Sequence record: MN850609.1
Length of the DNA: 64,000 nt
Origin: Escherichia phage dhaeg
Reading direction: 5' to 3' (one strand)
This document shows, in pieces, positions 1 to 64,000 of this stretch. Made by a program: the position numbers and the translations under genes. Numbering within the stretch: position 1 is the stretch's first letter; the number at the start of each line of letters is the position of its first letter. The notes below the pieces were generated by a model, which saw only the letters and a list, made by a program, of their open reading frames with translations, was not told the DNA's origin and searched no databases.

Positions 1-30
1 GTTTACTTCTGCTTTAAACATGATACTATA
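1..30 (+). promoter_or_regulatory. T4-type early promoter (GTTTAC -35, 17-nt spacer, TACTAT -10) upstream of motA
   Basis: gtttac at 1-6, tgaTACTATag at 21-31; same 30-nt block recurs at 17290-17320. Confidence 0.55.
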
Positions 31-63
31 GACCTATCAAATAAATGGTTATCGGAGATTAAA

Positions 64-696
64 ATGTCTAAAATTACTTATATCATCAAAGCTTCTGAAG
101 ACGTCCTGAATGAAAAAACGGCTTCTATCTTAGTACATATCATCAAGAATAACTTCATCACTTCAGGCGAAGTCCGTGAAGCCCTGAGTGAGCAATTTAG
201 TGCTGCGGTAGTTAATTCTAACATCGGTGTATTGATTAAGAAAGGATTCATCGAAAAATCTGGTGATGGACTGGTGGCTACAGGTGAAGCAATGGACCTA
301 GTTCAAAAAGCTGCCGACCTGTTCGCTTCTGAAAATGCTCCGGAGATGTTGGAAAAACGTAAAACTCGCAGTTCACGTGGTGTTACTCCTGAAATGGTGG
401 TATTGGCGGATGAAGTTAAATCTTTGTTAGAAGACCGTATCGAGATTCGTGAAATCGCTGAAAACCGTAGCAATCTTGAAGTTCGATTCGCTAAACGTAC
501 CAACGGTATTCGCCAAATCGAAGTCCGTCGTGACGGAATGATGCGTATCTTCGGTTATAATATGACCGATAAAGAAAAACAAGTGTTTACTTCCTTGAAT
601 CTTGATGTTAAGATTAAGACTGGTGGTAAGAATACTTATATCGACTTCCAAAATGTATCATCTGAAGTTATCAAAACCGTAACCAACGCAATTTAA
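64..696 (+). CDS. motA: MotA middle-transcription activator
   Basis: 210 aa; N-terminal MSKxTYIIKAS...NVVNSNIGVLIKKG...KSGDGL and central RTNGIR blocks match T4 MotA (about 211 aa) as I recall it. Confidence 0.85.
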   Translation: MSKITYIIKASEDVLNEKTASILVHIIKNNFITSGEVREALSEQFSAAVVNSNIGVLIKKGFIEKSGDGLVATGEAMDLVQKAADLFASENAPEMLEKRKTRSSRGVTPEMVVLADEVKSLLEDRIEIREIAENRSNLEVRFAKRTNGIRQIEVRRDGMMRIFGYNMTDKEKQVFTSLNLDVKIKTGGKNTYIDFQNVSSEVIKTVTNAI

Positions 697-714
697 CTGA
701 CTGAGGAAATTATT

Positions 715-1044
715 ATGAACAAGCTTAATATTGTTAATGAACTTCGTCGCTGTGCAGAACCTACTCAAGAAGGTTGGGATATTTGGTACCATGGCGCTTA
801 TCTCGGCACTATTGTTAAGATTAAAGCAGGTAAATACTTAATCATCCGTGGTGGTTCTGAAGCTTCTATGGGAATTCGTAAGAACTTTATGGCAGCCATC
901 AGCACCTTTGTTCCGGCTGCTTATGAAGTCTATAAAGCCGACTACAAAGAATACCAGGAATCACAACCGGTTATTCGTTCAATTGGTGTAAATAAAGCTC
1001 AACAGAAAACTTTATGGCAACGTGTTAAAGGATGGTTCAAATGA
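715..1044 (+). CDS. hypothetical early protein (arn.x-like position)
   Basis: 109-aa ORF with GAGGA Shine-Dalgarno 8 nt upstream; position between motA and arn as in T4. Confidence 0.5.
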   Translation: MNKLNIVNELRRCAEPTQEGWDIWYHGAYLGTIVKIKAGKYLIIRGGSEASMGIRKNFMAAISTFVPAAYEVYKADYKEYQESQPVIRSIGVNKAQQKTLWQRVKGWFK

Positions 1045-1391
1045 TTCCAATGGAACTTAACTGGGACGGCGAAGGCCATTCCCTTAAATTGATTGAAGAA
1101 CCTCGCGAAGAACAACGTAATGCCTGGAATGAAATGGCTTCCTTAGTTAACGGTGTTAAGAAAGTATACCAGCTTAATCTCCGTATTCATGACGTGACTC
1201 TTGAATTTGGTATGCAGTTAAATAGATTTTTAGCTATGATTGCTAAGGAAGAAGTTTCTATCAACCCATACGGTAAAGGTCAAATTGTGAACATCAGTTT
1301 ATCTTCTTCGGATGAGGATATGTTGATAGAAACAGGTTCCAAAATCCAATCATTTTCCAAAGTTAAAGGCTATAAGGTGATTGTGAAATGA
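1041..1391 (+). CDS. hypothetical early protein
   Basis: ORF in ATGA overlap with upstream stop (translational coupling); 116 aa from ATG at 1041. Confidence 0.45.
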
Positions 1392-1876
1392 ATCCGTTAA
1401 AAGGTAAAGAATTATCCTTTAAAGACCGTATGGCCTTGTTAGATAAAGCTCTTTCTCGCGAGACGCCTGAAAGCTTAGCAGCTAAATTACGAGCCTATGG
1501 TGATTACGCTGAATATTCGGAAGAGGATGTTTTAGAAGAGGTTCCTGAAATCTGTTGGCAGATTGCTCATTGGAATAACAATGAAAAATACCAACGTCGA
1601 ATTGTATGCGCAGCCAATCGCTTTAAGTTAAAAGACGGTGGGACTCTGGTTATTCCAGGAGCCCGACATTATTCAAAAGATATGGCAGAAGTGCTTGACC
1701 AAGTAAGTGATAAACTTGTGTCAGAGCATGTTTGTGGTGATGACCAAGGATTTATCGACCAATACTCAAACTATTGGACTCGCGAAGAAGCAATGATTAT
1801 TGCAACATATGCTAATCAAGTTCGTATTGAACGTGGTGGTAGTGAAAAAGAACTTTACTCTGAGGACCTTTACTAA
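1388..1876 (+). CDS. hypothetical early protein, 162 aa
   Basis: ATGA overlap with upstream gene; no recognisable motif. Confidence 0.5.
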
Positions 1877-2157
1877 TGAATCTTAAACAACTCCAGATTG
1901 ATGCAATCGAAGCCCATATCAACCATATTAAACGTCTGAATGTTATGCTGGAAGACAACTGGGGAACTTATGTCAACCAACCGGCTTGGGATGCATTAGA
2001 CCATGAATATATAAAGAATATTAGTTCTAAGACAATCCATGGGAATATGGAAGGGTTGAAGCCGTTCCTACGTGATATGTATATTGCAACTAATAAAGAA
2101 ATTATCAGTTCTCTTGAATATCAATTAAGGAAATTACGTGAACAACCTTGTAGCTAA
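1876..2157 (+). CDS. arn: putative Arn (anti-restriction, McrBC inhibitor) by position and size
   Basis: 93-aa ORF directly upstream of asiA, as arn is in T4 (about 92 aa); sequence identity not verified. Confidence 0.4.
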   Translation: MNLKQLQIDAIEAHINHIKRLNVMLEDNWGTYVNQPAWDALDHEYIKNISSKTIHGNMEGLKPFLRDMYIATNKEIISSLEYQLRKLREQPCS

Positions 2158-2246
2158 GCACGATTTCAATAAGGCTTCAGTCCATAAGGACAAGAAGAAA
2201 AATTTTAAAGAGTCCAAGCGTAAGCAGAAACATAAGGGTAAAGGCT

Positions 2247-2411
2247 ATGAGTCATAACTTAGAGAATACTGTAACAGGTATGCGTACGCGTGAGCAGGAG
2301 TGCTTTGAGGAATTCCTAGGAGCTGATTTTAAGTTCCAGGAACCTATTGAAGAAATGTATCAGGAATATGTTGTACGGATGAAAAATCATGTGTACAACC
2401 CAGAAGAATAG
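2247..2411 (+). CDS. small hypothetical ORF (54 aa)
   Basis: ATG-initiated open frame in the 313-nt gap between arn and asiA; below the ORF-track length cutoff. Confidence 0.25.
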   Translation: MSHNLENTVTGMRTREQECFEEFLGADFKFQEPIEEMYQEYVVRMKNHVYNPEE

Positions 2412-2469
2412 TGTTACAATATTCTTACTGAATAAATGAATGTCCTATTGAATACTTGAGTAAATTAAA

Positions 2470-2745
2470 ATGACTAAAATTGAAATCGTTTCCGAAATTG
2501 CTACTATTGTTTCTATTTTGATTAAAACGGATTGTGAAGACATCATGCAACGTCGTGATGAGTTTATTGCCTTTTTGAATGAGTTGGGTATTCGTAATGA
2601 ACATGGAAAGGAACTTAATGGCCTATCTTTTAATAAACTCTTTAAGTCTTTAACTGAAGATGAACGTGATACTCTTATTGAGCAATTTAATGAAGGGTAT
2701 GAAGATATACACCGTTATCTAATGATGTATACCTCCAATTTTTAA
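2470..2745 (+). CDS. asiA: AsiA anti-sigma70 factor
   Basis: 91 aa; blocks IASILIK, FIAFLNE, LIEQFNEGYE and RYLMMYT match T4 AsiA (90 aa) from memory. Confidence 0.85.
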   Translation: MTKIEIVSEIATIVSILIKTDCEDIMQRRDEFIAFLNELGIRNEHGKELNGLSFNKLFKSLTEDERDTLIEQFNEGYEDIHRYLMMYTSNF

Positions 2746-3395
2746 CGAGTTCGACCTAATGTTCTCCCAGCCTGACCACACATAGACGAAAGTCTAGGAA
2801 ATCCTAAATCCGGTTTGATATCGTACCAATATAATGATATCGAGCCGGCATAGATGTTATCCAAATTAAAAAACGGGCATGAAAACATATAAGTGAAATG
2901 GGTTTTCTCCTTTGTAGGGAGAAACACAGATTCAGTAGATGATTCAAAATAGTTCCCGTTAACTCCCGCCATATACTCTACTGACGTTTTGTCAATCGGG
3001 AATCCTCCCGTATTTTTTGCGTCTACCGTTTCCGGTAATTTACCCTCATAAGCTACCATATCCACAAAATAATTCATGTTGGTTGGCCTAAAAGAATATA
3101 TTGCTGTGAAGTCTGCGCCTGAAGAAGAATGCACTATTCGGAGCTGCTCGATAGCCGCAATTTTAAATCTATTGTCCTGGTCTTGTCTAATCATTTCAGT
3201 ATAAGAGGCATAAGTTGTCTCTTTGTAAAAGTTTAGAATATGCTCGCCTTTATACCAAACCAATGCCATAAAGAACAATAATATTACGACTAGGACCCGG
3301 GAAAAAACTACTTTCCCGGAAGAAGTATCTTTAAAAATTCTATCAAGAAGTCCAAAAAGTAGGTCTGTTATTGAAAATCCTACTTTTGGTTCCAT
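2742..3395 (-). CDS. t: holin T
   Basis: 217 aa; DLLFGLLDRIFKD..GKV..SRV.VVILLF.MA.VWY N-terminus, single TM then large periplasmic domain, C-terminal NLDNIYAG; matches T4 T holin (218 aa). Confidence 0.9.
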   Translation of the reverse strand: MEPKVGFSITDLLFGLLDRIFKDTSSGKVVFSRVLVVILLFFMALVWYKGEHILNFYKETTYASYTEMIRQDQDNRFKIAAIEQLRIVHSSSGADFTAIYSFRPTNMNYFVDMVAYEGKLPETVDAKNTGGFPIDKTSVEYMAGVNGNYFESSTESVFLPTKEKTHFTYMFSCPFFNLDNIYAGSISLYWYDIKPDLGFPRLSSMCGQAGRTLGRTR

Positions 3396-3413
3396 ACTTT
3401 TCTCCTTTAAAGA

Positions 3414-3421
3414 TATTTATA
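3414..3421 (-). promoter_or_regulatory. late promoter TATAAATA for t
   Basis: reverse complement of tatttata gives TATAAATA about 19 nt upstream of the t start codon. Confidence 0.6.
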
Positions 3422-3432
3422 ATACAGAAGTA

Positions 3433-4221
3433 TTAAACTCGGCTGCCGTGAATAGTACCAACGTTTTGCCAAGAAGGAGCATTACCTGTAACGGCTGCAC
3501 CAGCAGAACCACCTGCAGAAGTATAAACGTTAGAACCCCATCCTCGTCCGCCGCCAGCACCAACGTTACCACCATTACCTGCACCGTATTGGACCGTGGT
3601 ACCACCTGTGCCTGCAGCAGTTAGGGATGCGTTTGAACCTGACAATATGCTATCTGAACCGATTTTGCCGCCGACACCAAATGGTCTACCACCACCGCCA
3701 CCACAGGAACCGTTAGTCGGGTAGTTATTTTGCAATGATACTGCGCCACCGCCACCGCCACCACCAGCAATAGTACCGTTGTTCCGAATGCGTAATTTGG
3801 TTCCTGCTGAGTTACGTATCGCAACACCGCCATTTCCACCTGCTGAACCGTTAGTTGAACCATTACCGCCGCGTCCATAAACAGTTACACCACTATTAAT
3901 AGTAAGTTGAATATATGCATTAGGAAGGTCGCTAGGAAATTCTAAACAAGCATTACCTGTACTATTAGATACTATGTTGCCGGTTACTGTGATAACGACA
4001 GGCGCACTGCCTTGGGCCCTCATCCAATTAATTAGTGTATTTTTGTCATAAGAGTTATTAGCCCCTATTGAATAGTAAATTTCTTTTGATTGGTTAGCCA
4101 TTGAACCCATCCAACCAGGAACAGCTACACGAACGTCTCGCATTGCCGCATCCATCCAACGTTGACCTGTTTCATCAACTGCGGATTGTCCAATCCAACC
4201 AGGTAATCCTACAATTGCCAT
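3433..4221 (-). CDS. 38: gp38 receptor-recognising adhesin, T2-type with glycine-rich motifs
   Basis: 262 aa; N-terminus MAIVGLPGWIGQSAVDE typical of T2-type gp38; poly-Gly tracts (GGGGGGG, GGGGGRPFGVGG) separated by variable segments. Confidence 0.8.
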   Translation of the reverse strand: MAIVGLPGWIGQSAVDETGQRWMDAAMRDVRVAVPGWMGSMANQSKEIYYSIGANNSYDKNTLINWMRAQGSAPVVITVTGNIVSNSTGNACLEFPSDLPNAYIQLTINSGVTVYGRGGNGSTNGSAGGNGGVAIRNSAGTKLRIRNNGTIAGGGGGGGAVSLQNNYPTNGSCGGGGGRPFGVGGKIGSDSILSGSNASLTAAGTGGTTVQYGAGNGGNVGAGGGRGWGSNVYTSAGGSAGAAVTGNAPSWQNVGTIHGSRV

Positions 4222-4232
4222 TATAAATCCTT

Positions 4233-4250
4233 AGAGGGCCGAAGCCCTCT
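4233..4250 (-). other. stem-loop between genes 37 and 38 (agagggc-cgaa-gccctct)
   Basis: perfect 7-bp GC-rich inverted repeat with 4-nt loop; no T-run follows on the minus strand, so likely an RNA stability or processing hairpin rather than a terminator. Confidence 0.4.
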
Positions 4251-4252
4251 TA

Positions 4253-7200
4253 TTAGTTTAACTTAGCTTCAAGTTCTTTTACTTTAGCCGACAGGGTTTT
4301 AACTGCTTCAATTAATAGAGCAACTTGTGCCTGAGTCGAAACTGTCAGAACTTTATTACCTTTGATATCTTCAACTTCACGAATAGCTTCAGGTAATACA
4401 TCATTCAATTTCTGAGCAATAACACCAGCTTCAGTATGAACAACCTCTCCACCAATATAATCAGCTTTATCATAGATTAAACCATCAAGCTGTTCAACCT
4501 TTTCAAGAGCGTTTTCAATTGGTTTGAAGTTTGATTTCAAACGAATATCAGAACGAATATAAACGTTTGGAGCATTTATATTCATATCTGAATAAGTGTC
4601 GCCACCTTGGAATCTCATTCGGCGGGCGGCATTGGTCCAAACTTCTAAAAGCCCGTCACCAACTTGTCTGAAACCCGTATCGTTATCGCCAATTGCAATC
4701 GAGTTACCACCCCAGGCATTAGTTGTGTTGACACCAAAGGCACCAATTTGAGGCGTATTAATCTTGGTATTAACGTTAAGAGTAGTTATACCGTTTACTT
4801 CACACTGGTTATATGAAGAACGGTTTGCACCACCTGGAGTTTTTTCGAAATAAACAATATAATTTGATTCGTCAGCTATTTCAATACGGTTTCCACGAGA
4901 AGCATCACCTGCATGGAATATACACATGTTTCTCGGGTTCGCCCCAGACTTATCAAAGTTAATGCTTCCATTATTTTTGAGGTTAAGGCCATTATAAAAC
5001 TCTGCAACTCCAGAAACACTCATAGAGTTTGAAATAGTTACTTTACCGGAAGCAATATTGATAGAAAAAGGCCTTAAACTGTTGTTAGAACCAGAGGCTT
5101 TAGTCTTATCAGTGTCAGTGTTCTTATCTGTTAATAATATATGGAACGTCGTACCATCATTATAAAACAGAGTAGCGGCAGAACCACTTTCATCACCATT
5201 GGATTTATGGCGGAAACCTACAGTTGTATTAGCAACAAAGGTGGCATTTGTAGAAATATTAGAACTACCCGCGTCAAAAACGTCTGAGCTATTATTAAGA
5301 AGTTTAAAAACACGACCTTTAACAGTATCTACAGGAAGCTCTTCTACCGGTGATTGCGTAGGCCCGTATAATCCATGAACTACTACTGAGGCGTTTTCTG
5401 AAGTGCTATATTCTAGAGTAAGTCTATTTAAATAAGTGCCACAATTAATATAAACATCATACTCATCGCCTGAGGTATTAACATACGCAATATCTTTAAT
5501 AGCATCTGTTTCACGTTGCCATAAAACACCGTTAATTCCTTTAGGCGTATTATTACCAGAACGTAATACAATTTCATTAATTGTTGCTTGTTTGAAAATA
5601 CCAACGTTAAAACCAGAGCCGCCTGTTATTTTAAATTGGACCGTAGCTACACCTTGAGGCATATTTACTGTTGCCAATTTATACCAACCACTTGCAGAAG
5701 AATAGTTAATCCAGCCCGTGGTAACTTTGCGGTCTAAAGTAGTATTCAGGTTAGAGAAATTACCAGAACCACCAGTGATATTACCATCCGTACCTAGATA
5801 AACAGAACCGCCAGCAGAAACACGTTTAGGAGATACAAAATCACCTGATTTAGTGAATTCCCAACCGTAGTCCGCAATCTGAGCACCGGTCGAACCACCA
5901 TCACCACCAGCATGATAATGAACGCGGAAGTTGCCGTTATTCAACAAAGTACCGATTGAAAAACATCCATTACCCTGAACATAACGTTGCTTAATCATTG
6001 GAACATAAGTGCTAGTATCATCTCGGTCAATATTCATGTAGAATGGAGCGCGGACATTTTCATTATTCTGGGAAGCAAATGAACCTGCACCAGCTGAACG
6101 ACCATTTGCATCCATCAAAGCATTTATATAAGCACCGTTTTCCAGGTCCATACGATAGTTAGGGTTAATTTTAGAATGACTGTTAATTGTAATCAAGAAT
6201 GCTTTGGTATCAATATTCAGCAGGCCATCGCCTCGAGCCGAGTTGCCTATCATTAAAGAATGGCCTATATTAATTGCGCCAGTACCTAATTCAATACTAA
6301 ATGGACGTAAATTGCTTATCGGCCCGTTTTCCCCTTCGTTTTCATTGGTTGGGATAATATGCAATGATGTTTCTGAGCGGCGGAAAATAGCCCCATACCG
6401 GTCGTTCCAAATTCTTAATGCGTCGTTAACGCCACCAATTTTAACCTGGCCGCTTATATTAGCGCCGCCGCGAATAGCCGCTCCATTTTCAAAAGTAACA
6501 CCACCACCAAAAGAACCTTTACCTGAAGCGGTAATATCGCCAAGACCAACGATATGACCTGTTTCAACAGTTCCGTTAAACTTAAAATTAACAGGTCCTA
6601 CACCACCAGCAACGGATGGATTAGTACGTTGAGCATAGAAATAATATCCTTGTGAGTCTGATACTTCGAATACAGTTTCTCTATTACCACCGCCCGCGTT
6701 AAATGAGTTACCCCATGCCTTAATTGTAACGGTATTTTTGTTCTGGCCATTTCGGGTGCCGGCGTCCCAGTTAATGGTTTTAGTACCATCTACACCGGAA
6801 GGAGCTTTAAATGATAATGCATTGGTATTATCATCACCGTTTAAAAATAAACCAGTACGCATAGAAATGCGATTGGTGGAGTCAAATGTACCATCTGCTC
6901 TAATAGCAACTCTATTGGACCCGGTTTTAACATCTAAAATACCCGGCTCAACAAGAAGCCCGTCGCCCATACTAACAGACATACGACCTTGGCCACGGAA
7001 ATAGTGATACATCTTTGCATTGCTGCTATAACCGATATGAGTCTGCCCATCACCGTTATTATTATCGTCGACATCAGTGCGTGCAGTAAACATTGCTTGG
7101 TTGTTATTTGGGAAATCCCATGTAGTACCTGAATCACGGCTATAACCAACCATCAATTTCTTAGTGCTATTAATACCGTTATTCAAAATGGTAGCAGATG

Positions 7201-8227
7201 AAATACCATTAGCCATGAAATCAATAACACCATCGCGGACCCATTTAATACCGGTATCGTTATCGCCAATTGCAATACCAATAGAAATGGCGGAATCTAA
7301 AGGATAGCGTCCATTTGTACCGTTATCCGGAAGACCTACTGAAATAGATTTACCCGCAGTAATACGTCCAGAGTTATCAAACGCCCATTGGAAAGATGAA
7401 GGACCTACACCAGTCCACCAAGAAATTTCTTGTGGTTTACCTTTGCGACAATCAGCAATTTCATGGAAAATACTTGATGCACTTGATGCACGCAATTTAC
7501 GCAAATAGTTTAAACCGTTAGTAGTATCATCAGAGCCATCAGCAGGTGGATTATAAACCCAGGTAGGTAATGAAACCCAATCATACCCGATGTTGGCGTT
7601 AGCTACAAATGTTTTTGTACTGAAATTAATATTTTTGGTAACAATTTCAGGACCGGTGATAATACCATTAGCTGAATTTATGTTTCCTGATGCAGAAATA
7701 TTACCTGCTGATACCATTAAACTACCGCTATCAACTTGAAAATTACCATTACGATTAAAGGTCCAATATTTTGAATCACCTGTTTCATTAATATAGTGGA
7801 ATTTAAAACTGCCTTCGTTTACTAATGTACCTGCTGAAAAAGTACCGTCTTTATAACGTTGCTTAATCAAAGGGTGGTATTCTGAAACAGAAGTAGTTGA
7901 ACTCAAATCTGTAAAGATAGGGGCTTTATTCAGATGTTGGTTAGCCCAGGCGCCGTTGCCAGCTGTTTTAGGCAGGAATTCGATGTATTTACCTGCATAA
8001 ACATATTGGTTGCCATTGAGGTTAAATGTCCCGTTTTGAAGAACATCCCCATCAATGGTCCCACCCTTTGCAAAGCCTAAATCAATAATCTGACCTTGGT
8101 CTGACTTAGTAAAAATAGTGCGATCACGCAAGTTAATAGCCAGTTCACCTTCATCTAACTGGGCTGCAGTAGGCTTGGCTCCTGCTATTTTACTTCTTTT
8201 AAATTGTATCGATTTTAAAGTAGCCAT
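4253..8227 (-). CDS. 37: long tail fibre distal subunit gp37
   Basis: 1324 aa; position between gp36 and gp38; Gly/Asn/Thr/Ser-rich fibrous composition; size fits T2-type gp37. Confidence 0.85.
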   Translation of the reverse strand: MATLKSIQFKRSKIAGAKPTAAQLDEGELAINLRDRTIFTKSDQGQIIDLGFAKGGTIDGDVLQNGTFNLNGNQYVYAGKYIEFLPKTAGNGAWANQHLNKAPIFTDLSSTTSVSEYHPLIKQRYKDGTFSAGTLVNEGSFKFHYINETGDSKYWTFNRNGNFQVDSGSLMVSAGNISASGNINSANGIITGPEIVTKNINFSTKTFVANANIGYDWVSLPTWVYNPPADGSDDTTNGLNYLRKLRASSASSIFHEIADCRKGKPQEISWWTGVGPSSFQWAFDNSGRITAGKSISVGLPDNGTNGRYPLDSAISIGIAIGDNDTGIKWVRDGVIDFMANGISSATILNNGINSTKKLMVGYSRDSGTTWDFPNNNQAMFTARTDVDDNNNGDGQTHIGYSSNAKMYHYFRGQGRMSVSMGDGLLVEPGILDVKTGSNRVAIRADGTFDSTNRISMRTGLFLNGDDNTNALSFKAPSGVDGTKTINWDAGTRNGQNKNTVTIKAWGNSFNAGGGNRETVFEVSDSQGYYFYAQRTNPSVAGGVGPVNFKFNGTVETGHIVGLGDITASGKGSFGGGVTFENGAAIRGGANISGQVKIGGVNDALRIWNDRYGAIFRRSETSLHIIPTNENEGENGPISNLRPFSIELGTGAINIGHSLMIGNSARGDGLLNIDTKAFLITINSHSKINPNYRMDLENGAYINALMDANGRSAGAGSFASQNNENVRAPFYMNIDRDDTSTYVPMIKQRYVQGNGCFSIGTLLNNGNFRVHYHAGGDGGSTGAQIADYGWEFTKSGDFVSPKRVSAGGSVYLGTDGNITGGSGNFSNLNTTLDRKVTTGWINYSSASGWYKLATVNMPQGVATVQFKITGGSGFNVGIFKQATINEIVLRSGNNTPKGINGVLWQRETDAIKDIAYVNTSGDEYDVYINCGTYLNRLTLEYSTSENASVVVHGLYGPTQSPVEELPVDTVKGRVFKLLNNSSDVFDAGSSNISTNATFVANTTVGFRHKSNGDESGSAATLFYNDGTTFHILLTDKNTDTDKTKASGSNNSLRPFSINIASGKVTISNSMSVSGVAEFYNGLNLKNNGSINFDKSGANPRNMCIFHAGDASRGNRIEIADESNYIVYFEKTPGGANRSSYNQCEVNGITTLNVNTKINTPQIGAFGVNTTNAWGGNSIAIGDNDTGFRQVGDGLLEVWTNAARRMRFQGGDTYSDMNINAPNVYIRSDIRLKSNFKPIENALEKVEQLDGLIYDKADYIGGEVVHTEAGVIAQKLNDVLPEAIREVEDIKGNKVLTVSTQAQVALLIEAVKTLSAKVKELEAKLN

Positions 8228-8235
8228 AATGCCTC

Positions 8236-8895
8236 TTAATAATATCCAAAATCTTCAGATGTACCTCTAAGAACAACCTGGTCAATACGAGGAACGTGTT
8301 CGTTCAATGTACCTGGGTTCCTAGATATAAAATTCGGGGCTGAAAGAACACCAGCCATAGATTGTATGTTACTATTATTTATTTGGACCTGTTTTGCGTT
8401 ATCTACATCACTTAATCCAACCTGGGCTTTAGTAGGGGTGTTACCAGGTGAAAATACTCGACCGGATTCATCTTTAATCTGACGGCCAAGAATATCGCCC
8501 ATTACGGTAAGACGGTTAGCTCCTACTGTAGTGCTAGGGTCAAAGATTACAAATGGCGTCCCATCTGCTGTTTCAAGTCCCATACCTTTACTCATTCTAA
8601 ATGAGAAAGAATACGTAGACGACATTGGAGTAGTATTGGTTTTTCTACCTAATTTAACCCAATAACCATCCGAATCTTTAAATTGTAGGTCTTTATCAAA
8701 GTTTACAGTACCCAAATAATTCCCACCGTTGGCTTTAGAAACAAAGTCGTTATCTGCGGCTTGGGGCTTATTAAATTCGGTATAGATTTTGTAGGTTTTA
8801 TATAAAATATCATTTGATACCGGCGTCAGCGGAAAGTTACCTTGGTGCCATATAACGGAACCTCCAGCGGTTGAGCCTAATTTTAAATCAGCCAT
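8236..8895 (-). CDS. 36: long tail fibre distal connector gp36
   Basis: 219 aa (T4 gp36 about 221 aa); synteny 34-35-36-37. Confidence 0.8.
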   Translation of the reverse strand: MADLKLGSTAGGSVIWHQGNFPLTPVSNDILYKTYKIYTEFNKPQAADNDFVSKANGGNYLGTVNFDKDLQFKDSDGYWVKLGRKTNTTPMSSTYSFSFRMSKGMGLETADGTPFVIFDPSTTVGANRLTVMGDILGRQIKDESGRVFSPGNTPTKAQVGLSDVDNAKQVQINNSNIQSMAGVLSAPNFISRNPGTLNEHVPRIDQVVLRGTSEDFGYY

Positions 8896-8920
8896 AGTTA
8901 TTCCTCTTTATTAGATAACG

Positions 8921-8928
8921 TATTTATA
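8921..8928 (-). promoter_or_regulatory. late promoter TATAAATA for gene 36
   Basis: tatttata on plus strand = TATAAATA on minus, 25 nt upstream of gp36 ATG. Confidence 0.55.
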
Positions 8929-8934
8929 GCAAAA

Positions 8935-8953
8935 AGGGACCTCACGGTCCCTT
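8935..8953 (-). terminator. intrinsic terminator after gene 35
   Basis: agggacc-tcac-ggtccct hairpin followed on minus strand by TTTTT. Confidence 0.55.
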
Positions 8954-10076
8954 AATATTTTTCTTTAAATTCTTGAACAAATACTTTACCTGCGTTACCG
9001 GATGATTTATCATTCAACTGTGCAATAACATTATCCATTGAACGGGTTTCTGTACCAAAGTTCATACGAATACCGTTAACACCAATTTCAGCGGATTTAG
9101 GAGTATCTTCAGGTCTAGCTATTTCACCAAACACAACATTTCTAACACCACCTTGGCCGTCTAGGACAGTTTTTCTGGCATATAAGGTAAATCCATTAGC
9201 ATTTGGTGGAACTTCTACTACACGCTCAAAGGACATCCATGCGCCTGCCGGTGGAGAGCCAGCTCCTACAGGAATATTGATATCAGTGGATTGAAGCATT
9301 TCTTGGCCATTAAAAAATCGTATGGACATCTGGGTCGTCCCTAAATCTTTTAAAGCCTGGTCATAGGTCATTTGGAATTTAAGATAAAAGAAATCTCCTG
9401 GAACCATATTATAATCTGCACAAGGAGTTATAGTGGCTTCAGTAGGAAACCTTTTAATTTCTTGGGTAGCTCCACTATAATAAGTATTTTCATCTTCGAC
9501 AATTCTAACCGGGAATCCTGTCCCACCTACGTCATTAAAATTATCATAAACTACTTCTAACGGAGTTGAAACATCTTCAACTAAAACACCGTCGTTATAA
9601 AGAACGTGCTCCATTACAATGGCATTTCTTCCTGAAACGTAAAAAGCTGAATAAGAAGTATCCACTTTATCAATGAGCCATTTATCCGGAAAGGCCGCAG
9701 ACCCTGCAGCTCTAAACCAATCAATTAACACTTGCGAGGCGTTTAATTTGCCGGAAGAAATAAAGCAAACAATTCTACCGGCAGGTATAGAAGAAATATA
9801 AGTTATAAACGCTTGGGAAATAACATCATGGTCTTTGGTAAAGGCGTATGATTTTGTAGCCACTATTGTGTTATTTGTCGGGTCTATTTCAACCAAATTT
9901 AGCCCGGATTGGAAATTCTGAGGACCGAAGTCCTCATCTTGAAATTTAATATAAGCCTTTTTAGTAGACTTAGTACAGCTCCCTGCTATACTAAGTTTAT
10001 AACTAACGGCATTATTTTCAGATAGTACAGGAATTTGAACGTAATCTTGTCCAAATTCAGCCATAAATCTTTCCAT
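8952..10076 (-). CDS. 35: long tail fibre hinge connector gp35
   Basis: 374 aa (T4 gp35 about 372 aa); synteny. Confidence 0.8.
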   Translation of the reverse strand: MERFMAEFGQDYVQIPVLSENNAVSYKLSIAGSCTKSTKKAYIKFQDEDFGPQNFQSGLNLVEIDPTNNTIVATKSYAFTKDHDVISQAFITYISSIPAGRIVCFISSGKLNASQVLIDWFRAAGSAAFPDKWLIDKVDTSYSAFYVSGRNAIVMEHVLYNDGVLVEDVSTPLEVVYDNFNDVGGTGFPVRIVEDENTYYSGATQEIKRFPTEATITPCADYNMVPGDFFYLKFQMTYDQALKDLGTTQMSIRFFNGQEMLQSTDINIPVGAGSPPAGAWMSFERVVEVPPNANGFTLYARKTVLDGQGGVRNVVFGEIARPEDTPKSAEIGVNGIRMNFGTETRSMDNVIAQLNDKSSGNAGKVFVQEFKEKY

Positions 10077-10084
10077 ATTACCTC

Positions 10085-13000
10085 TTATGGTGTATCAATC
10101 CATTCGAATTTAACAGAACGAGTTACTGGGTCCGGAATTATACGAACGTTACCAATACGTAACCAATCACGAATGGTCAAGTTACTCATTGAAGCATTAT
10201 CAGAAGGTAATGCACCAATATCAGACGGTTGAGGTGGGTTACCGCCATCAAATACCTGAACAAATCCAGACCAAGCATTTTTATTTTGCTGCCAAGTACG
10301 AGTCCAACGAGTTGTGCTTCCATCTGCAGTATTTGGATAGGTAATCCAATCCTGGTAAAGTGAATTCAGAGTGTTACCGAACTGAGTTAATGTACCTGGT
10401 GATTTAACTTCTTCACCACGAACCAAATACGGCAACCCTGTTACTTCGTTAATTTTTTCAACCATTTTAAAATAACCAGGGAACTGATTATAAGTAGCCG
10501 AATCATTAACGTCAACAGACCAAAAGCCTGTATTGTCTGCATTAGGTTTTCTGGAATAAAGGTCGGCAGGTTTAGTACCTTGAGAACGAATTCTCGAGTT
10601 AACCGTTAAACCGCCATTAGCTGTCAAAGGGTCTCGGACAGTTAACGTATTATTAATTGCAACACTACCATCAAATCTTGATGCAGCTGTAGCAACAAAA
10701 CCTGTGGTAGTAATACCAGATGCTTTAGTTACACTTAACCCGCCATTAATAGTAGCATTACCGTTGTATAGAGTTAAGTCACCTTCTGATAAAAGTAGGG
10801 AACCATCTCTACGGAAGGTCCATCTTCTTTGTGTCTGGGCTTCATCAATATAATGCAATACAAATGAACCTTCGTCCGGACTTGTTTCAGATTCATTTAT
10901 TAAAGTACCAAAACTAAATGTCCCGGTTTTATACCTTTGCTTTGCGATAGGAACATATTTAGAAGAACCTGGACCTGTAGTTATATTTACAAATATAGGT
11001 GCTTTAACATTAGAAGCATGTTGTGAAGCCCAACTACCTGCACCTTGAGTCTCTGAAATAAATTCAATATAATTCAGAGTACCTACAGTAGAATTGCTAT
11101 TGATTGTAGTAGAACCGGTTAATGTAGTATTATTTGAAGTAATAGAACCACTCAAATTAACTGCACCTGTAACGGTTAAAGTACTTTCAATTCTTACAGG
11201 CTGTTTAAATGCCATATTAGCATTAATATCTTGTGCTATATCACGACGAATAAACTGCGCGCTATCAAATCCATCTAATTTATCAGAGTCAAAAGCCTTA
11301 CCTTTAATCGGAAGATAGTGAGTTAATGCCGTATTCATTTGAAGAGGGGAAATAGCAAAGCCATCGTCTTCAAATTTAGCCAGGTTAGCAACAGAACCGT
11401 TAGTATCGTCACCTTCCCAAGTGGCTGTACCTGTAGTTAATTTAACATATCCTCTACGAGCAGAAGTAGCTTCCCAGGATTTTTCCTGTTGGACGATATA
11501 TTTGTAATGCTTAGGACTAAACGCTTTATTACTTACCGTACCATCAATAACTTCGGCCTGAGTAGCAAGCTGGATAATACCTTCGGCATTTTCGGTAGCC
11601 TTTTTAGCTTGAAGCTTAAGAGGAGTAATGATTGTTTTATCATCGGTTCCAGTATTAACTTCAGTTTGGGTAGCCAAACGAGCCGTACCACGTTGGGTAT
11701 TACTTGCTTCACGGATATCTAGTGTATAATGGTTCCATAAGGTTCCTGATTCAATCAAACCGCTGGCTGCTGAGACAGAAGTTCTAGCAGTATTATCAAA
11801 TCTTGTTTTAATTTTCAACGGAGTTGAAATAACATTATCTAATACACCTGCATCAAATTCTACTTGAGTACCAATACGAGCAATACCAGTTAAAGTCTCT
11901 GTAGCCTTCCTATCATTTAACGTCTTAGGCGTTACCGCACGAGTATAATCAGTTCCAGCATCAGTCTCTGCTTGCGTAGCAATTTCAATTAAACCATGAT
12001 TAGTATCAGTAGAACGACGAGCACCTAATGTTTCAGGTGTGACAACCGAGTTACTAAAACCAGGGTTAGTAGCACCAGCATTAACTTCGGCTTGCGTAGC
12101 AAGATATACGGCACCTTGGTTATTTTGGTCAGCTTTATACTGGTCCAAAGCTTTAGGAGAAATAACTAAAGTAGTAGTGTTCTTATTATAAACGTTGGTA
12201 CCTACAGTTGCTCTGGAGTCCGCAGGAGTGGTTCCTGTGGTAGATACATATTTTACTATACCAGACAGGCTTTCGGTTCCCTGGCGCGTCTGTAGCTTCT
12301 TAGGAGTGATAATGGTTGTATCATCAACACCTGCATCAGTTTCCTGTTGCGTAGCAATTTCAGCTACACCACGACGAGTTTCTGTAGCAGTACGTTCGTT
12401 TAATTTCTTAGGAGAAATAATCAAATCGTCCTGGAAAGCGAAAGTTGTATTCTGGTTTACCTGAGCAGTTGTAGCAATACGAGCAATACCACGACGTGAT
12501 TCGGTGGCAACACGATTAGCTAAAGTCTGTGGAGTAATTGCAAGTTCTTTTTCAGGATTATTTTCATGGTCGACGTTTGCCTGGGTCTGAGATGCAAGGG
12601 CAATAACACCGAGACGAGCACGAGTTAAATCATCCTTAGAATCCACACGTTCTACAGTAGGAACGTTCTGAGCAACCACCCAGTAGTTAACGTTAATATC
12701 TGTATCTTCAAGATAACTTAATTCGATAACCGGAGTATAACTTAAGTTACCATTAAAGGTCAATACGTCATTCAGAACCCATTCAGTATCCGGTGGATAT
12801 TCCGAACGTTTAGGGAACTGGAGCAATTGAACCGAAGAAGCAATTTTATCACCTACAGCAGCCTTAATATTTACTGTCTGGGCTTTACGAAGATAGTTCA
12901 ATGCGATTTTAATAGTATCGCCTTGCGCTACGTTAGTAGGTAAAGTGATATTAATAGTTTGTGGAGTTGTGTTATTAGGACCAAAAACAATAACACTTTC

Positions 13001-13963
13001 ATTAGCCAAGAGCTCAACATCGTCACGAATTACACGTAAACGAGTTTGACGGTCTCCGTCCCAAACATACCACATTTTTTCAACAGAGTTATAAACAAAG
13101 AACCCATCACCGGAGGTACGGAATTCCATGCTGTGCTGGCCAGGCTTACCTAATGAAGACGACGCATCAAACGTTTCAACTACTAAATGGAACTTACTTC
13201 CAAGACCATCGATATCAACGGTTTTAACCATATCACCTTGGTTTGCATACTTAGGAAGAGTAAATTTAATTACTGCACCTGAAGTATAACGACGTAAAAC
13301 GTTATCACCTGCTTGTGATTGGAACTGTGCAGTGTTAGGCTCTACACGAATACCGCGTTCTTCGTTACCTGCTTCCCAGAAATGCCAAAGACGGTTAGCA
13401 AAGATAAGCATGTTATAAGAAAAAGGTTTGGTTATCAGAGTTTCAGAGAACTGGTTACCAAATCGAACAATTTTCTGATTACCGCCGCCTGGAGCAGAAC
13501 TAGATTGAACCTTGATTTCATTATAACCTACACGGCCACCAATGTCCTTGATTACAATGGTATCGCCATCAGTAGGGTTAGGAGGCAGAGTAAATGTAGT
13601 AAAGCTAGCAGCAGAATCCACTGCGATATATTCACCGGAAGCCAGCTGGCGTGTAGGAGATGCTACTGTAATCCATTTAGGGTCAGTACGGGTAGCGGTC
13701 CAATATCCAGGTACAAAAGTTCCAGCCGGTGCAGCGATATCACGTTGAGCAACCCAAATACGCTGGTCATGGATTACGGCAAACCCTTTCTTATATCCGC
13801 GCGTCTCGTCGTACGCCTGGATGGTGTTCTCATCTATAAAGAATTCAACGTTGACGCCATCATCTAGTACATTGTAATCGGCTTTGGCAACATTGATAAC
13901 TTTCTCGCCCGCAGCATCGAGTCCGGATGTAGCACGGAATGCAGGTTTTAAAATATCAGCCAT
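10085..13963 (-). CDS. 34: long tail fibre proximal subunit gp34
   Basis: 1292 aa (T4 gp34 about 1289 aa); repeated ...TQxExxAG.D...ITP.KL... segments; divergent from rnh as in T4. Confidence 0.9.
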   Translation of the reverse strand: MADILKPAFRATSGLDAAGEKVINVAKADYNVLDDGVNVEFFIDENTIQAYDETRGYKKGFAVIHDQRIWVAQRDIAAPAGTFVPGYWTATRTDPKWITVASPTRQLASGEYIAVDSAASFTTFTLPPNPTDGDTIVIKDIGGRVGYNEIKVQSSSAPGGGNQKIVRFGNQFSETLITKPFSYNMLIFANRLWHFWEAGNEERGIRVEPNTAQFQSQAGDNVLRRYTSGAVIKFTLPKYANQGDMVKTVDIDGLGSKFHLVVETFDASSSLGKPGQHSMEFRTSGDGFFVYNSVEKMWYVWDGDRQTRLRVIRDDVELLANESVIVFGPNNTTPQTINITLPTNVAQGDTIKIALNYLRKAQTVNIKAAVGDKIASSVQLLQFPKRSEYPPDTEWVLNDVLTFNGNLSYTPVIELSYLEDTDINVNYWVVAQNVPTVERVDSKDDLTRARLGVIALASQTQANVDHENNPEKELAITPQTLANRVATESRRGIARIATTAQVNQNTTFAFQDDLIISPKKLNERTATETRRGVAEIATQQETDAGVDDTTIITPKKLQTRQGTESLSGIVKYVSTTGTTPADSRATVGTNVYNKNTTTLVISPKALDQYKADQNNQGAVYLATQAEVNAGATNPGFSNSVVTPETLGARRSTDTNHGLIEIATQAETDAGTDYTRAVTPKTLNDRKATETLTGIARIGTQVEFDAGVLDNVISTPLKIKTRFDNTARTSVSAASGLIESGTLWNHYTLDIREASNTQRGTARLATQTEVNTGTDDKTIITPLKLQAKKATENAEGIIQLATQAEVIDGTVSNKAFSPKHYKYIVQQEKSWEATSARRGYVKLTTGTATWEGDDTNGSVANLAKFEDDGFAISPLQMNTALTHYLPIKGKAFDSDKLDGFDSAQFIRRDIAQDINANMAFKQPVRIESTLTVTGAVNLSGSITSNNTTLTGSTTINSNSTVGTLNYIEFISETQGAGSWASQHASNVKAPIFVNITTGPGSSKYVPIAKQRYKTGTFSFGTLINESETSPDEGSFVLHYIDEAQTQRRWTFRRDGSLLLSEGDLTLYNGNATINGGLSVTKASGITTTGFVATAASRFDGSVAINNTLTVRDPLTANGGLTVNSRIRSQGTKPADLYSRKPNADNTGFWSVDVNDSATYNQFPGYFKMVEKINEVTGLPYLVRGEEVKSPGTLTQFGNTLNSLYQDWITYPNTADGSTTRWTRTWQQNKNAWSGFVQVFDGGNPPQPSDIGALPSDNASMSNLTIRDWLRIGNVRIIPDPVTRSVKFEWIDTP

Positions 13964-13996
13964 TTTATTTCCTTTTCGTTTTTCAGGGTATAGAAC

Positions 13997-14004
13997 TATT
14001 TATA
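13997..14004 (-). promoter_or_regulatory. late promoter TATAAATA for gene 34
   Basis: tatttata on plus strand, about 34 nt upstream of gp34 ATG on minus. Confidence 0.6.
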
Positions 14005-14011
14005 GCAAAGT

Positions 14012-14040
14012 GTTTACTTCTTCCAGGGCCATGATATAAT
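14012..14040 (+). promoter_or_regulatory. early promoter for rnh (GTTTAC, 17 nt, TATAAT)
   Basis: gtttac 14012-14017, tataat 14035-14040, preceded by TG at -14/-15. Confidence 0.6.
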
Positions 14041-14071
14041 AACCTTCTACACTAATTGGACAGAGGTTCAT

Positions 14072-15019
14072 ATGAACGATTTAGATTTTTTACTTCCTGA
14101 AGAAGACCAACAAAAAGATGGATTTTTACTCCTGGATTTCAGCCAAATCATTATGGCTGCGGCCTTCCAAGAATTTGGTGAAAACGCTGGATTTCCTAAA
14201 GTAACAACAGCAATGCTTCGACATCTCGTCTTGAATTCAATCAAGAAAAACATTAAAGACTTTAAAAAACAAGGTTACAACCAACTAATCATTTGTGTTG
14301 ATAACTCTAAATCAGGTTATTGGCGTCGTCGTTATTCTTCTTATTATAAGAAAAACCGTGCCAAGGCACGTGACGAATCACCATTTGATTGGGAAGGCTT
14401 ATTCACTGCAATGCATATTATTGTGGATGAACTGGAACAAAACATGCCTTATATTGTTATGAATATCGATACAATCGAGGCCGATGACCACATTGCTGTA
14501 TTGACTCGTATCCTTACGGCTAAAGGCCATCCGGTTATGATTGGTTCTTCTGATGGTGACTTTACCCAACTTCATAAATTCCCTGGTGTAAAACAATGGT
14601 CTCCAATGCAGAAAAAATTCGTCAAAACAAAATCTGGTGATGCTCTGCTTGATTGTGTGACTAAGGTTATTAAAGGTGACCGCAAGGATAACGTTGCAAG
14701 TATTAAAGTTCGTGGTGATTATTGGTTGACAATGGTTGAAGGCGAACGTACTCCTAGCACCCGTGCCAAGGAACTTGAAGCAATTGCTCTGAATTATTAT
14801 GACCATGATATAATTAAAACACTTCTTACTGAGGAACAATATGAACGTTTCTGTGAAAACCAAATCTTAATTGATATGGACTTTATTCCAGATGATATTG
14901 TTGCTTTAATTACTGAAAGATATAATACGTATAACAAACCTTCGAAATCTAAAGTTTATCCTTATTTCGTTAAATCTGGTTTGTCTAAACTAACTGCTAC
15001 AGTAGCTGATTTTTATTAA
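14072..15019 (+). CDS. rnh: RNase H / 5'-3' flap exonuclease
   Basis: 315 aa; blocks DFSQI, GYWRR..YYKKNR, DDHIAVL, SSDGDFTQLHK, KQWSPM.KK, KGD.KDNVAS.KVR match T4 RNase H. Confidence 0.95.
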   Translation: MNDLDFLLPEEDQQKDGFLLLDFSQIIMAAAFQEFGENAGFPKVTTAMLRHLVLNSIKKNIKDFKKQGYNQLIICVDNSKSGYWRRRYSSYYKKNRAKARDESPFDWEGLFTAMHIIVDELEQNMPYIVMNIDTIEADDHIAVLTRILTAKGHPVMIGSSDGDFTQLHKFPGVKQWSPMQKKFVKTKSGDALLDCVTKVIKGDRKDNVASIKVRGDYWLTMVEGERTPSTRAKELEAIALNYYDHDIIKTLLTEEQYERFCENQILIDMDFIPDDIVALITERYNTYNKPSKSKVYPYFVKSGLSKLTATVADFY

Positions 15020-15029
15020 GGTGAATATA

Positions 15030-15299
15030 ATGGCTAAAGAAAAAGTGAAAGTTGAATTCAACCAAGAAGAACATGGTAATACCCTAGCCCAGTTGATTAA
15101 AACTGCTTCCGATACCAAATTAAAAATGGAAGCATACGGCGACGAAATTAAAGATATCAAAGACCGTGCTAAGACTGAACTTGGTGTAGACGGTAAAATG
15201 TTTAACCAGCTGTTCTCCTTGTATCATAAAGGCACTCGTGAACGTTTCGAAGACGAAAAAACTGAAGTGGTAGAACTGTATGACACAATCTTTGAATGA
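15030..15299 (+). CDS. dsbA: DsbA dsDNA-binding late-transcription enhancer
   Basis: 89 aa from ATG at 15030 (SD aaggtga); position rnh-dsbA-33 as in T4 (DsbA 89 aa). Confidence 0.7.
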   Translation: MAKEKVKVEFNQEEHGNTLAQLIKTASDTKLKMEAYGDEIKDIKDRAKTELGVDGKMFNQLFSLYHKGTRERFEDEKTEVVELYDTIFE

Positions 15300-15582
15300 T
15301 TTTGATGGAGCGGTTAATACCGCTTCTGAACCCGTCCATGTATTGGTAAATAAACAACAGAATGGCCTTGATATTGAGGCCTTTGTTGAGGCTGAAGGAT
15401 GTAGCTATCTCGAAGCGGCTACCGCATGGTTGGAAGAGAACAGCATCCCTGAAGGTAACTTTGCTCGTTATTTGCCTGCAGGAATTATTGATAAAATTAT
15501 GAACGAGGCCATTGATGATAACTTGCTTCGTCCTTCAATGGCACGAACGCAAAAAACTAATACCCTGGATTTCTTGTTATGA
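15280..15582 (+). CDS. 33: gp33 late transcription co-activator
   Basis: 100 aa; WLEENSIPE...LRPS...LDFLL C-terminal blocks as in T4 gp33. Confidence 0.8.
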   Translation: MTQSLNDFDGAVNTASEPVHVLVNKQQNGLDIEAFVEAEGCSYLEAATAWLEENSIPEGNFARYLPAGIIDKIMNEAIDDNLLRPSMARTQKTNTLDFLL

Positions 15583-16232
15583 TTAAGATTCGCATGCCAC
15601 CAAACAATAACCGTATGGTGAATGGTAAGAGCGTATATTCACTATACTTAATGCTCAAACATCACTTCAATGCCAAATACGACGTTATAAAATATAACTG
15701 GGTCATGCGAATCTCTGATACGGCTTACCAAAAACGTCGTGACAAATATTTCTTCGAGAAATTGAGTGATAAATACACTTTGAAAGAGCTTGCTCTTATC
15801 TTCATGAGTAACTTGGTGGCTAACCAAGACGCATGGATTGGCGACATCAGTGATGCTGACGCCCTAGTCTTTTACCGAGAATATATTGGTAGACTTAAAA
15901 GAATAAAACAAGTTTTTGAGGACGATATCAAAAACATCTATTATTTCAGTAAGAAAGTGGAAGTTCAAGCGCTTTCTGAAATTTTTGATTATAATAAAAA
16001 AGTTAATTCGAGCTATATTTTTAAGCTCCTTCAATCGAATGTTATTTCGTTCGAAACGTTTATTTTGCTTGATTCATTTATGGATATAATAAATAAACAT
16101 GATGAACAGACCAACGATTTAGTGTGGTCTAAGTATTCGACTAAATTAAATGCTTATAAGAAAATTCTTATAATCGATAATTTAGAAGCTCGTAAATTGT
16201 TCATTGAAACTATCAAATCTTGTAAGTTTTAA
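15579..16232 (+). CDS. 59: gp59 helicase loader
   Basis: 217 aa, identical length to T4 gp59; long colinear identity (YDVIKYNW, AYQKRRDKYFF, LVANQDAWIGDISDADALVFYREYIGRLK). Confidence 0.95.
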   Translation: MIKIRMPPNNNRMVNGKSVYSLYLMLKHHFNAKYDVIKYNWVMRISDTAYQKRRDKYFFEKLSDKYTLKELALIFMSNLVANQDAWIGDISDADALVFYREYIGRLKRIKQVFEDDIKNIYYFSKKVEVQALSEIFDYNKKVNSSYIFKLLQSNVISFETFILLDSFMDIINKHDEQTNDLVWSKYSTKLNAYKKILIIDNLEARKLFIETIKSCKF

Positions 16233-16322
16233 TGCTTCATATTAAATGTGTTAATATACTAACTCAATCTGTTAAAAACTGTTAATAAAATACAACTGCT
16301 AAAATCTGCTAAGGTAAATAAT
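16233..16322 (+). promoter_or_regulatory. gene 32 5' leader (candidate autoregulatory translational operator)
   Basis: 90-nt AT-rich untranslated leader upstream of gene 32; in T4 this leader carries the gp32 binding site and pseudoknot; structure not verified here. Confidence 0.35.
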
Positions 16323-17228
16323 ATGTTCAAACGTAAAGACCCTTCCCAACTGGCTGCTCAACTGTCTGCAATGAAAGGTGGTTCTTCTTTCTCTTCCGAT
16401 GATAAAGCTGAATGGAAATTGAAAGACGACAATGGTGTTGGTACTGCGGTAATTCGTTTCCTACCTTCGAAAAACGAAGAAAATCCATCTCCATTCGTTA
16501 AGCTCGTTAACCACGGCTTTAAGAAAAATGGTCAATGGTACATTGAAAACTGTACGTCTACTCACGGTGATTTCGATTCTTGTCCTGTATGTAAATACAT
16601 GAACCAGAACGATACGTATAATACTAATAACGCCGAATACAAACTGATGAAACGTAAAACTTCCTTCTGGGCTAACATCCTTGTTATTAAGGATAGTGCA
16701 GTGCCTGCTAACGAAGGTAAAGTGTTTAAATTCCGTTTCGGTCAGAAAATTATGGATAAAATCAACCAGATGGTTGAAGTTGATACTGATATTGGTGAAG
16801 TGCCGGTTGACGTAACATGTCCGTTTGATGGTGCTAACTTCGTACTGAAATCTAAGAAAGTTGGTGACTTCAAAAACTACGACGATTCCAAATTCATGGG
16901 TCAGTCTGAAATTCCTAACATCAATGATGAAGCTTACCAAGCTAAATTGATGGAAGAAATGCACGACCTTTCTAAACTGCTCGAGTTCAAATCCTTTGAA
17001 ACTAACGAAGCCAAGTTTAAGAAAGTTGTTGGTACTGCTGCTCTTGGTGGTGCTGCCGCTAAAGCTTCTGCAGCTGCTGATAAGATTGGTGATGACCTGG
17101 ACGCATTCAGTGCAGACCTTGATGCATATGATTCCAAACCGTCTACACCGACCCGTTCCACTACTCCTGAACCATCAGTAAGTCCTTCTGATGACGATGG
17201 TCTGGACGACCTGTTAGCTGGTCTATAA
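16323..17228 (+). CDS. 32: gp32 single-stranded DNA-binding protein
   Basis: 301 aa, same length as T4 gp32; MFKRK...VIRFLPSKN...[24 protein letters not shown] (zinc site) ...SFWANILV. Confidence 0.97.
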
Positions 17229-17244
17229 GTTATTGATTTATAAT

Positions 17245-17269
17245 GGGAAGACTTCGGTCTTCCCTTTTT
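17245..17269 (+). terminator. intrinsic terminator after gene 32
   Basis: gggaagaCTTCGGtcttccc hairpin (UUCG loop) + TTTTT. Confidence 0.7.
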
Positions 17270-17280
17270 GGCATTTAATG

Positions 17281-17309
17281 GTTTACAATGCCTTTAAACA
17301 TGATACTAT
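17281..17309 (+). promoter_or_regulatory. early promoter cassette
   Basis: gtttac, 17-nt spacer, catgaTACTATagacctatcaa; near-identical to the cassette at 1-40. Confidence 0.55.
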
Positions 17310-17338
17310 AGACCTATCAACTACATGAGGAAATAAAA

Positions 17339-17707
17339 ATGGAAACTGGTAAATTTTACGTATTAGACCCTGCTGCCAAAAAACAATTCATCGCTGGTAG
17401 TCCTGATAACAATTCACGTATGGTTAAGATTATGGAACAACATGGCAGTTCCTTTAAAGTCCTGGGCATGTGTTATATCGACGGTGATTATTTTGTCGAA
17501 AAAGTTGAAATGAAAGATGGTACCATCCTGAAGTCTGTTTATGATAATGCTGACGAGTATTTTGAACTCGCTGAATGGGAATTCAAACACTTCATAGAAG
17601 TTGATGGCGATGCTCCTGCTGTTGATACCCAAACCATTCATGTGCAGGTAAATCATAAAAATGCGGCAGAAGTTGTTGCCTTGATTAAAGCTACCTTTGG
17701 AATTTAA
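17339..17707 (+). CDS. hypothetical early protein, paralog A (frd.x-like position)
   Basis: 122 aa; paralogous to the next gene. Confidence 0.55.
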   Translation: METGKFYVLDPAAKKQFIAGSPDNNSRMVKIMEQHGSSFKVLGMCYIDGDYFVEKVEMKDGTILKSVYDNADEYFELAEWEFKHFIEVDGDAPAVDTQTIHVQVNHKNAAEVVALIKATFGI

Positions 17708-17709
17708 AA

Positions 17710-18093
17710 ATGGAAATCGGTAAAAAATACGAACTTCGTCCTGAGCGTATCAAATCTTTTATTAATATCAGCCCTATCAATAATAATGATATGGTTGATA
17801 TTATCCAAGAAAACGGTGGTTGGTTTGAAGTAAAGGACATGATGACCACAGATGGGGATAAATTTGTAACTAAAATTAAATGTGCGAATGGTGAGATTTT
17901 TAGTTCGGACGGGACCCTAGAGGAATATTTTGAATTGCATGAAGATGAGTTCTATTGCTTCCGTGAATATGCCGAACAAGATGAAGTTGACGAACCTGTT
18001 ACTAAGGCAGGCGTAACTCAAATACATTGCATTGTTACCGAACAGAACGTTGACCAAATTATTAAACTTTTGCAAAAAACTTTTAAGGCCTAA
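17710..18093 (+). CDS. hypothetical early protein, paralog B
   Basis: 127 aa; shares ME.GK.Y.L.P...K.FI..SP.NN.MV.I.....F.V......DGD.FV.K......I.......EYFEL.E.EF with the 17339 ORF. Confidence 0.55.
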   Translation: MEIGKKYELRPERIKSFINISPINNNDMVDIIQENGGWFEVKDMMTTDGDKFVTKIKCANGEIFSSDGTLEEYFELHEDEFYCFREYAEQDEVDEPVTKAGVTQIHCIVTEQNVDQIIKLLQKTFKA

Positions 18094-18094
18094 C

Positions 18095-18355
18095 ATGACT
18101 AAAGATGATTTCCTGGATGCAGTAGAAAAAGCCAGTGAGAAATTTGAAGTGATGGGTGTACGAGTTCATAAAGACCGAAATTATGGCCTCGATATTCAAA
18201 CGTATTCGTTATGGCTTGTAGGTGAACATAGTCTTGTAACCAGCTTAGTTATGGGTGTTGATGCTCAACCTTTACTGGTTAAATTCAGAAGTATGGAAAA
18301 AGCTACCAAAGAAATGATTAAGCTTGGTAAATGGCTTGATAAAATTCAAAAATAA
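18095..18355 (+). CDS. hypothetical protein (86 aa)
   Basis: ATG at 18095 immediately after upstream stop; track ORF 18032 start overlaps previous gene. Confidence 0.45.
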   Translation: MTKDDFLDAVEKASEKFEVMGVRVHKDRNYGLDIQTYSLWLVGEHSLVTSLVMGVDAQPLLVKFRSMEKATKEMIKLGKWLDKIQK

Positions 18356-18357
18356 AT

Positions 18358-18386
18358 GTTTACATGGTCTATAGGCATGATACTAT
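18358..18386 (+). promoter_or_regulatory. early promoter cassette with inverted repeat ggtctatag/ctatagacc around -10
   Basis: gtttac 18358-18363, tactat 18381-18386. Confidence 0.55.
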
Positions 18387-18418
18387 AGACCTATCAACTA
18401 ATGAGTGAGGAAAATAAA

Positions 18419-18646
18419 ATGGCTAAGGTTAATATTGATATCGTTGATTTTGAATACACTTACGAAGTTATCCGTAATCGTTATCCTTCTTTGAATATGA
18501 CTTATATCAAAGATACGCAATTCTGTAGTATGCAAATTGAAGTCCAAGGTCCTCTTGAAGACCTTACCCGCTTTATGGCTGATGAATATTGCGATGGTAT
18601 GCATGCTGAAGACGCTGAATTTTATATGGGCTTAATTCAAAAATAA
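18419..18646 (+). CDS. hypothetical protein (75 aa)
   Basis: ATG with gaggaaaataaa SD; track start 18401 lies in the promoter cassette. Confidence 0.45.
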
Positions 18647-18648
18647 GT

Positions 18649-18678
18649 GTTTACCTAAGGCTATGGTAGTGATACTAT
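18649..18678 (+). promoter_or_regulatory. early promoter cassette with inverted repeat aaggctat/atagcctt
   Basis: gtttac 18649-18654, tactat 18673-18678. Confidence 0.5.
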
Positions 18679-18704
18679 AGCCTTATCAACTTGAGGAGAA
18701 TAAA

Positions 18705-18944
18705 ATGAAATTACAACGCGAATCAATCAAAAATTCTGAAGTTAAAGGCAAATGGTACTTCACAATCCAAGGTAACAATCCAGAAGCTCTGGAAAAAGCC
18801 GAACAGGCTTTGTGTGAAATGGGTTGGAAAGATGAGTGTGATGGTTGTCCTCTTTATGAAGATGGTAGCTCATCTGGTTTCTGGATTCACCATTCTGATG
18901 TTGACCAATTTAAAGCTGACTGGAAAGTCGCTAAGAAAGCGTGA
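18705..18944 (+). CDS. hypothetical protein (79 aa)
   Basis: SD gaggagaataaa; Cys-containing small protein (CEMGWKDECDGCP). Confidence 0.5.
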   Translation: MKLQRESIKNSEVKGKWYFTIQGNNPEALEKAEQALCEMGWKDECDGCPLYEDGSSSGFWIHHSDVDQFKADWKVAKKA

Positions 18945-18954
18945 GGAAAATATA

Positions 18955-20076
<1,122 letters not shown>

Positions 20077-20077
<1 letters not shown>

Positions 20078-20937
20078 TGAAACAATACCAATTTTTAATT
20101 AAAGATATCCTGGAAAATGGCTACGAAACCGACGACCGTACCGGCACCGGTACAATTGCACTGTTCGGTACTAAATTACGTTTTGATTTAACTAAAGGCT
20201 TTCCTGCAGTAACAACTAAAAAATTAGCATGGAAAGCCTGTATTGCTGAGCTCCTTTGGTTCCTTTCGGGTTCAACTAACGTTAATGACCTTCGTTTCCG
20301 TACTCACGGTTCATTAATTGGCGGCAAAACTATTTGGGACGAGAACTATGAAAATCAGGCCAAAGACCTAGGTTATCATAGTGGTGAACTGGGTCCGGTA
20401 TACGGGAAACAATGGCGAGATTTTGGTGGTGTCGACCAGGTTGTAGAAATTATCGACCGCATTAAAAAGATGCCTAATGACCGACGTCAAATAGTATCTG
20501 CATGGAACCCGGCTGAAATCGACCAGATGGCTCTTCCTCCATGTCATTGTTTTTACCAGTTCAACGTTCGTAATGGACATCTTGACCTCCAGTGGTACCA
20601 ACGTTCTGTTGACGTGTTCTTAGGATTGCCATTTAATATTGCCTCTTACGCCGCTCTTGTGCATATTGTAGCTAAGATGTGTAATCTTATTCCGGGCGAT
20701 TTAGTGTTCTCAGGCGGCAATACGCACATCTATTCTAACCACGTTGAACAATGCCAAGAAGTTCTTCGTCGTGAGCCTAAAGAGCTTTGTGAACTGGAAA
20801 TTAATTGGCCTGAAGGATTCTCTGATTGGAGCACGACATTACAGCTTTATTGGGTAACAGAGCATATGGTCCATGAAGATTTTAAACTCATTGGTTACGA
20901 ATCACACCCTACCATTAAGGCTAAAATGGCTGTATGA
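20077..20937 (+). CDS. td: thymidylate synthase, uninterrupted (no intron)
   Basis: 286 aa from MKQYQ; continuous match to T4 TS through ...GNTHIYSNHVEQC.E.LRREPKEL; no intron or intron ORF. Confidence 0.95.
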
Positions 20938-20998
20938 AAATTCAAATAATCTGTACTCTGTTTTTGGTTATTATGGTCGGACTGAATTTGGTGTTATA

Positions 20999-21292
20999 AT
21001 GAGAGTCTGTAGAGTTGTTAACAAGTATAAAGAAGATTTTGATGTCAATATCCAGCGTGGAACCATGTGGGGTAATCCATTTAAAGATGGTACCCGCGAG
21101 GAAAACATCAAGAACTTTAAAGAATACTTTATTGCTAAAATAAAATCGGGTGAAATTAAAAGAGAACACCTTGAAACCCTTAGAGGTATGCGAATAGCGT
21201 GCACCTGTAAACCTAAGGACTGTCATGGGGATGTGATAGCCCTGGTTGTTAACAAACTTTTCAAAGATACGTTCTCATTAGAAGACCTATAA
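20999..21292 (+). CDS. hypothetical protein with DUF4326-like motif (GNPF ... C.CKP..CHGDV)
   Basis: 97 aa from ATG at 20999; motif pattern only. Confidence 0.5.
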   Translation: MRVCRVVNKYKEDFDVNIQRGTMWGNPFKDGTREENIKNFKEYFIAKIKSGEIKREHLETLRGMRIACTCKPKDCHGDVIALVVNKLFKDTFSLEDL

Positions 21293-21358
21293 ATATCAGT
21301 CCATGCTTAACAGGTTCTATGTTATTATAGATGTAGAACCTAACATATTGAGGAAATT

Positions 21359-23614
21359 ATGCAAGTACAAAAGAGTAGTGGTGTATCCCAAGATTTTGAC
21401 GCACAAAAAATTATTAAAGTTCTGACTTGGGGCTGTGAAGGAACCCAAATCGACCCCTATGAATTATACGAAGAAATCAAATCCCATCTTCGTGATGGTA
21501 TGACCACCAAAGATATCCAGAATCTGACTGTTAAGGTAGCAGCCAACCTTATCTCGGTTGAAGAACCCGATTACCAATATGTTGCTGCAAAGCAATTGAT
21601 GTTTGCCCTGCGTAAAGAAGTTTATGGCCAGTTTGAACCGCGTAGTTTTATTGACCATATTTCCTATTGTGTTAACGAAGGTAAATATGACCCTGAATTG
21701 CTGTCTCGATATTCTGCGGAAGAAATTACTTTCTTAGAATCTCATATCAAGCATGAACGCGATTTTGAATTGACCTATGCGGGTGCAATGCAGCTGAAAG
21801 AGAAATATCTGGTTAAAGATAAAACAACCGGTAAAATCTACGAAACCCCTCAGTTCGCTATCATGTGTATTGGTATGGCCTTACACCAAGACGAGCCAGG
21901 TAACCGTTTAGCACATATTATTCGTTTTTATGACGCTGTAAGTACTCGTCAGGTTTCGTTGCCTACTCCTATTATGGCAGGAGCACGTACTCCAACCCGT
22001 CAATTTAGTTCTTGTGTGGTTATTGAAGCAGGCGACTCGCTGAAATCTATTAACAAAACCGCTAACTCAATAATTGAATACATTTCTAAACGTGCAGGTA
22101 TTGGTATCAACGTTGGTATGATTCGTGCTGAAGGTTCTCGTATTGGCATGGGTGAAGTCAAGCATACCGGTGTTATTCCATTCTGGAAACATTTCCAGAC
22201 TGCTGTTAAATCATGTTCACAAGGTGGAATCCGTGGCGGCGCTGCTACTGCTTATTATCCTATTTGGCATTTGGAAGTTGAAAATCTGCTCGTTCTGAAA
22301 AACAACAAAGGTGTCGATGAGAACCGTATTCGACATATGGACTACGGAATCCAGTTGAACGACCTTATGATGGAACGTTTCGGTAAAAATGATTACATCA
22401 CGTTGTTCAGTCCTCATGAAATGGGCGGTGAGCTTTATTATTCTTATTTTGAAGACCAAGAACGTTTCCGTGAATTGTATGAAGCGGCTGAAAAAGACCC
22501 TAGCATTCGCAAGAAACGTATTAAAGCACGCGACCTCTTTGAATTGTTCATGACCGAACGTTCAGGCACTGCACGAATTTATCCTCAGTTTGTTGATAAC
22601 ACTAACAACTTCACACCATTTATTCGTGAAAAGGCTCCTATTCGCCAGAGTAACTTGTGTTGTGAAATTGCTATCCCGACCACCGATGTGAATAGTCCGG
22701 ACGCTGAAATCGGGTTGTGTACGCTGTCTGCATTCGTGTTGGATAACTTTGATTGGCAAGACCAAGACAAAATCAACGAACTTGCTGAAGTACAGGTACG
22801 TGCACTTGATAACTTGTTAGATTATCAAAGCTATCCTGTTCCTGAAGCTTTGAAGGCTAAGAAACGTCGTAACCTGGGTGTAGGTGTTACGAACTACGCC
22901 GCATGGTTAGCAAGCAACTTTGCTTCTTATGAAGATGCAAACGATTTAACTCACGAATTGTTTGAGAGATTACAGTATGGACTTATCAGAGCATCAATCA
23001 AGTTGGCCGAAGAAAAAGGGCCTTGCGAGTATTATTCAGACACTAAATGGTCTCGAGGCGAGCTTCCTATCGACTGGTACAATAAAAAGATTGACCAAAT
23101 CGCAGCCCCAAACTATGTTTGTGACTGGTCGTCGTTGCGGGAAGACTTGGCTAAACATGGCATCCGTAATAGCACATTATCAGCACTTATGCCATGCGAG
23201 TCAAGCAGCCAAGTTTCCAACTCTACAAACGGTATCGAACCTCCGCGTGGTCCGGTAAGTATTAAAGAATCTAAAGAAGGTAACTTCCGTCAGGTAGTTC
23301 CTAATGTAGAACATAACCAAGGCCTCTATGATTACGCTTGGAGCCTCGCTAAGAAAGGTAATAAACCTTATCTTACCCAAGTAGCAATTATGTTGAAATG
23401 GGTTTGCCAATCTGCATCAGCGAATACGTATTACGACCCTCAGAACTATGAGAAAGGAAAAGTTCCTATGTCAGTAATGCTTGATGACCTGTTATATTTC
23501 TGGTACTTTGGTGGTAAGAACCTTTACTATCATAACACCCGTGATGGCTCTGGTACCGACGATTATGAAATCGAAACCCCTAAAGCCGATGATTGCGCAG
23601 CTTGTAAGCTTTAA
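21359..23614 (+). CDS. nrdA: aerobic ribonucleotide reductase large subunit
   Basis: 751 aa; N-terminal ATP-cone, catalytic-site block SNLCCEI, C-terminal redox-active cysteines (..CAACKL). Confidence 0.95.
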   Translation: MQVQKSSGVSQDFDAQKIIKVLTWGCEGTQIDPYELYEEIKSHLRDGMTTKDIQNLTVKVAANLISVEEPDYQYVAAKQLMFALRKEVYGQFEPRSFIDHISYCVNEGKYDPELLSRYSAEEITFLESHIKHERDFELTYAGAMQLKEKYLVKDKTTGKIYETPQFAIMCIGMALHQDEPGNRLAHIIRFYDAVSTRQVSLPTPIMAGARTPTRQFSSCVVIEAGDSLKSINKTANSIIEYISKRAGIGINVGMIRAEGSRIGMGEVKHTGVIPFWKHFQTAVKSCSQGGIRGGAATAYYPIWHLEVENLLVLKNNKGVDENRIRHMDYGIQLNDLMMERFGKNDYITLFSPHEMGGELYYSYFEDQERFRELYEAAEKDPSIRKKRIKARDLFELFMTERSGTARIYPQFVDNTNNFTPFIREKAPIRQSNLCCEIAIPTTDVNSPDAEIGLCTLSAFVLDNFDWQDQDKINELAEVQVRALDNLLDYQSYPVPEALKAKKRRNLGVGVTNYAAWLASNFASYEDANDLTHELFERLQYGLIRASIKLAEEKGPCEYYSDTKWSRGELPIDWYNKKIDQIAAPNYVCDWSSLREDLAKHGIRNSTLSALMPCESSSQVSNSTNGIEPPRGPVSIKESKEGNFRQVVPNVEHNQGLYDYAWSLAKKGNKPYLTQVAIMLKWVCQSASANTYYDPQNYEKGKVPMSVMLDDLLYFWYFGGKNLYYHNTRDGSGTDDYEIETPKADDCAACKL

Positions 23615-23667
23615 TAAAATCTGATTATAATTGACTCATGGATGAGTCACTAACAAATGAGAATAAT

Positions 23668-24807
23668 ATGTCTACAGTTTTTAATACTACCCCAGTTGAT
23701 GTTTTAGTCGAACCGATGTTCTTTGGTTCAGGATTGGGTATTGCTCGTTACGATATCCAACGTCATAAAGTATTCGAAGAGCTTTGTGAAAAGCAGTTGA
23801 GTTTCTTCTGGCGTCCAGAGGAAGTTAACTTGATGATGGATGCTGCCCAGTTTAATAAGCTTCCTCAATTCCAACAAAATATTTTTACCAATAACCTGAA
23901 GTATCAATCACTTCTGGATAGTATCCAGGGACGTGCTCCTTCTGCTGCGCTCCAAGCATTGATTTCAGACCCTAGCCTTGATACATGGGTGGCTACATGG
24001 ACCTTTAGTGAAACTATTCACTCTCGTTCGTATACCCATATCATGCGTAACCTATACACAGACCCATCTAAGGTATTTGATGAAATTCTGTTAGATGAAG
24101 CTATCATGAAACGTGCTGAATCTATTGGTCGCTATTATGATGATGTTATTGAGAAAACCCGACTTTACCAGAATGCTTTAGAAGAATATCATGAGTTTAG
24201 CGAAGGCGTAAAACAGGCCAAATACGAACTAATGCGCTCTCTTTACCTCTGCCTGCATGTAATAAACGCATTGGAAGCTATTCGTTTTTATGTATCTTTC
24301 GCATGTACCTTTAACTTCCATAAGAATATGGAAATCATGGAAGGTAATGCTAAGATTATGAAGTTCATTGCACGTGATGAACAGCTTCACCTTAAAGGCA
24401 CCCAGTACATTATCCGTCAACTCCAGCTTGGTACAGATGGTGATGAATGGGTTAAAATTGCTCAAGAGTGTGAACAAGAAGCAGTTGATATTTTCATGGA
24501 AGTTAACCGACAAGAAAAAGAGTGGGCCGCTCACCTGTTCAAAGATGGTACTTGCCCTGGATTAAATACTCAGAACATGGGTGCTTTTGTCGATTACCTG
24601 ACAGTTTCTCGTATGAAGCAATGTGGCTTACCGTGTCCTATTACTGATGCCCCTACTCGCCATCCTTATCCTTGGATTCGCGAATACCTGAACTCTGATG
24701 CTGTACAGGCTGCTCCTCAGGAAGTGGAAATCAGTTCTTACCTTGTAGCACAAATTGATAATGACGTCGATGAAAAAGTAATGGCGTCATACAAGAAATA
24801 TTTTTAA
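23668..24807 (+). CDS. nrdB: ribonucleotide reductase small subunit, uninterrupted
   Basis: 379 aa from MSTVFNTTPVD (T4 NrdB start); no intron; only 54 nt separates it from nrdA. Confidence 0.92.
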   Translation: MSTVFNTTPVDVLVEPMFFGSGLGIARYDIQRHKVFEELCEKQLSFFWRPEEVNLMMDAAQFNKLPQFQQNIFTNNLKYQSLLDSIQGRAPSAALQALISDPSLDTWVATWTFSETIHSRSYTHIMRNLYTDPSKVFDEILLDEAIMKRAESIGRYYDDVIEKTRLYQNALEEYHEFSEGVKQAKYELMRSLYLCLHVINALEAIRFYVSFACTFNFHKNMEIMEGNAKIMKFIARDEQLHLKGTQYIIRQLQLGTDGDEWVKIAQECEQEAVDIFMEVNRQEKEWAAHLFKDGTCPGLNTQNMGAFVDYLTVSRMKQCGLPCPITDAPTRHPYPWIREYLNSDAVQAAPQEVEISSYLVAQIDNDVDEKVMASYKKYF

Positions 24808-24834
24808 GGAATGGGGCTTCGGCCCCTTATTGCT

Positions 24835-25248
24835 ATGAAAGAAATCGCAGATGAATTTAGCTTTATCAAGTACGTTACACTGGAGCTCCAAACAGATGCT
24901 ACTATAGCCCCTATCACGGTTCCAAATAAACAAAATGTCATATATGCTATAGCGGTTGATGATATACTAGTCTACATCGGGAAGACTAAAAATCTTCGTA
25001 AGCGCATCAACTACTACCGAACCGCTATTAATCGTAAGGACCAAACGTCGGATTCGACCAAGTCCATTCTGATTCATGAAGCATTAATGGCTGGTAAAAA
25101 GGTAGAGTTCTATGCTAGACAGTGCTTTAATCTGTCAATGACTAACGAACTTGGAACTATGTCAGTTGAGACCATGTCTCTTGAAGAGCCAATGTTCATA
25201 AAGAAATTTAATCCACCTTGGAATACCCAACATAGGATAAAGCAATGA
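24835..25248 (+). CDS. denA: endonuclease II (GIY-YIG family)
   Basis: 137 aa from MKEIADEF; VIYAIA..D.LVYIGKTKNLRKRINYYR GIY-YIG block; near-colinear with T4 EndoII (136 aa). Confidence 0.9.
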   Translation: MKEIADEFSFIKYVTLELQTDATIAPITVPNKQNVIYAIAVDDILVYIGKTKNLRKRINYYRTAINRKDQTSDSTKSILIHEALMAGKKVEFYARQCFNLSMTNELGTMSVETMSLEEPMFIKKFNPPWNTQHRIKQ

Positions 25249-26393
25249 TTGAATTATATGATAACTTGATGACTTTGGTTAAAAACTCGACTAAATCTAA
25301 GTTCTTCTTTAAAGACTTCCAGAGTGCGCTAGGAGTCAACTATCGCATCTTTAGTTATAACTATGCATCGTACAGTGATTGGTTGGAAGACGGCGCACTA
25401 GAGTGCCGAGGCATTATGTTTGAAATGGACGAGAATGGTCCTGTACGTATCGCTGCTCGTCCTATGCAAAAGTTCTTTAATCTCGATGAAAACCCGTTGA
25501 CTATTGGTTTGGATTTATCACAAGAAAATATCGACCTCGTAATGGCCAAGGAAGATGGTTCTTTGATTTCTACCTTCATGGATAGACAATATCTTTCTGT
25601 TAAATCTAAAGGCTCTATCCATTCATCGATGGTACATGATTCTTTACGTTTCCTTCGACTCCCTGAAAATGAGGCCTTTGCTGCTCGTTTAGAAGAAATT
25701 ACTAAAGCAGGCTATACGTGCAACCTCGAGTATGTTTCGCCTACTAACCGTATTGTGCTGGCATACCAAGAAACAAACCTTATCTTACTGAACGTTCGTA
25801 ATAACGAAACAGGTGAGTATATCCCTTACGCTGAACTGTTTAAAGATGGCGCTCTGCGTAAGCATTTGGTTAAAAGCTATGAACTCGCTGAAGGTGATTT
25901 TGTTGACAATATCCGTAAACAAGAGGGTATTGAAGGCTTTATCTTTGTACTTAAAGATGGTACGTTCTTTAAACTCAAAACCGCTTGGTATAGCGCACTG
26001 CATCATACCAAAGATTCCATTAACAACAACGAACGTTTGTTTGAAGTTGTAGTGGCCGGTGGAACCGATGACCTCCGAGGTTTGTTCAGCACAGATTCAT
26101 TTGCTATTGAGAAAATCAATGCATTTGAACGTATCCATTTAGACTACTTAGAACAGTCCTTGGCTTTGTTAGAAGCAGCATATTCTCAGCTCAAGGGTCG
26201 TGACCGTAAAGACTATGCTGTTACCGGTCAGTTAATTCTCAAAGACTTCCCAGGGCTGTTCTCTATTCTTATGCAGGCGTACGTAGGCGGTATTAATTAT
26301 GATACGGTCGTAGACCAGATTAACTCTGTGTTCTTGAAAAATCATAAGGCCCAAATCCCTGAAAAATATTTGAAAGAAATTGTGATAGAGTAG
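25245..26393 (+). CDS. rnlA: RNA ligase 1
   Basis: 382 aa; YRIFSYNYASYSDW...ALECRGIMFEMD, KEDGSL (lysine nucleotidyl motif), NRIVLAYQE...LLNVR.NETGEY match T4 Rnl1. Confidence 0.95.
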   Translation: MIELYDNLMTLVKNSTKSKFFFKDFQSALGVNYRIFSYNYASYSDWLEDGALECRGIMFEMDENGPVRIAARPMQKFFNLDENPLTIGLDLSQENIDLVMAKEDGSLISTFMDRQYLSVKSKGSIHSSMVHDSLRFLRLPENEAFAARLEEITKAGYTCNLEYVSPTNRIVLAYQETNLILLNVRNNETGEYIPYAELFKDGALRKHLVKSYELAEGDFVDNIRKQEGIEGFIFVLKDGTFFKLKTAWYSALHHTKDSINNNERLFEVVVAGGTDDLRGLFSTDSFAIEKINAFERIHLDYLEQSLALLEAAYSQLKGRDRKDYAVTGQLILKDFPGLFSILMQAYVGGINYDTVVDQINSVFLKNHKAQIPEKYLKEIVIE

Positions 26394-26421
26394 TTTACAT
26401 CTCCTCATGATGTGTTAGTAT
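26393..26421 (+). promoter_or_regulatory. early promoter cassette upstream of alc
   Basis: gtttac 26393-26398, tagtat 26416-26421, flanked by inverted repeat ctcctcat/atgaggag whose 3' arm contains the SD. Confidence 0.5.
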
Positions 26422-26451
26422 AGACTTACCAACTAATGAGGAGAAAACAAA

Positions 26452-26952
26452 ATGAATATGCAAATGATTACCAACGAAATGGTTGTTAAAGCTTTTGGTG
26501 ACTCTACTGACGGTATCCAAGTTTTTAAAGGTTCTCGTGCAGTAGGGTACCTAACCGATCTTCGTGTTACTTTAGCTAAAAATGCTAAAAAGAAAATTAA
26601 GCAAAAAGAATACTCAACCCGTTATGCAGAAGAAAAGCGTGAAGCCATGCCGGAAGCTGTTAACTCTATGGTTGAGTTTCTCCAAAACAACCTTTCTAAG
26701 TATGATGCTGAGGTATTCATTAATATCAGCCAACCTAATGTCAAAGTCGCAGGAATCACTTTCTATTTGATTTGCGACCCATTAAGCGATAAGTTTAATC
26801 GCCTTGGCATTTCCAGCCCGTACCATACCGCTGAAGAATTGTGCGTGATGTTTGAAACGTATAAAATCCAGTGTGAAAACCCTAAAACGGTTCTTATCAA
26901 CTCCCTGTCACGTGATGACATCATCGAGATTATTACCAAATGTCTAAATTAA
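26452..26952 (+). CDS. alc: putative Alc (host transcription shutoff) by position
   Basis: 166 aa between rnlA and the spanin pair, as alc (about 167 aa) is in T4. Confidence 0.55.
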   Translation: MNMQMITNEMVVKAFGDSTDGIQVFKGSRAVGYLTDLRVTLAKNAKKKIKQKEYSTRYAEEKREAMPEAVNSMVEFLQNNLSKYDAEVFINISQPNVKVAGITFYLICDPLSDKFNRLGISSPYHTAEELCVMFETYKIQCENPKTVLINSLSRDDIIEIITKCLN

Positions 26953-27293
26953 GTATTTACCTTTTAGCTGGAGCTCTTGCAGTAGGTGCTTATGGTCTGA
27001 TTTCATATCAATCAAGCCGTATTGATACCCTTACTGAAGAACTGAAAACGACCCAGGAAGCGGCTAAACAGAACGCCGAAGCTGTTGATGACCTTCGTGG
27101 TCAATATTCAGATATTGAATTCCGTACTACTGAAATGAATGCCAGACTGGATAAAATTAAGGTAGAAAATGAAAAGCTCCGTAAAGATTCGAAGAAGGCG
27201 CACGTGGTGGCAAGTAAGCCAGGATTGGTCGAAAAACAAATCAACAAGTCCTTCGATTCCTTTACAGAAGACTTCAGGAGCATCACAGAATGA
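26940..27293 (+). CDS. i-spanin (PseT.3-like)
   Basis: 117 aa; N-terminal TM helix (LSIYLLAGALAVGAYGLI) then charged coiled-coil periplasmic domain. Confidence 0.75.
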   Translation: MSKLSIYLLAGALAVGAYGLISYQSSRIDTLTEELKTTQEAAKQNAEAVDDLRGQYSDIEFRTTEMNARLDKIKVENEKLRKDSKKAHVVASKPGLVEKQINKSFDSFTEDFRSITE

Positions 27294-27580
27294 TTAAATT
27301 GGCTGCTGTAATGTTATCTATTGGATTGCTAGTTGGATGTGCCCAGGATGTTCCTGTAGCGCCTAAACAACAACTCCACCCTTCATGGCCACAACCTATT
27401 GCCGAACATAATGTTAAGTGGCAGGTTAAGGTAATCGATGGTAAGGCTTGGGTCGGTATGCCATTTGAAGACTCCCAAGAACATCGGATTTGGTTGAATG
27501 ACGTAAAAAGATATGTACAAGACCAGAAATCTATGTTATGTTATTATCGTTCTGGGTTAAAAGAGGAGAAGTGCAAATGA
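27290..27580 (+). CDS. o-spanin lipoprotein (PseT.2-like)
   Basis: 96 aa; signal peptide with lipobox LLVGC; overlaps i-spanin stop (ATGA). Confidence 0.75.
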   Translation: MIKLAAVMLSIGLLVGCAQDVPVAPKQQLHPSWPQPIAEHNVKWQVKVIDGKAWVGMPFEDSQEHRIWLNDVKRYVQDQKSMLCYYRSGLKEEKCK

Positions 27581-27684
27581 TCGAGGCTTGTGCTGACGGG
27601 TGGGATATCGTTCGATTTGGTTTTGCATGCTTTTGTTTTGGAATCGTGTTCAGCATGTGTATGAACGGTATTTTTGGAAAGTAG

Positions 27685-27713
27685 TTTACAAACTCTTAGG
27701 AGCAGAGTATAAT
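27685..27713 (+). promoter_or_regulatory. early promoter cassette (GTTTAC, 17 nt, TATAAT inside taggagca/tgctccta inverted repeat)
   Basis: gtttac 27685-27690; tataat 27708-27713. Confidence 0.55.
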
Positions 27714-27747
27714 GCTCCTACGGATTATAAAAATTGAGGAAATGACT

Positions 27748-28205
27748 ATGAAAATATTATGGTATGTTGAGAACGCTAATAATATCATGAAGTGTAAAGA
27801 CGAATTCTTCCAAAATCTGGCCCGAATTGGTTCTTGCCGTAAAACACCTTTGGAAGGTAAAGCTCGATTCTTTATTTCAGAATGTAAAGACAAAGCTATT
27901 ACAGAAGTTGAATACTACGCCCCATGGAATGATTTCCCGAGCAGAGTGTTGAAATTATCCAAGCCTATTCCTTCTGATGTGTGGAATTCAATCTTAGATG
28001 TTACTGCATGCTATGAAGAAAACCAATCACTTCATGAAGAAAAAGAACGTATTCGCGAACTGGTAAAAAGTTTTGAATATGCGGCTAAACGCCATGGCCA
28101 AATGCAATCCGCAGTAACCCTTGGCGATGTTCCTGAAAGTGTTGCTTATGAATCAGGTAAAATCCTTAAAACCTGCCGTGAAGAACTTTATAAGGAGCTC
28201 GGTGT

Positions 28206-28209
<4 letters not shown>
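27748..28209 (+). CDS. hypothetical protein (PseT.1-like position)
   Basis: 153 aa from MKILWY with gagg SD 8 nt upstream. Confidence 0.5.
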
Positions 28210-29430
<1,221 letters not shown>

Positions 29431-29431
<1 letters not shown>

Positions 29432-29628
29432 TGAATAATATCGAAAAGATTTTTCGTACAATCGAAGAAATTGAAAAACGTAAATGCTTTTTCTTCGGCG
29501 TATGGCCTTTAACTGATGGACGTATTGGCCTGGATGTTATGGACTATAAAGATGAAGACAAGGTCGATGGTGGTATTTTTAAATCCGCGCCGGAACTCCT
29601 TGCCTTCTTGGAAGAACATTATGTATAA
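29431..29628 (+). CDS. hypothetical small protein (cd.x-like)
   Basis: 65 aa; TAATG overlap with pseT stop. Confidence 0.4.
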
Positions 29629-29836
29629 CAAACACCACGAAGTTGAAGAAGAAGCTTATAAAGAGCTTCAGAAACTGGTAGGACAGAATATGTCTCCTGC
29701 TCTCATTAACTCGCTTGCCACTCTTCGTAATGACTTGAACGAACGTTACAAAGGTGAATATTATGTCGAGTTCGTTCCACTGACTGAAGTCGTTGACCGG
29801 TTTATTGTTAACGTGAAGGTCCATACAGTACACTGA
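29621..29836 (+). CDS. hypothetical small protein
   Basis: 71 aa from MYNKHH. Confidence 0.4.
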   Translation: MYNKHHEVEEEAYKELQKLVGQNMSPALINSLATLRNDLNERYKGEYYVEFVPLTEVVDRFIVNVKVHTVH

Positions 29837-29837
29837 G

Positions 29838-30122
29838 GTGATTATGTTCCCTACTTATTCTGAAATTGTTAAAGTAGTTTTTAGTCAGATTGTATCTGAT
29901 TACCTATACGAACCTGTCGACACGTCGACTGAACTAAAAGTTCACGGTCGTTTGTCTGCTATTCTTGAAATCATGTTCCCGGATGCAGTCGATGCAATCA
30001 CTGTCCAACTCACGCCCGGTGCAGCATTTGCAATTGTTCCATTTAAAATTGATAACCACATTTTGGCTATTTCATGCAAAATGGACTTCCAGAAACAAAC
30101 GGTAGTTGTCGAAGCAATTTAA
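29838..30122 (+). CDS. hypothetical protein (94 aa)
   Basis: ORF with aggtga SD. Confidence 0.45.
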   Translation: MIMFPTYSEIVKVVFSQIVSDYLYEPVDTSTELKVHGRLSAILEIMFPDAVDAITVQLTPGAAFAIVPFKIDNHILAISCKMDFQKQTVVVEAI

Positions 30123-30124
30123 GT

Positions 30125-30154
30125 GTTTACAACATGGTAGGACTGTGGTATAGT
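30125..30154 (+). promoter_or_regulatory. early promoter cassette with inverted repeat gtaggact/agtcctac
   Basis: gtttac 30125-30130; tatagt in loop. Confidence 0.5.
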
Positions 30155-30184
30155 AGTCCTACCGAAACAAATGAGGAAATCGAA

Positions 30185-30739
30185 ATGAGCAAGTTCTTTG
30201 AAGAGCGTAAGTTTTATAAGTTCGTTAGTGAATACACTAAAAACAAATTCACTAATAACGGCGCTTACGGCCTCAATACAGCTTTTGCCAAGTATGTAGG
30301 TATGAACCCGTTTGAAGTTGAAATTGATTACCATAATGGGCGTGAACGTGTAAGCCGAATTCGTGTATATGACGAGATGATGTTTGTCGACCCGAGAAAA
30401 ATCACAGGTAATCCTGATGATGCAAATGCCGTTCTTTTTAATTCAACAGGCTTTTTTGGCCATGAATTCGATTACTTTATTGAAGTAGTACGTCCACTGG
30501 CCTCGGTGAGTATTCCTGAAAATGGTGGACCTAAACCGGTAAAAGCCACTGCGGATTGGAAAGTGCTTATCGTTAAAAATGGTAAGATTGAAGTTCATTC
30601 TCGCCATAACACAAAGGAACAAGCCGACCGTCAAGCCGAAGAGCTTTTGACCAGTTCGTTCCAACAAGTGTGTTATATTGTTAAAGGCGACGTTACCCAA
30701 GCTACCACTACCAAACAACTTAAGTTGGAGACCATCTAA
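30185..30739 (+). CDS. hypothetical protein (184 aa)
   Basis: ATG with gaggaaatcgaa SD. Confidence 0.5.
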   Translation: MSKFFEERKFYKFVSEYTKNKFTNNGAYGLNTAFAKYVGMNPFEVEIDYHNGRERVSRIRVYDEMMFVDPRKITGNPDDANAVLFNSTGFFGHEFDYFIEVVRPLASVSIPENGGPKPVKATADWKVLIVKNGKIEVHSRHNTKEQADRQAEELLTSSFQQVCYIVKGDVTQATTTKQLKLETI

Positions 30740-30972
30740 TGCTGAGCGAACAACCTATTACTGTAGAGCAGTTCCAAGTTAAAGTTAAAGAATTTGCTCA
30801 GGCTCTGATTAATAAGGTTTCTGTACGTTTTCCTGATGCAACTCTGCGAGTAATTCAGGAATCACCACGTGCGGTATTGGTTATCGTTAATCCTAAAAAT
30901 GGCGGCCAGATTACCCAGTTAAAACTTGGTTCTGATGGTCTGGTCGAAGCACAGCGAGTGTTCGTAGAATGA
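30739..30972 (+). CDS. hypothetical protein (77 aa)
   Basis: coupled ORF upstream of cd. Confidence 0.45.
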   Translation: MLSEQPITVEQFQVKVKEFAQALINKVSVRFPDATLRVIQESPRAVLVIVNPKNGGQITQLKLGSDGLVEAQRVFVE

Positions 30973-31514
30973 AAGCAAGTACATATCTTCAGATTGCCTA
31001 TCTGATTTCTCAGGAATCAAAATGTTGTTCATGGAAAGTTGGCGCGGTTATTGAAAAGAATGGTCGCATTATTTCTACAGGGTATAATGGTTCTCCGTCT
31101 GGTGGTGTTAACTGTTGTGACCATGCAGTGGAACAGGACTGGACTCGTGTTGTGTATGACCCAGCACGAATGTCCCATAAATCGATTCTTCTTAAAGAAC
31201 ATCGTATGGCCCATGCCGCATGGTCATCCAAAAATGAAATCCATGCCGAATTGAATGCTATCCTGTTCGCAGCTCGTACAGGAAGTTCTATTGACGGTGC
31301 TACGATGTATGTGACACTATCCCCATGTGCCGATTGTGCTAAGTCTATTGCGCAGTCTGGAATTAAAACACTGGTTTATGCTGAACTCTATGACCGAAAT
31401 CCTGAAGGTTGGGATGATATCCTCCGTGAATCAGGCATCGAAGTTATCCAGTATAACCGTACTGGCCTCCGTTCTCTGAACTGGGAATCAATTCAAAACT
31501 ATTGTGGTGAATAA
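30969..31514 (+). CDS. cd: dCMP deaminase
   Basis: 181 aa; cytidine/dCMP deaminase zinc motifs HAE and PCxxC. Confidence 0.85.
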   Translation: MKASTYLQIAYLISQESKCCSWKVGAVIEKNGRIISTGYNGSPSGGVNCCDHAVEQDWTRVVYDPARMSHKSILLKEHRMAHAAWSSKNEIHAELNAILFAARTGSSIDGATMYVTLSPCADCAKSIAQSGIKTLVYAELYDRNPEGWDDILRESGIEVIQYNRTGLRSLNWESIQNYCGE

Positions 31515-31747
31515 TGAAATTTCGTTTAGTTAAGTTTTCAGGTCTGAATTCAAAAGGTGAAAGCTTAGTAGCCTATTCGGTAGAATACAAAAAGTACTTT
31601 TTCTCTCGATGGAAATCGTACTATAAATCTGAGTGGGTTTATGCCGATATGAATTACAAAACAGTGCCTATTCTTGAGAATTGCCATAGCCTATTAAGAG
31701 CTCTAAAAGAGCGTAATGCAACCACTATTAAAACTATTCTGGAATAA
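31514..31747 (+). CDS. hypothetical protein (77 aa)
   Basis: TAATG-coupled ORF. Confidence 0.4.
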   Translation: MKFRLVKFSGLNSKGESLVAYSVEYKKYFFSRWKSYYKSEWVYADMNYKTVPILENCHSLLRALKERNATTIKTILE

Positions 31748-31749
31748 TT

Positions 31750-32049
31750 ATGATTTTAACTGAACAAGAAACTATTCGACTCCGTGAAAAAGTCAAGACC
31801 ATCTTGTCTGTTGGCTTTCACGAAGTTCTGTTTGAAAAGGCGGATGGCAGCGTTCGTCGTATGACTTGTACTCGCGACCTGGACCTCCTCCCGTATAAAG
31901 AAATTCAAGCACCGGGCCCAGAAGCTAATAAAGAACCGGTCAATTATATTCGTGTATTTGATACCAAGGTTAATGACTGGCGCTCGTTCCGTTTCGATAA
32001 ACTGATTTCTATTAATGGGCTTCAGACTGAAACTCTGCTTGTCATGTAA
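31750..32049 (+). CDS. hypothetical protein (99 aa)
   Basis: ORF. Confidence 0.45.
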   Translation: MILTEQETIRLREKVKTILSVGFHEVLFEKADGSVRRMTCTRDLDLLPYKEIQAPGPEANKEPVNYIRVFDTKVNDWRSFRFDKLISINGLQTETLLVM

Positions 32050-32107
32050 TATGCTTTAAGAATAGCGTGTTATTATTAATCTATCAACAAAACAACATGG
32101 ATTAAAT

Positions 32108-32431
32108 ATGGAACTTCCTATTAAAGCGGTCGGAGAATATGTTATTCTCGTTTCCGAACCAAAACAAGCTGGCGATGAAGAAACTACTGCATCTGGTATC
32201 GTTATTGGTAAACTTCACCAAGGTGAAATCCCTGAACTTTGTGAAATTTATTCTGTAGGACCTGATGTCCCTGAAGGGTTTTGTGAAGTAGGTGATTTGA
32301 CTCCACTTCCTGTTGGTAAGATTGCTAACGTGCCGCATCCTTTAGTTGCATTGGGTATTAAACAGCCTAAAGAAATTAAACAGAAATTCGTTACCTGTCA
32401 CTATAAAGCTATTCCGTGTCTTTATAAGTGA
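32108..32431 (+). CDS. 31: gp31 co-chaperonin (GroES-like)
   Basis: 107 aa; [18 protein letters not shown]...[22 protein letters not shown]...[31 protein letters not shown] matches T4 gp31. Confidence 0.95.
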
Positions 32432-32591
32432 TATAAATAATAATATGGATTGGCTGATGTCATACAGAGCTTTGCTGGTGTATGGGGTTAGCTAATCCTA
32501 AGCGGTGGACTACAACTGAGAGACTTGCCGAAAGGAAGTGAAATTCAGAAGAACGTGTCCACCAATCTTTATCTCGAATCGAGAATTTAAA

Positions 32592-32840
32592 ATGAACAAA
32601 CATCTGAATCACGCTCTTGAACTGCAACGCAACGCTTGGAACAACGGTCACGAAAATTACGGCGCATCTATTGATGTTGAAGCCGAAGCACTGGAAATCC
32701 TGCGTTATTTCAAACATCTTAATCCTGCTCAGGCTGCTCTGGCTGCTGAACTGGAAGCAAAAGATGAACTGAAATATGCTAAGCCTTTGGCTTCAGCAGC
32801 TCGTAAAGCAGTACGTCATTTTATTATTACCCTGAAGTAA
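32592..32840 (+). CDS. rIII: rIII lysis-inhibition accessory protein
   Basis: 82 aa from MNKHLNH; HENYGASIDVEAEALEILRYFKH.NPAQ.AL.AELEAK.ELK.AKPLASAARKAVRHFI.TLK. Confidence 0.85.
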   Translation: MNKHLNHALELQRNAWNNGHENYGASIDVEAEALEILRYFKHLNPAQAALAAELEAKDELKYAKPLASAARKAVRHFIITLK

Positions 32841-33193
32841 AATCGAGGAGCCGTCGAACTGTCTGATTAATGATTTGCGAATCATTATAGTTTTAAGACC
32901 CCGGCAGTTTTACGGTGTACCTCTTGAATGTTATTTTATAGCGGCAAGTGCATGCTACCCCGAGGTGATGGCCAATCGGGAGTACGCCTCAAGGCCTATA
33001 TACCCATCAGTATATATCTTATCCTCGAGAAATCGAACCCGGAACCTTTAAGCTAACGGTGCGCAACAGATAAGAGCTATGATGACGAGGTTTATGGTTA
33101 TCCTGTCGTTAAATATCCGAAACCTATGTTCCCCTTGAGGGCTTGCGCAGGCAACGCCAATAAGTCCTGCATTCTAATTTAAGAGATTTAAAA
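32841..33193 (+). other. ORF-free ~350-nt region with local hairpins (candidate structured RNA, regulatory leader or decayed gene)
   Basis: no ORF of at least 60 aa on either strand in a genome that is otherwise coding almost everywhere; hairpins at 32868-32888 and 32997-33016. Confidence 0.25.
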
Positions 33194-33355
33194 ATGGCTA
33201 AGAAAGAAGTTAAAGTAGTTGACGGAACCTCTAAACGCGCTGGTTACAAGCGTGCGTCTAACAAGCGTATCAATCAGGTAGTTGATAAGCTTCAAGCTCG
33301 TGCTCGTGCAGTATTGCGTGCAGATGCTGCTTGCTTCGGTAAAGTTATTGCATAA
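33194..33355 (+). CDS. small basic protein (53 aa)
   Basis: MAKKEVKVVDG...KRAGYKRASNKR...; followed directly by a strong terminator. Confidence 0.4.
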   Translation: MAKKEVKVVDGTSKRAGYKRASNKRINQVVDKLQARARAVLRADAACFGKVIA

Positions 33356-33360
33356 GTTAT

Positions 33361-33390
33361 GGGACTCTTCGGAGTCCCATTTTTGTTTCT
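33361..33390 (+). terminator. intrinsic terminator
   Basis: gggactCTTCGGagtccc + TTTTTGTTT. Confidence 0.7.
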
Positions 33391-33476
33391 AAATCTTTAA
33401 AAAAGGGTATACATCTCCGGTAGGCATGATACTATAGACATGTACCAAATAATACGAAAACAAACCGGAGAATAAA

Positions 33477-33845
33477 ATGAAAATCAATCTTAACTCATAT
33501 ATCAAATGTAAAGACCACGACGGTTATAAAGCTATTGAAACTAAAGAGATGCAATGGCGCTTGTACAAAGAACAATTTGAATTTGTAGGTTGTATGACTC
33601 CTGAAGGTCCTTCCGATGACTTCTCTTGGAAAATTTTGGTAACAAACTTTTTTACTGGTGATACCTACGAACTGAAAACTATCATAACCGGTAAGATTCG
33701 TTGTAAGACCTATGAAGATGAAGAAACCGGTTATTCTGAAGATGTTACATGGTATCAAAATGGTCGTATAACTGCAGATAACTTGATCGAAAAAATGAAA
33801 GCCAAAGGTGAATTAAATTTAGATAATTGGATTAAAGTTGCATAA
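33477..33845 (+). CDS. hypothetical protein (122 aa)
   Basis: ATG after ggagaataaa SD; leader nearly identical to that of the next gene. Confidence 0.5.
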   Translation: MKINLNSYIKCKDHDGYKAIETKEMQWRLYKEQFEFVGCMTPEGPSDDFSWKILVTNFFTGDTYELKTIITGKIRCKTYEDEETGYSEDVTWYQNGRITADNLIEKMKAKGELNLDNWIKVA

Positions 33846-33848
33846 AAC

Positions 33849-33876
33849 GGTTTACTTTGGTACAGGTTGTGTTATT
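33849..33876 (+). promoter_or_regulatory. early promoter cassette with inverted repeat ggtacaggt/acctgtacc
   Basis: gtttac 33849-33854; tattat 33871-33876. Confidence 0.5.
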
Positions 33877-33919
33877 ATAGACCTGTACCAAATAATACGA
33901 AAACAAACTGGAGAATAAA

Positions 33920-34285
33920 ATGAACTACATCAACTTCGAACGTAAATATGTTTCTAACGGTATCGCTGGTTCTTCTGAAGTTATTTGCCTGTGGAAACAC
34001 AACAACGGCACAGTGTGCGAAATCGAACAGTGCATGACTCCTAACTACGTTTATATGCGCTTTGAAAATGGTATCACGGTTTCAATCACTATGGAAGGTT
34101 CTACTTTTAAAATCGCTTTAGACGATGATTTCCGTCAACGTGATTTAGGTACCCATCCTTGCTGGAACGGCGCTAATCGTAAGCTTCTGGTTAAAACTTG
34201 GATTCGTCATATCCTGAGCAACCGTGCTAAACCTGAACACCTGGAAGCAATCTTTGATGTAGTTCTGAATGAATTTGATATCTAA
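33920..34285 (+). CDS. hypothetical protein (121 aa)
   Basis: ATG after ggagaataaa SD. Confidence 0.5.
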   Translation: MNYINFERKYVSNGIAGSSEVICLWKHNNGTVCEIEQCMTPNYVYMRFENGITVSITMEGSTFKIALDDDFRQRDLGTHPCWNGANRKLLVKTWIRHILSNRAKPEHLEAIFDVVLNEFDI

Positions 34286-34326
34286 TCTTAAAAATGGAGG
34301 CTTCGGCCTCCTTTGAGGAAAATATT

Positions 34327-34614
34327 ATGTTTATGACCACTTATTTCGATACTCGTAAAAATTTCTGTGAAGTTGTTTTCTCTAAGGCAGGTAAAGATGT
34401 TCCTGCTGACAAACAGCCTACTCGTGAATCCATTAAGGCCTATGCTGATGTGGTTTGTCCAGTAGAATTCCGTACAGTCAATGGTCGTGACACCCTAGCA
34501 ATCACTAAGCTCAGCCATGATATTAACATCGACCCTAGCGCTGCCCGCGAAGTCAATACTTCTGACATCTACGGTGGTAATGTTAAATCACATGGATTTC
34601 AGATGAGGTTCTAA
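34327..34614 (+). CDS. hypothetical protein (95 aa)
   Basis: ATG at 34327 after gagga SD; the upstream part of the track ORF is a hairpin (ggaggCTTCGGcctcc). Confidence 0.45.
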   Translation: MFMTTYFDTRKNFCEVVFSKAGKDVPADKQPTRESIKAYADVVCPVEFRTVNGRDTLAITKLSHDINIDPSAAREVNTSDIYGGNVKSHGFQMRF

Positions 34615-34808
34615 TGCAACTATTCTTATCACAAACCGTCCAGTTAAAAGGTGTAGGTATTCCTGGAATGATTTCTAAGGTCTTGCCTGGTTTTAAATTA
34701 GGTAATGCTACTATTAAAGAAGCCTACACCGTCCTGTGGGTCGATGGAACTGAAGACGTTCGTATGGGTTCTGAATTGTCTGTAATCAAATGTTTGAAGC
34801 GAGGATAA
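34614..34808 (+). CDS. hypothetical protein (64 aa)
   Basis: TAATG-coupled ORF. Confidence 0.4.
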   Translation: MQLFLSQTVQLKGVGIPGMISKVLPGFKLGNATIKEAYTVLWVDGTEDVRMGSELSVIKCLKRG

Positions 34809-34809
34809 T

Positions 34810-35025
34810 ATGGTTAAGAAACTGATTCAGAAATTGTTAGGTACGGAAATGGTTGAAGTGACTTATCGTGTGACTGATGTTTCTCCTCATACGGCAGACC
34901 ATTTAGAACCTTATATCATGACAATTAAAATGCCTAAACATGACGGTGGCTTATCCATTGAAGACCGACTACCTGGTTATGGTCATTGGGCTGATGTGGA
35001 GATTATCAGTGTCAAAGATATTTAA
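34810..35025 (+). CDS. hypothetical small protein, tandem paralog 1
   Basis: 71 aa; LxKKLxxxEMVEVTYRV.D.SP ... RLP..G.W....IISVKD shared with next ORF. Confidence 0.55.
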   Translation: MVKKLIQKLLGTEMVEVTYRVTDVSPHTADHLEPYIMTIKMPKHDGGLSIEDRLPGYGHWADVEIISVKDI

Positions 35026-35034
35026 GGAACCTTC

Positions 35035-35247
35035 ATGATTAATAAATTATTTAAAAAGCTGTTTGGTTTGGAAATGGTTGAAGTGACTTATCGTGTTATT
35101 GATTTATCACCGCCATATGCTTGCGATGAAGATGCTATTAAAACTGTTGTTATGCGAAAAACATATCGCGGGCGGTCAATTAAAGAAAGATTACCGGACC
35201 ATGGCATGTGGTATGCAACCAAGATTATAAGTGTCAAAGATGTCTGA
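35035..35247 (+). CDS. hypothetical small protein, tandem paralog 2
   Basis: 70 aa; paralog of 34810..35025. Confidence 0.55.
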   Translation: MINKLFKKLFGLEMVEVTYRVIDLSPPYACDEDAIKTVVMRKTYRGRSIKERLPDHGMWYATKIISVKDV

Positions 35248-35698
35248 GTTAGAGATAAGAAGTAACTTTCCGTGGCCATCATGCGCATTAAGTAACTTTG
35301 CTAAATGGCCTTTCGTTATGGATGGTATCCAATTCGGTGGGCTCGAAGGATTCCTCCAAGGATGTAAGGTGAAAAATGTTGAACAGCAAAGACGTATATT
35401 TAGGATGTCCGGGTTGGACGCGCAAAAAGCTGGACGAGCTTATGCTAGAGCTCAGGACCGTGGCACGTTGTTCTGGCTTGGAACCCCGTTTTCAAGATAT
35501 TCCGAAGCATGGAAAGAGCTTTACGAAAGTGCGTATTTTGAAGCAGCGCTCCAGAACAAAGGATTTCGCGATGCGTTACAAGCCACTAAAGGTAAGGTTT
35601 TAAAGCATTCAATGGCAAGCCACCTAAAAGAATGTGATACAATACTAACTGAAAAAGAGTTTATCGACATCCTAAACAAATTGAGAGATTTATTATGA
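35231..35698 (+). CDS. NADAR/YbiA-like (DUF1768-like) domain protein
   Basis: 155 aa; SNF..WP...DG..F...E.F.Q..K ... R.I....G.....KAGRA pattern resembling E. coli YbiA-family proteins; not verified by search. Confidence 0.5.
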   Translation: MSKMSELEIRSNFPWPSCALSNFAKWPFVMDGIQFGGLEGFLQGCKVKNVEQQRRIFRMSGLDAQKAGRAYARAQDRGTLFWLGTPFSRYSEAWKELYESAYFEAALQNKGFRDALQATKGKVLKHSMASHLKECDTILTEKEFIDILNKLRDLL

Positions 35699-36333
35699 AA
35701 CCAGTTATCTTAACAGATATCGATGGAGTATGTTTAAGTTGGCAGTCCGGCTTGCCTTATTTCGCACAGAAATATAATTTGCCTTTAGAACATATTTTGA
35801 ATATGATTCAGGACGAACGTTTCTTATCTCCAGGCGAACTGTTTAATTGTGACGACGAATTAGGCGCACGTTTAATCGAGAAGTATAACCAGTCAGATTT
35901 TATTCGTTATCTGTCCCCTTACATGGACGCATTAAAACACATCAACAAGCTCAAAAAAGACTTCGATTTTGTAGCCGTGACTGCGCTAGGCGACTCAATT
36001 GATGCCCTGCTGAATAGACAATTCAATTTGAATGCTTTGTTCCCTGGCGCATTCAAGGAGATTCTGATGTGTGGTCATTCAGAATCAAAAGAAGACCTGT
36101 TCATAAGAGCTAAAAATACGTACGGCAAACGTATTAAGTTTTATGTCGATGATTTGGCTCACCACTGTGATGCTGCATCTAATATTCTCATGGATATCCA
36201 AGTTTATTGGTTAGCCCGTGGTGAACGCGACTTTAAACCTAATTTAGCCGTAAAGGTTAATTCATGGGACGATATCGCAGCTATCGAATCCCTTCGTAAT
36301 AATGCAGCAGTTGAATGGATTGCTCGAGGTTAA
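35695..36333 (+). CDS. HAD-superfamily phosphatase / nucleotidase-like
   Basis: 212 aa; N-terminal ILTDIDGV (HAD motif I DxDGx) and C-terminal YVDD; ATGA-coupled to NADAR gene. Confidence 0.55.
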   Translation: MKPVILTDIDGVCLSWQSGLPYFAQKYNLPLEHILNMIQDERFLSPGELFNCDDELGARLIEKYNQSDFIRYLSPYMDALKHINKLKKDFDFVAVTALGDSIDALLNRQFNLNALFPGAFKEILMCGHSESKEDLFIRAKNTYGKRIKFYVDDLAHHCDAASNILMDIQVYWLARGERDFKPNLAVKVNSWDDIAAIESLRNNAAVEWIARG

Positions 36334-36334
36334 T

Positions 36335-36607
36335 ATGTTTGTTGTTCATACAATTTCGGACCATGGCCCTACCACTACAATGGATTATGGTCACGTCAAT
36401 CAGTTCTTTCGTCATCAACCTTTATTTAGGATTGCCAAAGAAAATCCTTTATTTAAAGAATGTGTGGAGCAAGGGTTTATTTACATCAGCAAATACGATG
36501 TAAATATGTTTTCCACAGGCAATAATAGAATGATTACCTACAATAAACGCCTTGACTTGCTGTTAGAAGAAGTGGCGTATAATAGAAATCAATCCGGAAG
36601 AAGGTAA
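36335..36607 (+). CDS. hypothetical protein (90 aa)
   Basis: TAATATG overlap with HAD gene stop. Confidence 0.4.
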   Translation: MFVVHTISDHGPTTTMDYGHVNQFFRHQPLFRIAKENPLFKECVEQGFIYISKYDVNMFSTGNNRMITYNKRLDLLLEEVAYNRNQSGRR

Positions 36608-36610
36608 ATT

Positions 36611-38116
36611 ATGATTTTAGATATTTTGAACGAAATTGCTGCTATCGATTCTACTAAAGCTAAAGAAGCTATTATTGCTCGTGAAAAGGATAACGAGCTT
36701 CTGAAACGTGTTTATCATATGGCTTATACCCGTCGTCTGAACTACGGTATTAAAAAGTGGCCAGAACCTGGATTTACGTCTCAATCCTTTGGTATGATTA
36801 CACTTGAAGACCTTCTTGATTTCGCTGAGTTCACACTAGCAACCCGTAAGATTACAGGTAATGCTGCTATTGAAGAACTTGCTCAAATTATTGCTGATGC
36901 CAAGGGTCCTGACGCTGAGGTATTACGTCGCGTAATGATGCGTGACCTTGAATGTGGTGCATCGATTTCTATTGCCAACAAGGTTTGGAAAGGTTTAATC
37001 CCTGAACAACCTCAAATGTTGGCTAGTTCTTATGACGAAGCTCTAATTAAGAAAAATATTAAATGGCCAGCGTTCGCTCAATTAAAAGCTGACGGTGCTC
37101 GTTGTTTTGCTGAAGTTCGTAACGATGGGGTAACATTCCTTACTCGTGGTGGTAATGAATATCAAGGGCTTACTAAGCTTGCAGCCGAACTTATTAAAAT
37201 GACTGAAGAAGCTCGTCAGCGCCATCCTAATGGTGTTATGATTGACGGCGAATTAGTTTACCATACACCTAAAGTAGAACCTAAAGCATCTAATGATTTG
37301 TTTAGTATGTTTGATGAGGAACTTCCTGAATTAAGTAAGGCTAAGGAATTCCAAACCGTAGCTGATCGTTCTACGTCAAATGGCTTGGCTAATAAAGCCC
37401 TCCAAGGAACTATTACTCCGGCTGAAGCTGATGGTATGGTATTACAGGCATGGGACTTTGTTCCACTGGATGAAGTTTATTCTGAAGGCAAAATTAAAGG
37501 TCAAAAATACGATGTTCGTTTAGCGGCATTAGTACAAATGGCTGAAGGTTTTACACGTGTCGAGCCTATCGAAACGCAATGGGTTAATAATCTTGACGAA
37601 GCTAAAGTCGTTTATAAGAAATATGTCGACCAAGGTCTGGAAGGTATTATCCTTAAGAACATGGACTCCTACTGGGAAAACCGCCGTTCTAAGAATCTTA
37701 TCAAGTTCAAAGAAGTAATTGATATCGCTTTAGAAGTGGTGGGTTATTATGAACACTCGAAGGACCCTAACAAACTTGGTGGTGTCGAGCTAGTATCGCG
37801 GTGTCGTCGAATTACATCCGACTGTGGTTCAGGCTTTAAAGATACTACCCATAAGAAAGATAAATCAGGTAAAAAGGTATTGATTCCATTGGAAGACCGT
37901 CCTGATTTAGACCGTGAACTTCTTATGAAACAAGCTCGTGAAGGTAAGTTGATTGGACGTATTGCTGACTGTGAATGTAATGGTTGGGTTCATTCTAAAG
38001 GACGTACAGATACTGTAGGTATTTTCCTTCCAATTATTAAAGGTTGGCGTTTCGATAAAACAGAAGCTGATACATTTGAAGATGTATTTGGTGATTGGTC
38101 TCAAACTGGACTATAA
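36611..38116 (+). CDS. 30: ATP-dependent DNA ligase
   Basis: 501 aa; MIL.ILNEIA.I.STK.K.AI....KDNELLKRVY, adenylation lysine block AQLKADGARCFAEVR, DGELVY, LEGIILKN match T4 DNA ligase. Confidence 0.97.
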   Translation: MILDILNEIAAIDSTKAKEAIIAREKDNELLKRVYHMAYTRRLNYGIKKWPEPGFTSQSFGMITLEDLLDFAEFTLATRKITGNAAIEELAQIIADAKGPDAEVLRRVMMRDLECGASISIANKVWKGLIPEQPQMLASSYDEALIKKNIKWPAFAQLKADGARCFAEVRNDGVTFLTRGGNEYQGLTKLAAELIKMTEEARQRHPNGVMIDGELVYHTPKVEPKASNDLFSMFDEELPELSKAKEFQTVADRSTSNGLANKALQGTITPAEADGMVLQAWDFVPLDEVYSEGKIKGQKYDVRLAALVQMAEGFTRVEPIETQWVNNLDEAKVVYKKYVDQGLEGIILKNMDSYWENRRSKNLIKFKEVIDIALEVVGYYEHSKDPNKLGGVELVSRCRRITSDCGSGFKDTTHKKDKSGKKVLIPLEDRPDLDRELLMKQAREGKLIGRIADCECNGWVHSKGRTDTVGIFLPIIKGWRFDKTEADTFEDVFGDWSQTGL

Positions 38117-38117
38117 T

Positions 38118-38288
38118 ATGAAAGCTTATTTAGAAACAATTGTTGTAACAAATACAAATACCACCGCGGCCTCTCAAATCATCCTAGAGTTTGAGGATGA
38201 AATAGCTTTTGCCGATTTTAAAGACGTGTTTGATGGCTATGAAAAAGGCCCGACATTCGAAGTATATCGTACGTTGCTACCACTTTAA
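38118..38288 (+). CDS. hypothetical small protein (56 aa)
   Basis: ORF from MKAYLE; followed by terminator. Confidence 0.35.
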   Translation: MKAYLETIVVTNTNTTAASQIILEFEDEIAFADFKDVFDGYEKGPTFEVYRTLLPL

Positions 38289-38305
38289 GGCCTTCGGGCC
38301 TTTTA
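38288..38305 (+). terminator. intrinsic terminator
   Basis: aaggccTTCGggcctttt. Confidence 0.65.
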
Positions 38306-38338
38306 TGGCATAAATACGGTTATTAAAGAGGAATTATT

Positions 38339-40399
38339 ATGACCGAACAATTGAATGAGGTGTTTGAGTCCGAAGGCACCCTGCCTACTGTAAACTTAAA
38401 CCCAAAACTTAAAGTACCGCAGATTTGGAAGATTGGCGACGCCGAATCCCAATTAGTGGCCCGTATGGTATCTTATGCCTCTGAAGGCGATGCTATTAAA
38501 CAGGTTAAATTAGGTGATAAATACGCCCATGTTATCCTTATGAGCCTTTCAGCTAAAGGTTCTCCGGCCGAACTTAAAGGTGGCTTAGGCCCTACTCCTA
38601 TTGATGCTATTAATACCATTTTCGACGTAGTATTCGAACAAGTTAAAAAGCTTCGTATGGATGCTGTGATGTTCCGTTTTCCAACCAAGAAAATGAAAGG
38701 GCAAGGACCTATTGTCCAACGGATTATCCAACGTTTGGTAGCACAGAAAACCGGTGGACGTTTTAAAGTAGTTCCGGCTATGTACCAATTTACCGGTAAA
38801 CATACTTATATCCTAGTAGTTCGTAAACAAGCTGATATCGAAGATATCAAAGGTATGCCTGGAATTAATGCCGAATTGTATACTAAGGTAGATTCTGATG
38901 TTGGTGAAGTTTATATTTCTAAAAAAGAAGGCCTGCAGGTTACTAAAGAAACTGCTATTGCCGGCAGTATTGCTAAAGTTGAAGAACGTCGCACTGATAA
39001 AATGGTTATAACCAAGACTAAGATTTCTCGTCGCGCTATTGCAGCAAGCCAGTCTTTAGAATCCTATCGTAATGAAAGTGAACTGTTTAAGAAATATGAA
39101 GCCACTGCCGCTGATTTTAATAAACCGGCAACAGCTCCATTAATCCCTGATGCCCAAGAAATGGTTACTAATAACAATTCTCCTGCGGCTAAAAATAAGG
39201 TTGCTAATATAGTAGCTGAAGGCACTGCTGAAGAGTTGCATTACGATTATAAAATGTTTCCTCTTCACGGTATAGGTGAAATCCAAGAGAAAATTAAAGA
39301 GAGAATCCTTACGGCCATCAAAAACGAACCTTTGACATCTGTTAAAGCTCTAGAAAAATATGCCTCTGTTATTAATACCGTTTTCGAAGAATACAAAGGT
39401 GAATGGCTGGCTAAGCATAACAAAACTCGTAAAGGTCAGCCTGATGACGTCTGGAATGAATTAACCGAGTCCAAGTGGAAAGCAGCCAAGACCAAGTTCA
39501 TTAAAAAACGTGTGTATAGTTTTGCTGGTGTAGGTGGTGGTATTATGGTTGATATTACTTTAGGTCATAGTGCAGATAAATACACCCCTTCTCAAAAACG
39601 TGGTATTCGTGAATATTGTGGCTCCGGATATGGCGATATCAATAACCTTCTTTTAGGACGATATAATCCTCAGAACTATGAGGTTATGAGCGAAAAAGAT
39701 ATCGAATCTGCAGTTAATAATTTGGATTCTGCTTTTGAAAACGGTGATAGATTACCTGAAGGCATTACTGTTTATCGTGCACAGAGTATGACGTGGGCCA
39801 TATATAATGCTTTAGTCAAAAATAAAGTATTCTATTTTAGAAACTTTGTATCCACTTCACTGACTCCTATTATTTTCGGCCGTTTTGGTGTTACTCATGC
39901 GGGTGTGGGTCTTTTAGAGCCTGAAGTTAGAGCCGAACTTACCGTAGATAAAAATGATGAAGGTTATACTAAGGTCCAAGGTTCCGGCGACAAGTTGGTT
40001 AAAGTTGGTTGGGCTATTGATGGGGCTTCTAAGGTTAACGTAGTATTCCCTGGGCAACTTGGCATTGCTACTGAAGCTGAAATCATTCTCCCGCGTGGAC
40101 TAATGGTAAAAATTAATAAAATAACAGATGCATCCAATAATGACGGTATAATATCCAACAATACAAAACTCATTCAAGCTGAAGTTATGACAACAGATGA
40201 GCTTCAAGAGTCAGTGGTATATGATGGTGATGTACTAATGGAAACTGGTGAATTGGTTGTATACCAAGATGACTTCGATACTTCCGAAAGCCCTGTATCT
40301 TTTGATTCATTTGTTAAATCTACACGGTTTGACGTACTGCCTCTTTTGGCTTCATGCATAGACCTCTATGACATCCCAGAAAAATTCATCCAAGGGTAA
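38339..40399 (+). CDS. alt: Alt-like ADP-ribosyltransferase, paralog 1
   Basis: 686 aa; N-terminal packaging region like T4 Alt (..LP.TNL.PK.K.PQI, MDAVMFRFPTKKMKG); C-terminal R-S-ExE ART signature (VYRAQ, FVSTSL, EAEIILPRG). Confidence 0.85.
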   Translation: MTEQLNEVFESEGTLPTVNLNPKLKVPQIWKIGDAESQLVARMVSYASEGDAIKQVKLGDKYAHVILMSLSAKGSPAELKGGLGPTPIDAINTIFDVVFEQVKKLRMDAVMFRFPTKKMKGQGPIVQRIIQRLVAQKTGGRFKVVPAMYQFTGKHTYILVVRKQADIEDIKGMPGINAELYTKVDSDVGEVYISKKEGLQVTKETAIAGSIAKVEERRTDKMVITKTKISRRAIAASQSLESYRNESELFKKYEATAADFNKPATAPLIPDAQEMVTNNNSPAAKNKVANIVAEGTAEELHYDYKMFPLHGIGEIQEKIKERILTAIKNEPLTSVKALEKYASVINTVFEEYKGEWLAKHNKTRKGQPDDVWNELTESKWKAAKTKFIKKRVYSFAGVGGGIMVDITLGHSADKYTPSQKRGIREYCGSGYGDINNLLLGRYNPQNYEVMSEKDIESAVNNLDSAFENGDRLPEGITVYRAQSMTWAIYNALVKNKVFYFRNFVSTSLTPIIFGRFGVTHAGVGLLEPEVRAELTVDKNDEGYTKVQGSGDKLVKVGWAIDGASKVNVVFPGQLGIATEAEIILPRGLMVKINKITDASNNDGIISNNTKLIQAEVMTTDELQESVVYDGDVLMETGELVVYQDDFDTSESPVSFDSFVKSTRFDVLPLLASCIDLYDIPEKFIQG

Positions 40400-40402
40400 A
40401 TA

Positions 40403-42526
40403 ATGGAAAATTTAAACGAAGTTTTTGATAGTGATTCCGCTAAAAACTATCCAGTAACAAATCTTAAACCAGGCTCCGGTATCCCACAGATTTTCTCTAT
40501 TCAAGCACCAGGTAACGATAACCTGGTTGCTCGTATGGTATCTTATGCGTCTCAAGGAGACGCTATTAAAATGGTTAAGCCCGGCGACAAATACGTTCAT
40601 GTTATTTTAATGAGTTTGTCGAGCAAGGGTGCTCCAGCTGAACTAAAAGGTGGCCTTGGTTCCGACCCACTTGGTACATTGAATACTATTTTCGATACGA
40701 TATATGAACAAGTAAATAAACTTAAAATGGATGCGGTTTTGTTCCGTTTCCCTACCAAGAAAATGAAAGGTAAGGGCCCTACTGTTCAGCGTGTATTAGC
40801 TCGTTTGGCGATGGCACGTACCGGTGGTAAGTTTAAAGTTGTCGATAGCATGTTCCAGTTTAGTGGTAAACATACATACGTTCTTTTAGCACGTCGTGGC
40901 ACTAATATCGAAGATATCAAGGGTATGCCTGAAATTGATGCGGACCTTTATACCAAGGTTGAGTCTAAAGTCGGTGAAGTTTATGTTTCTAAGAAAACCG
41001 GCCAGGCCGTAAGTAAGGTCGAAGCCGTAGCAGCATCTATTGCACAGGTTGAAGAGAAACGTACCGATAAGGCTGTTATCTCTCGTACTAAAATTTCCCG
41101 TCGTATGGCTGCAGCAGCGCAGTATTCTACTGCCGAACCTGAAACTTTATCACCTAAAGAATTGCAGGTTTATAACGAGTTTGAAGCTTCCGTCCCTGTT
41201 CACTCGGCCGAAGGCCCTGAGAACGAAGGTATTGAACAAATTAGCCAGAACTTTAAAAAAGGTGCTATTACTAAAATGCGTCAGGCCTCTCAGTTTAAAT
41301 CTAAGAGTGAGGACCTTGCCAACTTTAGATACACCATTGCTCTCACACACGCTTTAATGACTGATAGTAAATTTAAACTAAATTATGCTAATAGAGATAA
41401 ACAAGGGTTTGAAATTTACTCTAATAATATGGCATTTTTTAATACGGAAGTCGATAGACTTTTAAGCGGCCTTTCTCAAATCAATACTACCAATAGTCTG
41501 GATATTATTAAGAGAATTGTTAATAACCTGAGTGCCCGTTTTCAGGGGTCTCCTTCAGAGAAAGCATCCCGAATTGCTTTCGCTATGGAAGCCGTTTATA
41601 AACTGATTAACGATTCTATTAGCGATGCATATGCTTATTCAGGCGAGCTCATTAAACCTAAGGGCTTGACCAAAGACGAAAGTAATGCCATTATTGAATA
41701 TTGTGCGGCTGAATATGCTCCTATGAACTTATTCCTTTTAGGTAAACCTGAATCCGAAAACAATACAACAGCTATTAAATTGATTAAGGATTTAGACTCA
41801 GCATTTACCAAGGGTATTAAACTTCCTAAGGGTACTATTTTGTATCGTGGTCAGGATTTACCATACAAAATTCTGCGCCATAATATTGATAACAAAACCT
41901 TTTACTTTAAGAACTTTGTATCCGCTTCATTAAAGCCTAATATCTTTGGTGAATTTGGTAAAAATTATATGGCCCTCGACAACCAAGCAGTTTTTGTTGG
42001 TGATGAAGGTTCTTTATCCTCCGCCGATGAGTTGTTTAAATTGGCCAGTGGTAGTTCATCTGACGTAGGTGAAGTTGATGATGAAGAGGTAGAATGGGAA
42101 GAAGACGAGTTTGGTAATCCAATTGCACCTGAAGGCCCTGCAGACAGGATTGCTGAAATTGGTATGGTTATTCGAGGTGCTGAAGCAGTTAAAGTTATCG
42201 CTCCTGGTGACCTTACAGAATATGCCGAAGAAGCGGAAATTATCCTTCCGCGCGGATTATTGTTGAAGGTTGATAAAGTAGCAGCTTTTGCTATGAATGA
42301 TAGGGTATCTCACAAATACCTTATGGAAGCTACAGTGACATCTCCTTCAGAACTCAGTGAGTCCGTTTACGATGGTGACCATCTGATGGAAACCGGCGAA
42401 GTTAAATTGATGAATGGGTTTAAAGAATTCCTAGTTTCAGAATCTGTTTCAGAAAGTAACGAGGCTATGGAAATCCTTGCTGCATCTTTGGACATCTCTT
42501 CTTTACCAAATAAATTCAAAATGTAG
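40403..42526 (+). CDS. Alt-like ADP-ribosyltransferase, paralog 2
   Basis: 707 aa; first ~230 aa closely similar to paralog 1, divergent middle; ART signature (LYRGQ, FVSASL, EEAEIILPRG). Confidence 0.85.
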   Translation: MENLNEVFDSDSAKNYPVTNLKPGSGIPQIFSIQAPGNDNLVARMVSYASQGDAIKMVKPGDKYVHVILMSLSSKGAPAELKGGLGSDPLGTLNTIFDTIYEQVNKLKMDAVLFRFPTKKMKGKGPTVQRVLARLAMARTGGKFKVVDSMFQFSGKHTYVLLARRGTNIEDIKGMPEIDADLYTKVESKVGEVYVSKKTGQAVSKVEAVAASIAQVEEKRTDKAVISRTKISRRMAAAAQYSTAEPETLSPKELQVYNEFEASVPVHSAEGPENEGIEQISQNFKKGAITKMRQASQFKSKSEDLANFRYTIALTHALMTDSKFKLNYANRDKQGFEIYSNNMAFFNTEVDRLLSGLSQINTTNSLDIIKRIVNNLSARFQGSPSEKASRIAFAMEAVYKLINDSISDAYAYSGELIKPKGLTKDESNAIIEYCAAEYAPMNLFLLGKPESENNTTAIKLIKDLDSAFTKGIKLPKGTILYRGQDLPYKILRHNIDNKTFYFKNFVSASLKPNIFGEFGKNYMALDNQAVFVGDEGSLSSADELFKLASGSSSDVGEVDDEEVEWEEDEFGNPIAPEGPADRIAEIGMVIRGAEAVKVIAPGDLTEYAEEAEIILPRGLLLKVDKVAAFAMNDRVSHKYLMEATVTSPSELSESVYDGDHLMETGEVKLMNGFKEFLVSESVSESNEAMEILAASLDISSLPNKFKM

Positions 42527-42556
42527 TTTACAACACCACAAGGATGTGGTACTATT
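42526..42556 (+). promoter_or_regulatory. early promoter cassette
   Basis: gtttac 42526-42531, ccaca/tgtgg inverted repeat, tactat 42551-42556. Confidence 0.5.
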
Positions 42557-42583
42557 ACCTTACACAAACATGAGGAGAACATT

Positions 42584-42874
42584 ATGAAATCTGCATTCCG
42601 TTTTAATGGTCAAGAACTGGTAGTTGAAAACGTTATCCCTGCTTCTGAAGAGTTCGACAGTGCAGTAGGTAATGAATTACGTCGAGTTTTCGGCGAAGAC
42701 AAACAGTTCGACTTACGCCCGGTTGAAAATTTTTCACAACCTGAGCAAACCGAAAATATTTTTAATGGTGTAGTAACCGGTCAGCTTGAATCTGAAGCTC
42801 CTATTTCTATCACGGTCTTTGTTAAAAAGCAGCCATTAATGACCGCTGCAGGTTTTATCTCGTTCCGTAAATAA
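42584..42874 (+). CDS. hypothetical protein (96 aa)
   Basis: SD catgaggagaacatt; followed by terminator. Confidence 0.5.
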   Translation: MKSAFRFNGQELVVENVIPASEEFDSAVGNELRRVFGEDKQFDLRPVENFSQPEQTENIFNGVVTGQLESEAPISITVFVKKQPLMTAAGFISFRK

Positions 42875-42883
42875 ACCCCTAAA

Positions 42884-42908
42884 GGAGAGCGTAAGCTCTC
42901 CTTTTTTG
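42884..42908 (+). terminator. intrinsic terminator
   Basis: ggagagc-gtaa-gctctcc + TTTTTTG. Confidence 0.7.
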
Positions 42909-43862
42909 TTATAACAACCTGGATACTCCATTATTAATAGCACGCCCACCAAATGTATTAACCAACCCGGTCAATCCACTAGAAGCTCCTGAAAGTCTAC
43001 TTAATTTAGCTACAGAAGAACTTAATGAGTTACTCTCACTTATACCTGCTACGCCTTTAAGGACTTTATCTTCCAGCCATTCATAAGCAGCTTGTTTACC
43101 GACTGCACCCGTCTGTACACTTCTATAAGCAAATGTAACATCAAACGAAGCAATCTGGTTATCGCCATCATAAGATAATTCCGGCGATGAAACACTTACA
43201 GGAACACATCCATTAAGCATTACTACCGTATGTGGCAATCCATTACGAGAATGAAGGTTGACTTGGATATCGGCTTCAACATCCTCTGGCAATGCTCTTA
43301 ATTGTGTAATAGGGTCTTGGACACTGTTGACCCAATCATTAAAAGCACGGTAGTTAGCAGCTTCAGAATCCATACGGAAGCTTAATACCAATGGAGAATA
43401 TTCTCTTCCGGTAATTTTGATATTAGGCGAGTTGTGATTCAAATCCATTTCATAGTTCAAAGTATTATCTGGGATTTTAACAGCATGGACTAAAAGACCT
43501 GCCGTAGGATAAGCCATATTGAAAAAATCCATCAGATAAGTCCCGACTTCAAACTCACCTAGTAAGCTCTGCACAACCCTGGATGACATAGCACCAATCA
43601 GATATTTACTTATGCCTGACTTACGAATCAACTTCTGAGTGCCCGCGGTCACTAATGTCGTAACACCTTGAGTCAACTCTCCTTGAGTAATTCCAAACAA
43701 ATCAGTGTTCAATGGGATATTGTTAAATAAAGCTCCACCGAACTGGTCGAGGAGCGCTTGGGATTTAGAAGAAGGAACTGTAGCAAATACTACACTAAAC
43801 AGGTTATTCCTCTGTAGGTCAATATTAATTGCCTGGTTTTGAAATTCTTGTAAAGTATACAT
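42909..43862 (-). CDS. 54: baseplate tail-tube initiator gp54
   Basis: 317 aa (T4 gp54 about 320 aa); position downstream of gp48. Confidence 0.8.
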   Translation of the reverse strand: MYTLQEFQNQAINIDLQRNNLFSVVFATVPSSKSQALLDQFGGALFNNIPLNTDLFGITQGELTQGVTTLVTAGTQKLIRKSGISKYLIGAMSSRVVQSLLGEFEVGTYLMDFFNMAYPTAGLLVHAVKIPDNTLNYEMDLNHNSPNIKITGREYSPLVLSFRMDSEAANYRAFNDWVNSVQDPITQLRALPEDVEADIQVNLHSRNGLPHTVVMLNGCVPVSVSSPELSYDGDNQIASFDVTFAYRSVQTGAVGKQAAYEWLEDKVLKGVAGISESNSLSSSVAKLSRLSGASSGLTGLVNTFGGRAINNGVSRLL

Positions 43863-44956
43863 TAGAATCCTTCCGTATAAAGTGAGCCACGGTTCAAAGT
43901 AATGATTTCACGGAAAGTAACTTCTAAACTAAACGTAGATGGTAAGTTAGGAGCAATAGCCAAACCGTTAAAATGTCCATCAGGAGTTTTATCAAATCGT
44001 ATACTTTGGATTTGGCAGGGTCCGAAAATATCTTCACGGCCATCGTATGAACTACTATCACCAAAGTTTCGAATATACCAAATAGTTGGGTTACTTACCA
44101 CAATAACATTAGAAAGGAAGCTCGTAATACCTTCGCCTAATAGTTTGCCGTCAAAGTTATCAATAGCTTCTTTTTTAAATGTGGAACGGTACCAAGTATC
44201 AATCTTCTCTTTTAATTCACCGGCGAAGGCAGAGTTACCGGTTTCACCATAAGAATAGTAATTAAAGATTTCGTATATTTTAATAATCTGAATAAGGTCT
44301 TGGGCGTTTCTAGGGGTCATTTCCCAAGTAAATACCTTAGTACGGTTATCTGGCCCTGCATACATACTACGGGCGGTTGTGTATATTTGCTCACCTGAAT
44401 CGGCCATTACGCCGTTAGTTACGGATTCCAATGCTCCAAATACAGCAGTACTGGCAACGTTACTCAAAATACCGGTAGCAGTACCACCACCTTTAGTAAT
44501 TAATGATTCGCCTACATCATTAAATTTATGGGTAACCGAATCAACATCAGATTTAGAACGTGGGAGCAAAATATTGGCTAAAGCCTGGCTATCAAATTTA
44601 ACTCCTTTAGAGTTGTTACTAAACAAGTTTTTAACCGCACTGAATCCTCCGGTATTACCGGTAAGTTTACTAGCGGCTTTTGAAAACTTTTTAGTCATTT
44701 GGCTTGAACGGTCATTACGCAAATCGGGTGATACACGAGAGCTAAAATTATATGCTGTAAAAAGTAGCCCGTTTTTATATAAATCGCTTAACACCATATC
44801 CGTAGAGGTGTCATTACCAGAGGCCCTTTCTGCCGGGTATTGGGCCGTTACTGTAGTTTGGACCGGTTTAGCTTTAGACTGGCCGGCGGAGGTCTTTGAA
44901 CCTCCTTTAAACAAGGAGGCTACGTCAATGTCAATTTCTTTTACTTTCATTATCAA
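43862..44956 (-). CDS. 48: baseplate tail-tube cap gp48
   Basis: 364 aa, same as T4 gp48; synteny 29-48-54. Confidence 0.8.
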   Translation of the reverse strand: MIMKVKEIDIDVASLFKGGSKTSAGQSKAKPVQTTVTAQYPAERASGNDTSTDMVLSDLYKNGLLFTAYNFSSRVSPDLRNDRSSQMTKKFSKAASKLTGNTGGFSAVKNLFSNNSKGVKFDSQALANILLPRSKSDVDSVTHKFNDVGESLITKGGGTATGILSNVASTAVFGALESVTNGVMADSGEQIYTTARSMYAGPDNRTKVFTWEMTPRNAQDLIQIIKIYEIFNYYSYGETGNSAFAGELKEKIDTWYRSTFKKEAIDNFDGKLLGEGITSFLSNVIVVSNPTIWYIRNFGDSSSYDGREDIFGPCQIQSIRFDKTPDGHFNGLAIAPNLPSTFSLEVTFREIITLNRGSLYTEGF

Positions 44957-44958
44957 TC

Positions 44959-46695
44959 CTAATTAACTTTAGTAGCTTGACGCATACCAGGAGCAGGAGT
45001 AGAAGACTGTGGTGGTAAATTATAACTGGTCTTACTCGTTTTCTTGATATTCGTTTGCTGATTTATTTGAGTTGGAGCTTGCTGACTATATTTAGCATTT
45101 TCCTTTGCTCTCATTTGCTCGTCAACCTTTTTAACCTGGGTGTTTTCAGGAGATTCCGCTACAGAAGCAGGTTTAGGCTTTTCAGCTTCGTTAAATTTCT
45201 CTAAAGATTTATTCATCTTATCAAGTAATTGCTGGATATTAAGGTCCTTAGGTGCTCCACCTTTAGCCATAATAGGGTCAGCCAATTGTTTCTCGATATC
45301 CGCTTTAAATGCCTTGGCATTTTCGATATCTTTAGAATCAGGCTTCATTATATTATCGGCGGTTTGAGTTAAACGAATAATATCGGCCTGTGCTTTATCA
45401 CGTTTCTTGAAATACTCTAAACGTTCTTCTTCAGGGAGGTCACGGAAGCTTGTGTCAATTCCACCTGCGCGTAATTGGTCAGCTTGTTCTTTAGTAAGGT
45501 TACCGTATTTCTCTGCCTGGTTTATAAGCTCGGGTTTATCCTTATACTTCTTATTCATTTTCTCGGCTGCTTCTAAAGCCTCGGCAGAACGTCTATCATG
45601 ATACTTGGCTACTTTAGTTTGGTCTTCGTCATCTAAAGTGGCTCCGGTATTTTGTTGATATGACATTAAAGCGGATGCCTCTACGTTTTCAGCCAACTCG
45701 CCCATACCTGGTATTTTACTTAAAATAGCAGAAATCAATTTAGAAATACCGAGCATTAACAGTTGTGCCATATTTTTGGTAAGATTAACCATACCGCGAA
45801 TAATAGCTTCTGCCAGACCTAGCCAATTTCTTTCGCTAAACATAGCTTCAGCATTCTTGGCCCAGGTCATTAAGCCTTCAAGTACAGGTCCCCACTCTTT
45901 AAACTTATCGTTAAATTTTTTCCATCCTTCATTAAATTGGTCCATGAAATATTGGAAGTATACACGAATAGCATCTATACCAAATATTAAAAGGGCTAAA
46001 CCTGCGGCAAGTTTAGCGGCTTCTGCAGCAGCAGTAATAGTATACTTAAAAAGCATGCCTGAAATTCTATCAGCGACGCCTATAGAAGCTTTAAATCCTT
46101 TTTCGGTTATTTTTGTAAGGGCTTCGATTTTATCAGAAAGAGAAGACTTATCACCTTCTTTACCTTCATCCGAATTTTTAGGAGGCTCTGGCATAAATTC
46201 GGCGTCAGGTTTATTATCTTCAGGCGGAAGAATATCTTCAACAACAGCAGGGACTTTAGGAGTTTCGGCCTTGGGTTCTTCCGGAATAGAGTCTTCAATA
46301 ACCTTTAATGAGCTCCCGTCCGGTGGAATAGAAATACCGGAAAATTTAGCCTCCAACATATTAGAAAGCTTATTAATCTTTTCGTTTAATGCATCCGAAA
46401 GAGCTTTAGACTGTTGGGTTTGTTCTGATATAGCTTCAGCTGTTAATTCTGTTCCAGCGACAACGTCTTGGACGCTTTTATCTACTCTATCTACAGAATT
46501 AATAATCTGATTGGACTTTGTCTCAACCACTTCAGAGAGCAATTCAGACGCCGCCTGGGAATCAGATAAAACATCTGATATATTTCCTAATTCATCGTTC
46601 TGAGTTTGGGCTAGCGCCTCAGCACGACGCTGAGGAGCCATTTCTTCAATCAGTTTATTGCGACGAAAACTATTCTGATTAGATTCATTCTTCAT
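44959..46695 (-). CDS. 29: tail-length tape measure / baseplate hub protein gp29
   Basis: 578 aa (T4 gp29 about 590 aa); coiled-coil-rich with internal hydrophobic segment. Confidence 0.8.
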   Translation of the reverse strand: MKNESNQNSFRRNKLIEEMAPQRRAEALAQTQNDELGNISDVLSDSQAASELLSEVVETKSNQIINSVDRVDKSVQDVVAGTELTAEAISEQTQQSKALSDALNEKINKLSNMLEAKFSGISIPPDGSSLKVIEDSIPEEPKAETPKVPAVVEDILPPEDNKPDAEFMPEPPKNSDEGKEGDKSSLSDKIEALTKITEKGFKASIGVADRISGMLFKYTITAAAEAAKLAAGLALLIFGIDAIRVYFQYFMDQFNEGWKKFNDKFKEWGPVLEGLMTWAKNAEAMFSERNWLGLAEAIIRGMVNLTKNMAQLLMLGISKLISAILSKIPGMGELAENVEASALMSYQQNTGATLDDEDQTKVAKYHDRRSAEALEAAEKMNKKYKDKPELINQAEKYGNLTKEQADQLRAGGIDTSFRDLPEEERLEYFKKRDKAQADIIRLTQTADNIMKPDSKDIENAKAFKADIEKQLADPIMAKGGAPKDLNIQQLLDKMNKSLEKFNEAEKPKPASVAESPENTQVKKVDEQMRAKENAKYSQQAPTQINQQTNIKKTSKTSYNLPPQSSTPAPGMRQATKVN

Positions 46696-47206
46696 TTAAG
46701 ATATCCATGATTTTAAGCAATCCTTTGATAGGACCATTAGGACCAGGGATAGCTACAGTAGAAGTTATATCGTCGGCCCATGTAGCAACAAAGGCAGGCA
46801 TATCCAGAAAATCTGGTACATCGTTACCAAGGTAAAGAGATTGTAATACACTATCAACCGGACCAAAGGTTTGGAATGGTTCGTGCGATTTGAATTTAAA
46901 TGTTTTACCTTGGAATTGGAATTCAAGTCGCTGGCAGATATAAAGGTCATTTAGGTTATACGTAAACCCGTCCTTAGTTACCTTTTCTTTCAACCGTCCG
47001 TTGAATTCTAAAAGATGAAGAGCAGCGAAATCGGTTTCGGCCGCAGTTAAACCCTTATAAATGGAATTCATTAATATATGAAGAGCTTTATATGGGTCTT
47101 TTTCATCTTTAACCAATTTTTGGTGTTTAAGACCTAATTTAGGAATGGAAATCTCTTTATCACCCAGCGTTATTTTCTTGATCGGGAGTATCAGTTTTAA
47201 GTTCAT
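46685..47206 (-). CDS. 28: baseplate hub distal subunit gp28
   Basis: about 173 aa from MNLKLILP (T4 gp28 about 177 aa); exact start uncertain (track ORF starts at 47248). Confidence 0.65.
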
Positions 47207-48329
47207 TTTTAACCTTCGGTGGTTCTTCAATCTTAATAGGCTTACCATTAGTAAACATATAAAGGTTTGTAATTGATGTATTGTTACTCACTTCATGAAT
47301 AACTTCGTCTACATAAAAATCGTACTGGAATTGGTTTTTAGGGTCATAGAAATTAATCTTATCACCTGGAGTTAATTCAAAGTTACCGTATACCTTACAA
47401 TGAGCATAGCCATCATACTGGGCCATTGTAACTAATCTATCAGCTTCTTCAAATCCGTTTCGGTAGGTATAATCAGAATATCCACCTGAACGAGAAACCA
47501 ATATACTGTTTTGTCCATCACCAAAAGTAATTCGTGTAGCGTTTTTATCTAGGAACGAATGGGCATATACTGTAGCATTTTCGTATGGCTTTCTGGTATG
47601 TTGGTTAGCTTTAGTTAGCCACTCAAAATCAAATGCAATAGGGGTATCCATATCTTGGACGTATTGGCCTATTAAACGAGGCTCACCAACCACAAAATTG
47701 ATAGGCTCCTGATTAACCATAAATTCGTAGTCCATGATAGAAATACCATCTATATCTTCCCAGACAAATACAAATTTATCGGATTCAACAGCCATACCTA
47801 CTTCTCGCACAAATTCCATATATCTGTCCATAGAATCACACCACGGAACATTAGGAACGTAAACGTTTATTCCGTTCAAAGGAGGAGCAAGTAACGGACG
47901 GTCTTGGTAAATAACACCAATCATTTCTGTTAATGTTTCTTGAACGCTAGGGAAGAACATACGTCCGAATTTAAGATTTTCTAAAAAGTGGATAGGGGCG
48001 AGTTGTATTGTTATGATATTGTCGCCCTTAGAATCCACCCCTACTGCAAAGTGTTTACTTCCGTAAATTCTTGATTGGGTACGTTCAGAGTTGGCATTCT
48101 TAACAGAAACTTGGATAATTTGTTCACCATCCATTTTAGTATGAAGGTTTTTTGCATCATAAAACTGGAGCAATCCTTCATTACTACCGTAAAGGCCATC
48201 ACGCATTGTTAGGGTAGTAAATGTCGCGCCTAGTTCAACAAAACGATGCTCTAACCAGGCGTCATAATCTTCGTAAAGGCGTATACTAATATTAGGAAAG
48301 CCTTCACGCTGCATAGTTTTTGAACTCAT
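47160..48329 (-). CDS. 27: baseplate hub subunit gp27
   Basis: 389 aa (T4 gp27 about 391 aa); synteny 51-27-28-29. Confidence 0.8.
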
Positions 48330-49078
48330 TTCTTAAGGTCCTTTTCAACCAAAGACAAAGCAATACCGCGTTCGATTGGAATCATCTGCATAATGCTTTC
48401 TAATGAATAATTGTTCTTTACCAATAAATGGTTTATTTGGTAAAATAAAAATATCTCATCCGGATTGACTATAAGCTTAAACACCTCTAAAATATCGGTA
48501 TACGTAATTGTTCTACGATTACAGCATCCATATTTGAGTTCGAAATGAATAGGGCTTGTTTGTTTGACTATATCCTCTAAAGTGGATAAGTCTATAGCAT
48601 CTATTACGGCCAACTGGTCTTCTTCAGAAAGGTCAGTCCAATTATATGTCCCATTTTCATCTTCGACGGTTTGGAGGGTGTTCAAAATCAATTCAGATTT
48701 GTCGTGATATTCTATTTCCGGAAATTTGAATGTTAGTTTCAAGCCAGCCACTTCAATTGTAGGGTTATCTAACTTGGCCTGTTTCAAATTGAATAAGACT
48801 TGTTTATCCTTTTCACACTTACTGCAAGTGTATCGGATAGGAATTTTGGTCTTGCCGAGTGATGACGTGTAAAGTTCAATGAACATATACGGGCGCCATG
48901 ACATAGGATATTCACCGAAGTATTCTTCCAGTAACTCATCTAAAATTTGTTTTTGCTCTTCAGGTGATTTATTATTCATGTCATTTCGAATCAAAATAAA
49001 ATCACGATAATCAGCTACTGTAAAAGGTTTAAATCGGTGGACTCCATCGGGCATTTCACAACGTACTATATTAGCCAT
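48326..49078 (-). CDS. 51: baseplate hub assembly catalyst gp51
   Basis: 250 aa from [12 protein letters not shown] (T4 gp51 about 249 aa); SD gagga; Cys-rich. Confidence 0.75.
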
Positions 49079-49098
49079 AGGGTGTCCTCTTATTGATG

Positions 49099-49110
49099 TA
49101 TTTATAAATA
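49099..49110. promoter_or_regulatory. palindromic bidirectional late promoter (TATTTATAAATA) for genes 51 and 26
   Basis: TATAAATA readable on both strands at the divergent 51/26 junction. Confidence 0.55.
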
Positions 49111-49128
49111 AGCTTAAAGGAGAAGACA

Positions 49129-49752
49129 ATGAATTATACTTTTGACGTAAAAATTAAAAACAAAACCATAAAATGCAGAGCATTTACCCTCAGAGAGTAT
49201 AAGGACTTGCTCCAAGCTAAATTAGAAGGCAGAATAGAGTCCTTTATCAATGAACTCATTTCGAATTGCACAGATGCTCGTGATTTAAACAAGCAAGAAT
49301 CTGAGCTCCTGGTGATAAACCTGTGGGCCCATTCATTAGCTGAAGTTAATATAGAACGTGAGTGGGTTTGTAGTTGTGGTCGCTCACAGGTTGTTCCTAT
49401 GACACTAACTCGCGCAACATTAGGTAAAGAGCCAGATGTTATTAAAGACTTTGGCAACTTTAAAATCGTGTTCAGATATCCTAAACTCTTTGAAGATAAA
49501 AATAGAGCTATGATGGTCGCAGGGTGTATCGATTATATTTTAACTTCTGCAGGCGAAAAGCTTTTTCTTTCCGATTTAAGTGATGCGGAACTTGATGACC
49601 TTTATTCTGTGATAACAGAAAAAGATATAAAAGAAGTTTATGATGCTCTAGTTGCCCCTAAGCCTATTTTGGCCATACCTATTTCTTGTGAATGTGGTGA
49701 ACATACCGTCCATGTTATTGAGGGACTTAAAGAGTTCTTTAAGGTGATGTAA
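49129..49752 (+). CDS. 26: baseplate hub subunit gp26
   Basis: 207 aa (T4 gp26 208 aa); aaggagaagacaATG. Confidence 0.8.
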   Translation: MNYTFDVKIKNKTIKCRAFTLREYKDLLQAKLEGRIESFINELISNCTDARDLNKQESELLVINLWAHSLAEVNIEREWVCSCGRSQVVPMTLTRATLGKEPDVIKDFGNFKIVFRYPKLFEDKNRAMMVAGCIDYILTSAGEKLFLSDLSDAELDDLYSVITEKDIKEVYDALVAPKPILAIPISCECGEHTVHVIEGLKEFFKVM

Positions 49753-50141
49753 TGAATATCAATAAAATGTATTCAGATTTAGACCCTGAAATGAGGACGT
49801 CTTGGAATAGAGACGTCGCTAAAGCTACAGGGGCCCGTGCAGTAAAAAACAGTTTGCTAGGCATTATTACCACCCGTAAGGGTTCTCGCCCTTTTATGCC
49901 TGAATTTGGTTGTGATATCAGTAATCAACTATTTGAGAATATTACTCCATTAATCACAGATACCATTAAGCGTAATATAGTTTCCGCTGTGCGGAACTTC
50001 GAACCTAGAATTTCTGCTCTTGCCGTAGGCGTTACCCCTGTTTATGATGACAACTCTATTATAGTAACTGTCCAGTTTAGTATTGTTGATGACCCGGATA
50101 CATTAGAGCAAATTAGAATCCAGCTCTCACAGAGTGGTTAA
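49752..50141 (+). CDS. 25: baseplate wedge protein gp25 (gpW/lysozyme-like fold)
   Basis: 129 aa; NINK.YSD.DPEM...WN.DV....G.R..KNSLLGIITTRKGSRPF.PEFGCD...QLFEN.TPL..DT..RNI.SAVRN.EPRI match T4 gp25. Confidence 0.95.
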   Translation: MNINKMYSDLDPEMRTSWNRDVAKATGARAVKNSLLGIITTRKGSRPFMPEFGCDISNQLFENITPLITDTIKRNIVSAVRNFEPRISALAVGVTPVYDDNSIIVTVQFSIVDDPDTLEQIRIQLSQSG

Positions 50142-50199
50142 TTGCTGTTCAAATGAATAGTGTATAATGGTCCTATGGTTATTACACAGGAAACATGCG

Positions 50200-50634
50200 A
50201 TGAGTAAAGAGATTGAATATAAATTGGAATCATTCCAAGATGCATTAGATGAAGATTTAAAGATTGATGGGACCCGTTTACAGTATGAAGTACAGAACAA
50301 CGTTTTGCTGCACAGCAAATGGCTAAGGCTGTATACGAATTGTAAGAAAGAGATAATGCGATTAGAAATCCAGAAAAAGACCTCTCTTAAGAAGCGATTA
50401 GATTTCTACACGGGACGTGGAGAGCCCGGTGATGAGGTTTGTATGGACCAGTATGAGAAGTCAGAATTAAAGACTGTAATGGCCGCAGATTCTAGCGTGA
50501 TTAAAATAGATACATCAATTCAATATTGGGCTTTATTACAGGACTTTTGTAGTTCAGCCCTTGATGCTATTAAAGCGCGAGGTTTTAACCTTAAGACCAT
50601 GCATGAGATGAGGCAATTTGAGGCAGGTAAATAA
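50200..50634 (+). CDS. uvsY: UvsY recombination mediator
   Basis: 144 aa from MSKEIEY; LQYE..NNV.L.SKWL, MRLE.QKK..LK.RLD.Y.GRG, YEKSE.KTV..AD..V.K.DTS.QYW..L.DFCS.ALDAIK.RGF match T4 UvsY. Confidence 0.92.
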   Translation: MSKEIEYKLESFQDALDEDLKIDGTRLQYEVQNNVLLHSKWLRLYTNCKKEIMRLEIQKKTSLKKRLDFYTGRGEPGDEVCMDQYEKSELKTVMAADSSVIKIDTSIQYWALLQDFCSSALDAIKARGFNLKTMHEMRQFEAGK

Positions 50635-50732
50635 TGAGACGTACTAAAAATACCAAACCCATTAAAGTAGATGCCGATAAGATGAAACTTCTCCAAGAAT
50701 TCATTAATGCCGCTTTAGCAAGTAATAAATAG
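50634..50732 (+). CDS. small ORF (uvsY.-1-like, 32 aa)
   Basis: TAATG-coupled small ORF. Confidence 0.35.
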   Translation: MRRTKNTKPIKVDADKMKLLQEFINAALASNK

Positions 50733-50760
50733 ATATGTAAGATAAACTAAGGAGACAATC

Positions 50761-50928
50761 ATGTCAGATAAGATTTGCGTTGTCTGTAAAACTCCAATCG
50801 ATGCTGCATTGGTTGTTGAAACAGAAAAAGGTCCGGTTCATCCGGGTCCATGTTATAATTACGTTCAAAGCATGCCTGTTACGGAAAACACTGAAGAACA
50901 GCTGAACGAAACCCAATTATTACTTTAG
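50761..50928 (+). CDS. small Cys-containing protein (uvsY.-2-like, 55 aa)
   Basis: aaggagacaatcATG; CVVCKTP...PGPCYNY putative zinc ribbon. Confidence 0.45.
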   Translation: MSDKICVVCKTPIDAALVVETEKGPVHPGPCYNYVQSMPVTENTEEQLNETQLLL

Positions 50929-50958
50929 TCTAGTGTGTATAGCCATTTTATGGTTATT

Positions 50959-50990
50959 GGCCCTTCCGAAAGGTTGGGCCCTTTTTTGTT
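50959..50990 (+). terminator. intrinsic terminator after uvsY operon
   Basis: ggccc-ttccgaaaggtt-gggcc + TTTTTTGTTTTT. Confidence 0.65.
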
Positions 50991-50991
50991 T

Positions 50992-51219
50992 TTAGAACTC
51001 TTCTTGCTCTTCGTCATCCATGGATTCTAATTCAGCCCGTTTACCTGCCAGGGCATCACGAACACTGATATCATCCGAATCTCGAAGTTCAGCTTCTTTA
51101 CTACGAGTTTTGTAATACTTCTCCAATTCCTTCAAACCGTCCATGGTTTGACAAGAACTAATTTTAGACATGAAGCTCTCGATAGAGGCTTCATAGATAA
51201 CTTCTTTAAAGGACTTCAT
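50992..51219 (-). CDS. UvsW.1
   Basis: 75 aa acidic ORF immediately downstream of uvsW, overlapping its stop. Confidence 0.6.
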   Translation of the reverse strand: MKSFKEVIYEASIESFMSKISSCQTMDGLKELEKYYKTRSKEAELRDSDDISVRDALAGKRAELESMDDEEQEEF

Positions 51220-52712
51220 AAATCCACCTGTTTCATTACGTAATTAAATTTCTCGTCAGCATAACGTTGAATACGTTCTAAGGCATGTTTTAATGCATAA
51301 TTCAAATGAACATATTTCTTTTTAGCATTTGCTGATTTAGGCTTAACGCCCATGTCGTCTATAATGTCCCAAACTTGTGCTGTTGATTTAGAAGCATGTT
51401 TACGGAGCACACGACCTATTGTCTGGAGTACAATGATTTTGGATTTTACCGGATGTGCAAATATTACATGGTGGAGGTTCTTAACGGAAATACCAGTAGA
51501 GAACACACCATAACTTGCCACAACAATAATACCCTTACCATTTTCCGCCATTACTTTAAGAGCATTACGAGTTTCTGTATTAACTTCACCTGATACGTAA
51601 TAAACTTCTTTATGTTGCTCTTTAACCATTTCAAAAAGAGTTTTACCGTGCTCGATGTTTTTAAACATCAGGAATACGTTCTCTTCTTTCTTAGCGAGTT
51701 TAACAGCTAAATTAGCAACCCATTTATTACGACGAGTAGCCTTAGTAATGACTTTAATTTCTGATTGGTAATCTTTACCTTTCATCTTAACAGTGAATTC
51801 ATCCGGATAACGAAGGAAAATACTGTTTATTTTTAAATCAGTTACCTGTCCTTCTTCCATTAACTGTGAAGTGGATACTGGCTTAAACACATCACCAAAC
51901 AAACCCATATATTGCATTAAATTGGCTTTACCGTCTTTTAAAGAACCGGACAAACCGAATTTAAACATACAATTGGTAAGGCCTTCGATGATGGTAGAAA
52001 TTGATTTACCTGTTGCCAAATGGCATTCGTCATTCATAAACATACCAAACTGAGCAAACCATTCTTTAGGTTGTTTAATAGCCGTTTGATAAGTTGAAAC
52101 ATAAATCATTGCATCAGAATCACGAGCAGTACCTGAACGAATACCAAGCATAGCGGCTTTAGGGAACAAACGATAATCGATGAAGTCATTAATCATCTGG
52201 TCGACAAGTGCAGTAGTAGGAACTAAGATAAGAATTTTACCTTCATAGTTCTCAACGTAATATCGACTCAGGAGCGCCTGAATCAATGATTTACCTGCGG
52301 ATGTAGGTAAATTCAGAATTGCACGACGTTTTGTCAGACCGTTGTATACGGCTTCATTCTGGTACCAATGTGGCTCAATCTTGGTAGAACCTGAATAAAT
52401 CTCTTGTGAAGCCACCCATGAGTCAAAATCTTCGCGAGAAATATCTTCCTGTTCAAGAATACGTGGGTCTATCCAAAGAGAGTATTCAAACTGGTCAGCG
52501 AATTTTTTAATTTGTGGGACTAGACCATACGGAAGTTTACGGTTATAATCTAGAAGACGAATTCTCCCGTCCCATTGCCCGTAACGGTATTTAGGGTTAA
52601 ATTTATATCCATCAGCTTCAAAGCTGAAATAGTCTCTGAGTTCGTAGAAGGTGGATTCATCACACTCAACACGAACATGACTAAAATTATCAAAATGTAC
52701 TTGAATTTGCAT
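51216..52712 (-). CDS. uvsW: UvsW DNA/RNA helicase (SF2)
   Basis: 498 aa; Walker A NLPTSAGKS, DECH box (MNDECHLATGKS), near-colinear with T4 UvsW. Confidence 0.95.
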   Translation of the reverse strand: MQIQVHFDNFSHVRVECDESTFYELRDYFSFEADGYKFNPKYRYGQWDGRIRLLDYNRKLPYGLVPQIKKFADQFEYSLWIDPRILEQEDISREDFDSWVASQEIYSGSTKIEPHWYQNEAVYNGLTKRRAILNLPTSAGKSLIQALLSRYYVENYEGKILILVPTTALVDQMINDFIDYRLFPKAAMLGIRSGTARDSDAMIYVSTYQTAIKQPKEWFAQFGMFMNDECHLATGKSISTIIEGLTNCMFKFGLSGSLKDGKANLMQYMGLFGDVFKPVSTSQLMEEGQVTDLKINSIFLRYPDEFTVKMKGKDYQSEIKVITKATRRNKWVANLAVKLAKKEENVFLMFKNIEHGKTLFEMVKEQHKEVYYVSGEVNTETRNALKVMAENGKGIIVVASYGVFSTGISVKNLHHVIFAHPVKSKIIVLQTIGRVLRKHASKSTAQVWDIIDDMGVKPKSANAKKKYVHLNYALKHALERIQRYADEKFNYVMKQVDL

Positions 52713-52726
52713 GTCTAATTCTCAGT

Positions 52727-52748
52727 TATAAATATAATTATATTTATA
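52727..52748. promoter_or_regulatory. divergent late promoters: TATAAATA (+, inh) and TATTTATA (= TATAAATA on -, uvsW)
   Basis: tataaata at 52727-52734 on plus; tatttata at 52741-52748. Confidence 0.5.
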
Positions 52749-52767
52749 CACCAACAAGAGACTAATT

Positions 52768-53439
52768 ATGGATACTCAATATATTGAAGAGCTTCGTGCA
52801 CTCGAAGATAAAAAAGAAGCTAAAGCTAAGTTAATCGAATACGGCGAACAATTCGGTTTGAAACTTAAGAAAACCCGTTCGTTTGATAATTTGATTATCG
52901 ATATCTCTGAAGGCCTTAAAGCCCTGGCTGATGAACCACTTCCAGAAACCGAAGGTTTGTCTATTTCTGATTTGATTGATGCCGCCGACGAACTCACAGG
53001 CGCTAACGAATTTGTTGATGGTGCCGAACCCGCCAAAGAAGAGGCTACCCTATTATTTGATGCCCCTGAAGCGGTAGTTGAAGTTATTGAGGTAGCCGAA
53101 CTTCCTAAGGTAGAGATTATTGAAGAAGACGTCCCGTTTGTCGAAGAGAAATTCAAAGAGGCTGTGGCCGAGGTTATTGAATCTGAAAAACCTGTATTCT
53201 CTTTACCTGAAAACTTTAGCCCTAATCTTTTACTCATTGGTAAAAACCCAGGGTATTGTACTGTGCCTTGGTGGATTTATCAATGGATTACCGAAACCCC
53301 TGATTGGAAAGAACGCCCTAAAGATTTCCAACACCCATCTGCCCACCAAACACTATTCAGTCTGATTTATTACATCAATCGTAATGGTTCAGTATTAGTA
53401 CGTGAAACGCGTAATTCATCTTTCGTAACTTTAAAATAA
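52768..53439 (+). CDS. inh: putative Inh (prohead protease inhibitor) by position
   Basis: 223 aa acidic protein between uvsW and hoc (T4 Inh about 226 aa). Confidence 0.55.
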   Translation: MDTQYIEELRALEDKKEAKAKLIEYGEQFGLKLKKTRSFDNLIIDISEGLKALADEPLPETEGLSISDLIDAADELTGANEFVDGAEPAKEEATLLFDAPEAVVEVIEVAELPKVEIIEEDVPFVEEKFKEAVAEVIESEKPVFSLPENFSPNLLLIGKNPGYCTVPWWIYQWITETPDWKERPKDFQHPSAHQTLFSLIYYINRNGSVLVRETRNSSFVTLK

Positions 53440-53448
53440 GGGTAAAAT

Positions 53449-54861
53449 ATGGCTTTTACTGTAAGTATAGCCGGCACAGCGTCTATTAAAATAGGCGAAA
53501 GTGCTAACTACACTGCTACCGCAACAGGTGCAGCTGTAGAAGGAACCATTACATATGTATGGTCTATTGATGGTGCTTCTAATCCAGAAGCAACCAATGT
53601 TTTGAAATATACAGGTGCTGCACCTGTAGGTAAGAAAGTTTTAAAAGTAGTAGCAACTTCTACTCCGGCTGAAGGCGAACCTGAGGTAGCTGAAGATACT
53701 TTTGAAGTTACCGTAGCTAATAAGACCATGTCTATTTCTTTGGCTTTGGACCCTATTTCTGTTTCTAAAGAAGTTGGCCAATCTCAAGTTGTTACTGCTA
53801 ACGTGACGGGTGCACCTGCAGGTGCAACAATTGCTTATGTTTGGAAACGTAACACCAGCGTAATCTCTGGCCAAACTGGTAAAACTATTACTGTAACCGA
53901 AGCCGCGGAAGCAAATTACACGTTGAACTGTGAAGTTACTGTTACCGCCCCTGAATATAACCCGGGTACCGCTACTAAAGGTGCTGCGGTAACTTTTGTT
54001 AAGAAAACTATATCAGGTGTTTCTGTTACTTTAACACCGGCCTCAATTAGTACAGAGAAAGACTCATCTGCACAGTTTAAAGCGGATGTAGTCGGCGCTC
54101 CTTCCGGCGTAAATGCAACTTATTCTTGGAAGAAAAACGGTTCTATTATTCCGGGCGAAAGCAGTAATACTCTTGCTGTTGATACGTCTACAATAGGTTC
54201 TTACTCTATTGAAGTTTCGGTACTCCTAAAAGGTACGGATTATAATGATTTAACCGTTACCAAAACAGGAAGTGTAACAATTACTAAAAAGACTATGGCA
54301 GGTGTTTCTGTTAATTTAACGCCTGCTTCTATTACTGTCTCTGAAGGAATCCCGGCTTCTTTTAAAGCCACGGTAGTCGGTGCGCCTAGTGGTGCTACTT
54401 TTGCTTATTCTTGGAAGAAAGATGGTTCACCTGTTGTGGGTGCTACGGATACATTAGTAATTGACACAAGCGCTGAAGGTTCACAGGTTATTGAAGTTTC
54501 TGTTGTGGTTTCGGCTACCGACTATAATTCTGTGACCGTCACAAAATCCGGTAATGTAACAATTACGGCTAAAGTCGCTCCTGAACCAGAGGGCGAACTA
54601 CCTTACGTTCATCCGCTACCAGTTCGTAATTCAGCTTATATTTGGTGTGGTTGGTGGGTTATGGACGAAATTCAGAAAATGACCCTTGAAGGCAAAGACT
54701 GGAAAACTGACGAACCTGATAGTGAATATTATCTCCATCGTTATACCCTTCAAAAAATGGTAGCCGATTATCCTGAGGTTGATGTACAGGAATCTCGTAA
54801 TGGTAGAATTATTCACAGAACCGCTTTGGATGCTGGAATTATTTACGATTACGTTTATTAA
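53449..54861 (+). CDS. hoc: Hoc highly antigenic outer capsid protein, four Ig-like repeats + capsid-binding C-terminus
   Basis: 470 aa; C-terminus PEPEGELPYVHPLP...AYIWCGWWVMDEIQKMT.EGKDWKTD.PDS.YYLHRYTLQKM..DYPEVDVQESRNG.IIH.TAL matches T4 Hoc; four tandem ~90-aa Ig-like repeats. Confidence 0.92.
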   Translation: MAFTVSIAGTASIKIGESANYTATATGAAVEGTITYVWSIDGASNPEATNVLKYTGAAPVGKKVLKVVATSTPAEGEPEVAEDTFEVTVANKTMSISLALDPISVSKEVGQSQVVTANVTGAPAGATIAYVWKRNTSVISGQTGKTITVTEAAEANYTLNCEVTVTAPEYNPGTATKGAAVTFVKKTISGVSVTLTPASISTEKDSSAQFKADVVGAPSGVNATYSWKKNGSIIPGESSNTLAVDTSTIGSYSIEVSVLLKGTDYNDLTVTKTGSVTITKKTMAGVSVNLTPASITVSEGIPASFKATVVGAPSGATFAYSWKKDGSPVVGATDTLVIDTSAEGSQVIEVSVVVSATDYNSVTVTKSGNVTITAKVAPEPEGELPYVHPLPVRNSAYIWCGWWVMDEIQKMTLEGKDWKTDEPDSEYYLHRYTLQKMVADYPEVDVQESRNGRIIHRTALDAGIIYDYVY

Positions 54862-54864
54862 TAA

Positions 54865-54886
54865 AGGGCCGCAAGGCCCTTATTTA
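54865..54886 (+). terminator. terminator after hoc
   Basis: agggcc-gcaa-ggccct + TATTT (weak T-run). Confidence 0.45.
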
Positions 54887-54946
54887 GTTTATGATAATGT
54901 TTCGGGAGATTAAGTTATTGACGAATAATTTTTAATAGGTGGATAT

Positions 54947-55126
54947 ATGAAATTTAACAAAGATATAGGGTTGTTGGTTTTCTTTATAGTGCTGTTTTTG
55001 TTTTCGTTAATTTCATTAACTAGTGGGTTGTTTGCTTCTATATTGGCTCTTTTCACATGCATTAGTTCCTTTTTTGGGATAATAGCTACTATAGATAAAA
55101 TTTTACATACCAAAAAGGGCCCGTAG
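54947..55126 (+). CDS. small hydrophobic ORF (59 aa, predicted membrane peptide)
   Basis: MKFNKDIGLLVFFIVLFLFSLISLTSGLFASILALFTCISSFFGIIA...; sits between convergent terminators; weak SD. Confidence 0.3.
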   Translation: MKFNKDIGLLVFFIVLFLFSLISLTSGLFASILALFTCISSFFGIIATIDKILHTKKGP

Positions 55127-55140
55127 GCCCTTTATTATTT
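55114..55140. terminator. bidirectional terminator
   Basis: aaagggcc-cgta-ggcccttt with T-runs on both strands. Confidence 0.6.
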
Positions 55141-56001
55141 TTCAGGAGGGACGTAAACTAAGTCTTTCCTTTCTAAGATGTAGCCATTTCTCGACTCTTG
55201 TATCTCTACTTCAGGATACTTAGACAAAAGGTCGGCTACTTTTTGTAACTCACATTTATACTTGTATGGGCTGTTGTTTATATCCAAAGTCCAATCTTCT
55301 CCCAATCTAACGGCTTCTCTTATTTCGTCCCATACCCACCAACCTATCCACATATACGATTCATTTCTTCCACCGCCATAGGGTAAATAAGCATTAAGGT
55401 CGTTATCATATATGAAAGGGCACTGCAATACATCATCCCTAGGTTTTATTTCAACTAAAAGTTCTTCAGAAGCAGGGATATATGCTCCTTCGCAGGTCGC
55501 TATAGATTTTAATGTATAATCTCCAAATTTATCAGGGTCGTCTATTAATATATCAATATCTTCGTCTTTAGATAATTCTACTCCATCTCTATACCATCTA
55601 CAAATTCTTTCGGCATAAGTGGGTTCCACTCTACACGACGGGCGAAGTGAAACTGTTTCTCCTATATTGGCATATATTAATTCCCTAGAGTTTATATCTA
55701 GGACTATTCTTCTTGGAAGGGTACCTATTTCAAGTTCTATTTCGTTACTCTTTGTTATTTCACCACTTTTCTTATTTGTTATGGTCGCATAAAATGTTCC
55801 TGCCGCCGGGAATCCTACTTCCCATAAATTTAATTCAAAAGGGTCTTCGGTAGGAAGTTGTGGAATATGGACATCGTTTTTATACCAATTAATTTCTACG
55901 TCATCTAGAGTAGAACCGGGTGGTAATACAAACCCGGTATAAAAGGTTACTGTCCTGCCAACCAATTCATATCTAGGACCATTTATTTTAAGTACAATCA
56001 T
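55135..56001 (-). CDS. Hoc-like protein (Ig-like N-terminal domains + Hoc-type capsid-binding C-terminal domain)
   Basis: 288 aa; C-terminus YMWIGWWVWDEIREAVRLGEDWTLD...YKYKCELQKVADLLSKYPEVEIQESRNGYILERKDL aligns with Hoc C-terminus. Confidence 0.7.
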   Translation of the reverse strand: MIVLKINGPRYELVGRTVTFYTGFVLPPGSTLDDVEINWYKNDVHIPQLPTEDPFELNLWEVGFPAAGTFYATITNKKSGEITKSNEIELEIGTLPRRIVLDINSRELIYANIGETVSLRPSCRVEPTYAERICRWYRDGVELSKDEDIDILIDDPDKFGDYTLKSIATCEGAYIPASEELLVEIKPRDDVLQCPFIYDNDLNAYLPYGGGRNESYMWIGWWVWDEIREAVRLGEDWTLDINNSPYKYKCELQKVADLLSKYPEVEIQESRNGYILERKDLVYVPPEK

Positions 56002-56010
56002 TTAACCTCC

Positions 56011-57516
56011 TTAAAACGTGCTCATATTGGTATGGTCTTCGACAGAAAATAAAACTTCAACAGGGATATCTGTAGTCGTATTAAGAGGGCCGCCTACAAT
56101 AAACACAGATACAGTGTAGTATTTTCTAGTATCACGGTCAAATATTTCGTAACGGTTAAATTGTCTTGCACTAGAATAAGCCAAATCGTCGAATAATTCA
56201 GGAGATGATGACCACAACACATTACTCCAGTTGGCACATTCTATTCCGTTTTCATAGTTGGTAAATCTTTTAATATCAAGCCTATTAGTAAGACCTGCAT
56301 TAGTAGCCCTTATATGGATGCCTACAGATGAGTACATGCGAACATGAAGAACCATATTAAGGTCCCACAAACGTATTTCCTTCCACTCTGAAGTGTTCAG
56401 AGGCTTATCAAATCTTAAAGAGCCTTTCCAATATCTAGGTGGATAGAATGGGAAAAGTTTATCATATAAAGATTTTAATTGAGACTGGGTTAAAGAATCG
56501 ACATCAAATACTGCATCTTTGCCTGGCGCACCTGCAGGACCTATAGGACCTTGAATACCTTGTGGCCCGGGTTCACCCTTTTCACCTTTAGGACCTGGGT
56601 CGCCTTGCGGTCCTTGGGCACCTTGCTCTCCAGGTGCACCATCTTCTCCGGGATTTCCTGGACGCCCTTCTTTTACAAATAAATTCCAATAATCGGCCCA
56701 CAGGTCTCCACTCCCAGGATAACTATCATTATTTGCTATATTATCCTGGATACAAATCCAAGAAGACCCTTCGCACTGGACCAAATCGTTTATATAATAA
56801 GACGAACCAAGGGCCCAGTTTCCGGCCCAGATAAACCCATTACCATCTTGGCCTGGCGCGCCTTGTGGACCTTGAGGGCCGGTTGGGCCTGTTGGTCCTT
56901 GAGGACCTGGTGCACCGATATTAGCCAATAGTGCCCAAACTCCTTCGCTAGGAGGTATTGTTCCTGTATTAGAACTGATGCAAAAATAAGAAGCTCCCTG
57001 GTATCCAACTGCATCGTCTTTAGAGTATTGGGTAGATTCATCCCAGGCTCCCTTCCACACCAAACCTGCCGGGCCTATAGGACCTTGTGGTCCTTGCGGT
57101 CCTACTTCTCCTTGGGCCCCTTGTAAACCCTGAGGGCCTTCTTTTCCTGGTGAACCCGGGTCTCCTTTAGGACCTTCTGGACCTGCTGGTCCTGGTTCGC
57201 CCTTTTCTCCTTTAGGACCGGGGTTACCTTGAATACCTTGCGGCCCTGGGTCTCCTTTAGGGCCTTGTGGACCTTCAGTACCAGGTGTTAGCATCTCATT
57301 AGTTATACCTAAATGGGCCAACGCGCCTTCCCTAGAAGCTTGTTTTATAAATTCAAGTCCATAGCTTTGAGAAGAATCTAGCATAGTAGGGTCTAAGGTG
57401 CTTTCACTAGTGAGTATGTCCACAAATTCCAATGATTTGTTCTGTGGAACTTCTACTAATGATACGCCTCTAAAGTGGCCTCTACCATCATGCCCGTATA
57501 ATGGATTGTCTGACAT
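56011..57516 (-). CDS. collagen-like triple-helix repeat protein
   Basis: 501 aa; three blocks of G-x-y repeats rich in Pro/Gln/Lys/Glu ([49 protein letters not shown]...), interspersed with repeated W.G.W...Y..D.V...G.S..CI globular segments. Confidence 0.75.
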
Positions 57517-57526
57517 AAAATCTCCT

Positions 57527-57556
57527 GTTTACAAGTTAAAATTCTCATGTTACTAT
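57527..57556 (+). promoter_or_regulatory. early promoter (GTTTAC, 18 nt, TACTAT)
   Basis: gtttac 57527-57532; tactat 57551-57556. Confidence 0.5.
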
Positions 57557-57585
57557 TGAATAGTTCAAATCACAAGAGAACTGTT

Positions 57586-57798
57586 ATGGATAAGATTAAA
57601 GTACATTTTTTACATGAATCGGGTATGAATTTTATTGATATTGCTAAAAAGATTGGCGGAACTGCCAGAGATATGGCTAAAGCCTGGGCCGAAGTTGAGA
57701 ATGCTAAGGCCAAGTTTAAAGCAAAAGAGAAAGTTGTGTATCGTAAAAGATTAAACAACAAAAAGGTCAGCGCAAAGCGCGTTTTTGGTCTAAAGTAA
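57586..57798 (+). CDS. small basic protein with possible helix-turn-helix (70 aa)
   Basis: MDKIKVHFLHESGMNFIDIAKKIGGTARDMAKAW... then Lys/Arg-rich tail. Confidence 0.4.
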   Translation: MDKIKVHFLHESGMNFIDIAKKIGGTARDMAKAWAEVENAKAKFKAKEKVVYRKRLNNKKVSAKRVFGLK

Positions 57799-57912
57799 TA
57801 TGCTTTAAATTTAGGTGTGTTATAATGGGTCTAGGTCCTTCCGTTAAACCATTTGGCTTGGTGACAGAAGATTACTAGCTCTTCTATTTAATTATATTTA
57901 TTATGGTGATTT

Positions 57913-58920
57913 ATGTTCAAGAAATATAGCAGTCTGGAAAACCACTACAACAGTAAGTTTATCGAAAAACTCCGTACCAATGGTTTGACTGGTGGTGAAT
58001 GGGTAGCACGTGAGAAGATTCATGGAACCAACTTTAGTTTAATCATAGAACGTGACGCAGTCACATGCGCCAAGCGCACTGGCCCAATTCTCCCTGCTGA
58101 AGATTTCTATGGTTATGAAATTGTACTTAAGAACTACGCTGATTCTATTAAATCTATACAAGATATTATGGAAACTTCAGCAGCCGTATCTTATCAAGTT
58201 TTCGGTGAATTCGCTGGAACAGGCATTCAGAAGAACGTTGATTACGGTGATAAAGATTTTTATGTATTTGACATTATTGTTACCACCGAAAGCGGCGATG
58301 TGACTTATGTCGACGATTATATGATGGAATCATTTTGTAAGACGTTCAAATTTAAAATGGCACCACTTTTAGGTCGTGGTAAATTTGAAGACCTTATTAA
58401 ATTGCCAAATGATTTAGATTCCGTCCTTCCTGATTATAATTTTACAGTAGATAATGTCGGGCTAGCCGAAGCTAATGCTCATGTGTGGAATGCCGAAGCA
58501 AAAGGCGAAGTATTTACCGCTGAAGGGTACGTATTAAAACCTTGTTATCCGCTTTGGCTGCCTAATGGAAATCGTGTAGCAATTAAATGCAAGAACTCTA
58601 AATTCAGCGAGAAGAAAAAAACTGATAAGCCTATTAAAGTTGCAGTAGTATTATCCCAAGACGATTTAGATTTATTACAACAATTCACAGATTATGTGAC
58701 TGTTAACCGTATTAACAACGTTATCAGTAAGATTGGTGAAGTATCACCTAAAGATTTTGGAAAGGTAATGGGACTGACGGTCCAAGATATTTTGGAAGAG
58801 GCAGCCCGCGAAGAATTAGAATTAACCGATGCAGAAAACCCTGTTGAAGTTAAAAAGCAGCTTATTGAGTGCGTTAAAGATACGCTACGAGCTGTATGGA
58901 TTGAATTAGTATCCAAATAA
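57913..58920 (+). CDS. rnlB: RNA ligase 2
   Basis: 335 aa; near-colinear with T4 Rnl2 ([65 protein letters not shown]). Confidence 0.97.
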
Positions 58921-58926
58921 ACAATA

Positions 58927-58955
58927 AAGGGACCTTACGGTCCCTTTTATTTTTC
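58927..58955 (+). terminator. terminator after rnlB
   Basis: aagggacc-ttac-ggtccctt + TTATTTTT. Confidence 0.6.
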
Positions 58956-60227
58956 TAGTGGTGGAAGTTTAACACCGAGATAAGAACTCAACTGGCTTTG
59001 GTTAGCCATTTTGTCCATATCAGAACCATCAATAATGCGGGCTTCTTTATCGTCCTTAGCGACGGTATAAGGGTTTGCAGTCAATGCATAACGAGCAAGC
59101 AATGCTACTGTAGGTTGTAAGCTTTCTGGGTCAACAATAACCTTAAATTCACCTACTGAAGTATCACCTTCTTCATCAACCACATCCAAACCTTCCGTAT
59201 AAGGCGCATAATATAAAGATGCGACCGTCTGTCCTTCACCCATCTGAGCATTTACACCAACAATAACATAATCACATGGACTATTCATATCGGCATAAAG
59301 AGGTAGACCATTCTTTAATACACCATAAGCCAATTCATCTTGGTCTTCCTTTTTCTCAACCCAACCGGATGCAGCGAGAATAGCAGCACAACGAGAACTA
59401 GCTACGGCATAAGTCCCAGCGAAAGAAGTTTGACGTTGGACGGCAGAGTTCATCTCACACATGTAATAATATAATGTACGAGCACGGTCCTGGGCATTAT
59501 CATAACGTGGGTTAGTAAGGTCCAATACGCCCTTTTCAGAAACACCCTGGACTTTAAAACGAGAACTCACTGTAATTAATGACTGTAATACGTCCTTATT
59601 AATTTCTTCTGCCATTTGAATGCCTAGCAGATTTTCAATGAAATTAGGAGCATTAAACCCGTTTGATTCTAGGTCTTGGGCTAATTCGACTGTCAATGAA
59701 GTTTTCAGTTTACGTGATTTAACTTCAGATTGCCATTTGTCAATACGGAAGCCTGCTTCAGCAATTTCAGGATGGCCTTGTTCGAATTTAGAAGTAATAG
59801 CAGCATCTGATACCATACGAATATGCCCAGCGGCCACTGCTTCAGAAATAACTTCACCGAGGTCGGTTTCCGTGGTTCCGGCGAAAGGAGATGCTTCTAG
59901 AACTTTAAACACTACACTTTCAAACTGGAACATATCGCCGGCTGCATAAGCTGTAGACGAATCGGTAAATTCAGGAATATTTTCACGTTCCGACATACCA
60001 ATCTGGCCTGCAAATGTAGCGCCACCAAGATAAGTCATTTTGTCGTCAGGGTTAAGTACACGAACCCCGTACAGAGCAGCAACAGGTTGGCTTGTTTTTT
60101 GTTCAGCAACTAGGGCTTTAAAGATTCGTTTATTAGTTGCTTGGGTGTATGAAAGAAGAGCAGGACGGCCAACCGAGTTGGCAGCCGTCAATGTGGATTC
60201 TTTAATTAGGTCTATAATCTTAGACAT
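58947..60227 (-). CDS. gp24-like capsid vertex protein, divergent paralog
   Basis: 426 aa; same domain order as gp24/gp23 fold (..RK.LKT..TVELAQDLE.NGF.AP.F.E.LL...M..EINKD.LQSLITVS.R.KV.GVS..G..DLT) but about half identical to the adjacent copy. Confidence 0.8.
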   Translation of the reverse strand: MSKIIDLIKESTLTAANSVGRPALLSYTQATNKRIFKALVAEQKTSQPVAALYGVRVLNPDDKMTYLGGATFAGQIGMSERENIPEFTDSSTAYAAGDMFQFESVVFKVLEASPFAGTTETDLGEVISEAVAAGHIRMVSDAAITSKFEQGHPEIAEAGFRIDKWQSEVKSRKLKTSLTVELAQDLESNGFNAPNFIENLLGIQMAEEINKDVLQSLITVSSRFKVQGVSEKGVLDLTNPRYDNAQDRARTLYYYMCEMNSAVQRQTSFAGTYAVASSRCAAILAASGWVEKKEDQDELAYGVLKNGLPLYADMNSPCDYVIVGVNAQMGEGQTVASLYYAPYTEGLDVVDEEGDTSVGEFKVIVDPESLQPTVALLARYALTANPYTVAKDDKEARIIDGSDMDKMANQSQLSSYLGVKLPPLEK

Positions 60228-61510
60228 TAATCAGCCTCGTAAATAATTGCTGGAAGTTTAACACCAAGCAGATAAGACATATTACTCTGACCAGCCATTA
60301 AATCCATATTGGTTGCATCGATAACACGAGCTTCTTTATCGTCTTTAGCTACGGTGTACGGGTTAGCGGACAGTGCATAACGAACCATCAGAGAAATAGA
60401 AGGCTGTAATGAATCCGGGTCGACAATAACCTTATAAGCACCAACGTGTTCTTGGTCGTCTAAATCCAGGCCTTCTGTATATGGGGCATAGAAAATAGAA
60501 CCGACAACTTCATTACCACCATAGTTCTCTTTAACACCTACGATAACATAATCCAATGGGCTGTTAACGTCACAGAACAGAGGTAATCCATTCAACAAAT
60601 AACCATAGGCCGTTTCTGGGAGCCAATTATTATCTTCAGGTCTATGTTTTAACCAGCCAGAACCTGCAAGCATTGCAGCCACACGACTTGAAGCCACAAC
60701 AAACGTACCCGAATAAGAAGTAGTTTTCTGGATTTCAGAATTCATCTCACAAACAATTTCATAAAGTTTACGTGCAGATTCTGGAGCACTATCATAAGTC
60801 AAATCGATGATGCCATTATCAGATACACCCGTAACTTTATAGCGTTTGGATACGGTTATTAGAGATTGCAGAACATCTTTATTAATTTCATCTGCCATTA
60901 CTGTAGCCAGGAGGTCTTCTAAGAATGCAGGGGCGTCGAAGCCATTTGATTCCATATCCTGTGCTAATTCTACGGTCAAAGCAGTCTTCAATTTACGGGT
61001 CTTAACAGGGGCATTCCATTTATTAACCTGGAATACAGCATCAGAGATTTCTACATCACTCTCTTCAAATTTAGTGGTATGGGCTGCATCAGGAACCAAA
61101 CGACACGTTAATGACACCAAACCTTCTTGAAGAGCATCGGCCAATTCTGTAGCGCTAGTGGATGCGAGTGGGCTTGCTTGAAGAGCCTTATAAACCACAT
61201 TCTGATACTTAAAGTAGTCACCCTTGGCAATCGCCTGGGCTTTATCTGTGAGTTCCGGGATAGTTTCACGGTCTTTAGAACCAACTTCACCACCATAAAC
61301 TGCACCGGTTTGGAAACTGAATTCATTATCAGGGGTAAGATATTTGACACCATACAACGCAGCGATAGGTTGGTTTGTACGTTGTTCAGCGATGATATCG
61401 CGATAAATTAGTTTAGTGGTAGCACGGGTCAAAGCAACAAGATTAGGGCGACCCAATGAGTTGCTGGTAGTAGTTGTTGACTCGCGCAGTAATTCGTTAA
61501 TCTTTGCCAT
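60227..61510 (-). CDS. 24: gp24 capsid vertex protein
   Basis: 427 aa, same as T4 gp24; MAKINELLRESTTT.SNS.GRPNLVALTRATTKLIY.DI.A.QRTNQP.AA.YG.KYL.PDNEF. Confidence 0.92.
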   Translation of the reverse strand: MAKINELLRESTTTTSNSLGRPNLVALTRATTKLIYRDIIAEQRTNQPIAALYGVKYLTPDNEFSFQTGAVYGGEVGSKDRETIPELTDKAQAIAKGDYFKYQNVVYKALQASPLASTSATELADALQEGLVSLTCRLVPDAAHTTKFEESDVEISDAVFQVNKWNAPVKTRKLKTALTVELAQDMESNGFDAPAFLEDLLATVMADEINKDVLQSLITVSKRYKVTGVSDNGIIDLTYDSAPESARKLYEIVCEMNSEIQKTTSYSGTFVVASSRVAAMLAGSGWLKHRPEDNNWLPETAYGYLLNGLPLFCDVNSPLDYVIVGVKENYGGNEVVGSIFYAPYTEGLDLDDQEHVGAYKVIVDPDSLQPSISLMVRYALSANPYTVAKDDKEARVIDATNMDLMAGQSNMSYLLGVKLPAIIYEAD

Positions 61511-61538
61511 TGCGCTTTCCTTATTGAGGGTATATGTT

Positions 61539-61546
61539 TATTTATA
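61539..61546 (-). promoter_or_regulatory. late promoter TATAAATA for gene 24
   Basis: tatttata on plus strand, about 29 nt upstream of gp24 ATG. Confidence 0.55.
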
Positions 61547-61600
61547 AAAGTTGTTTACAGCAAGGTTCCCACGTGTTACTATAGTACAGAAACAAGAATG

Positions 61601-61618
61601 GGAGACCGAAGTCTCCCA
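61601..61618 (-). terminator. hairpin after gene 23 (gggagaCTTCGGtctccc on minus strand)
   Basis: perfect 7-bp stem with UUCG loop, followed on minus strand by T-rich attcttgtttct. Confidence 0.5.
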
Positions 61619-61633
61619 TAATAAGGTTAGGTC

Positions 61634-63193
61634 TTAGATACCTTTAACATAAACGCGACGGAAGTAACCATTCAGACCGAGGCTGTTAACGATGTCCGGC
61701 ATACCATTCTGAATACGTTTGGTAGGTGCCTGAGCAGCTGGGTCAGCGAACGGGTTAATACCGATACCGTAACGAGTTTTGAAGCCCATTACCGGCTGGA
61801 AGTTCTTCGGATCGGAACCGCGCAGTGGGGTCAGTGCAACGTAAGGGGCGTAGTAGATACCTGCGTCCATTTCGTTGGAACCTTTATAACCGATGGTGAA
61901 GTAATCAGCACGGGCATACTGGTCGATGTAAACGCGATATTTACCACCAAGAACACCGGCAAATACTGCTTTAGTGGTGTCAACGTTGAAACCTTGACCC
62001 AGACCTTGAGCTGCATAACTTACAGAAGTATCAACTGCAGCCAGTACGTTAACTACGTTACGGGAAGCGATGATGAAGTTACCAGCACCACGACCGGTCT
62101 GACGAGCGATTTCGGCTGCTTCTTTATCAATCTGGAACAGAAGGGCTTTAAAGCTCTCACCGGCCCAACGAGCACCACGGATATCGATCGGGTCCTGGAA
62201 GTCAAACACACCAGCTTTAGCGCCAACGGTGTTGGTCATACCAGATTTACCAACCTGTGCAGAGTAGTTAATCCAATCAATAACTTCACGGTTGATTTCG
62301 AGCATAATTTCGGTAGCAAGGATACCGGACAGTTCAGCATCTGCATCCATACCGTGTACTGCACGAAGGTCCTGTGCCAGTTCGATGGAGTAACTTGCTT
62401 TCAGCTGACGGGATTTAGCTTCGATAACTTGTTTATCGATACGGAAGCCCATTTCGTTCCACGGGTTGTCCTGAGAACCGTTAAAGCCTTCCTGAAGTTC
62501 AGCGATAGAAGTAGCCATACCTTCAGCCAATTCAGCCAGCTGACCAGCTTCCAACAGAGAGGTTACGGCAACATCCAGTTTAGCAGCATCGGTAGCAGCA
62601 GCATCAACGGTTACGGCTTCAACAGCCTGGAAGTGTGCAGAACCGGTAGCTTCGAAGAAGTGAGAATAAATTTTACCAACTTCCAGAACTTTACCTGCAG
62701 CCAGTGCTTCAAAAGTCTGAGCAGCACCCTGACCAGAGAACATAGCATTCGGAGCATACATCGGGTGGAAAGCTTCTTTAGCGCCAGCAGCGATAGGGTC
62801 TTTACCGTATACTGCGCGCAGTGCAAATACCTGGCCGGTAGGGTTATTCAGAGGCTGAACACCACAAATATCAAAAGCAATCAGATGAGGAATAGCACGA
62901 CGAACCATACCCATTACTGCCGGCCCAATCTGAGTTACAGCACCAGAGGTCTGGCCAGCTGCGATATTGGTAGCATCATAACCGTGGTCACCACCGATTT
63001 CAGCTTCAGTCAGGAAAGAACCAAATGCTTCGGAGATTTTTTCGTCACGATATTCAGGAGCGGTCAGAATATCTTGTTCCTGGTTTTCAAAGATTTTAGC
63101 GATGATAGCTTGTTTAGAAGCACCAACGATTTCAGGAAGAGCTTCGTTTTCCAGCAGAGCGGACCATTTTTGTACTAATGCATTCTTTTTCAT
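61634..63193 (-). CDS. 23: major capsid protein gp23
   Basis: 519 aa; very high identity to T4 gp23 along its whole length (e.g. AIIAKIFENQE, DHGY.ATNIAAGQTSGAVTQIGPAVMGMVRRAIP.LIAFDICGVQP, C-terminal FRRVYVKGI). Confidence 0.98.
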   Translation of the reverse strand: MKKNALVQKWSALLENEALPEIVGASKQAIIAKIFENQEQDILTAPEYRDEKISEAFGSFLTEAEIGGDHGYDATNIAAGQTSGAVTQIGPAVMGMVRRAIPHLIAFDICGVQPLNNPTGQVFALRAVYGKDPIAAGAKEAFHPMYAPNAMFSGQGAAQTFEALAAGKVLEVGKIYSHFFEATGSAHFQAVEAVTVDAAATDAAKLDVAVTSLLEAGQLAELAEGMATSIAELQEGFNGSQDNPWNEMGFRIDKQVIEAKSRQLKASYSIELAQDLRAVHGMDADAELSGILATEIMLEINREVIDWINYSAQVGKSGMTNTVGAKAGVFDFQDPIDIRGARWAGESFKALLFQIDKEAAEIARQTGRGAGNFIIASRNVVNVLAAVDTSVSYAAQGLGQGFNVDTTKAVFAGVLGGKYRVYIDQYARADYFTIGYKGSNEMDAGIYYAPYVALTPLRGSDPKNFQPVMGFKTRYGIGINPFADPAAQAPTKRIQNGMPDIVNSLGLNGYFRRVYVKGI

Positions 63194-63214
63194 GTGTTGT
63201 ATAACCTTATTAAA

Positions 63215-64000
63215 TTAAGAAATTCGAGATGCTGCGATTGCAGACAGGTCCGCGAAGGACAGGGTAGGCTTAGCGCCTTTTTCTTCAACTGCTTCCGAAA
63301 TATAATTCAGTGCTGCAGCATCGTCTTCAGTTTTATTTATAGCGGCTTCAGTGATTGGTTTTTCAACGTCGGTCTGACCCTTAACCATTTCAACGATAGC
63401 GCCAATTTTTTTACCAAATGCATCGGAATAATCCATGCCTTCTACCAGAGAACTAACTTTTTCTTTCTGAGATTCAGTCAGGTCTTTGGTTGCTTCCATA
63501 ACAGCTTGTTCACGCTGTACGTAATTAATATATGCGTCACGCTTGCCAACTTCTTCGAACAAACGAGCGGTTTCAGCTTTCTGTTCAGCCAATTCTTCTT
63601 CCATTTCAGCGACAACGTCTACTGCTTCTTCTGGAACAACCACGTTATGTTCAACAAACAGTTCTTTCATACCCATCAACATGGATTCGAACAGTTCGGC
63701 TTTAATACCTTTATCAACAGCCAGCTGGTTTTCAGCCATCCATTCTTTAGCGACGTGGTCAAGGAAACGACCGGCAGCTTCTTGGATTTTCTTATCAGCT
63801 TTTTCTTCAGCTTCTTCTTTATTTTTCTCAACTTCTTCTTCCGCTTTTTCAGCGATTTTAGCGATATGAGATTCAGCCAGTTTAACGGCGTGTTGCTTGA
63901 CGGTAGCTTCGAATACAGTGCCGAAAGTTTCTTTTGCTTCCGGAGAAATATTAACTGATTCGAAAATACTGTCAAGAGCAACGGAAGCATCAATATTCTG
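63215..64000 (-). CDS. 22: prohead core scaffold protein gp22 (5' end beyond window)
   Basis: frame remains open upstream of the track Met to the window edge, encoding ...IQEAAGRFLDHVAKEWMAENQLAVDKGIKAE... as in T4 gp22; N-terminus not in window. Confidence 0.8.
   Translation of the reverse strand, partial: QNIDASVALDSIFESVNISPEAKETFGTVFEATVKQHAVKLAESHIAKIAEKAEEEVEKNKEEAEEKADKKIQEAAGRFLDHVAKEWMAENQLAVDKGIKAELFESMLMGMKELFVEHNVVVPEEAVDVVAEMEEELAEQKAETARLFEEVGKRDAYINYVQREQAVMEATKDLTESQKEKVSSLVEGMDYSDAFGKKIGAIVEMVKGQTDVEKPITEAAINKTEDDAAALNYISEAVEEKGAKPTLSFADLSAIAASRIS

Follow-up and report, generated by a model that had tools for sequence, protein, structure and literature searches.

What does a T4-like phage do with two alt genes, and do their products share the same targets? 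The packaged Alt-like enzymes of T4-like phages are expected to reside in the virion, to be injected, and to ADP-ribosylate Arg265 of the RNA polymerase alpha subunit along with other host proteins. To our knowledge, injected phage ADP-ribosyltransferases (ARTs) have been studied almost exclusively in T4, whose genome encodes a single Alt. We analyzed a 64,000-nucleotide stretch of Escherichia phage dhaeg (MN850609.1; hereafter the window), which shares 99.8% identity with Escherichia phage dhabil (Dhakavirus) and carries two such genes, altA and altB, in tandem. We consider it probable that these form a late operon encoding two distinct arginine-specific mono-ADP-ribosyltransferases of the T4 Alt family, which would be packaged, trimmed and injected, and would act on different substrate sets.

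Two complete genes at the position of T4 alt

The initial annotation described two adjacent full-length Alt-family genes of 686 and 707 amino acids, and its coordinates and lengths proved exact. The first-slot gene, altA, spans 38339..40399 (ORF listing, PF03496, PHROG 802 and alignment), and the second paralogue, altB, spans 40403..42526 (ORF listing, PF03496 and PHROG 802), leaving a gap of 3 nt in the ORF listing; all features given with coordinates here are on the + strand. Against a Pfam gathering score of 23.4, PF03496 scores 111.7 bits in AltA and 65.3 bits in AltB. Both proteins also match PHROG 802 'Alt-like', AltA over residues 1-685 (E 7e-258) and AltB over residues 1-707 (E 1e-250). 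On these scores, the similarity of both genes to the Alt family is far above chance. In precomputed domain assignments, Alt-family homologues all carry the pair PF03496 and PF26846.

The pair lies between gene 30/alt.1 and alt.-3/gene 54, which is the genomic position of T4 Alt, and the order of ligase, alt.1, alt array, alt.-3 and gp54 is as in T4. The upstream context marker is the alt.1 homologue (38118..38288; 56 aa; PF24647 'Phage blade protein', E 4.8e-22; phrog_1976), a small conserved ORF separating DNA ligase (gene 30) from alt, whose counterparts already bear this label in the dhabil, JS10 and T4 records. Downstream, the alt.-3 homologue (42584..42874; 96 aa; DUF5498; PF17602, E 3.6e-34; phrog_1739) is a conserved neighbor found in the same position in T4, UFV-AREG1, MX01, CF1 and the BASEL phages. 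As a genomic finding, the tandem pair is ordinary and has been annotated before: alt paralogues were already remarked on in 2006, the JS10 and IME08 records name the pair alta/altb, and the BASEL phages have Alt/Alt2. Every Dhakavirus record examined here encodes a second, very different Alt, as do many T-even relatives, and among close relatives the locus varies in copy number, from 1 to 3, and in payload type.

Just 5' of altA, sequence reading revealed a terminator-like GC hairpin, AAGGCC-TTCG-GGCCTT, with a T run (38287..38304). It is invariant in T4, UFV-AREG1, MX01 and CF1, and received no score in the terminator scan. Upstream alignment then places CATAAATA (38309..38316), a late-promoter-like site with one mismatch to TATAAATA, in a column that reads TATAAATA in T4, UFV-AREG1 and CF1, and CATAAATA in the window and MX01; no exact TATAAATA occurs near the altA start. 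Judged by this alignment, CATAAATA corresponds in position to the T4-type late promoter, and it may function as one. The Shine-Dalgarno sequence of altA, AAAGAGGA, was read at 38325..38332. A further terminator-like hairpin with a T run (42881..42904; terminator scan and sequence read) separates the alt operon from the convergent baseplate genes (gp54).

Predicted processing and packaging

Both Alts can be divided into five putative parts: an N-propeptide ending in LNE, an N-domain of ~230 aa, a helical middle, the ART domain, and an acidic C-propeptide preceded by LxE. In AltA, the predicted N-propeptide (residues 1-7, 38339..38359) ends in L5-N6-E7, aligned with ITE-6 of T4. It is followed by the N-domain (residues 8-238, 38360..39052), a basic alpha/beta, genus-specific module of pI 9.8; by the middle (residues 239-378, 39053..39472), which is all-helical in the AF2 prediction and belongs to the payload cassette; by the ART domain (residues 379-624, 39473..40210; PF03496 over residues 379-619); and, after L622-Q-E624, by a predicted acidic C-propeptide of pI 4.05 (residues 625-686, 40211..40396), aligned with LTE-619 of T4. 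The corresponding parts of AltB are a predicted N-propeptide ending in L4-N5-E6 by motif alignment (residues 1-6, 40403..40420), an N-domain of pI 9.8 (residues 7-240, 40421..41122), a helical middle (residues 241-419, 41123..41659), an ART domain that is acidic (pI 4.6) and includes a variable acidic loop (residues 420-653, 41660..42361; PF03496 over residues 420-646), and a predicted C-propeptide that follows L651-S-E653, aligned with the T4 site (residues 654-707, 42362..42523).

T4 Alt is cut by gp21 at ITE-6 and LTE-619 to give a product of 68.2 kDa (Ali 2017, PMC5694885), and the segmentation used here yields 68.2 kDa for T4 Alt, matching the published size. At the aligned sites, AltA has LNE-7 and LQE-624 and AltB has LNE-6 and LSE-653; the cleavage motif is short, and each protein contains several other L/I-x-E triplets. 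AltA and AltB each retain the pair of gp21 motifs mapped experimentally in T4 Alt, at which cleavage is predicted, and both are probably head-packaged ADP-ribosylating enzymes. By analogy with T4 Alt, they would be synthesized late, incorporated into the prohead core and processed at either end by the gp21 prohead protease to predicted mature forms of 68.3 kDa (AltA) and 71.1 kDa (AltB). The mature proteins would enter the host with the DNA, and host proteins would be ADP-ribosylated within the first seconds of infection.

It could be that AltA alone is packaged and injected, and that AltB acts late in the producing cell or is mainly structural in the prohead core. T4 and its closest relatives manage without AltB, and Alt has been described as a core protein besides being an enzyme (PMC11404850). 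We nevertheless judge this unlikely, because AltB has a full N-domain and, where T4 Alt has them, both cleavage motifs and an acidic C-propeptide, because its catalytic residues are invariant among its orthologues, and because altB, 3 nt behind altA, would be co-transcribed with it. The literature yielded no proteomic record of AltB in virions, which counts in favor of the alternative; the same search returned no virion proteomics, activity or target reports for AltB/Alt2 from any phage, and no published function for any member of the altb/Alt2 family.

Conserved catalytic residues and divergent payloads

As first noted, the R-S-ExE signature is complete in both proteins (R / S-x-S / E-x-E), and all of the motifs quoted in the initial annotation were found. 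In AltA they are Y479-R480-A-Q, F503-V-S505-T-S507 and E579-A-E581-IILPRG, with catalytic codons at 39776-39778 (R480), 39851-39859 (S505/S507) and 40073-40081 (E579/E581). In AltB they are Y481-R482-G-Q, F505-V-S507-A-S509 and E610-A-E612-IILPRG, with codons at 41846-41848 (R482), 41921-41929 (S507/S509) and 42230-42238 (E610/E612). The Arg, Ser-x-Ser and Glu-x-Glu columns are invariant across AltA, AltB, the three copies of MX01 and T4 Alt, and alignment of AltB with its orthologues likewise shows no change in its catalytic residues.

The close similarity of the N-terminal regions also held, at 64-65% identity over ~240 aa (BLASTP residues 3-238 versus 2-240, 64%, E 3e-103), as did the difference between the central regions, which gave no BLASTP match and an hhalign probability of 0.3%; the altB middle has no kinship to the altA middle detectable by these methods. 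The C-terminal ~300 aa are 34% identical (BLASTP, E 2e-41) and the ART domains ~36%, with an ART pI of 4.6 in AltB versus 7.9 in AltA. The middle and ART together would constitute the payload that sets the targets, and the payloads of AltA and AltB appear fundamentally different; we infer from this difference that two enzymes with different substrate sets are injected.

A lineage-specific or recent duplication was rejected, with the A/B split being older than the divergence of Tequatrovirus and Dhakavirus. AltA and AltB each have cross-genus orthologues, and their duplication is, on this comparison, ancient. The high similarity of the two N-domains stems from a separate module history rather than from recency, since their dS has reached saturation (about 1.7). 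Every module of both genes has a low pairwise dN/dS, indicating purifying selection; for the AltB ART domain and its MX01 orthologue, dN is 0.00 and dS 0.29.

These data bear on whether the paralogues are redundant, in which case they would modify one shared set of targets (RNA polymerase alpha and others) and the second copy would only add dose or act as a back-up. The ExE motif type in both, which predicts arginine specificity, and the shared layout of N-domain and propeptides would fit redundancy, as would the reported promiscuity of T4 Alt (PMC5512222). An ART identity of just about 36%, middles without detectable homology, ART domains unlike in charge, and a split that predates the genera with both lineages under purifying selection make it improbable. 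Moreover, far closer cassette variants are already functionally non-equivalent: in a preprint (10.1101/2025.11.20.689424), rescue of phages against Mokosh type I is seen with Alt(T4) and not with Alt(Bas37), and our module comparison confines the difference between these two proteins essentially to the middle+ART cassette. Given the ART charge difference, the unrelated middles and these non-interchangeable variants, diverged target specificity of AltA and AltB, as the initial annotation suggested, is plausible.

Cassette exchange at the alt locus

Clustering of the N-domain follows genus, whereas that of the middle, ART and C-propeptide follows paralogue type (quartet bootstrap 100/100/100/99.75%). 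On this evidence, the A and B payloads each represent an old lineage of orthologues, and the N-domain tracks the genus. AltA is 83-84% identical to the Alt of UFV-AREG1/Bas37 in the ART domain and 64% in the middle, versus 61-65% and 34-35% for T4 Alt (49% overall); these identities assign its payload to the Bas37/UFV-AREG1 'Alt' type, with the T4 type more distant. AltB is 99% identical to JS10 AltB and 35% identical overall to T4 Alt. Relative to Alt2 of UFV-AREG1/Bas37, its identity is 44-45% in the middle, 58-59% in ART, 57-59% in the C-propeptide and 44% in the N-domain. About 460 phage records contain AltB-type payloads (about 464 covering at least 80% of the payload).

Between the Alt of UFV/Bas37 and that of T4, dS is 0.13 in the N-domain and 0.08 in the C-tail, versus 1.2-1.3 in the middle/ART, which argues for a cassette swap within Tequatrovirus; for the ART domains of MX_1 and UFV_1, dS is 0.55. 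The middle+ART block is, on this contrast, exchanged as one cassette. Quartet bootstraps and dS contrasts agree that the histories of delivery module and payload are discordant, with payloads exchanged between lineages. Within the altB N-domain, at about 40643-40883, slot-2-like sequence switches to slot-3-like sequence. The window altB is by this pattern a slot-2/slot-3 chimera, slot-2-like at its 5' end and slot-3-like in the remainder, an arrangement that unequal crossover within an array of three copies would produce.

Overall, cassette shuffling, and not fast point evolution, appears to underlie alt diversity. An arms-race or decoy pair, in which one paralogue serves as a back-up effector against a defense system where hosts sense or neutralize the other, and rapid positive selection drives the pair, is the least likely of the alternatives: Alt is required to evade Mokosh type I, with variants differing in this ability (preprint 10.1101/2025.11.20.689424), and alt copy number (1-3) and payload type vary among close relatives, but this variation arises by cassette exchange and by copy loss or gain, not by point substitutions, dN/dS is low throughout both genes, and no defense system is tied to AltB.

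A phmmer search of 1.84 billion representatives found no N-domain joined to an unrelated non-ART payload. It returned only 70 clusters, nearly all of 600-712 aa, the Alt length range, and a few odd-length clusters had no Pfam ART match. Foldseek matches of the N-domain to other phage proteins were weak (TM 0.24-0.30). The only gene following the array, alt.-3 (DUF5498), is present once per array, not once per payload.

The N-domain model has a weakly GNAT-like fold. In GNAT enzymes, motif A, which binds the acetyl-CoA pyrophosphate, is Q/R-x-x-G-x-G/A after beta4. The AltB N-domain has two conserved Gly-rich loops, LKGGLG (81-86) and KKMKGKG (119-125), each before a helix, and G86, G123, R115 and R134 (AltB numbering) are invariant. 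No sequence or profile link to acetyltransferases emerged: five N-domains gave no Pfam match of any kind up to E 10, NCBIfam returned none, and an N-domain profile gave only chance matches to PDB sequences (E at least 0.1), with no GNAT among them.

Discussion

We favor the reading that AltA and AltB are two injected enzymes with different substrate sets. A broader proposal, which we put forward tentatively and hold somewhat short of an even chance, is that in T-even-type phages the alt locus functions as an array of cassettes for injected effectors. The genus-specific, basic, possibly GNAT-derived N-domain would serve both as capsid-delivery module and as a recombination homology handle for swapping, adding or deleting middle+ART, and AltB/Alt2 would be a second injected ART with its own host targets, possibly acting against defenses. 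AltB/Alt2 would then have been overlooked because T4 carries just a deleted stump. Many T-even relatives encode a second Alt and may inject it, and T4 alt.-1/alt.-2 are its remnant. The variant-dependent role of Alt in Mokosh evasion makes Alt2 a reasonable candidate for a further host-takeover or anti-defense activity, with relevance to how therapeutic T4-like phages differ in host range. The available part of the HIDEN-SEQ text mentions only bas37_0033 (Alt), and neither 'Alt2', bas37_0032 nor an Alt2 phenotype was found there.

The closest known system is T4 Alt (gpAlt, NP_049811), a head-packaged NAD:arginine ADP-ribosyltransferase that has in common with the window pair the five-part layout, the R/S-x-S/E-x-E residues, the gp21 cleavage motifs, the genomic position and, upstream, the hairpin and the position of the late-promoter-like site. 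T4 has one Alt and the window two; the AltA payload is a different cassette variant from that of T4, and AltB differs in its unrelated middle and acidic ART domain. Orthologues of AltB in the same slot are altb of JS10/IME08, Alt2 of Bas37/Bas39/Bas42 and the second alt of UFV-AREG1, although the AltB N-domain follows genus rather than paralogue, and AltB has the longer acidic loop in its ART domain. Dhakavirus three-copy arrays (MX01, QL01, AnYang and Bp7) have orthologues of altA and altB in slots 1 and 3, and a slot-2 gene that the window lacks.

In T4, alt.-1/alt.-2 are N-domain homologues in the slot downstream of alt, where the window has an intact altB. Their identity to UFV-AREG1 Alt2 is 95-98% over its residues 1-56 and 62-116, after which ~1.7 kb is deleted. 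This comparison points to a truncated full-length gene, rather than the duplication of the beginning of alt noted in the T4 record, and identifies alt.-1/alt.-2 as an Alt2 stump and T4 as the phage that lost the second enzyme.

Among more distant relatives, T4 ModA and ModB are not packaged. They and the C3/VIP2/iota-type R-S-E toxins (PF03496) share the catalytic family and motif order (PMC5512222); unlike them, Alt proteins also carry, for delivery in the capsid, an N-domain, a helical middle and propeptides. The T4 internal proteins IPI-III combine a conserved capsid-targeting sequence with a hypervariable anti-defense payload (PMC3012670), and they and polymorphic toxin systems follow a common logic with Alt, in which a conserved delivery part is joined to exchangeable payloads at one locus. 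With both, the likeness is one of logic, not of family membership, and no immunity gene is evident at the alt locus. In IPI-III the conserved part is a peptide of 10-20 aa, whereas in Alt it is a folded 230-aa domain kept in the mature protein.

Two complete alt genes in tandem

Two adjacent Alt-type ADP-ribosyltransferase genes lie on the plus strand, altA (38339-40399, 686 aa) and altB (40403-42526, 707 aa). The initial annotation had described them as a tandem pair of full-length genes, and this was borne out in every detail: besides the open reading frames, both products score above the Pfam gathering score for PF03496 (ADP-ribosyltransferase exoenzyme domain), and each gives an end-to-end match to PHROG 802 (Alt-like). 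The proposed similarity of the N-terminal ~230 aa held in BLASTP, where the first ~239 residues of AltA and AltB are 64% identical (E 3e-103) and the last ~300 are 34% identical (E 2e-41). The central regions do differ, as had been claimed: BLASTP matched nothing in the stretch that separates these two segments, and the AltA and AltB middles lack profile-profile similarity (hhalign probability 0.3%). Every ART motif quoted was found in AltA and AltB. When AltA and AltB are aligned with T4 Alt and three more paralogues, no variation is seen at the catalytic Arg, Ser-x-Ser or Glu-x-Glu, and neither copy has lost the catalytic Arg or Glu-x-Glu. The inactive T4 Alt mutant has been published as E577A (PMC11404850), and by our count of the RefSeq T4 protein (5455-7503 in the T4 extract, L003) the ExE motif falls at E574 and E576.

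Escherichia phage dhabil, a Dhakavirus of the Tevenvirinae, has a region 99.8% identical to this one; in JS10, IME08, CLB_P2 and others the identity is 90-97%. The tandem pair is not new: it is already annotated in several records, its N-domain is widely distributed, and it is common in this phage group. The genes are called alta and altb in the GenBank records of JS10 and IME08, both are labeled 'ADP ribosyltransferase' in dhabil, and Tequatroviruses of the BASEL collection have 'Alt' and 'Alt2' in the same two slots. Paralogues beside alt in 44RR and RB49, plus the alt.-1/alt.-2 ORFs of T4, were recorded by Nolan et al. 2006 (PMC1524935), and some Dhakaviruses (MX01, QL01, AnYang) carry three tandem copies. 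The N-domain was found at 1823 places across 1201 phage records, and AltB-type payloads (middle plus ART domain), with at least 80% of the query covered, in 464 phage records.

The modules have different histories

We compared AltA and AltB module by module with T4 Alt, the two Alt proteins of the Tequatrovirus UFV-AREG1 (UFV_1 and UFV_2) and the three of the Dhakavirus MX01, and the module trees conflict. For the N-domain, the two paralogues of one genome are 65% (Dhakavirus) or 68% (Tequatrovirus) identical, versus 41-47% across genera for either paralogue. The reverse holds for the middle, with 10-12% identity within a genome versus 64% (AltA/UFV_1) and 44% (AltB/UFV_2) across genera, and for the ART domain, with 36-37% versus 83% and 59%, respectively. 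In four-taxon bootstraps, the N-domain clusters by genus (100%), whereas the middle (100%), the ART domain (100%) and the C-propeptide (99.75%) cluster by paralogue type. Because these three modules group by type, the split between A and B payloads predates both genera.

The grouping of the N-domains by genus is best read as homogenisation or module replacement within each lineage, an old event given that the N-domains of altA and altB have a saturated dS of 1.7. Recent gene conversion is rejected on this saturation and on the longest DNA repeats shared by the two genes, which span 283 nt (72% identity) and 115 nt (78%). The initial interpretation, a duplication with diverged targets or an arms-race pair, was reasonable but must be recast in terms of ancient paralogues whose modules have been shuffled.

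Exchange of the middle and ART domain as a cassette is seen within Tequatrovirus. The Alt proteins of UFV-AREG1 and Bas37 match T4 Alt closely in the N-domain (dS 0.13, 99-100% amino acid identity) and C-propeptide (dS 0.08), versus a dS of 1.2-1.3 in the middle and ART domain, where amino acid identity is 33% and 66-67%, respectively. Their middle and ART domains are instead of the AltA type found here (64% and 83-84%). Pairwise dN/dS is low throughout; the ART domains of MX01 copy 1 and UFV_1, from different genera, have a dS of 0.55 and a dN of 0.04. Judged from these comparisons, the alt locus seems to diversify by exchanging modules and by gaining or losing copies rather than by fast point evolution.

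The N-domain

AlphaFold2 models of AltA residues 1-420 (mean pLDDT 83.3) and AltB residues 1-430 (mean pLDDT 80.5) are alike, with an alpha/beta N-domain (~residues 15-220, pLDDT ~85-93) followed by an all-helical middle. The description of this domain as 'GNAT-like' is unproven and lacks sequence-level backing: no match was obtained in Pfam (up to E 10) or NCBIfam, and searches of PDB by sequence and by profile yielded no meaningful match. The precomputed Pfam label attached to the domain is PF26846. Foldseek searches of BFVD returned weak, low-TM matches to Ackermannviridae, Vibrio and jumbo-phage proteins, from unrelated large phages.

A phmmer search of 1.84 billion cluster representatives with the N-domain recovered only 70 clusters. 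Nearly all are of Alt length (600-712 aa); a few are of odd length and lack a Pfam ART match. The domain is not detectably a general carrier of other effector types, and its fusion to non-ART cargo is unsupported at sequence level. Two rare metagenomic proteins, P0267 (1142 aa) and P0269 (541 aa), have an Alt N-domain followed by a long stretch with no Pfam ART match; P0267 has a degenerate ART-like stretch and a ~600-aa extension, and P0269 has no ART motif by eye.

Gene neighborhood and regulatory elements

The flanks are as in T4: DNA ligase, alt.1, the alt array, alt.-3 and then the convergent gp54/gp48 baseplate genes. The ligase gene is complete here (36611-38116, 501 aa); in the linear dhabil record (MN850621; 23-478 in extract L001) its CDS is truncated where the record ends, so the window either bridges the arbitrary ends of that permuted record or belongs to a very close relative. 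The alt.1 homologue (38118-38288) matches PF24647 (E 4.8e-22), which is a recent entry in Pfam under the name 'Phage blade protein'. The alt.-3 gene (42584-42874; DUF5498, phrog_1739) follows the alt array at every locus inspected, regardless of copy number, and a role as ART chaperone or inhibitor is conceivable.

Immediately 5' of altA is a GC hairpin found unchanged in T4, UFV-AREG1, MX01 and Citrobacter phage CF1. Next comes CATAAATA, aligned with the late-promoter consensus TATAAATA of T4, UFV-AREG1 and CF1; a strong Shine-Dalgarno sequence lies between it and altA. Because of this upstream hairpin and promoter-like element, and because only 3 nt separate altA from altB, the two genes read as a putative single late operon. 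Scans for sigma-70 promoters and terminators stayed at background level except for a terminator-like hairpin 3' of alt.-3; no tRNA was found in the whole window and no Rfam family within 36-45 kb.

Processing and function

In T4, ~40 copies of Alt are packaged in the prohead core and injected with the DNA; the enzyme is non-essential, and RNA polymerase alpha is among the proteins that it ADP-ribosylates (PMC9026906, PMC5512222). The gp21 prohead protease cuts T4 Alt after ITE-6 and LTE-619, giving a mature protein of 68.2 kDa (PMC5694885), a size that our segmentation reproduces. L-x-E motifs occur at the aligned sites in AltA (LNE-7 and LQE-624) and AltB (LNE-6 and LSE-653), with predicted mature sizes of 68.3 and 71.1 kDa, respectively. 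AltA, AltB and T4 Alt all have a basic N-domain (pI 9.5-9.8) and an acidic C-propeptide (pI 4.0-4.4). The ART domain of AltB is strongly acidic (pI 4.6, net charge -17), versus a pI of 7.9 in AltA. AltB has a long acidic insertion in this domain (SSDVGEVDDEEVEWEEDEFGNPIAPEGP; residues ~535-575, 42000-42120), which is shortened or missing in other AltB-type proteins and is thus a variable surface loop.

A recent preprint reports that T4 Alt contributes to evasion of type I Mokosh and that Alt(T4) complements while Alt(Bas37) (bas37_0033) does not (10.1101/2025.11.20.689424). The middle and ART cassette is essentially all that sets these two proteins apart, and in Bas37 it is of the AltA type found here; the preprint result is therefore indirect evidence that this cassette sets functional specificity. 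Most likely, AltA and AltB are both injected, Arg-specific ARTs whose target sets differ; we infer packaging, cleavage, injection and targets. Our literature search found nothing on what AltB/Alt2 does, on Alt in Dhakavirus, or on both copies in virion proteomics.

Changes in copy number

Relative to MX01 slots 2 and 3 (3940-5985 and 5989-8112 in extract L002), altB is chimeric in the region 40403-40883. It matches slot 2 at 93-98% identity over the first ~180 nt and slot 3 at 90-97% identity from nt ~480 onward, with informative sites switching from slot-2-like to slot-3-like near nt 240-480. This pattern is expected from unequal crossover in a three-copy array, and suggests that the two-copy array derives from such an array by crossover inside the repeated N-domain sequence. 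The second alt of CF1 (Moonvirus; 3850-5972 in extract L005) is annotated as overlapping ORFs (3850-5028 and 5025-5972), and could be a frameshifted pseudogene, a sequencing error or a truly split Alt; BFVD also holds a 'split' Alt from Acinetobacter phage Henu6.

T4 alt.-1/alt.-2 (5066-5451 in L003) match residues 1-56 and 62-116 of the intact UFV-AREG1 Alt2 (3239-5296 in extract L004) at 95-98% identity, and beyond them T4 lacks ~1.7 kb relative to UFV-AREG1. T4 has lost Alt2, and its one-copy arrangement is the derived state. The T4 record describes alt.-1/alt.-2 as a duplicated first part of alt; our comparison points instead to a truncated full-length paralogue.

Follow-up and report, generated by a model that had tools for sequence, protein, structure and literature searches.

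The 470-residue protein encoded at positions 53449–54861 of the window (the whole stretch of DNA analysed, 64,000 nucleotides in length) raises the question of whether it is a Hoc protein with four Ig-like domains where the Hoc of phage T4 has three and, if so, which domain is the additional one and by what route the number of domains changes.

The hoc locus and the domain organization of its product

The gene and its immediate surroundings contain the following features.

52727–52734, + strand: T4-type late promoter motif TATAAATA, upstream of inh (read from the sequence and found by motif search)
52768–53439, + strand: inh, encoding the prohead protease inhibitor; partner gene upstream of hoc (PHROG 1051, E = 5e-91; annotation; T4 gene order)
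53449–54861, + strand: hoc, head outer capsid (decoration) protein, ATG start, 470 aa plus stop
54864–54881, + strand: terminator-like hairpin, 3 nt past the hoc stop, with seven pairs (five of them G-C) and a T-rich tail

The open reading frame is the hoc gene of the Dhakavirus (Straboviridae) phage dhabil, an ordinary annotated head-decoration gene; its DNA is 100% identical to dhabil_243 of MN850621.1 ('head outer capsid protein'). The protein matches PHROG 1149 'Hoc-like head decoration' (E = 2e-123) and, among PDB entries, T4 Hoc (E = 1.9e-115), to which its C-terminal domain aligns almost collinearly; phmmer against the PDB pairs residues 208–468 with residues 115–375 of T4 Hoc (E = 4e-99). 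Both proteins are acidic, with pI values of 4.9 and 4.7 for the 470-residue Hoc and T4 Hoc, respectively. The order uvsW–inh–hoc is the same in the open reading frames of the window, in the dhabil annotation and in the T4 annotation, among the head genes and close to rnlB and gene 24, and hoc starts 9 nt past the end of inh. The PHROG and T4 Hoc matches and the T4-like inh–hoc order beside uvsW identify the protein as Hoc, as the initial annotation had proposed. By analogy with T4 biology, the motif TATAAATA is a candidate late promoter, likely to drive inh and hoc; a match to the motif does not in itself prove transcription.

The protein divides into five parts.

53449–53727, + strand: Ig-like domain 1, type A, distal fibre tip (aa 1–93; repeat HMM envelope 1–93; AF2 strands 4–90, pLDDT 82–95)
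53728–54009, + strand: Ig-like domain 2, type B (aa 94–187; repeat HMM 93–187; AF2 strands 97–184, pLDDT 93–96)
54010–54294, + strand: Ig-like domain 3, type C, the 'extra' unit (aa 188–282; repeat HMM 188–282; own clade in the domain tree)
54295–54576, + strand: Ig-like domain 4, type D, adjoining the capsid-binding domain (aa 283–376; repeat HMM 283–376; AF2 strands 287–373)
54577–54861, + strand: C-terminal capsid-binding domain and stop (aa 377–470, 94 aa; E448-S-R-N-G452 motif)

Since Pfam alone could not count the domains, we built a repeat HMM from the units of hoc itself and also ran AF2. The repeat HMM found exactly four units in the 470-residue Hoc and three in T4 Hoc (376 aa). AF2 modelled all four units as β-sandwiches of seven or eight strands; the pLDDT values are 82–97 and mostly above 90. 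The best Foldseek matches of the model were crystal fragments with four Ig domains (Dscam1 and Sidekick, with ∼430 columns aligned), and RB49 Hoc (PDB code 3shs) was also matched (E = 1.5e-10). A possible objection is that only three of the domains are true Ig domains, one repeat being a degenerate linker or otherwise not Ig-folded, so that the protein would be a T4-like three-Ig Hoc in function. Consistent with this, the Pfam Ig models match only residues 217–374 (domains 3 and 4), and weakly: I-set and Ig_3 are placed at 288–374, and I-set (30.5 bits, cut-off 23.7) is the sole Ig model above its gathering score. Unit 1 is also only 25–30% identical to the other units. However, unit 1 is homologous to domain 1 of T4 Hoc, a known Ig-like domain, the predicted β-sandwich and the Foldseek alignment to four-Ig crystal structures extend over all four units, and the published AF2 model of a 68%-identical Hoc from phage PMBT63 also has four Ig-like domains (PMC13435897); we therefore give the three-domain reading next to no credence.

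The sequence and structure predictions thus agree on, and confirm, four predicted Ig-like domains followed by a capsid-binding C-terminus, and nothing contradicts the identity or the count. The initial annotation had made the same count against three in T4, and domain prediction, which might have returned three, gave four. Its description of the units was correct in outline: there are four in tandem, but of 93–95 residues rather than ∼90. The opening KT[MI]S is found at residues 92 and 186 only; the third junction reads KTMA (residue 281) and unit 1 starts with Met1. The motif A.Y.W...G ascribed to each unit is matched strictly once, at residue 223, with a looser Y.W...G in units 1, 3 and 4.

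The conserved capsid-binding C-terminus also claimed there is present as 94 residues that are 86% identical to the corresponding domain of T4 Hoc (residues 281–376). AF2 gave this domain an α/β fold at a lower pLDDT of 54–68, so the fold assignment rests on homology to the T4 sequence. Residues E448-S449-R450-N451-G452 are invariant in an alignment of 29 sequences and align with the T4 motif (residues 355–359); the Glu-Ser-Arg-Asn-Gly motif of the capsid-binding domain has been described as highly conserved (PMC10385173, Figure 7 legend). Searched alone against 1.84 billion representatives, the C-terminal domain retrieved 132 proteins, nearly all of which carry it at the C-terminus.

Divergence of the units and mosaic structure of the alleles

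At the protein level domains 3 and 4 are 59% identical, domain 2 is 36% identical to domains 3 and 4, and domain 1 is 25–30% identical to the others. Local alignment scores compared with 500 shuffles showed that the resemblance among the units exceeds chance, with z = 4.1–6.2 when unit 1 was aligned with units 2–4, z = 18–23 when unit 2 was aligned with units 3 and 4, and z = 36 between units 3 and 4; by the same measure the C-terminal domain is unlike any of the units (z < 1).

The DNA repeats, which had been reported as visible in the gene with a length of ∼270 nt, are faint. The units have a period of 282–285 nt, in frame, and codon-threaded DNA identity is 61.7% between domains 3 and 4 and 41–50% for the other pairs, with a longest in-register exact run between units of 17 nt. 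We downgrade the DNA-repeat reading because Tandem Repeats Finder (positions 53000–55300, minimum score 30) found no array. The strongest repeats at the DNA level are stretches of 61–90 nt with 70–79% identity, which relate unit 3 to unit 4 and the two linkers flanking unit 3 to each other. The linker copies (direct repeat family D4) are as follows.

53989–54049, + strand: left copy, 61 nt, at the junction of domains 2 and 3, ...VTFVKKTISGVSVTLTPASI
54274–54334, + strand: right copy, at the junction of domains 3 and 4, ...VTITKKTMAGVSVNLTPASI

They are 79% identical over 61 nt and lie 285 nt apart. The DNA copies in hoc are not alike enough for the frequent out-of-register recombination of an unstable tandem array; given identities of 41–62% and exact runs of at most 17 nt, we expect homologous recombination out of register to be inefficient in this allele.

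Comparison with relatives identifies the additional unit. Phages UP19, EcWhh-1 and IME08 (Dhakavirus) and VR20 (Gaprivervirus) lack exactly 95 residues, which correspond to domain 3. In JS10, IME341, P0005 and dhabil domain 3 is 93–96% conserved, and it is still 57–60% identical to domain 4, so the two paralogues would predate the divergence of these four. By these sequence comparisons, domain 3 is the one that dhabil Hoc has beyond T4 and three-Ig relatives; it is not a recent duplicate of domain 4 but an old paralogue.

The alleles are mosaics. Megablast matches end near domain borders (nt 284, 837–840 and 1166), and DNA identity changes from domain to domain: CLB_P2 is 100% identical in domain 4 and the C-terminal domain and 93% in domain 1; IME341 has 99% identity in the C-terminal domain and 56% in domain 1, where the cassette has been swapped; and UP19 has 99% identity in domain 1 (95–99% over domains 1 and 2) and 87–88% in domain 4 and the C-terminal domain. 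Domain 2 of the relatives is 73–96% identical to that of the 470-residue Hoc. The UP19 gene tracks the left register (97% identity) as far as about nt 582 and the right register (88%) from there on, and the switch lies inside the linker repeat. A chimera of domains 3 and 4 in UP19, which would have pointed to unequal crossing-over, was considered and rejected: the last Ig domain of UP19 resembles domain 4 throughout (88%), its first 30 nt being equally close to domains 3 and 4, and the junction is in the linker. The level of divergence also shifts at this junction, a change that in-register exchange with a diverged three-unit allele would account for just as well as crossing-over out of register.

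Array length is quantized across the family. Homologue lengths of 373–377, 467–472 and 563–565 residues correspond to three, four and five units with no exceptions, and among the best 120 clusters (90% identity) 87 have four units, 29 have three and four have five. The array described in the initial annotation as expanded is therefore so relative to T4 only, four units being the commonest number among these clusters. In the 132 representatives (50% identity) the length ahead of the capsid-binding domain clusters at multiples of ∼94 residues, from 0 to ∼15 units. The domain tree (one neighbour-joining tree, rooted at its midpoint and without branch support) and the identities place the arrangements A-B-B'-D, A-B'-D'-D'', A-B-D'-D'' and A-B-B'-D'-D'' in other lineages, which indicates that different units were duplicated independently there to reach four or five.

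Recombination and the number of domains

The best-supported route to one-unit changes would be recombination in the linker between domains, which has the conserved sequence KKT[MI][SA]GVSV.LTP.SI. Alleles could be exchanged by homologous recombination during co-infection, with out-of-register crossing-over as a rarer alternative. The mosaic alleles, with breaks close to domain boundaries, make recombination at the linkers plausible. Unequal crossing-over, to which the changes in number had been attributed, is plausible but not proven as their source, because the same junction results when a four-unit allele undergoes homologous exchange with a three-unit one; the exact one-unit steps and the switch in the linker speak for the attribution, whereas its premise of DNA repeats is weak.

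Two other accounts bear on this proposal. If the fourth domain had arisen by unequal crossing-over in dhabil or its immediate ancestors, in an array that is still unstable, then the exact in-frame spacing of 282–285 nt, the 79% identity over 61 nt of the linkers flanking domain 3 and the difference of exactly one unit between close relatives would all be expected. The divergence between the units largely refutes such a recent tandem duplication, and we reject it as highly improbable: Tandem Repeats Finder detects no array, domains 3 and 4 share just 61.7% of their DNA with no exact run beyond 17 nt, and these paralogues are older than the split of JS10, IME341, P0005 and dhabil. The other account, in which pre-existing three- and four-unit alleles are merely shuffled in register during co-infection and duplications are ancient and rare, is a real possibility, even if we doubt that it is the whole explanation. 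It accords with the strongly mosaic per-domain identities of CLB_P2, IME341 and UP19, with the coincidence of the UP19 junction with the drop in identity from 97% to 87–88% and with the age of the domain 3 lineage, but it leaves the four arrangements seen in other lineages unexplained. Those arrangements need several independent gains or losses of one unit, so some out-of-register events must occur in the family. In-register cassette exchange complements recombination at the linkers rather than excluding it. Overall, the explanation that we consider very probably correct is that of a Dhakavirus hoc with four Ig domains, in which domain 3 is an old paralogue and recombination at linkers is the likeliest means by which the number of domains changes. 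The data show the identity of the gene, its four domains, the one-unit steps, the mosaicism and the position of the junction; the recombination mechanism, the capsid site, the length of the fibre and its role in adhesion are inferred.

As a discovery this carries little weight, as the gene is annotated in its source phage and the four-Ig type is the commonest among the closest homologues. Its added value is the cassette-level picture, with domain 3 as the extra unit, steps of one unit and breakpoints at or near the linkers, which provides background for the engineering of Hoc display and for comparing the mucus adherence of therapeutic T4-like phages. Natural pairs of three- and four-Ig alleles, of which dhabil and UP19 are the best, would allow a clean comparison of fibre length with adhesion.

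Predicted function and comparison with other Hoc proteins

From the 86% identity of the C-terminal domain to that of T4 Hoc, we infer that this domain would bind the centre of each hexamer of the major capsid protein (gp23*), with one Hoc per hexamer. The Ig string would project outwards and would be about one domain longer than the 180 Å fibre of T4. By the same homology, infection would not require the protein, which should provide weak adhesion to glycans and surfaces and dispersal of virions. A non-essential Hoc that binds mucin glycans or surfaces by its Ig domains has been described for T4 and PNJ-9, and at the phage level for PMBT63 (PMC11853027, PMC13435897), and a two-Ig Hoc binds MUC2 (PMC11853027). 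That the length of the array may tune adherence, as had been suggested, is conjecture.

A second Hoc paralogue with two Ig domains (Hoc2, 288 aa) adjoins hoc. At the sequence level its common ground with the 470-residue Hoc is the capsid-binding domain only, and the Ig-unit HMM of Hoc did not recognize its Ig domains. On the minus strand from 52000 to 58000 we detected one canonical late promoter, that of uvsW, and none for the hoc2/collagen-like operon. Among the relatives, three or four Ig units occur both with and without Hoc2, in all four combinations. One could speculate that heads are coated by two Hocs that share one binding site, one with four Ig domains and one with two, that the linker, along with the hoc2 cassette being present or absent, forms a system driven by recombination in which the population rapidly re-assorts fibre length and tip specificity, and that the mix and length of the fibres set adhesion to mucus or surfaces; we regard this scenario as unlikely.

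The four-Ig architecture is common among relatives and has already been published. Variable Ig number is likewise established: the architecture of T4 Hoc has been described, and the number of Ig domains varies among Hoc proteins, with arrays of up to ten (PMC10385173). Among the papers covered by our literature search on the hoc of JS98/JS10, none deals with the four-Ig Hoc of JS10 or dhabil in particular.

T4 Hoc (376 aa; PDB entries 5vf3, 8t1x and others) is homologous along its whole length and has one Ig domain fewer, the 470-residue Hoc being 94 residues longer. Domain 1 of T4 Hoc is 46% identical to domain 1 of the dhabil protein and its domain 3 is 57% identical to domain 4. The middle of the array is poorly conserved, with T4 domain 2 sharing just 27–33% identity with any unit of dhabil.

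The four-Ig Dhakavirus phages JS10, CLB_P2 and IME341 have the same order of A-B-C-D and C-terminal domain in 469–472 residues. The hoc genes of JS10 and CLB_P2 are 90% and 96% identical in DNA, respectively, and both phages also have an adjoining second Hoc-like gene; IME341 has a different domain 1 cassette (48% amino-acid and 56% nucleotide identity) and no second Hoc-like gene. The three-Ig alleles of UP19, EcWhh-1, IME08 and VR20 lie at the same locus as the four-Ig hoc. Their domains 1, 2 and 4 and C-terminal domain are orthologous to those of dhabil, with amino-acid identities of 77–98%, 82–96%, 76–90% and 93–96%, respectively, except that domain 1 of VR20 is a different cassette (49% amino-acid identity).

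The Hoc-like protein of Klebsiella phage PMBT63 (468 aa, P0045) is 68% identical over 99% of its length. It has four Ig-like domains and a capsid-binding domain, with the additional Ig relative to T4 placed at Lys109–Glu209, and the phage is retained on mucin-coated plates (PMC13435897). Its domains 3 and 4 (D' and D'') are both nearer to domain 4 of dhabil than to domain 3 and form separate clades, so its fourth domain probably came from a different duplication. The three N-terminal Ig domains of RB49 Hoc (PDB entry 3shs) present a similar Ig string ahead of the capsid-binding domain, with ∼15% identity in the structural alignment. The Hoc of Serratia phage Muldoon carries ten Ig domains before the same kind of capsid-binding domain, and both it and RB49 Hoc differ from the dhabil protein in the number and the sequence of their units.

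The hoc gene and its four Ig-like domains

The region of the window around hoc closely matches Escherichia phage dhabil (MN850621.1; Straboviridae, Tevenvirinae, Dhakavirus), a Danish wastewater isolate with E. coli MG1655 as host (PMC7552041). The hoc gene is 100% identical in the two, so that 'dhabil Hoc' below denotes the same protein, and is annotated in MN850621.1 as 'head outer capsid protein'. The gene order, uvsW followed by inh-hoc, is as in T4.

Features of the inh-hoc region (window positions)
52727: T4-type late-promoter motif TATAAATA, upstream of inh (motif match)
52768-53439, + strand: inh, prohead protease inhibitor gene; stop 9 nt before the hoc start
53449-54861, + strand: hoc, ATG start, 470-aa ORF
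54864-54881: terminator-like hairpin, 3 nt past the hoc stop

The ORF is exactly as first called, and by homology its product is Hoc, as the initial annotation had it. It matches the PHROG 'Hoc-like head decoration' family with E = 2e-123 and the PDB T4 Hoc chains with E = 1.9e-115. The capsid-binding domain (final 94 residues) has 86% identity to its T4 counterpart and includes a Glu-Ser-Arg-Asn-Gly motif that is invariant across our 29-sequence Hoc alignment and was singled out as highly conserved by Fokine et al. (PMC10385173).

Four independent routes agree that this Hoc has four Ig-like domains, as had been claimed; the domain prediction proposed as a check gave four rather than three. 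The segments at residues 1-93, 94-187, 188-282 and 283-376 (units 1-4, types A-D) align with each other far above shuffled controls: units 3 and 4 form the pair with the highest z-score (36), unit 2 reaches 18-23 with either member of that pair, and comparisons that involve unit 1 give 4-6. By the same measure none of the four resembles the C-terminal domain. With an HMM built from these units, exactly four envelopes are obtained for this protein, compared with three for T4 Hoc, whose length of 376 aa agrees with the initial annotation. The AlphaFold2 model, calculated from the 29-sequence alignment, has four β-sandwiches of 7-8 strands (pLDDT mostly >90) and an α/β C-terminal domain of lower confidence (pLDDT 54-68). 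According to Foldseek, the PDB entries most similar to the model are four-Ig fragments solved by crystallography (Dscam1 and Sidekick-2), and entry 3shs, the three-Ig fragment of RB49 Hoc, is also matched.

The finer description of the repeats held in part. The units are indeed tandem, with a size of 93-95 rather than ~90 aa. 'KT[MI]S' is found at two junctions, but at the third the sequence is KTMA, and the first unit begins with Met1, while 'A.Y.W...G' is matched strictly only once.

Array types and changes in domain number

A search of 5.8 billion proteins showed that a four-Ig Hoc is not unusual. The best 120 clusters (at 90% identity) fall into three length classes, 373-377 aa (29 clusters), 467-472 aa (87) and 563-565 aa (4), to which the repeat HMM assigns three, four and five units, respectively, with no exceptions. 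Four-unit Hocs occur in JS10, a 2009-era genome, and in many Klebsiella, Salmonella and Shigella phages. Searching with the capsid-binding domain alone against 1.84 billion 50%-identity representatives gave 132 proteins. The stretch preceding this domain tends to be a multiple of ~94 aa long and corresponds to anything between 0 and ~15 units; arrays of two units are the most frequent (40 proteins), and eight proteins have four. Strings of Ig-like domains, up to ten in Muldoon (Fokine et al., 2023; PMC10385173), and a two-Ig variant (Fu et al., 2024; PMC11853027) have been described. The four-Ig form itself was already known: in Klebsiella phage PMBT63, a Hoc of 468 aa that shares 68% identity with the dhabil protein was described with four Ig-like domains and a capsid-binding domain, and its extra domain relative to T4 was placed at Lys109-Glu209 (Ewertz et al., 2026; PMC13435897).

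We classified the units of 16 representative Hocs against those of dhabil.

Array types among representative Hocs (P0005 and P0023 are homologue proteins; primes as used in the classification)
A-B-C-D-Cterm: dhabil, JS10, IME341, P0005; 469-472 aa
A-B-D-Cterm: UP19, EcWhh-1, IME08 (Dhakavirus), VR20 (Gaprivervirus); 375-377 aa
A-B-D'-D'': Klebsiella-phage type; 468 aa
A-B'-D'-D'': Salmonella phage SG1; 470 aa
A-B-B'-D: P0023; 472 aa
A-B-B'-D'-D'': the 563-565-aa proteins

What the three-Ig alleles lack is unit C (domain 3), a difference of exactly 95 aa. This unit forms its own clade in a midpoint-rooted neighbour-joining tree (no bootstrap) and is 93-96% conserved among four-Ig Dhakavirus alleles compared with 59% identity to unit D; it is therefore an old paralogue and not a fresh duplication. 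The fourth domains of dhabil and PMBT63 probably have different origins, and the array types across the family require no fewer than three distinct one-unit gains or losses, affecting different units.

The per-domain DNA identity to dhabil is strongly mosaic across alleles: CLB_P2 is 100% identical in domain 4 and the capsid-binding domain and 93% in domain 1, IME341 has 56% in domain 1 and 99% in the capsid-binding domain, and UP19 has 99% and 87%, respectively. UP19 hoc follows the left register of dhabil with 97% identity as far as nt ~582; beyond nt ~588 the register is shifted by 285 nt and the identity is 88%, with the switch falling within the linker repeat flanking domain 3. In other phages, megablast matches end at nt 284, 837-840 and 1166 of hoc, near the domain borders at nt 279, 561, 846 and 1128. 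These mosaic identities and junctions support the re-assortment of cassettes and unit number by recombination at or near the linkers. The initial annotation had gone further in proposing unequal recombination. This is plausible, but unequal crossing-over is not proven because the level of divergence in UP19 also shifts at the junction; an ordinary exchange, in register, with a three-unit allele that had diverged accounts for the junction equally well.

Within the dhabil allele, out-of-register events are probably rare, given how little its units resemble each other in DNA. In codon-threaded alignments units 3 and 4 share 61.7% of their nucleotides and every other pair 41-50%, and the longest in-register exact run between units is 17 nt. 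The DNA-repeat part of the earlier interpretation was thus overstated: the period is 282-285 rather than ~270 nt, the repeat is faint and Tandem Repeats Finder reported none in hoc. The best-conserved DNA repeat bracketing one whole unit is the linker pair on either side of domain 3 (53989-54049 and 54274-54334; 61 nt, 79% identical, 285-nt spacing).

A second Hoc-like gene and the wider locus

Genes downstream of hoc (window positions)
55135-56001, − strand: hoc2, second Hoc-like gene, 288 aa; directly downstream of hoc on the opposite strand
56011-57516, − strand: collagen-repeat protein gene, 501 aa; upstream of hoc2, ending 9 nt before it

The AlphaFold2 model of Hoc2 (mean pLDDT 88) has two Ig-like β-sandwiches (residues 1-93 and 97-187) and a C-terminal α/β domain with 46% identity to Hoc residues 393-460, ESRNG included. 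Hoc2 is very acidic (pI 4.5, charge of about −20), belongs to a separate family with members mostly of ~265-290 aa and carries a Hoc-like annotation in the GenBank records of JS10, IME08 and dhabil. Hoc and Hoc2 presumably compete for one site on the hexamer. The presence of two Hoc genes in a single phage has been noted for Muldoon and PG7 (PMC10385173). In the locus annotations compared, hoc2 lies beside a four-Ig Hoc in dhabil, CLB_P2 and JS10 and beside a three-Ig Hoc in IME08, and is absent from UP19, IME341, EcWhh-1, VR20 and T4; its presence is therefore not tied to the number of Ig units in Hoc.

In the 501-aa protein, collagen triple-helix sequence occurs in four stretches, and there are two carbohydrate-binding modules of the CBM_5_12 type. 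The protein has 'tail fiber protein' as its best PHROG, and its gene and hoc2 look like an operon. A motif search found no TATAAATA upstream of it. By megablast, the cassette with this gene occurs only in dhabil, CLB_P2 and Ec2-ASingh, and in JS10 its place is taken by a shorter 'tail fiber protein' of 335 aa. Window positions 54862-57600 are 99.9% identical to the dhabil GenBank record, compared with 100% for hoc, and the window may represent an isolate or assembly that differs slightly from that record.

The hoc-hoc2 gap (54864-55133, ~270 nt) has near-identical G+C-rich terminator hairpins at its ends (54864-54881 and 55114-55133). It holds a very hydrophobic 59-aa ORF (54947-55126, + strand) that is unannotated in dhabil; CLB_P2 annotates a 204-nt ORF there on the opposite strand. 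The gap is only 45 nt in JS10, and the ~270-nt stretch is thus an indel.

Residues 156-216 of Inh, its C-terminal ~60 residues, weakly match the Hoc PHROG profile at its capsid-binding end (E = 1.2e-4), and its PWWIYQWI motif resembles the W-W region of Hoc, which hints that the adjacent inh and hoc may be distantly related. UP19 has a homing endonuclease gene between uvsW and uvsW.1 (2076-2771 of its locus, L003) that dhabil lacks (window 51216-52712), and in T4 segE adjoins uvsW; mobile endonucleases near the locus could promote local exchange of hoc alleles. Further along, downstream of rnlB, are two tandem gene-24-like capsid vertex genes (window ~58947-61510, − strand, ~1281 and 1284 nt; 11499-13413 of the annotated dhabil locus, L001). 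Such a pair is also present in UP19 and IME341, and T4 has one gene 24.

Proposed function in relation to T4 Hoc

By analogy with T4 and its relatives, the C-terminal domain would sit in the middle of every hexamer of the major capsid protein, and the four Ig domains would line up into a more or less straight fibre, exceeding the 180-Å fibre of T4 (PMC10385173) by about one domain. Mucin glycan adhesion via Ig domains has been shown for T4-like phages (PMC11853027) and, at the phage level, for PMBT63 (PMC13435897); that array length might tune such adhesion, as the initial annotation suggested, is a hypothesis. The protein is acidic (pI 4.9, net charge of about −13), similar to T4 Hoc (pI 4.7), which is consistent with its sharing the virion-dispersal role proposed for T4 Hoc (PMC10385173).

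Follow-up and report, generated by a model that had tools for sequence, protein, structure and literature searches.

For protein display on phage T4, Hoc is the usual platform; it also serves as the model for 'phage adherence to mucus', and its natural role is debated. We know of no Hoc for which an adaptor role towards another protein has been described. T4 Hoc docks at the centre of gp23 hexamers. Its contacts with gp23 include Arg300, Trp309/310, Asp313 and a Glu-Ser-Arg-Asn-Gly loop (PMC10385173), and phages Muldoon and PG7 have already been noted to carry a second, short Hoc (Fokine et al. 2023, PMC10385173). Two further head systems are relevant here. SPP1 gp12, 64 aa long, forms a collagen-like trimer that decorates the hexon centres of the capsid (Zairi et al. 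2014, cited in PMC7602432); it binds the shell directly and is thought to mediate surface adhesion (PMC7602432). Phage phi29 gp8.5 is a trimeric, dispensable head fibre seated on a BIG2 Ig-like insertion of the coat protein, and it aids an ordered attachment to the cell wall (PMC7602432). Furthermore, shafts of alternating collagen blocks and CBM_5_12 modules are found in tail fibres (PHROGs 5073, 819, 366; P0039).

The window analysed here, a stretch of 64,000 nucleotides from Escherichia phage dhabil (Dhakavirus), contains a collagen-like fibre gene followed by a second hoc-like gene, named Hoc2 in the following. Both ORFs are present on the minus strand exactly at the coordinates in Table 1, and they form a two-gene operon convergent with the main hoc, as the original prediction had it. 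The fibre ORF is 99.8-100% identical to dhabil_240. Its stop codon, TAA, is followed by GGAGGTTAA and then by the Hoc2 ATG, a gap of 9 nt that includes GGAGG. In IME08 the same GGAGGTTAA junction follows what is left of the fibre gene, a remnant of 24 codons, and the element TTTTAACTTGTAAACAGGAG upstream of the fibre gene is common to dhabil, IME08, JS10, L008 and TH15. The locus had been equated with the place where T4 carries segD, 24.2 and 24.3. This was imprecise: segD is located elsewhere and 24.3 is retained, with the cassette inserted between its homologue and hoc. T4 and JS98 have the gene order inh-hoc-24.3-(24.2)-rnlB and no cassette. A foreign origin, as read from the high G+C content (0.50-0.53, 56500-57500), was rejected, because Gly and Pro codons account for it. 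A tie between the cassette and a gp24 duplication was rejected as well: JS98 has two gp24 genes and no cassette, whereas L007, L010 and L024 have one gp24 and the cassette.

Table 1. Features of the fibre-Hoc2 cassette and its flanks in the window
Feature	Coordinates	Strand	Remarks
Main hoc, 470 aa	53449..54861	+	convergent neighbour of the cassette
G+C-rich hairpin	55114..55133	.	follows the Hoc2 stop codon immediately; resembles a terminator on either strand
Hoc paralogue Hoc2, 288 aa	55135..56001	-	ORF; dhabil_241, annotated 'head outer capsid protein'
Hoc2 C-terminal capsid-binding domain (predicted), aa 209-288	55138..55377	-	homology to T4 Hoc
Hoc2 Ig-like D2, aa 94-190	55432..55722	-	variable spacer
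Hoc2 Ig-like D1, aa 1-93	55723..56001	-	conserved, fibre-specific; proposed docking site of the fibre N-domain
Intergenic junction GGAGGTTAA	56002..56010	-	Hoc2 ribosome-binding site, translational coupling
Fibre gene, 501 aa	56011..57516	-	ORF; dhabil_240, annotated 'hypothetical protein'
Fibre short helical neck and C-terminal beta-sandwich tip, aa 335-501	56014..56514	-	
Fibre collagen block 3, aa 284-334, 17 triplets	56515..56667	-	Pfam Collagen, triplet count
Fibre CBM_5_12-like module 2, aa 228-283	56668..56835	-	PF02839; repeated motif W.G.W..Y..D.V..G.S..CI
Fibre collagen block 2, aa 201-227, 9 triplets	56836..56916	-	triplet count
Fibre CBM_5_12-like module 1, aa 154-200	56917..57057	-	PF02839, best stretch aa 157-184
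Fibre collagen block 1, aa 79-153, 25 G-x-y triplets	57058..57282	-	Pfam Collagen
Fibre N-terminal 'GHDGRG' domain, aa 1-78	57283..57516	-	conserved part; proposed virion/Hoc-docking domain
Upstream element TTTTAACTTGTAAACAGGAG	57522..57541	-	conserved; includes the AGGAG ribosome-binding site of the fibre gene
24.3 homologue (DUF2774)	57547..57798		the cassette's other neighbour

Judged by its sequence, Hoc2 is a Hoc paralogue. It matches phrog_1149 (Hoc-like) at 6e-43 in an alignment that spans aa 35-282, and the claimed homology of its C-terminus to Hoc was recovered both with the window's main Hoc (46% identity over 71 aa, E 8e-18, BLASTP) and with T4 Hoc (5vf3_Z residues 297-365, E 1.6e-14, phmmer against PDB), whose capsid-binding domain comprises residues 281-376. 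Of the 16 gp23-contact or loop residues that PMC10385173 names, Hoc2 has 13 unchanged. R212, Y216, W218, W221, W222 and D225 correspond to R300, Y304, W306, W309, W310 and D313 of T4 Hoc, and Q268-ESRNG-Y274 to Q354-Y360; H299 is replaced by Gly, and Y293 and H295 have no confident alignment. Hoc2 resembles T4 Hoc (PDB 5VF3 chain Z, 8T1X) in the WW, R300/D313 and ESRNG features of its C-terminal domain, in the Ig-like domains that precede this domain, and in being acidic (pI 4.5). The Ig-like assignment, also part of the original prediction, draws on relatives and on the span of the phrog_1149 alignment: Ig_2, I-set or Ig_3 match seven of the 15 Hoc2 orthologues (best E 4.7e-7), and the Ig_2 match of the window protein itself is weak and fails the Pfam cut-off (E 0.0068).

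The two Ig-like domains set Hoc2 apart from T4 Hoc. There are only two of them, and the first, D1, is conserved across subfamilies and not hypervariable, and occurs solely together with the partner fibre gene. G8, P9, W39, L59, A66 and G68 of D1 are invariant. Mean pairwise identity is 0.38 in D1, 0.29 in D2 and 0.53 in the C-terminal domain. D2 is absent in Cronus and L010, and the short Hoc2 forms of 166 and 195 aa keep D1 and the C-terminal domain but have no D2. In addition, the C-terminal domain of Hoc2 falls into a separate 'KYKCE/RFKYPC' clade, without the IIYDYVY tail at its C-terminus.

The partner protein is laid out like a trimeric collagen-type fibre, as far as this can be read from its domains. 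Profile searches matched the collagen, Hoc-like and Ig-like families expected for the two proteins, and CBM_5_12 in addition. The three predicted collagen blocks were found, with a total of 51 uninterrupted G-x-y triplets (25+9+17; Pfam Collagen 8.6e-24), and the protein also matches collagen chains in PDB. The repeated W.G.W...Y..D.V segments between the blocks, noticed before as globular repeats, turned out to be CBM_5_12 modules (PF02839, E 1.9e-9, 37.8 bits against a cut-off of 26.2, two stretches). A collagen stalk, a short helical neck and a globular head are also the plan of collectins, C1q and BclA. For the tip no solved structural relative was found, and no C1q/TNF-type C-terminal jelly-roll trimerisation domain was identified in the fibre protein. 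The fibre shares its collagen-like design with SPP1 gp12, a trimer displayed on the capsid of a tailed phage. It differs from gp12 in its size, its CBM_5_12 modules, its globular tip and its Hoc-paralogue partner, and has no detectable homology to it.

Members of the fibre family keep the N-domain and exchange shaft and tip. G8, H9, G11, G13, G17 and I71 are invariant across 19 homologues. The N-domain is rarely met: about 25 family representatives were found in 1.84 billion proteins, always with the domain at the extreme N-terminus; a scan of IMG/VR with the N-domain pattern re-found only CGG4-1 and Cronus. On its own, this domain had no match in PDB, PHROG or Pfam, and its AF2 monomer model (pLDDT 65, pTM 0.35) was too poor for a comparison with the beta-tulip fold.

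Fibre and Hoc2 genes travel together. Across several Straboviridae lineages, an ORF with a Hoc C-terminal domain adjoins, on the same strand, 18 of the 18 full-length fibre genes with readable flanks, a count of cassettes that are phylogenetically non-independent. The pair was found in four genomic neighbourhoods: between hoc and 24.3 (dhabil and CGG4-1), directly after gp24 in three of the 18 cassettes (Cronus, FBB1, L024), near tk (Aeromonas phage 65 and L023), and among early genes (Phynn). The pairing persists where the gene order is reversed (L010) and where the cassette is duplicated (L007). CLB_P2, a phage studied in the gut, has the same cassette. Decay of the cassette was seen in IME08, PspYZU05 and AP1; in IME08, Hoc2 persists although the adjacent fibre gene is deleted, and another fibre gene, which is frameshifted, is found 1.5 kb from there. 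By tblastn, D1 was present in 22 of 50,697 phage records, all 22 of which also carry the fibre N-domain, compared with about 1,209 phage records that have Hoc-like C-terminal domains. Furthermore, the best correlation of distances was that between fibre N-domain and D1 (r 0.69, Mantel p 2e-4). The N-domain tracked the tip of its own protein less closely (r 0.42), though the tip lies between N-domain and D1 on the DNA. The cassette is best read as an accessory module of two genes which T4-like phages exchange horizontally. Synteny and co-variation are also expected from mere co-inheritance of two genes.

The expression signals differ between cassettes. An exact TATAAATA late promoter is located 42-75 nt upstream of five of the 18 cassettes, against about 0.1 expected by chance, as estimated from the frequency of TATAAATA. 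In TH15 and ABTNLsp5, TTGTAAACAG is followed by TATAAATA and a leader, and dhabil is without this promoter-plus-leader segment at the same position. L024 has its fibre gene in the 21-22-23-24 head operon, where 9 nt separate gp24 from the fibre start. For dhabil, the original prediction had noted no late promoter upstream of the operon, and we also found no TATAAATA within 52749-61538 on either strand; the TATAAATA at 52727 precedes inh-hoc. Read-through of late transcripts that start at the gp24 promoter is unlikely because a strong bidirectional terminator with a 9-bp stem (58926-58947) stands between the cassette and the gp24 late transcript. Reading of the sequence upstream of the cassette revealed no MotA-type middle promoter and no variant late promoter. 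A weak TTGT..N17..TAACAT pattern is present there, and its conservation is uninformative because it overlaps the ribosome-binding site of the divergent gene.

The original prediction proposed a second decoration protein and a capsid- or virion-associated fibre. This proposal is strengthened by the gp23-contact residues, the 18/18 synteny, and the late promoters and head operon of the relatives. We give about an even chance to the idea that Hoc2 anchors a trimeric adhesin fibre on the capsid. Hoc2 would bind at the centres of gp23 hexamers, sharing sites with the main Hoc or competing for them, and the main Hoc is likely a competitor for the same capsid site. The distal Ig domain D1 would then hold the N-terminal domain of the fibre, which would reach out from the head by about 45-60 nm; collagen would account for about 44 nm of this, at a rise of 0.286 nm per residue. 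CBM modules and tip may give reversible adhesion to polysaccharide surfaces, for instance cell envelopes, mucus or particles. Such adhesion would raise encounter rates, as has been proposed for Hoc, phi29 head fibres and SPP1 gp12.

More tentatively, and somewhat short of probable, Hoc2 may be an adaptor whose D1 captures the 'GHDGRG' domain of a swappable collagen-like adhesin fibre, which would make the cassette a mobile plug-in head-fibre system. The proposed docking on an Ig-like domain is reminiscent of phi29 gp8.5. There, the Ig domain is part of the coat protein, while that of Hoc2 belongs to a separate decoration protein, and gp8.5 has a beta-tulip base and a helical spike instead of collagen. 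The stoichiometry of a trimer on a monomeric Hoc counts against the anchoring of the fibre by Hoc2; one option is that three Hoc2 molecules from neighbouring hexamers would converge on one fibre. Further points against it are the missing late promoter upstream of the dhabil cassette, the terminator between this cassette and the gp24 transcript, and the persistence of Hoc2 in IME08 next to a deleted fibre gene.

The collagen protein could instead be an accessory fibre of the tail, neck or baseplate, with Hoc2 an independent head decoration and the two co-mobilised as an 'adhesin' cassette of a hyperplastic region. We consider this unlikely, though it is the alternative that fares best. The fibre protein matches phrog_5073, 'tail fiber protein', at 1.8e-83, along with many other tail-fibre PHROGs, and collagen together with CBM_5_12 is found in prophage tail fibres that have a T7-tail-fibre N-domain (P0039 and others). 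These PHROG matches rest on the collagen and CBM parts, however, and N-domain, tip or D1 alone hit no PHROG. The attachment domain at the N-terminus also differs from that of collagen/CBM_5_12 tail fibres, and the gene is located in the head region beside hoc: it was never found in a tail module, and a Hoc paralogue was its neighbour in every case. In favour of a tail fibre, a repeat of large fibre proteins is similar to the second half of the N-domain. The N-domain occurs at one place per record, so gp34, gp12 and wac do not share it, and the restriction of D1 to phages carrying the fibre also speaks against this reading.

Alternatively, both proteins may decorate the capsid independently of each other, Hoc2 at the hexamer centres and the fibre N-domain directly on the shell, for example at quasi-3-fold sites or, in the manner of SPP1 gp12, at hexon centres. 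Such direct binding has precedents, since SPP1 gp12 and phi29 gp8.5 bind capsids without an adaptor protein, and the symmetry of a collagen trimer suits 3-fold sites better than it suits a monomeric Hoc. It nevertheless appears a rather poor bet, because it accounts neither for the conservation of D1, its presence even in the shortest Hoc2 forms and its restriction to phages with the fibre, nor for the divergence of N-domain and D1, which track each other best. That the dhabil cassette contributes nothing to the virion, or has ceased to do so, being poorly expressed or having an early non-structural role, would fit the missing upstream TATAAATA and promoter-plus-leader segment, a sigma70-like site on the minus strand (57920..57891) and the ready decay of such cassettes, but is improbable given that both ORFs are intact with strong ribosome-binding sites, that both proteins share 96.6-100% amino-acid identity among dhabil, CLB_P2 and Ec2-ASingh, and that Hoc2 keeps the capsid-contact residues.

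The existence of the two genes is not new. Both are annotated in relatives ('hoc-2', 'tail fiber-like'): the annotations of JS10, IME08 and Aeromonas phage 65 already include second hoc copies and the collagen gene labelled 'tail fiber-like'. Our literature search found no description of the linkage between fibre and Hoc2, and no virion proteomics, electron microscopy, binding or structural work for any cassette-bearing phage. In a term search, the papers on IT22 and AhFM11, Petrov 2010 and the dhabil isolation paper mentioned neither Hoc nor collagen.

If the linkage of the two genes reflects mere co-inheritance, they form an ordinary accessory cassette in a known hyperplastic region. If Hoc2 does carry the fibre, nature would be using Hoc-type anchors to attach other proteins to the capsid, and this would be the first capsid decoration protein to serve as a socket for a second, exchangeable virion protein. 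The tips of such head fibres would diversify as those of tail fibres do, and the pair would offer a natural two-component display system for engineering. In therapeutic coliphages, exchangeable adhesins borne on the capsid would represent a second layer of host and environment targeting.

A gene for a collagen-like fibre and a gene for a second Hoc protein (hoc2) form, as judged from the loci compared here, a conserved unit. We examined every phage record carrying the N-terminal domain of the fibre (N-domain), together with several metagenomic contigs, and scored all ORFs of these loci with N-domain profiles and with profiles of the capsid-binding end of Hoc (C-domain). Each of the 18 full-length fibre genes with readable flanks (18/18) had an ORF with a Hoc C-domain immediately adjacent on the same strand, usually separated by 0-10 nt or overlapping. 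They come from phages dhabil, JS10, CGG4-1, Phynn, Cronus/IT22, FBB1, Aeromonas phage 65, GomatiRiver_11/AhFM11, AS4, TH15 and ABTNLsp5, and from the metagenomic contigs L007 (two tandem cassettes), L008, L010, L023, L024 and L025. N-domain homologues are rare: 1.84 billion proteins yielded about 25 cluster representatives, in all of which the domain sits at the very start of the protein, and 50,697 phage records gave 25 matches.

The pair lies between hoc and 24.3, immediately behind gp24, beside tk or, in Phynn, among early genes, and its gene order is reversed only in L010. Within Dhakavirus the cassette is patchy, being absent from JS98 and most relatives, and dhabil's cassette resembles the one in the Salmonella Gelderlandvirus CGG4-1 more closely than the JS10 one. 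Together, the varied neighbourhoods, the patchiness and the closeness to CGG4-1 indicate that the pair moves as a module.

In the window, the 3.1 kb around the cassette share 99.9% identity with Escherichia phage dhabil (MN850621, Dhakavirus, Straboviridae); identity to CLB_P2 and Ec2-ASingh is 98%. Both minus-strand ORFs of the original prediction were recovered with exactly the same positions and sizes; at their junction, the fibre stop is followed by GGAGGTTAA and then the hoc2 ATG. Their placement at a segD/24.2/24.3 locus was only approximately right, as the actual site lies between hoc and 24.3. Since T4 and the Dhakavirus type phage JS98 have the order inh-hoc-24.3-(24.2)-rnlB with nothing intervening, the cassette represents an insertion of ~2.7 kb on the opposite strand.

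Features of the cassette locus in the window and of related loci
Feature	Locus	Position	Strand	Description
late promoter TATAAATA	window	52727-52734	+	exact; inh-hoc
late promoter TATAAATA	window	52741-52748	-	exact; uvsW
uvsW	window		-	cassette neighbour
inh	window		+	cassette neighbour
hoc	window	53449..54861	+	cassette neighbour
dhabil_242	window	54800-54913		doubtful CDS in MN850621, overlaps hoc 3' end
hairpin	window	54864-54881		G+C-rich
hydrophobic ORF	window	54947-55126	+	59 aa, MKFNKDIGLLVFFIVLFLFSLISL...
hairpin	window	55114-55133		G+C-rich
hoc2	window	55135..56001	-	288 aa; dhabil_241, annotated 'head outer capsid protein'
fibre gene	window	56011..57516	-	501 aa; dhabil_240, annotated 'hypothetical protein'
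element TTTTAACTTGTAAACAG	window	57525-57541	-	17 nt
DUF2774/24.3 homologue	window	57547..57798	+	cassette neighbour
rnlB	window		+	cassette neighbour
hairpin	window	58926-58947		9-bp stem, T-runs on both sides
two gp24 paralogues	window	58947-61510	-	vertex protein, tandem, 426 and 427 aa; cassette neighbours
fibre gene remnant	IME08 (L002)	5962-6036		24-codon ORF (...STF*)
second fibre gene	IME08 (L002)	7475-8880		after gp24b; N-domain ORF 8668-8880, annotated 'tail fiber' CDS 7475-8662
decayed cassette	PspYZU05 (L020)	4989-5653		132-aa ORF
tandem cassettes	L007	6001-10970		488+278 aa and 586+286 aa
head operon and cassette	L024	1-8272		metagenomic T4-like contig

Some neighbouring features deserve mention in their own right. 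The gp24 paralogues share one base between stop and start, and both match Pfam Gp23 at about 1e-97. Their duplication also occurs in JS98, JS10, IME08, CGG4-1 and Cronus, and does not correlate with the cassette. Between the convergent hoc genes lies a strongly hydrophobic ORF, flanked by two hairpins, which has no match in PHROGs and no annotation in MN850621, where dhabil_242 is called instead. On L007, a metagenomic T4-like contig, the tandem cassettes differ in their fibre tips and are followed by a convergent main Hoc of >800 aa. L024 lacks a T4-type main Hoc beside inh and has only the Hoc of the cassette there, so that some phages may possess no Hoc other than the cassette type.

The predicted Hoc homology of the 288-aa product is borne out. 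The C-terminus of Hoc2 aligns with the main Hoc of the window (46% identity over 71 aa, E 8e-18) and with T4 Hoc in the PDB (5vf3_Z residues 297-365, E 1.6e-14), and the protein matches PHROG 1149 'Hoc-like head decoration' (6e-43); by these matches, it is a Hoc paralogue. The N-terminal two thirds are Ig-like, as had also been proposed: Pfam Ig families match 7 of the 15 Hoc2 orthologues (best E 4.7e-7), with Ig_2 sub-threshold for dhabil Hoc2 itself. The C-domain of T4 Hoc contacts all six gp23 subunits, through residues listed by Fokine et al. 2023 (PMC10385173). In the PDB alignment, R300, Y304, W306, W309, W310, D313, Q354, the E355-S-R-N-G359 loop and Y360 are identical in Hoc2; Gly stands in place of H299, and the stretch with Y293 and H295 has no confident alignment. 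By inference, Hoc2 would bind where Hoc does, at the hexamer centre, and would share these sites, or compete for them, with the main Hoc of 470 aa.

The 501-aa protein is, from its domain composition, a modular fibre. A conserved N-domain (aa 1-78) with a motif of its own is followed by three collagen blocks (25, 9 and 17 triplets without interruption; Pfam Collagen 8.6e-24), a short conserved helix and a C-terminal domain of ~140 aa, the tip. The 'W.G.W' segments seen earlier do part the collagen blocks, and are two CBM_5_12 modules (Pfam 1.9e-9, above threshold). Assuming the usual collagen geometry, a length of ~44 nm is expected for the 153 triple-helical residues. A search of BFVD with the tip model found the same fold in collagen-like proteins of the E. 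coli siphophages vB_EcoS-BECP10 and vB_EcoS_AHP42, which suggests a collagen-plus-tip module shared beyond T4-like phages.

We propose, with middling confidence, that Hoc2 anchors the fibre on the capsid. Capsid-bound Hoc2 would hold the collagen fibre, which would stick reversibly to surfaces through its CBM_5_12 modules and tip; more speculatively, three Hoc2 molecules could converge on one trimeric fibre. Less probably, the fibre sits on the tail or neck and is merely co-mobilised with a second Hoc. The whole protein has a strong 'tail fiber' PHROG match, but the N-domain alone matches nothing in PDB, Pfam or PHROGs (modelled alone it was poor, pLDDT 65), so that the match rests on the collagen and CBM part.

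If Hoc2 holds the fibre, the N-domain and the first Ig-like domain of Hoc2 (D1) are the candidate partners. The N-domain is conserved, while shaft length and tip type vary (different tips in JS10, L010 and P0011; no collagen at all in Phynn). D1 has invariant residues (G8, P9, W39, L59, A66, G68) and the second domain, D2, has none; the shortest Hoc2 forms (166 and 195 aa) consist of D1 and the C-domain, with D2 dropped. The Ig domains of ordinary Hoc are known for variability (PMC10385173). By tblastn, D1 occurs in 22 phage records only, against ~1,209 with Hoc-like C-domains, and all 22 also have the N-domain (20 by tblastn, two IME08 records by HMM). Between the N-domain and D1, pairwise divergences correlate best among the pairs compared (r 0.69, Mantel p 2e-4); the N-domain follows the Hoc2 C-domain (0.41) and the tip of its own fibre (0.42) less closely, even though the tip is encoded between N-domain and D1. 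Such conservation, co-occurrence and co-divergence would be expected of an N-domain/D1 interface, yet are no proof in a small, phylogenetically related sample. That fibre and Hoc2 are two independent capsid decorations, a reading which these patterns do not favour, seems to us slightly less likely still than a tail or neck location.

Decayed cassettes fit the picture of an N-domain/D1 unit. In IME08, the fibre gene beside hoc2 is cut down to a short remnant, and its coupling to hoc2 through GGAGGTTAA is preserved as in dhabil. The second N-domain fibre gene of IME08 has a frameshift after the N-domain, whose ORF is out of frame with the annotated CDS; a pseudogene, a frameshift or a sequencing error in a T-run could each explain this. 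In Pseudomonas phage PspYZU05, one deletion has fused the end of the N-domain, now carrying an in-frame stop, to mid-D2, and the resulting ORF is the sole Hoc-like one in that 10-kb locus. Aeromonas phage AP1 retains only an N-domain stub.

Late promoters TATAAATA precede inh-hoc, uvsW, gp24 and gp23 in the window, and our search found none upstream of the cassette, in agreement with the original prediction. Among the 18 cassettes, five have an exact TATAAATA 42-75 nt upstream, against ~0.1 expected by chance (estimated from TATAAATA frequency and cassette positions). The element TTGTAAACAG of dhabil recurs in TH15 and ABTNLsp5, where it is followed by TATAAATA and a leader, both missing from the dhabil group. 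Three other cassettes (Cronus, FBB1 and L024) directly follow gp24, and the L024 fibre gene begins 9 nt past gp24 in the 21-22-23-24 head operon. From these promoters and positions in relatives, rather than from dhabil's own cassette, the family appears to be a late unit associated with the head. Poor expression or a non-structural role of the cassette in dhabil, as its missing promoter might suggest, is improbable.

The exact TATAAATA copies of inh-hoc and uvsW stand back to back in a 55-nt divergent intergenic region and together form a near-palindrome. Between the convergent gp24b and rnlB, the hairpin overlapping the gp24b stop looks like a strong bidirectional terminator ending the gp24 transcript. 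Directly upstream of the fibre gene's ribosome-binding site, TTTTAACTTGTAAACAG is conserved in dhabil, IME08, JS10, L008 and TH15, with a related TGTAAACAAGGAG in Cronus; it may serve as a leader, a regulator site or the -10 region of a weak promoter.

For each element of a Hoc2-anchored fibre there is precedent. In phi29, gp8.5 trimers dock on an Ig-like domain of the coat protein; in SPP1, a collagen-like trimer, gp12, occupies hexon centres; and surface adhesion has been proposed as a role of Hoc, pb10, gp12 and gp8.5 alike (PMC7602432). The cassette genes themselves are already known at the annotation level: Aeromonas phage 65 carries 'hoc-2, second copy of the hoc gene' beside a 'tail fiber protein similar to collagen-like proteins', those of JS10 and IME08 are annotated likewise, and Fokine et al. 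2023 (PMC10385173) note the existence of short second Hocs. The literature searched, outside of which lie the JS98 and JS10 papers, contains no description of the obligate pairing, the fibre-specific D1 or a Hoc-anchored fibre. Based on comparative genomics, a fibre held by Hoc2 offers a clear and cheaply testable hypothesis on capsid decoration in a model phage family.

Follow-up and report, generated by a model that had tools for sequence, protein, structure and literature searches.

A two-gene capsid vertex module, 24a and 24b, in Escherichia phage dhaeg and other T4-like phages

Two adjacent genes, 24a and 24b, encode full-length capsid vertex proteins in Escherichia phage dhaeg, a T4-like phage of the JS98 type (Dhakavirus), and we think it probable that they form an old, co-inherited module in which two structural subunits, neither of them redundant, have split the vertex role. 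For the assembly of prolate capsids T4 serves as the reference, and a single vertex protein is usually taken as the rule. About a hundred sequenced T4-like phages of six genera have retained two vertex-type proteins side by side over a very long period, and among the carriers are many phages considered for therapy against E. coli, Salmonella, Enterobacter and Klebsiella. One gp24 is enough for close relatives whose major capsid protein is the same, which makes the locus a natural experiment on the specialisation of capsid paralogs. The pair also poses the questions of whether a single head can have unlike vertices and how readily phages exchange the vertex module.

Two gp24-type proteins at one locus

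The window analysed here is the whole 64,000-nucleotide stretch of record MN850609.1, and the features of its vertex locus are collected in Table 1. The two tandem gp24-type paralogs proposed by an earlier sequence-only reading are present as open reading frames of 427 and 426 residues. Both match the Gp23 family PF07068 (E=2e-98 and 3e-97), to which T4 gp24 also belongs (PDB 1YUE; in situ 5VF3, 7VS5 and 8GMO), and both are full-length homologs of that protein, nearer to gp24 than to gp23. The match of 24b to 1YUE extends over residues 1-423 with E=4e-152, against approximately 1e-11 for gp23 chains. Identity of 57-70% to the solved gp24 structure fixes the fold of both vertex proteins, which are predicted to share the HK97 capsid fold with an insertion domain.

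The T4-type reference for identities was gp24 of Tequatrovirus teqhad, a close T4 relative; its gene 24 is single, in agreement with the earlier statement that T4 has one such gene. The upstream protein, 24a, had been called T4-like, and it is indeed identical to teqhad gp24 at residues 1-10, 82% identical over residues 11-60 and 70% identical overall. The downstream protein had been described as clearly divergent, which is borne out by an overall identity of 57% to teqhad gp24 and of 56% to 24a (77% similarity, full-length protein alignment). At the DNA level, 24a and 24b are ~65% identical and their longest common word is 15 nt. The T4 gene likewise lies between 23 and rnlB and follows a late promoter, and its product has the same N-terminal propeptide motif. 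However, T4 and its close relatives have one vertex gene where two are found here, and the 24b clade lies outside the T4-type gp24s.

The propeptide motif is aligned in the two copies (LLRE/S in 24a and LIKE/S in 24b, the slash marking the predicted cut), and L-I-x-E/S is conserved in all 24b orthologs. In 5VF3 and 8GMO the mature gp24 of T4 begins at residue 11. By this likeness the prohead protease would cut both propeptides.

Table 1 Features of the vertex locus in the window
Feature	Position	Strand	Basis
rnlB, RNA ligase 2, convergent neighbour	57913..58920	+	Pfam RNA_ligase, T4_Rnl2_C
Two-way terminator hairpin, common to 24b and convergent rnlB	58926..58947	.	found on both strands
24b, divergent capsid vertex paralog, 426 aa	58947..60227	-	ORF, Pfam, 1YUE match, tree
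Predicted 10-residue propeptide of 24b (MSKIIDLIKE/STLT)	60198..60227	-	aligns with T4 cleavage point; cleavage predicted
TAATG, stop/start overlap of 24a and 24b	60225..60229	-	sequence, ORFs
24a, T4-like capsid vertex protein, 427 aa	60227..61510	-	ORF, Pfam, identity, tree
GAGG ribosome-binding site for 24b, in 24a 3' end, 7 nt before ATG	60235..60238	-	sequence
Predicted 10-residue propeptide of 24a (MAKINELLRE/STTT)	61481..61510	-	identical to T4 residues 1-10; cleavage predicted
T4-type late promoter box TATAAATA, ~29 nt upstream of 24a start	61539..61546	-	exact match
Terminator-like hairpin after gene 23	61598..61619	-	9-bp stem, 5 GC pairs, T-rich tail
Gene 23, major capsid protein, 519 aa, upstream of pair	61634..63193	-	ORF, Pfam Gp23 E=2e-122

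Layout and expression signals of the pair

The genes follow the order 23-24a-24b-rnlB within the late head-gene cluster, with a late promoter in front of the pair. The rnlB gene likewise adjoins the vertex locus in JS98, VR7 and T4-like loci, and the hairpin after gene 23 has counterparts upstream of gene 24 in IME523, Marfa, Cronus, S16, teqhad and Mineola. Signals were compared among seven pairs from six genera (Dhakavirus, Gaprivervirus, Gelderlandvirus, Kanagawavirus, Marfavirus and Roskildevirus). The TATAAATA box is found at equal distance in all seven pair-bearing loci, as well as in single-gene loci, and a GC-rich hairpin lies 3' of 24b in 7/7 pairs.

On the minus strand the junction reads ...GCT GAT TAATG TCT..., and base 60227 is common to the 24a stop codon (TAA, 60229-60227) and the 24b start codon (ATG, 60227-60225), confirming the overlap that had been noticed from the sequence. 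In JS98 and VR7 the stop and start are adjacent, whereas in the window they overlap. Among the seven pairs, the 24b ATG overlaps the 24a stop by one base, abuts it or lies 1 nt beyond, and the ribosome-binding site of 24b is kept throughout as GAGG, or in two of them as GTGAG. No second TATAAATA late-promoter box was found within 24a and no terminator at the 24a/24b junction. The arrangement is that expected of a translationally coupled pair, with overlapping or abutting stop and start codons and neither of these signals between the genes.

We therefore describe 24a-24b as a predicted two-gene late operon with one late promoter, an internal ribosome-binding site and one terminator. The promoter before 24a and the terminator behind 24b would delimit a two-gene late message, on which 24b would be translated from the ribosome-binding site within the final 24a codons. 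With this internal site and an ATG that touches the 24a stop, both proteins would be made together. The conserved stop/start geometry and ribosome-binding site are suggestive of translational coupling. An RNA structure masking the 24b start was considered and rejected, the junction RNA being no more structured than shuffled sequence (z=0.21). Given this value, and since 24b has a GAGG of its own, the sequence does not imply that translation of 24b depends on that of 24a.

Distribution, descent and exchange of the vertex locus

Paired vertex genes are already known, being annotated in about a hundred phage genomes. The window matches Escherichia phage dhabil at 99.9% identity over the pair region, and both genes carry annotations in JS98, JS10, VR7, S16, Marfa, Cronus and dhabil, where labels vary from 24a/24b (JS98, JS10) to 24(1)/24(2) (VR7) and gp108/gp109 (S16), with capsid vertex protein I/II in VR5. 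JS98 has the same module in the same order, with 95% (24a) and 91% (24b) identity to the proteins of the window, and nothing essential differs in the modules of JS10, VR7, VR5 and S16. An extra small open reading frame on the opposite strand lies between 23 and 24a in JS98, JS10 and VR7 but not in the window. Gene tables list two 'head vertex proteins', for example in phage LQ5; apart from such tables, the full texts searched yielded no discussion of the two-gene vertex module, no proteomic, genetic or cryo-EM study of a phage with the pair, and no direct evidence that places either protein, 24b in particular, in the virion.

The pair was recovered from 81 phage records in which the 2.9-kb region is covered to 80% or more. 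It occurs in six genera, with the order 23-24a-24b throughout. At a threshold of ≥80% identity, 24a and 24b are each found in 91 phage records. Furthermore, 24a is directly upstream of 24b at 17 of 17 IMG/VR loci and at all four informative metagenome loci, and 24b-specific peptide patterns revealed no case of 24b as sole vertex gene in IMG/VR or the JGI metagenomes. Neither gene was seen without its partner at the loci examined. As these genomes are related, such strict co-occurrence could partly reflect shared descent.

In neighbour-joining trees with bootstrap, 24a groups with the single-copy gp24s of T4, RB69 and Karamvirus to the exclusion of 24b (98-99% support). The 24a and 24b clades are each supported at 100%, and a sister grouping of the two at 0%. 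The copies are not each other's closest relatives, as recent duplicates would be, and a simple, lineage-specific form of the tandem duplication named in the sequence-only reading does not fit. Together, the grouping of 24a with the single gp24s and the lack of support for a sister relationship imply that the split between 24a and 24b is at least as old as the radiation of these genera. Both are nearly equidistant from the outgroups; 17 of the fixed differences polarised by outgroup are derived in 24b and nine in 24a. Hence more ancestral residues remain in 24a, and 24b is the more derived copy. Gene conversion between the copies was also rejected, as 24a and 24b are 55.6% identical within a genome and 55.3% between genomes, and share no DNA word longer than that given above.

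The gene 23 product of the window is 98% identical to JS98 gp23 and 99% identical to that of DK-13, yet DK-13 has a single gp24 which is only 69% identical to 24a. Similarly, Biddle_MM4 and Marfa share 98% and 91% DNA identity in the two flanks of the vertex locus but only 65-74% in the gp24 locus itself. The single-gene cassettes of DK-13, PEi20 and Biddle_MM4 occupy the same locus as the pair, with the same flanks and the same or nearly the same gp23. They differ in having one gene, whose product is 68-71% identical to 24a and 53-56% identical to 24b, and which forms a separate clade (93-96% bootstrap), sister to 24a. We considered whether these single genes are fusions of 24a and 24b; this was rejected, because they are nearer to 24a and T4-type gp24 along their entire length. 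Since phages with near-identical gp23 carry a single gp24 instead of the pair, the vertex locus appears to be exchanged as a one-gene or a two-gene cassette. Since one gp24 serves alongside the same gp23, the shell as such does not call for a second vertex gene.

Roles of the two vertex proteins

Neither copy is seen alone, yet one different gp24 can take the place of the entire pair alongside the same gp23, which points to a vertex role that is split within the pair. Purifying selection on both genes is strong, with dN/dS of 0.04-0.10 for 24a and 0.02-0.10 for 24b. By region, the maximum is 0.17, including the exposed insertion-domain region, and positive or diversifying selection there was not seen at the resolution used. 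The earlier suggestion of a spare copy that enables antigenic variation finds no support in these values. Both copies are full-length gp24-type subunits, held under purifying selection of equal strength and free of gene conversion. In the division of roles that we favour, each would lose a 10-residue propeptide to the prohead protease. They would act as non-redundant subunits of the 11 pentameric vertices, either in separate pentamers at different vertices or in mixed pentamers, and would not represent an original and its spare.

More tentatively, both proteins may be in the virion, at different places or in obligate mixed vertices, such that the non-portal vertices of a prolate tailed-phage head would not all be chemically equivalent. 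As an example, one copy could form the five vertices nearest the portal, and the other those at the distal and apical positions. If virion sites do differ or are mixed, capsid proteins would have specialised a second time since gp23 and gp24 separated, possibly in connection with control of head length or stability. The older paralogy is comparable in that a capsid-fold gene was copied and the copies specialised, with 24a/24b as a further step. However, gp23 and gp24 are only ~21% identical and occupy different places, hexamers and pentamers, whereas 24a and 24b are 56% identical. In T4 bypass-24 mutants, a mutated gp23 fills the vertices (PMC3012670, PMC10580926), indicating that vertex positions tolerate different paralogs. 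All 55 gp24 subunits of T4 have like conformations, and their pentamers are fivefold symmetric (PMC9546572), so the geometry of the shell presents no obvious need for two vertex proteins.

Paired vertex genes may bear on escape from bacterial defences that sense the vertex protein. It is conceivable, though unlikely, that 24b is a redundant alternative vertex protein kept because of such sensing, a divergent second subunit with which heads could still be built, or the trigger diluted, whenever one version is sensed. In its favour, the T6 gp24 substitution A380V escapes type IV Thoeris, but wild-type gp24 in trans restores immunity (PMC13243611), and a second vertex protein likewise leaves the sensed one present. 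In Cronus 24b the residue at the site of the T6 escape mutation is Val, whereas Ala380 is retained in both copies in the window. Swapping of the vertex locus as a cassette between otherwise near-identical phages is consistent with a part in defence, as is the exposed insertion-domain region being the most divergent part of the pair, with 41% identity between 24a and 24b. Redundant gene copies, on the other hand, normally decay or get lost, unlike these two, which are under equally strong purifying selection and strictly co-occur at the loci examined.

Less probable still is a departure of 24b from the vertex role, to become a gp24-derived assembly factor or minor head component that is absent from mature vertices or rare in them, acting for instance in prohead assembly or beside the portal. 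The fixed changes specific to 24b are indeed concentrated in the region of the N-terminal arm (T4 positions 27-68) and in a few loops elsewhere, its clade has specific insertions and deletions near T4 positions 240, 296 and 350, and DK-13 and Biddle_MM4 need only one gp24 alongside the same gp23. Nevertheless, 24b keeps its full length, the propeptide motif and the end-to-end match to T4 gp24 (E=4e-152), and in the core segments (residues 161-235 and 369-427) it is 65-69% identical to 24a. The stop/start overlap, moreover, predicts an output of 24b of the order of that of 24a, which would be atypical for a minor factor.

Finally, a recent tandem duplication in dhaeg or an assembly artefact, the latter allowed for in the sequence-only reading, can be dismissed: all that would suggest either is the adjacency and equal length of 24a and 24b, against which stand 81 independent records with the same pair, its presence in six genera, 56% protein and ~65% DNA identity with no common word above 15 nt, and the 0% bootstrap support for a sister grouping.

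The gp24-type gene pair and its late operon

In the window, gene 23, which encodes the major capsid protein, is followed by 24a, a T4-like capsid vertex gene, and by its divergent paralog 24b, all three being consecutive on the minus strand. Both vertex proteins match Pfam PF07068 (~1e-98), and 24b matches the T4 gp24 structure 1YUE from end to end (E=4e-152), with gp23 chains reaching only ~1e-11. We used Tequatrovirus teqhad, a close T4 relative, as the reference for T4-type gp24. Residues 1-10 of 24a are identical to it, residues 11-60 are 82% identical and the whole protein is 70% identical; 24b is 57% identical overall. Compared with each other at full length, the copies are 56% identical and 77% similar. 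The stop codon of 24a overlaps the start codon of 24b as TAATG, with base 60227 common to both. Since the open reading frames, the junction and the family, structure and teqhad comparisons all agree with it, the sequence-only reading was accurate in every detail observed: two adjacent minus-strand gp24-type genes of 427 and 426 aa, the upstream one T4-like at its N-terminus, the downstream one about half identical, and an overlapping stop and start.

Features of the vertex locus and adjoining region of the window
Feature	Position	Strand	Remarks
Hoc-like gene	53449-54861	plus	470 aa; Ig-like domains
Hoc-like gene	55135-56001	minus	288 aa; Ig-like domains
Collagen-repeat protein	56011-57516	minus	501 aa; CBM_5_12 carbohydrate-binding modules
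DUF2774 protein	57547-57798	plus	83 aa; Pfam E=6e-29; between collagen-like gene and rnlB
rnlB, RNA ligase	57913-58920	plus	ORF; convergent, after 24b
Two-way hairpin terminator	58926-58947		after 24b
24b	58947-60227	minus	ORF; 426 aa
24b ribosome-binding site			GAGG, 7 nt before ATG, within last 24a codons
24a	60227-61510	minus	ORF; 427 aa
Gene 23-24a spacer	61511-61633
T4-type late promoter box	61539-61546		TATAAATA; ~29 nt before 24a start
Terminator-like hairpin	61598-61619		after gene 23
Gene 23, major capsid protein	61634-63193	minus	ORF; 519 aa

No late promoter box was found inside 24a. The 24b ATG overlaps, abuts or sits 1 nt past the 24a stop in all seven pairs compared, and promoter and terminator are placed alike in the same 7/7, which makes the pair a conserved late operon of two genes. 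Translational coupling in the strict sense, as the earlier reading proposed, is plausible from this retained geometry, but RNA structure at the junction did not exceed shuffled controls (z=0.21). 24b has its own ribosome-binding site, and stop/start overlaps are common in T4-type genomes. Mature T4 gp24 in capsid structures starts at residue 11; the 24a propeptide (MAKINELLRE/STTT) is identical to that of T4, and L-I-x-E/S is kept at the aligned position in all 24b orthologs. Both 24a and 24b are predicted to undergo propeptide cleavage.

Age and distribution of the pair

A gp24 phylogeny was built as neighbour-joining distance trees of 27 sequences (300 bootstraps, two distance corrections). 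The 24a and 24b clades each received 100% bootstrap. At 98-99%, 24a sided with single gp24s (T4, RB69, Karamvirus, DK-13, PEi20 and Biddle_MM4) and Cronus 24a, to the exclusion of 24b; it never sided with 24b, a grouping of the two receiving 0%. The copies are nearly equidistant from outgroup gp24s (24a 63% and 24b 64% to Mineola; 58% and 57% to ZZ1), and therefore a fast clock alone does not explain the deep branching of 24b. Outgroup-polarised fixed differences number 17 derived in 24b and 9 in 24a, so 24b is the more changed copy, though both have moved. Branching within the clades is broadly parallel (Cronus, then Marfa, then the rest), with Cronus 24b basal in its clade and Cronus 24a falling outside the 24a clade; the parallel orders fit co-descent of the pair. 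No gene conversion between the copies was detected (a/b identity of 55.6% within genomes vs 55.3% between), and their longest common DNA word is 15 nt. Because the tree does not group the copies and gene conversion was not seen, tandem duplication of gene 24 would be an apt description only of an ancient event: the adjacency of paralogs stands, a recent origin does not. 24b may either have arisen in place or have been brought in from another lineage.

The order 23, occasional small insert, 24a, 24b was seen in six genera: Dhakavirus (JS98), Gaprivervirus (VR7), Gelderlandvirus (S16), Kanagawavirus (IME523), Marfavirus (Marfa) and Roskildevirus (Cronus). One gene 24 only was present in the sampled Tequatrovirus, Mosigvirus, Jiaodavirus, Karamvirus, Tegunavirus and Winklervirus, and in the Acinetobacter and Aeromonas phages sampled. 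Where loci were retrieved by peptide patterns specific to 24b, 24b directly followed a 24a-type gene in 17 of 17 from IMG/VR and in all four informative loci from metagenomes, and at an identity of at least 80% the phage collection holds 24a in 91 records and 24b in 91. A lone 24a-type or 24b-type gene was found in no genome of the phage collection, IMG/VR or the metagenome loci.

Over the 2.9-kb region the window shares 99.9% identity with Escherichia phage dhabil and 99.0% with CLB_P2, and it therefore comes from a Dhakavirus. With 81 phage records covering at least 80% of the region, near-identical dhabil among them, an assembly artefact can be set aside. The pair is genuine, old and widespread, yet already in public annotation, including that of a near-identical genome, as 24a and 24b (JS98, JS10), 24(1) and 24(2) (VR7), capsid vertex protein I and II (VR5, VR26) or two 'head vertex proteins' (S16, Marfa, Cronus and many others); this, with its presence in six genera, removes the reading of a new duplication. 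In the 2026 paper on the Dhakavirus LQ5, two head vertex proteins appear in the gene table, uncommented. The literature searched contained no discussion of the pair, no demonstration of both proteins in virions and no structure resolving them; as far as it shows, the structural questions raised earlier are legitimate and have no published answer.

Exchange of one-gene and two-gene vertex cassettes

The most informative result beyond existing annotation concerns exchange of the vertex locus. DK-13, classed as Gaprivervirus, has a gp23 99% identical to that of the window, but its single gp24 is only 69% identical to 24a. Biddle_MM4 carries a single gp24 and Marfa the pair; their flanking DNA shares 98% identity next to gene 23 and 91% next to rnlB, whereas the vertex loci are only 65-74% identical. 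Kanagawavirus likewise includes both PEi20 (single) and IME523 (pair). Similar gp23s and flanks thus accompany one or two genes, indicating that the major capsid lattice accepts either a single gp24 or 24a with 24b, and that exchange within genera involves the locus as a whole. The single gp24s of DK-13, PEi20 and Biddle_MM4 form their own clade (93-96% bootstrap), sister to 24a. The 24a of a pair is not simply a normal gp24 with an extra; its lineage is only seen together with 24b. Comparison with 24a and 24b ruled out the three single gp24s being a/b chimeras.

The spacer between gene 23 and 24a is a hot spot for insertions. In JS98, JS10 and VR7 it holds a small ORF of ~270 nt on the opposite strand (L001 2352-2618; L002 2333-2614), IME08 and IME341 have a segD homing endonuclease there, Gravdalen also has a homing endonuclease, and the window, dhabil and CLB_P2 have no insert. 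Extra same-strand ORFs lie between 24b and rnlB in Marfa (L005 5314-6105), IME523 (L004 5347-5856) and Cronus (L006 5327-6842), with annotations that read hypothetical protein or, for Cronus, 'tail fiber protein' and 'putative structural protein'. No such ORF occurs in the window, and variability thus extends to the downstream edge of the module.

Selection and roles at the vertices

Ortholog dN/dS (Nei-Gojobori) ranges from 0.04 to 0.10 in 24a and from 0.02 to 0.10 in 24b, with no sign of decay in either copy. Region by region, variability was highest at residues 61-160, where dN/dS was nevertheless ≤0.17, with no coarse signal of diversifying selection; by analogy with T4 (PMC9546572), this part may correspond to the exposed insertion domain and linkers. 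Identities across the two genera Dhakavirus and Gaprivervirus are 97-99% for gp23, 88-95% for 24a and 89-92% for 24b, the vertex genes evolving or recombining faster than the major capsid gene.

24a and 24b are intact, co-transcribed, strongly constrained, strictly co-occurring and anciently diverged gp24-type genes. We infer that both proteins are processed structural subunits sharing the vertex role, neither being a spare. The pair could be arranged as mixed pentamers, or each protein could build its own pentamers at different vertices. All 55 gp24 subunits of T4 look alike and their pentamers are fivefold-symmetric (PMC9546572); shell geometry alone therefore needs no second protein, which tempers the idea of a special vertex. 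Were the two proteins shown at different vertices, the pair would be of considerably greater interest. A part for 24b in defence evasion is conceivable, as T6 gp24 A380V escapes type IV Thoeris (PMC13243611), but a second vertex protein would leave the sensed one in place, and Ala380 is kept in both window copies. Departure of 24b from the capsid is argued against by its full-length conservation, propeptide motif and operon structure, and redundancy by strict co-occurrence and equal constraint. The suggested spare for antigenic variation is not supported, both copies being strongly constrained and always found together.

At the position of T4 residue 380, where T6 gp24 acquires its Thoeris-escape substitution, Cronus 24b (L006 4001-5284) has Val and all other 24a and 24b copies have Ala; the residue is Gly in Gravdalen, Aeromonas phage 25 and RB43.

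The neighbouring head-decoration region (53449-57516) is expanded. Both Hoc-like proteins end in QESRNG, the capsid-binding motif described for Hoc (PMC10385173); JS98, in contrast, has a single hoc gene. VR7 has a similar collagen-like gene, and in Mineola a DUF2774 gene is similarly placed.
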